Virus record (IMG/VR): IMGVR_UViG_3300029566_000146
Span: 1-5,290 of that record
DNA length: 5,290 bases
Strand: one strand, 5' to 3'
Source: a virus
How positions within the stretch are numbered: position 1 is the first letter of the stretch; each line of letters begins with the position of its first letter. Under the pieces are notes generated by a model, which did no database searches, was not told where the DNA came from, and saw nothing but the letters and a program-made list of their open reading frames with translations. Below, piece after piece: positions 1 through 5,290 of this stretch. Both the position numbers and the translations under genes were made by a program.

Positions 1-21
1 GATAGCCGCTGAAAAAAAAAT

Positions 22-59
22 CCTCCCCGTGCCTGGTATGGTCGGGGAGGTGTTTTTTT
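22..59. terminator. Bidirectional rho-independent terminator
   Basis: An 8-bp GC-rich stem, CCTCCCCG (22-29) with CGGGGAGG (43-50), encloses a 13-nt loop. It is preceded by A9 (12-20) and followed by TGTTTTTTT (51-59), so either strand reads hairpin plus U-tract. It lies 3 nt past the stop (63-65) of the minus-strand gene. In frame 1 of the + strand (gat agc cgc) a TGA falls at 10-12, which could be the end of an upstream + strand gene. Confidence 0.8.
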
Positions 60-62
60 ATT

Positions 63-299
63 TTAAAATCTCGTGAATATTTTCCCGTCTGTTGTCTGCG
101 CGATTTTTTCCCAGAAGATTTCGTCAAGATATCTTGTTGTATCAACATAGTTAATGTCGATGCGCTTGACGATGAAAAAGTCATAAAACTCTTCTTCTTC
201 GTTCACTGCGGTGAACTTAAATGCTTTGTATTGATAGTTTTTCGTGTAGACGATTCCTTCCGTAAAGACCTTTTCGAGAAATTCTTTTTTGACTTTCAT
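63..299 (-). CDS. Hypothetical small acidic protein (78 aa), function unknown
   Basis: Intact ORF with ATG start. A Shine-Dalgarno AAAGGAGA (complement of 307-314) begins 14 nt before the ATG. A consensus promoter lies upstream and a terminator directly downstream. I recognise no motif and no obvious helix-turn-helix. Codon preference is C-ending (gtc, atc, gac, aac, ttc, tac), unlike the T-ending + strand block. Confidence 0.75.
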   Translation of the reverse strand: MKVKKEFLEKVFTEGIVYTKNYQYKAFKFTAVNEEEEFYDFFIVKRIDINYVDTTRYLDEIFWEKIAQTTDGKIFTRF

Positions 300-326
300 T
301 GTTTTATCTCCTTTCCTTTTATGCTT

Positions 327-370
327 CTATTGTAGCATAGAAATTTCTATTTGTCAATAGGAAATTCTAT
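327..370. promoter_or_regulatory. Phased CTAT/ATAG operator-like array, including a perfect 14-bp palindrome
   Basis: The array is CTAT 327-330, ATAG 337-340, CTAT 347-350, ATAG 357-360 and CTAT 367-370, alternating every 10 bp. The longer word TTCTAT recurs at 325, 345 and 365 (20-bp spacing). ATAGAAATTTCTAT (337-350) is a perfect palindrome that fills the spacer of the minus-strand promoter. Confidence 0.55.
329..357 (-). promoter_or_regulatory. Sigma-70/SigA-type promoter for the 78-aa gene
   Basis: Read on the minus strand, the -35 is TTGACA (complement of 352-357), the spacer is exactly 17 bp (335-351), and the -10 is TACAAT (complement of 329-334). The predicted transcription start near 321 leaves a short leader containing the Shine-Dalgarno site. 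Confidence 0.7.
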
Positions 371-400
371 TTTCTTTTTGAAAAAAACGCAGGCAGTTGC

Positions 401-552
401 CACGTTTAGTCACGCGATAGCGTCTCCACCGCGGCCCCCGTCCCCGCAAGGGCAAAGCCCTTGCCCTTCCTAAACAGGCTGGCAGGGGCTTTCGATACGT
501 AGTGACTGCCGTGACGGCGGGAGCCGGTGGGCGTGAGTGTAATACGCCCACC
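401..552 (+). other. GC-rich, hairpin-dense non-coding island (candidate phage intergenic origin, packaging region or att junction)
   Basis: My hand count gives 96 G+C in 401-550 (64%), against visibly AT/T-rich flanks. Hairpin 1 is 446-464 (GCAAGGGC aaa GCCCTTGC, 8 bp). Hairpin 2 is 506-520 (CTGCCG tga CGGCGG, 6 bp including one G-U). Hairpin 3 is 526-552 (8 bp). Only low-complexity R/P/G-rich ORFs without ribosome-binding sites cross the island. Confidence 0.5.
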
Positions 553-557
553 TTTTT
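526..557 (+). terminator. Intrinsic-terminator-like hairpin at the 3' edge of the GC island
   Basis: GGTGGGCG (526-533) pairs with CGCCCACC (545-552) around an 11-nt loop, followed directly by TTTTT (553-557). The A-run needed for minus-strand function is absent, so it would act on + strand transcripts only. Confidence 0.5.
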
Positions 558-568
558 GTAATTTCCTC

Positions 569-597
569 TTGACAGCTCCTTCATATTGTGGTAACAT
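569..597 (+). promoter_or_regulatory. Sigma-70/SigA-type promoter with extended -10, upstream of the Rep gene
   Basis: The -35 is TTGACA (569-574), the spacer is 17 bp (575-591), and the extended -10 is TGgTAACAT (589-597). The predicted transcription start is near 604, downstream of the GTG at 588 that the ORF track uses as the Rep start. Confidence 0.7.
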
Positions 598-629
598 TTA
601 GCCAAGGAAATGAAAGGTGGTTTTCTCAC

Positions 630-1766
630 ATGAAAACGGTTGTTAAACTTGACTATGCTACTTTTGCTTTTGAGCAAGGTTCGATTTCTATTCCTAAAAT
701 CGAAGACGCGCTTGCTCAGTGTGACTTACATTTTGCGCAGACTTCCAACGCAAGTGAGAATTCCCCCTACAATTCCCCTGCGGGTCTTTTCTTTAAGCCG
801 AACAACGGCTCGAAACAGTCTCCGCACTCCTTGCAAGTGTCCGGTCATGGTTGTGAGCTTTTCCGTTCCACATTGCCGCGGCTTGCTTCACTGATGCATG
901 ATGGTCACGAATTCGGTCACTTTTCCCGTCTCGATTTTTGCTTTGATGTTGTCATGACAAAGCATCGTTGGCGCGAGTTTTATTTGGGTGTTATTTCTGC
1001 TTCTGTGGATGAAATGAATTGCCCTGAAAAAGCCCGTAAGGTTCGCAAGTTCATGTATCAGGGTTACGGCGATTCTACTACCGTTTATATCGGGCGCAGA
1101 ACGTCTTCTGCGGTTTTTTGCCGTATCTATAATAAATCCCTGCAAGACCCTGATAAAAAGCTCTGTACGGCTTCTGGTGAGCTTCTGGAATGCCCCGATG
1201 ATTCTTATATCATTCGTTACGAGATTGAGTTGAAGTTTACTTCTCGTGTACGTTCTGGTTCTCGTTCCGTTTATGACCCGTCTCCGCTTTTCTGGTTTTA
1301 TTATGAAGACCCTGAGAATCTCTTCGCTTATCTTCGTAAAGTCTGGAATCGTTACGGGAATGAAACTCTTCTCCCTGATGGTTGGGAAGATATGCAGTTT
1401 GTGACTGATATTGAAGCCCGCAACATTCATTTTGTTAGGGACTTATTGCATCCCCTTAGTAATGACCTTGCACAAAAGTTTTCCGTTTCTATCCATACCG
1501 AAGAACAAAAAATGTCTTATGTTGCTACTGTCTTTGGGCATCGTATCATTGATATCCTTCTTTATCGTCCTGAGCTGCTTTTCCTCTCTTGTTGCAAGTG
1601 GGAGCAGTTTTACAATGAACGTCTTACGTTCTCCCCTCTCGCACTGACTCAGGAAGTCGCGCAATTCTTTGAGTCTTCGCGCATTGCCGTTGAGGAATTC
1701 CGTGAAGTTGTTGAAGACCCCTCTCCCTTTAGTGAAGATGGGTTTGATGATATATCTTTATTCTGA
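630..1766 (+). CDS. Rolling-circle replication initiator, Rep_trans-like (RstA / pT181 RepC type)
   Basis: Long intact ORF. I prefer the ATG at 630 because a Shine-Dalgarno AAAGGTGG sits at 613-620 and the promoter overlaps the GTG at 588. Motifs RIYNK (1122-1136) and RYEIELK (1215-1235) match my memory of the conserved R-I/F-Y-D/N-K and RxExE blocks of the Rep_trans family (PF02486). The position as first gene, ahead of a small ssDNA-binding protein, fits filamentous phage layout. Confidence 0.8.
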   Translation: MKTVVKLDYATFAFEQGSISIPKIEDALAQCDLHFAQTSNASENSPYNSPAGLFFKPNNGSKQSPHSLQVSGHGCELFRSTLPRLASLMHDGHEFGHFSRLDFCFDVVMTKHRWREFYLGVISASVDEMNCPEKARKVRKFMYQGYGDSTTVYIGRRTSSAVFCRIYNKSLQDPDKKLCTASGELLECPDDSYIIRYEIELKFTSRVRSGSRSVYDPSPLFWFYYEDPENLFAYLRKVWNRYGNETLLPDGWEDMQFVTDIEARNIHFVRDLLHPLSNDLAQKFSVSIHTEEQKMSYVATVFGHRIIDILLYRPELLFLSCCKWEQFYNERLTFSPLALTQEVAQFFESSRIAVEEFREVVEDPSPFSEDGFDDISLF

Positions 1767-1784
1767 TGAAAGGATGGTCGCACT

Positions 1785-2027
1785 ATGAAAGTTACTGTAG
1801 TTGGTAAGTCCCGCCGCGCTGGTACATCTAAGCAGGGCAAAGACTATGATTTTACCACTCTCATGGCCGAATATTCGATGCGTGCAAACGATGACAATGA
1901 CGGCGTTCAGGTTGATAGAATCAATGTCGAAGCTCGCATGATGCCGTATGCGCTCATTGTCGTTGGCGCTATGTATGACCTCGATTTTGACCGCAACGGT
2001 TATCTTCTCGGAATTGAGGAAGTCTAA
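1785..2027 (+). CDS. Gene-V-like ssDNA-binding protein (80 aa)
   Basis: ATG start with AAAGGATGG at 1769-1777. Its size and position right after Rep fit Ff gene V. The segment RRAGTSKQGKDYDF (1812-1853) resembles the M13 gVp DNA-binding wing TRSGVSRQGKPYSL as I recall it (G-x-S-R/K-Q-G-K-x-Y). A C-terminal G-x-x-Y ... F ... G-x-L pattern is also similar. Confidence 0.65.
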   Translation: MKVTVVGKSRRAGTSKQGKDYDFTTLMAEYSMRANDDNDGVQVDRINVEARMMPYALIVVGAMYDLDFDRNGYLLGIEEV

Positions 2028-2063
2028 CTTCCTTTGTTCAAACCCAAATTTCATTTCCTATTG

Positions 2064-2083
2064 GAGAGCGGTTATCCGCTCTC
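2064..2083 (+). other. Perfect 8-bp hairpin 4 nt upstream of the tRNA
   Basis: GAGAGCGG (2064-2071), loop TTAT, CCGCTCTC (2076-2083). No U-tract follows, so it is not a canonical terminator. It sits between the ssDNA-binding gene stop (2027) and tRNA position 1 (2088). Confidence 0.5.
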
Positions 2084-2087
2084 ACAT

Positions 2088-2161
2088 GGCGGGGTGGTGC
2101 AACGGTAGCACGTCAGTCTCTGAAACTGAAACTGCTGGTTCGAATCCAGACCCCGCAACCA
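2088..2161 (+). tRNA. tRNA-Gln (anticodon CTG at 2120-2122) with encoded CCA
   Basis: I folded the cloverleaf by hand. The acceptor is 2088-2094 with 2151-2157 (six G-C pairs plus a G1-A72 mismatch), and U8 is 2095. The D stem is GTGC/GCAC (2097-2100 with 2108-2111) and the D loop is AACGGTA with the GG dinucleotide. The anticodon stem is TCAGT/ACTGA (2113-2117 with 2125-2129), and the loop CTCTGAA has U33 and A37. The variable loop has 4 nt. The T stem is GCTGG/CCAGA (4 bp plus a G49-A65 mismatch) and the T loop is TTCGAAT. The discriminator is A2158 and the CCA is 2159-2161. Confidence 0.75.
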
Positions 2162-2209
2162 AAACGGACTTGACCTCCGTTATTCGATGTCGCGAAAGGT
2201 GGTGACGAA

Positions 2210-3397
2210 GTGAATAATAAGCATCGGTGCTTGTTTAAGCGCTTCGCCGCCCTTGTCGCGGCTCTGTTATCTTGTCTTTGTCTTTGTTTTCCTTGTTTTG
2301 CTTCTAACAATGCCGCTACTTTCGAGTGGGTTGTTTCTGATGAAAAGCAAATGTACGCTGAAAATGGACAGTTAACTCGATATTTACAGCTTTCTCCATT
2401 TGTTGATGGACAATTTTATGCGGCTACGTTTGAAACTCGTTTTTTGTCTTATCGTGGTTCGTATTATGTCGGCCCTCATACTGATAGCCCTTCTTATCAT
2501 ACTTACCCTCAAGTATGGGGTTGTCCTGTAAATTATCCTGATTGGTGGCGCGCCGATTTACCGCTTGGTCGCACTTCTTATGTTCAGTTTGATAAACTTA
2601 AGTTTATCTCTTCTGGTTCTTCTCCTTTGTTTTCAGATTTAACTTCGGTTTCTTTTTTACCTCAAAATAAGATTTATTCTTTTGATATTACTGCTGACCA
2701 AGTTGTTCAAAAACAAAAATATCCTGACCCCGATGTTCATTTGTCTGGGAAGTTTCCTTTTTATCTAATTTATACTTATTCTCAGGCTACTAATAATGAT
2801 GTTAATGATAGTTTTGTCGGTGCTGATTTACTTTGCCTTACTGGTATGCCTGTTTCTTATAATGCTTCGTCTCCTGTTATTTATACTATGTTTGAAGATC
2901 AGTGTGTTTTGGCTTTGAATCAAAACAATCTCCATTATTCTTATGTTTGGATTGATTCTATGGCGAACGCCTCTTTAAGTCAAATTGAATGGCTTGTTAT
3001 GCCTAATATTTGTGATTGGACTGATGAGCAGAAATTACAACTCAATAACAAAATTTTGAAAGTTTCTGCTGAGGTTTCTTTCTGGATTGATGCTAACAAG
3101 CTTCCGGCTGGTTTGGAAGTTGGTGATACTTTCCCCGCTCCTGCGGCTGACCCCTTAGGCGATTTACAGAAGAAATTGTTGGAAGATTATAAAATACAGG
3201 ATAATATTACTGACACGCAGGATTATTTAGATGAAGCTATTAATGGCTTTGATTCTGTCGATTCTGATGTTGCTTCCGGTGCTTCTGGTCTTCTCGGCGG
3301 TCTTTTCCAGAATTTAGATTCGTTTCTCTTCTCTGTTTCCCTCCTTTGCCTTGGTGCTGTTTTTCTCCGCATAGTCCTTAGAAAGGCGGTTGACTGA
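2210..3397 (+). CDS. Secreted, C-terminally membrane-anchored structural protein (395 aa); candidate adsorption or minor coat protein (g3p-like architecture)
   Basis: GTG start with AAAGGTGG at 2195-2202. The N-terminus has a signal peptide: a basic n-region MNNKHRCLFKR, a hydrophobic core, then either ...CFA/SN (signal peptidase I type) or LLSC (lipobox-like). The C-terminus has a hydrophobic segment LFSVSLLCLGAVFL followed by the basic tail RIVLRKAVD, as in filamentous phage g3p. The assignment rests on architecture only, and I recognise no sequence motif. Confidence 0.6.
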   Translation: MNNKHRCLFKRFAALVAALLSCLCLCFPCFASNNAATFEWVVSDEKQMYAENGQLTRYLQLSPFVDGQFYAATFETRFLSYRGSYYVGPHTDSPSYHTYPQVWGCPVNYPDWWRADLPLGRTSYVQFDKLKFISSGSSPLFSDLTSVSFLPQNKIYSFDITADQVVQKQKYPDPDVHLSGKFPFYLIYTYSQATNNDVNDSFVGADLLCLTGMPVSYNASSPVIYTMFEDQCVLALNQNNLHYSYVWIDSMANASLSQIEWLVMPNICDWTDEQKLQLNNKILKVSAEVSFWIDANKLPAGLEVGDTFPAPAADPLGDLQKKLLEDYKIQDNITDTQDYLDEAINGFDSVDSDVASGASGLLGGLFQNLDSFLFSVSLLCLGAVFLRIVLRKAVD

Positions 3398-3528
3398 TGA
3401 CTTTTCTTGCCTTCTTCAAATCAGTTTTTAGCCTTTTCGGTGATGCTGGCCTTTTTCTCATCGCTCTTGTTGTTTTCCTTGTCGGCTTCGGTATTTATAA
3501 GTTTGTTAAGGATTGGTTACCATGGTAG
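3397..3528 (+). CDS. Small hydrophobic membrane protein (43 aa), candidate minor virion or assembly protein
   Basis: Absent from the ORF track because of its size. The ATG overlaps the upstream stop (TGATG at 3395-3399). AAAGG at 3382-3386 has the same Shine-Dalgarno-to-start distance as the other genes. Translation: MTFLAFFKSVFSLFGDAGLFLIALVVFLVGFGIYKFVKDWLPW, with one transmembrane segment and a basic C-terminus. Confidence 0.6.
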   Translation: MTFLAFFKSVFSLFGDAGLFLIALVVFLVGFGIYKFVKDWLPW

Positions 3529-3686
3529 ATTTTGTTGCAACTCTCGGTGTAGTTACTTCGTTTGTTTATAATGTGCTTAATATGCCGTTTCTCCATTTTG
3601 GTACTTATGGCGGCTTAGTCCTTATGCTTTTTTTGCTTACTCTTGTTGGTTTCGTTCTCCGTAGTCTTTGGAATGGGGGTGATTAA
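3522..3686 (+). CDS. Small hydrophobic membrane protein (54 aa)
   Basis: Absent from the ORF track. ATG 3522 overlaps the previous ORF by 7 nt (ATGGTAG). AAGGA lies at 3508-3512. Translation: MVDFVATLGVVTSFVYNVLNMPFLHFGTYGGLVLMLFLLTLVGFVLRSLWNGGD, with two hydrophobic stretches. Confidence 0.6.
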   Translation: MVDFVATLGVVTSFVYNVLNMPFLHFGTYGGLVLMLFLLTLVGFVLRSLWNGGD

Positions 3687-3688
3687 TA

Positions 3689-4300
3689 ATGGAAGTACCA
3701 AGTATTATCAAAACTTGGGTTGATTCTGACGGCGTTACCGTTTATACTGTGGAGTATAAAGATGGTAGTACTTGCGATATGACCGTGCAGCAGTATGATT
3801 ATCTCATGGCGTCTGCGCAGGCTGTCGCCGATATGGACGCTAAAGCCGCTGCTGAATCTCCCTCGGAAGCTGCTTCTGCTCCTGAGCAACCCGCGCAGAA
3901 TATTACCGAATCTCCAGACCTCCGCGTTGGCTATGTGCCGGAGGAAGTTGAATTGCCTTTTGAGGGGAGTATGACCGCTTATGATGACCGCGCCGCAGAT
4001 ACTCCGGCTCTGTATGCTAATCTCCCTAACGTCTCTAATAGTTTCACTGCTATTATGGATTGGTTCGGAGATACGTTTTTCATCGAACGTACTGAAACGG
4101 TGCATAAGTCCGGCTATACGTCCGAAAGGTATTCCTATAACAGTTCGACTCAACTTATTCAGCTCCCTTATGAGGAAGATTCAACTACTACGACTCAGGT
4201 TCTCAACCCTCAAGCTTGCGTTTCTGCTTTGCTTGTTGTCCTTGTCTTCATTACTACTGTTACATGGATTAAAAACGCGATTTGGGGGCGCATGAGTTAA
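3689..4300 (+). CDS. Tail-anchored acidic protein (203 aa) with A/P/E/S-rich linker; candidate second minor coat or adsorption-complex protein
   Basis: ATG start with GGGGGTGA at 3675-3682, 2 nt after the previous stop. No N-terminal signal peptide. A low-complexity linker covers residues 41-76 (about 3809-3916). A C-terminal transmembrane segment CVSALLVVLVFITTVTW (about 4214-4267) precedes the tail IKNAIWGRMS. Confidence 0.7.
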   Translation: MEVPSIIKTWVDSDGVTVYTVEYKDGSTCDMTVQQYDYLMASAQAVADMDAKAAAESPSEAASAPEQPAQNITESPDLRVGYVPEEVELPFEGSMTAYDDRAADTPALYANLPNVSNSFTAIMDWFGDTFFIERTETVHKSGYTSERYSYNSSTQLIQLPYEEDSTTTTQVLNPQACVSALLVVLVFITTVTWIKNAIWGRMS

Positions 4301-4413
4301 TGCAAATTCTTCCTTTACAGTATTGTTTCGGTATCTTCTCTGTCCCCGAGATTGGTTATTTTATTATCTTCGCTGCTGTTTTCTCTATGTTGGTTCTCCT
4401 GCTCCGTTCGTGA
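4300..4413 (+). CDS. Small hydrophobic protein (37 aa)
   Basis: Absent from the ORF track. The ATG overlaps the upstream stop (TAATG at 4298-4302). A G-rich Shine-Dalgarno lies at 4284-4288. Translation: MQILPLQYCFGIFSVPEIGYFIIFAAVFSMLVLLLRS. Confidence 0.5.
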   Translation: MQILPLQYCFGIFSVPEIGYFIIFAAVFSMLVLLLRS

Positions 4414-4511
4414 CAGGTTCCATAAATATTTTTATGAAAGGATGATGACTTCAGGCTGCTACCTCTACTATTGCTACGCTGCTTTCTCAGGTCGGTGAAT
4501 TTTTCACCCAA

Positions 4512-4640
4512 ATGATTACTTGGATGGGTCAGCTCTTGGACTTCTATGAAGCTCAGCCGATTCTCCTTGTTTTCGTCCTCCTCGCCATCGGTGGTATTGT
4601 CCTCCGTATCCTTCGCCGCTGGATTCCCGGTCGTTCCTAA
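4512..4640 (+). CDS. Candidate major coat protein (42 aa from ATG 4512; frame is open from 4449)
   Basis: Translation: MITWMGQLLDFYEAQPILLVFVLLAIGGIVLRILRRWIPGRS. It has an acidic N-terminus, one transmembrane helix and an Arg-rich C-terminus, as in Pf3 and Ff major coat proteins. It is followed at once by the strongest terminator in the window, as Ff gene VIII is. The start is uncertain (see findings). Confidence 0.55.
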   Translation: MITWMGQLLDFYEAQPILLVFVLLAIGGIVLRILRRWIPGRS

Positions 4641-4647
4641 CGATTGA

Positions 4648-4695
4648 GAGAAAACGCCGCCGACCATTTTAATGGTCGGCGACGTTTTCTCATTT
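4648..4695 (+). terminator. Strong rho-independent terminator after the coat gene
   Basis: Positions 4648-4667 pair with 4672-4691, giving 19 bp with one C-A mismatch at 4657/4682. The GC-rich core is CGCCGCCGACC/GGTCGGCGACG. It is followed by TTTTCTCATTT starting at 4685. Confidence 0.75.
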
Positions 4696-4712
4696 AGAAA
4701 GGATTATATGTT

Positions 4713-5290
4713 ATGCTTTATGGTATTCTTCTCTTTTGTATTTGCTGGCTTTTTGTATATATCGATAATTATTGCAAAAACCCCTACAAGCTGGAGGCTG
4801 TTGTTGGTTCGAAAGGTTCTGGCAAGTCTCTGTATATGTCTCGTGTTGCTGATAAGTGGCTACGTGCTAATAAGGGGCTTATCTATAGTAATATGGGTAT
4901 TGGTTATGAGTTAGAGCCTGAATACTGGAAACAAACCTTCATCCCTGATTCCCTTATTCTTATTGATGAGATAGGTGTGCTGCACTCTAATCGTGATTTT
5001 AAAACTATGCCCCGTGAAGCTGTCGAGTTTTTCAAGATGCAGCGCAAGTATCATTTGACGATTATTGTATCGTCTCAGACCATGGACTTTGATAAAAAGA
5101 TACGTGACCTCTGTGACCGTATTTATCTCTGCAACCGTATTGGCTGGTTCTGCCGTCTTACTCCCTATCGCTCTTGTATCGCTATGGAACATCGCCCCGA
5201 GGGAGGGCAAGAACTGGTCAACACGGTGCGCAAGGCAGGGCGGGCAAGGTGGTATACTATCCCCAAGTCCGTGAAGCAGGTAAGTACCTT
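4713..5290 (+). CDS. Zot / pI-family filamentous phage assembly ATPase, 3'-truncated by the window edge
   Basis: Missing from the ORF track because there is no stop in the window. My own frame-3 translation is open from ATG 4713 (in-frame TAG at 4695-4697, AAAGGA at 4698-4703) to 5290. Walker A is GSKGSGKS (4806-4829) and Walker B is LILIDE (4953-4970). The sequence is colinear with M13 pI as I recall it: GKLGSGKT, LLVLDECGTWFNTRSW versus LILIDEIGVLHSNRDF, and IIFLVQDLSIVDKQAR versus TIIVSSQTMDFDKKIR. Confidence 0.9.
   Translation, partial: MLYGILLFCICWLFVYIDNYCKNPYKLEAVVGSKGSGKSLYMSRVADKWLRANKGLIYSNMGIGYELEPEYWKQTFIPDSLILIDEIGVLHSNRDFKTMPREAVEFFKMQRKYHLTIIVSSQTMDFDKKIRDLCDRIYLCNRIGWFCRLTPYRSCIAMEHRPEGGQELVNTVRKAGRARWYTIPKSVKQVST

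Follow-up and report, generated by a model that had tools for sequence, protein, structure and literature searches.

A phage-encoded tRNA(CUG) as the probable dedicated initiator for a private coat start codon in a very small gut inovirus

In eukaryotes, translation can start without methionine, as it does with Leu-tRNA at CUG and at the Ala or Gln codons used by the dicistrovirus IGR IRES. These starts use host elongator tRNAs with special factors or RNA structures and involve neither a virus tRNA nor a Shine-Dalgarno sequence. For phage tRNAs, the standard explanation is codon boosting or the replacement of host tRNAs. In bacteria, initiators have been engineered to carry other anticodons, including E. 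coli tRNAfMet(CUA) (the "amber initiator"), i-tRNA(AAC), and 31 anticodon variants of tRNAini (PMC11744186; bioRxiv 10.1101/2021.05.25.445580). Work of this kind demonstrated that anticodon-mutant initiator tRNAs start translation at cognate non-AUG codons, that IF3 checks codon-anticodon pairing, that the 1:72 mismatch is a determinant for formyltransferase and against EF-Tu, and that tRNAfMet(CUA) accepts Gln in vivo (PMC11744186). The engineered initiators have a tRNAfMet body and keep its three G-C pairs and A11-U24. To our knowledge, a private tRNA that reads its own start codon has not been described in nature, and orthogonal initiator/start pairs are known only as synthetic-biology constructs. 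The elongator tRNAs of large dsDNA phages are encoded in arrays, in genomes that measure tens to hundreds of kilobases, and read internal codons. They serve codon supplementation or the evasion of anticodon nucleases (PMC10264068).

The window, by which we mean the whole stretch of 5,290 nucleotides analyzed here, is nearly all of a circular gut inovirus genome of ~5.3 kb, and the host is probably a member of the Clostridia. It carries one tRNA gene (Table 1). Judging from comparison with related genomes, the tRNA most likely serves as an initiator dedicated to a private start codon in the phage coat gene. With the engineered initiators, the phage tRNA shares an anticodon that is not complementary to AUG, a normal Shine-Dalgarno sequence, and presumably a start signal that is closed to the host initiator. 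The Gln that charges the CUA initiator is also the amino acid system predicted for the phage tRNA, and both have a 1:72 mismatch. In contrast to the engineered molecules, the phage tRNA occurs in nature, its body is of the tRNA-Gln type without the three G-C pairs or A11-U24, it would be dedicated to a single viral gene, and it exists in at least four anticodon versions. With the eukaryotic starts it shares a non-AUG codon and, as predicted, a non-Met amino acid. Like the tRNAs of large dsDNA phages, it is virus encoded and presumably expressed from the viral genome, but here there is a single tRNA, which matches one start codon. The tRNA-Gln(CUG) of large phages usually has U1-A72 and in most cases lies beside tRNA-Gln(UUG), whereas the window tRNA is alone and has G1·A72.

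Table 1. Coordinates of features in the 5,290-nucleotide window
Feature	Position	Strand	Evidence
GC-rich nested inverted-repeat region	392-552		
Promoter-like site TTGACA-17-TAACAT with TG, upstream of rep	569-597	+	Consensus match only
Rep (Rep_trans family)	630-1766	+	PF02486, 31.6 bits; phrog_27843, E = 2.8e-256
RstB-like small DNA-binding protein (ssb gene)	1785-2027	+	phrog_929, E = 6.5e-4
Hairpin GAGAGCGG-TTAT-CCGCTCTC, ending 4 nt 5' of the tRNA	2064-2083	+	Read from the sequence
tRNA(CUG) gene, 74 nt, encoded CCA	2088-2161	+	ARAGORN; Rfam RF00005; covariation
g3-like gene	2210-3397		
Shine-Dalgarno AAAGGA plus extension (AAAGGATGATGA)	4437-4448	+	GAAAGGR-TGATGACTT nearly invariant in 46 distinct relatives
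CAG, inferred coat start codon, cognate to the CUG anticodon of the tRNA	4452-4454	+	Conservation, periodicity
Putative major coat protein gene, 62 codons plus stop: QAATSTIATLLSQVGEFFTQMITWMGQLLDFYEAQPILLVFVLLAIGGIVLRILRRWIPGRS	4452-4640	+	Homology, hydrophobic core, terminator
Terminator-like hairpin directly 3' of the coat gene	4658-4681	+	10-bp stem, 7 G-C pairs, T-rich tail
Stand-alone Zot-type assembly ATPase	4713-5290, runs past window end	+	PF05707; phrog_25712, phrog_197

A sequence-only reading of the window had called the gene a complete tRNA-Gln(CUG) gene in a very small filamentous phage. We found that the gene is complete and real, as ARAGORN, Rfam, and covariation agree. ARAGORN called tRNA-Gln(ctg) at 2089-2157, and the Rfam covariance model RF00005 matched 2088-2158 with 53 bits (gathering score, 29; E = 1.2e-9), over model positions 1 to 71 of 71; the tRNAs of relatives scored 50.5 to 63.5 bits with the same model. 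The shorter ARAGORN call is an alternative fold made possible by two G·A mismatches, which we confirmed at 1:72 (2088/2157) and 49:65 (2134/2150). In relatives, ARAGORN called the standard 74-nt form. All the core features were present: U8 (2095), A14 (2101), G18G19 (2104-2105), the anticodon loop C-U-CUG-A-A at 2118-2124 with U33, A37, and the anticodon at 2120-2122, the T-loop TTCGAAT (2139-2145), G53-C61, the A73 discriminator (2158), and the encoded CCA (2159-2161). That reading had also judged a chance cloverleaf unlikely, and conservation and covariation of the tRNA across relatives exclude chance. In seven tRNA copies, 8 of 21 helix pairs showed a compensatory change. In 26 sequences, 16 of 21 pairs did so and 94.3% of cells were paired; none of 500 shuffles reached any of these measures. 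The universal tertiary-interaction bases and the 7-nt anticodon loop are kept in nearly all copies. We concluded that this is a genuine tRNA whose structure is under selection.

The tRNA lies between the RstB-like ssb gene and the g3-like gene, as first described, and a check of relatives found a tRNA at the same position in every one whose contig covers the slot. Its place is always the junction of two modules, with rstB or rep on the 5' side and g3 or the coat gene on the 3' side. An rstB-like gene is immediately 5' of the tRNA in the window, in its close relatives, and in L006 and L306; in the last two, GenBank labels the gene directly upstream of the tRNA "RstB-like protein." Among the window clade and its relatives, all 36 distinct sequences have the anticodon CTG. 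A tRNA had been considered unusual in so small a phage. This was not the case in the genomes that we counted, as 8 of 12 small inovirus genomes, picked by Zot similarity only, have exactly one tRNA. A profile search with a narrower Zot alignment returned the window clade only. In full-length contigs, the Zot-type ATPase has 204 amino acids.

The promoter-like site upstream of rep is likely, from its sequence, the start of a long transcript that covers rep, ssb, the tRNA, and the structural genes. Between this site and the tRNA, we found no promoter-like site on the + strand with 10 or more of 12 matches; a weaker match (9/12) is at 1522-1549. The tRNA is within the single unit bounded by this promoter-like site and the terminator-like hairpin that follows the coat gene. 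Another hairpin immediately precedes the tRNA in all lineages, with a different sequence at the same place in relatives; it may act in RNA processing, in termination, or as an element of the ssDNA. The single unit, the hairpin, and the constant position at a module boundary are all consistent with RNA punctuation, in which the cloverleaf would serve mainly for RNase P and RNase Z cuts that part the rep-ssb message from the structural message and set their stabilities. The acceptor and T arms alone would suffice for such a role, and punctuation leaves unexplained why the anticodon is strictly conserved within clades and why it covaries, as described below, with the start codon of the coat gene. 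Punctuation had been among the roles proposed for the gene. Because the tRNA is inside one promoter-to-terminator unit, it is plausible as a side effect, but as the reason for the presence of the gene it is very unlikely.

Sites of the attP type normally hold only the 3' fragment of a tRNA gene, whereas the gene here is complete. A role at the DNA level, either as such a site or as an ssDNA cloverleaf serving as a minus-strand origin or packaging signal, has in its favor that ssDNA hairpins serve filamentous phages as origins, that the window genome encodes no integrase, and that some inoviruses integrate at tRNA genes (PMC8530359). However, the genome assembles as a circle, and the carrier contigs are circular permutations of one another with phage genes flanking the tRNA on both sides. 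Two further cases, a bacterial contig of 114 kb (L136) and an Oscillibacter isolate (L132), likewise have the tRNA in an internal position, preceded by Rep and followed by the coat gene. With the tRNA internal in these circular genomes and bacterial contigs, the earlier suggestion of an attP-type target is unsupported, the gene is not a host tRNA gene at a prophage junction, and we set both readings aside for reasons of genomic context. The suggestion of a DNA cloverleaf origin leaves the covariation between anticodon and codon unexplained. A DNA hairpin would have no need of conserved tertiary-interaction bases or a 7-nt anticodon loop, and the inverted-repeat region is a better candidate for an origin. 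We consider a DNA-level element extremely unlikely.

A major coat protein of an inovirus is expected to have about 50 to 70 amino acids, with a hydrophobic helix at its center and basic residues at its C-terminus, and its gene is expected to be followed by a terminator. The ORF at 4452-4640 has these features and is a putative major coat protein gene: its product has 62 amino acids, a hydrophobic core (ILLVFVLLAIGGIVL), and a basic C-terminus (RILRRWIPGRS), and the terminator-like hairpin comes after the gene. We found no confident family or relative of the window coat protein in searches of Pfam, PHROG, and PDB. The homologue in L006 is the only version with a family hit, to phrog_2186 "virion structural protein" (E = 5e-6); its match to PF25631 is below the cut-off (E = 0.047). 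The window protein is 41% identical (E = 3e-19, residues 3 to 61) to an ATG-start protein of Dulem virus 75, which has no tRNA.

We found that the coat frame opens, at Shine-Dalgarno distance, at a codon cognate to the phage's own tRNA. The CAG is 9 nt after the Shine-Dalgarno sequence and is found unchanged in all 46 distinct relatives, and the spacing from AAAGG to the start is the same as at the ssb, g3-like, and Zot starts. In-frame stops (TGA TGA, 4443-4448) close the frame upstream, and before 4512 the coat frame contains no ATG, GTG, or TTG. In the 46 relatives, indels right after CAG are multiples of 3, and the leader upstream of the ORF shows no codon periodicity. Variability at the first, second, and third codon positions is 0.12, 0.043, and 0.237 from CAG to the ATG at 4512 and 0.059, 0.016, and 0.251 in the rest of the ORF.

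The ATG at 4512 is in frame and conserved (GTG in two relatives), and gene callers skip the coat ORF or would call this short form. The coat protein could start there, or by some other route independent of the tRNA, and the matches between anticodon and first codon would then be coincidental. However, no Shine-Dalgarno sequence is placed to serve this ATG, and other lineages lack a comparable internal ATG near the Shine-Dalgarno sequence. The 20 codons upstream of 4512 show coding periodicity and in-frame indels, and they are homologous to the translated N-termini of ATG-start relatives. A coincidence would also have to produce the four anticodon/codon pairs and three of three blind predictions given below, against a background of ~17%. 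We consider an internal or tRNA-independent start highly improbable.

To relate the tRNA to the coat start beyond the window, we compared 29 distinct elements and found that the anticodon and the first coat codon covary. The CUG anticodon occurs with CAG as the first codon in 11 elements, CGU with ACG in six genomes (L294, L298, L299, L300, L302, and L305), AGU with ACU (ACT) in three (L296, L304, and L307), and UGU with ACA in one (L306). The eight genomes with no tRNA all have an ATG, GTG, or TTG coat start. These element counts are not fully independent, because the lineages are related, and the scoring of coat starts left out L155 and L125, whose coat genes are beyond the sequence examined. 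The unbiased genome panel was drawn by tblastn from GenBank, which holds 63 Zot-related records. Fifteen metagenome tRNA(CUG) cassettes add lineages but no unbiased test, because the search pattern required CAG; as the same pattern left out the anticodon, 96 of the 120 metagenome loci that it matched were the 3' ends of ordinary initiator tRNAs. In the independent CUG carriers (L005, L006, L073/L074, L303, L132, L123, L149/L104, L122, L109, and L136), a Shine-Dalgarno sequence is followed after 7 to 9 nt by CAG and a coat-like ORF, and in many of them the tRNA is ~20 to 50 nt 5' of the coat CAG.

The homologous coat genes of L296/L307, L306, and L294 open with the synonymous Thr codons ACT, ACA, and ACG, respectively, and these codons track the first anticodon base, A, U, or C. 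A blind test was correct in three of three cases (L305, CGU/ACG; L307, AGU/ACT; L306, UGU/ACA). A crude scan for codon sites found a site for the cognate codon in 14 of 14 carriers and sites for noncognate special codons in 4 of 28 and 5 of 24 cases, with a background of ~17% per genome and codon. Both parts of a private pair were found: a ribosome-binding site followed by a noncanonical first codon and a co-resident tRNA with a complementary anticodon that covaries with it. None of the roles listed in the sequence-only reading predicts that the coat frame opens at the cognate codon across four anticodon/codon pairs. Given the matching pairs across relatives, the tRNA is most likely a private start-codon reader. 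In L300, a TTG is one codon 5' of the ACG, with 4-nt spacing, and in L005, L073, and L303, the Shine-Dalgarno sequence itself contains an in-frame GTG. The host initiator might read ACG weakly, as this codon is a near-cognate of AUG.

By sequence, the tRNA has a Gln-type body with an initiator-like acceptor end. The body fits a 74-nt, A73 class of cellular tRNA-Gln(CUG) found in 71 genomes, mostly of PVC-group bacteria and Patescibacteria. It shares with this class its length, the D-arm GGUGUAAYGGUAGCAC, the 4-nt variable loop, the anticodon loop, G2-C71, C3-G70, A72, and A73, and in L005, position 1 is the only difference from the class in the acceptor stem. Unlike the inovirus copies, the cellular genes have a paired U1-A72 and no neighboring start-less ORF that opens with CAG. 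When the anticodon was masked, the best isotype was Gln (0.75), tied with Met, a result that is weakly informative because tRNA-Gln dominates the reference set and biases it toward Gln.

The top BLAST hits of the tRNA are tRNA-Met (initiator), and its best non-inovirus full-length match is Salmonella tRNA-fMet (metZWV, L072). With this tRNA it shares an unpaired 1:72 with A72, G2-C71, C3-G70, G4-C69, A73, and CCA, and the anticodon loop C32-U33-NNN-A37-A38 is common to the phage tRNA and bacterial tRNA-fMet. The acceptor stem of C1 variants such as L024 and L053 is identical to that of tRNA-fMet (CGCGGGG...CCCCGCAACCA). In contrast, the phage anticodon is CUG and that of tRNA-fMet is CAU. The three G-C pairs of tRNA-fMet (29-41/30-40/31-39) are A-U, G-C, and U-A in the window, and no family member has all three. 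U11-A24 is present in 25 of 26 aligned rows, including all the phage tRNAs, the sole exception being Salmonella tRNA-fMet with A11-U24. The phage tRNA has 74 nt, with a 7-nt D-loop and a 4-nt variable loop, compared to 77 nt for tRNA-fMet. Derivation from tRNA-fMet was considered and rejected when a genome scan placed the body in the cellular tRNA-Gln(CUG) class on length, D-arm, variable loop, A73, G2-C71, and C3-G70.

Initiators lack a Watson-Crick pair at 1:72, and this position is G2088·A2157 in the window and mismatched with G, C, or A across the clade. The weak, paired U1-A72 of cellular tRNA-Gln is absent from the window tRNA. In our alignment A6, 18 of 23 inovirus tRNAs are mismatched at 1:72, with G, C, or A at position 1, and most copies have G·A (as in the window), C·A, or A·A beside G2-C71, C3-G70, and A73. 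In contrast, U1-A72 is paired in 71 of 80 cellular hits and in 8 of 10 tRNA-Gln(CUG) genes of large phages. The mismatch had been flagged from the window alone, and we agree that it is meaningful. Five inovirus copies (L109, L136, L294, L296, and L300) have a paired, weak U1-A72, and C1·A72 is also found in two large-phage copies, those of IMGVR_UViG_3300029156_000001 and 3300038492_000258, and in one apparently cellular Planctomycete tRNA(CUG); the mismatch is therefore neither necessary nor unique. We concluded that it is enriched but not obligatory. A stricter rule, that position 1 is never U, held in the first 36 distinct sequences and was refuted by the same five inovirus copies.

A weak or absent 1:72 pair is part of tRNA-Gln identity for GlnRS and GatCAB. 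The tRNA could be an ordinary elongator tRNA-Gln that boosts the decoding of internal CAG codons or replaces host tRNA-Gln lost to an anticodon nuclease through cleavage or depletion. Its 74-nt length, D-arm, 4-nt variable loop, and A73 are those of cellular tRNA-Gln(CUG), and one tRNA could in principle serve both jobs. Phage tRNAs that evade host nucleases are documented (PMC10264068). However, CAG and CAA account for 33 and 23 of 1,452 codons, with no skew. The count previously made for Rep (7 CAG and 6 CAA) was exact, and the caution attached to it, that simple codon compensation is not obvious, holds for these 1,452 codons as well. Given this ordinary usage, codon supplementation was rejected as the main role. 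An elongator does not predict a cognate first codon in the start-less coat ORF of every carrier, the switch to ACG, ACU, or ACA with the anticodon, or the ATG, GTG, or TTG in relatives that have no tRNA. Neither does a decoy against anticodon nucleases predict the covariation of anticodon and first codon. In addition, the ordinary tRNA-Gln(CUG) of cells and most large phages keeps U1-A72, and position 37 is a pyrimidine in several members of the family, an odd choice for a tRNA that decodes in the A site. We consider an elongator or replacement tRNA unlikely.

According to the private-initiator model, the tRNA would be transcribed as part of the polycistronic RNA, from which RNase P and RNase Z would release it. 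The coat mRNA would present a good Shine-Dalgarno sequence and then, 9 nt downstream, CAG in place of ATG, GTG, or TTG. The host initiator tRNA (CAU) mismatches CAG at two positions and should be unable to read it. The phage CUG anticodon pairs perfectly with CAG, and the tRNA would enter the ribosomal P site and start the coat protein, the first residue probably being Gln. The 1:72-mismatched acceptor end would direct the tRNA to formyltransferase and IF2 and keep it off EF-Tu, as in bacteria. The charged amino acid, the formylation, and entry into the P site despite the missing three G-C pairs are predictions of this model. In relatives, the same tRNA body with CGU, AGU, or UGU anticodons would start coats at ACG, ACU, or ACA. 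The phage tRNA is without two of the three classical initiator hallmarks, the three G-C pairs and A11-U24.

Extending the model to the relatives, we think that small gut inoviruses of Clostridia probably carry a family of private-initiator tRNAs, in which one Gln-derived body, usually unpaired at 1:72, has the anticodons CUG, CGU, AGU, and UGU matched to the coat starts CAG, ACG, ACU, and ACA. Synthesis of the major coat protein, which is the protein most abundant in the virion, would depend on the tRNA, and the coat protein would have a non-Met N-terminus (Gln/pyroglutamate or Thr). One candidate benefit is the coupling of coat synthesis to the level of the phage tRNA or to genome copy number; another is that the coat protein, which has no signal peptide to be cleaved off, would begin without Met.

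If the model is correct, this would be the first natural initiator tRNA brought by a virus to read a start codon unusable by the cell. Phage tRNAs, now regarded only as elongators, would have to be seen differently, and the choice of start codon in bacteria would prove open to reprogramming in trans by a mobile element. The model would also account for the 1.4% of a 5.3-kb genome that is given to the tRNA and for the absence of coat genes from many gut inovirus annotations, since gene callers would miss them systematically. The pairs would offer ready-made orthogonal initiator/start-codon combinations for synthetic biology in Gram-positive bacteria and a natural system in which to ask which initiator features (1:72 mismatch, three G-C pairs, or formylation) are required. 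Oscillibacter sp. MSJ-31, which has a related element on its assembly contig NZ_JAHLPT010000037.1, is a cultured candidate host. In GenBank records of the gut inoviruses considered here, ORFs are annotated across the tRNA and the coat gene is uncalled.

The sequence-only reading had placed a complete tRNA-Gln(CUG) gene at positions 2088 to 2161 of the window, and two independent tools bore this out. ARAGORN found a single tRNA in the window, tRNA-Gln(ctg) at 2089-2157, and the Rfam tRNA model matched end to end at 2088-2158 with 53 bits (gathering score, 29; E = 1.2e-9). The core features listed in that reading are all present in the sequence: U8, A14, G18G19, the loop C-U-CUG-A-A with the anticodon at 2120-2122, the T-loop TTCGAAT, G53-C61, A73, an encoded CCA (2159-2161), and two G·A mismatches, at 1:72 and 49:65. 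We also observed a stem-loop ending 4 to 6 nt 5' of the tRNA in every lineage looked at (the window and genomes L004-L009, L005, L006, L104, L122, and L149). Its structure is kept and its sequence varies by lineage. A (Y)AT usually separates it from the tRNA, and L104, L122, and L149 have a long inverted repeat (GTAACAC...GTGTTAC) as this stem-loop.

We found that related inoviruses carry the tRNA, a check that the sequence-only reading had proposed. A tRNA(CUG) is present in all nine fetched contigs and GenBank genomes, which span the window's clade and distant carriers, and in 32 of 36 IMG/VR relatives; the remaining four contigs stop before the tRNA slot or are cut there. The tRNA gene belongs to the conserved core, and all 36 distinct tRNA sequences from about 45 genomes have the anticodon CTG. 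Compensatory changes on both sides were seen in 8 of 21 helix pairs with 7 copies and in 16 of 21 with 26 sequences, where 94% of cells were paired. For these 26 sequences, none of 500 shuffles reached any observed measure, and shifted-register controls fell to about 40% paired. The earlier proposal that the tRNA sequence serves as an attP site or origin fits neither its location well inside circular genomes and prophages nor its conserved tRNA-specific tertiary bases.

Within the window's clade (Zot at least 94% identical), we noted two quite different tRNA(CUG) sequence types. The second (L021, L027, L029, L030, L037, and L047) has the loop UUCUGAG and departs from that of the window in three places, the D-stem, the anticodon arm, and the T-arm; G1·A72, A73, and the CUG anticodon are common to both. 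Such divergence suggests that the tRNA evolves fast or is exchanged under constant functional constraints. Two close relatives have aberrant tRNAs and retain the CAG coat start described below: L045 (tRNA, 1577-1650) has an 8-nt anticodon loop (CUACUGAA), has lost one D-loop G, and is given a 4-base anticodon, actg, by ARAGORN, and L037 (5134-5207) has G33 in place of U33. Sequencing error, decay of the gene, or genuine variation could each explain them.

In a BLAST search against phage genomes, the best non-inovirus matches were annotated tRNA-Met genes, including the Salmonella metZWV initiator, and C1 variants of the inovirus tRNA have an acceptor stem identical to the initiator's (CGCGGGG...CCCCGCAACCA). 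This tRNA-Met-like first impression was corrected by a scan of one genome per bacterial species, in which 71 of the 80 listed matches were cellular tRNA-Gln(CUG). The cellular tRNA shares the 74-nt architecture, D-arm, 4-nt variable loop, G2-C71, C3-G70, A72, and A73 but pairs U1-A72, whereas G1·A72 of the window is unpaired; the inovirus tRNA body is thus of the tRNA-Gln type, and position 1 is its distinguishing feature. A72 is invariant, and 18 of 23 aligned inovirus tRNAs have G, C, or A across from it at position 1; five carriers have a paired U1-A72. In contrast, tRNA-Gln(CUG) of large phages retains U1-A72 in 8 of 10 cases and lies in tRNA arrays, mostly beside tRNA-Gln(UUG). The inovirus tRNA is missing two tRNA-fMet hallmarks, A11-U24 and the three anticodon-stem G-C pairs; it therefore lies outside the tRNA-fMet family and shares acceptor-end determinants only. 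Those determinants direct formylation and exclude EF-Tu (PMC11744186). Two very large phages and one Planctomycete contig likewise have, within tRNA arrays, a tRNA(CUG) with C1·A72 and an acceptor stem resembling that of the initiator (CGCGGGA...UCCCGCAACCA).

An ORF finder called the small ORF before the terminator as 42 aa from ATG 4512, which has no ribosome-binding site. Sixty bases upstream of this ATG is an in-frame CAG (4452), preceded by AAAGGA (4437-4442) and 9 nt. The spacing from AAAGG to this CAG is that at the ssb, g3-like, and Zot starts, and in-frame stops TGA TGA (4443-4448) lie directly 5' of it. Among 46 distinct aligned relatives, GAAAGGR-TGATGACTT-CAG is essentially invariant, with CAG in 46 of 46 and indels of 3 or 6 nt right behind it. 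Codon-position variability from the CAG to ATG 4512 (0.12/0.043/0.237) has the same signature as the rest of the ORF (0.059/0.016/0.251); the leader has no codon periodicity. The 62-residue product is 41% identical to a coat-like protein of Dulem virus 75 (E = 3e-19, residues 3 to 61), so the segment before Met21 is homologous to translated sequence. A canonical start at ATG 4512 conflicts with both this upstream homology and the upstream coding signature. In size, hydrophobic core, basic C terminus, and the terminator behind its gene, the product resembles an inovirus major coat protein, and its putative assignment rests on this architecture; coat family searches gave support for the homologue in bajarodino virus 50 only (phrog_2186, E = 5e-6). 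In the coat protein alignment, the first Gln aligns with residue 2 (Glu) of Met-Glu... relatives.

Every independent tRNA(CUG) carrier has a Shine-Dalgarno sequence, 7 to 9 nt, and then a CAG opening a coat-like ORF, the metagenome cassettes having been found by a pattern that required a CAG. In many carriers the tRNA is about 20 to 50 nt 5' of this CAG, forming a tRNA-plus-coat cassette. Homologous coat genes of tRNA-less relatives start canonically after good Shine-Dalgarno sequences. We then considered 12 complete GenBank inoviruses chosen by Zot similarity alone. Eight have exactly one tRNA each (one CUG, five CGU, and two AGU). In the CGU and AGU carriers, the coat gene opens at ACG and ACT, respectively, after a Shine-Dalgarno sequence and 5 to 8 nt (in L300, a TTG lies one codon 5' of the ACG at short spacing), and in the four tRNA-less genomes it starts at ATG or GTG. 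The coat proteins of L303 (CAG) and L300 (ACG) are 82% identical, with N termini aligned within one residue, and those of L073 (CAG) and L299 (ACG) are 73% identical; the start-codon switch thus occurs between close relatives.

As a blind test, three further carriers, found by BLAST with a CGU-type tRNA as the query, were fetched before their coat genes were inspected. L305 has a CGU tRNA and GAAAGAAGG+7+ACG, and L307 has an AGU tRNA and GGGAGG+7+ACT. The anticodon in L306 is a fourth one, UGU, and its coat gene opens with AAAGGGGG+7+ACA and lacks a canonical in-frame start upstream. Three homologous coat proteins (...TIIGQAGDIVTE...) open with the synonymous Thr codons ACT, ACA, and ACG, whose third bases form Watson-Crick pairs with the first anticodon base of the tRNA in the same genome. 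A crude scan for a Shine-Dalgarno sequence plus a given codon opening a 45- to 80-codon membrane-like ORF with a basic tail found a cognate-codon site in 14 of 14 carriers; for non-cognate special codons, the genome-by-codon cells with such a site numbered 4 of 28 and 5 of 24. Because the lineages are related, the counts given here overstate independence.

The CGU and AGU tRNAs have the 74-nt body and A72 in common with the CUG form, and G1·A72 also occurs in three of five CGU tRNAs (L298, L299, and L302) and one of two AGU tRNAs (L304). With the anticodon masked, they are closer to tRNA-Gln than to tRNA-Thr bodies, which is weak evidence. The discriminator follows anticodon class (A73 with CUG; C73 or U73 with CGU or AGU), a pattern that suggests adaptation to different aminoacyl-tRNA synthetases. 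Several family members have a pyrimidine at position 37 (e.g., C37 in L073 and L294), which is unusual for A-site-decoding tRNAs.

The earlier count of 7 CAG and 6 CAA codons in Rep was exact on recount. Codon supplementation by an elongator tRNA does not fit: CAG usage is ordinary, and covariation with the start codon is not predicted. The simplest reading, which we consider quite probable from these comparisons, is that the coat gene's first codon is read in the ribosomal P site by the phage tRNA. All of the support for this initiator reading is comparative. IF3 checks codon-anticodon complementarity rather than AUG as such, anticodon-altered initiator tRNAs initiate at cognate non-AUG codons, tRNAfMet(CUA) is charged with Gln, and an unpaired 1:72 confers formyltransferase recognition and EF-Tu exclusion (PMC11744186; bioRxiv 10.1101/2021.05.25.445580). 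With G2-C71, C3-G70, and A73 already in place in a tRNA-Gln of this class, one change, opening 1:72, would give an initiator-like acceptor end. The amino acid attached, formylation, and acceptance without the three G-C pairs are steps that we infer. The tRNA lies inside a single long transcription unit, from which RNase P/Z would have to cut it; the punctuation role proposed earlier may thus hold as a by-product. Speculatively, the phage could benefit by gating coat synthesis through the tRNA level or by placing a Met-free N terminus (Gln/pyroglutamate, or Thr) on a coat protein without a cleaved signal peptide.

In the full-text literature, we found no mention of a CAG start codon, no link of inoviruses to tRNA-Gln or initiator tRNAs, and nothing on the "bajarodino" genomes. 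The known systems that work this way are all engineered. A private initiator tRNA/start codon pair would therefore be new in kind as a natural system.

Features of the window and of the genomes compared
Genome	Feature	Position	Remark
Window	Small gene	63-299	Minus strand
Window	Divergent promoter-like sites	357-329; 569-597	Minus; plus
Window	Rep (Rep_trans)	630-1766	Between 569-597 site and RstB-like gene
Window	RstB-like gene	1785-2027	Between Rep and tRNA
Window	Stem-loop	2064-2083	5' of tRNA
Window	g3-like gene, 395 aa	2210-3397	Next after tRNA
Window	Several small membrane proteins, 203-aa protein		Between g3-like gene and small coat ORF
Window	Strong terminator	4658-4681	After small (coat) ORF
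Window	Stand-alone Zot ATPase	4713 onward	
L005, L073/L074	CUG/CAG		AAAGGGGTG...CAG GAT ACT
L006 (bajarodino virus 50, PQ006129)	CUG/CAG coat gene	4511-4717	Directly after tRNA; wholly unannotated in GenBank
L303	CUG/CAG		Shine-Dalgarno, then CAG
L132, L123, L149/L104, L122, L109, L136	CUG/CAG		Bacterial assemblies
L294, L298, L299, L300, L302	CGU/ACG		
L296, L304	AGU/ACT		
Dulem 75, bajarodino 60	Coat start ATG		tRNA-less
Bajarodino 79	Coat start GTG		tRNA-less
Bajarodino 44	Coat start TTG		tRNA-less
L005	Tandem coat-like paralogs	3775-3954; 3967-4131	
L073	Tandem coat-like paralogs	4323-4505; 4521-4685	
L299	Tandem coat-like paralogs	844; 1046	
L302	Tandem coat-like paralogs	791; 994	
L304	Tandem coat-like paralogs	265; 62	ATG-start copy first
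L305	Tandem coat-like paralogs	913; 1118	
L073 (MT135307)	g3-like CDS across tRNA	1664-2986	
L294 (PQ006104)	g3-like CDS across tRNA	2442-3914	
L306 (PQ006172)	g3-like CDS across tRNA	3550-5124	
L055 (IMGVR_UViG_3300029156_000001, 169 kb)	C1·A72 tRNA(CUG)	2379-2454	
L058 (IMGVR_UViG_3300038492_000258, 182 kb)	C1·A72 tRNA(CUG)	3906-3980	
L148 (Planctomycetaceae MAG)	C1·A72 tRNA(CUG)	2363-2436	

Two coat-like paralogs lie in tandem in one lineage. Most of its genomes listed above have first a copy that starts at the tRNA-cognate codon (CAG, ACG, or ACT) and then one that starts at ATG or TTG, and the pair could yield two coat proteins differing in regulation or N terminus. Some GenBank g3-like CDSs are drawn across the tRNA gene, with no tRNA annotated, and in PQ006172 the label "major capsid protein" is on another ORF (5601-5984).

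The window covers nearly all of a circular genome of about 5.3 kb; three contigs from human-gut metagenomes, each encoding a Rep identical to that of the window, are circular permutations of one another. Pig "Inovirus sp." genomes, about 80% identical in nucleotide sequence, are close relatives. A CRISPR-based study assigned gut inoviruses with stand-alone Zot to Clostridiales/Firmicutes (PMC8530359), and we also found related elements in Oscillibacter, Acutalibacter, Oscillospiraceae, and Lachnospiraceae assemblies. One lies at 66-6035 of an 8.7-kb contig of a cultured isolate, Oscillibacter sp. MSJ-31 (L132, NZ_JAHLPT010000037.1), in the order RstB-like gene, 341-aa Rep with a P-loop, tRNA(CUG) with C1·A72, CAG-start coat gene, 596-aa g3-like gene, and Zot. 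This isolate might serve as an experimental system and may point to the host.

Between the divergent promoter-like sites of the window, overlapping palindromes at 327-370 (ATAGAAATTTCTAT and similar) look like an operator. They adjoin GC-rich nested inverted repeats at 392-552 (392-405/497-510, 454-465/481-492, and 526-534/544-552), a better candidate than the tRNA for an ssDNA origin or packaging signal. The operator/promoter region 5' of the minus-strand gene's start at 299 (279-366) is 82% identical over 88 nt to positions 2737-2820 of a human-gut Microvirus sp. record (OP549876.1); these two ssDNA phage groups are unrelated and were not expected to share such a sequence.
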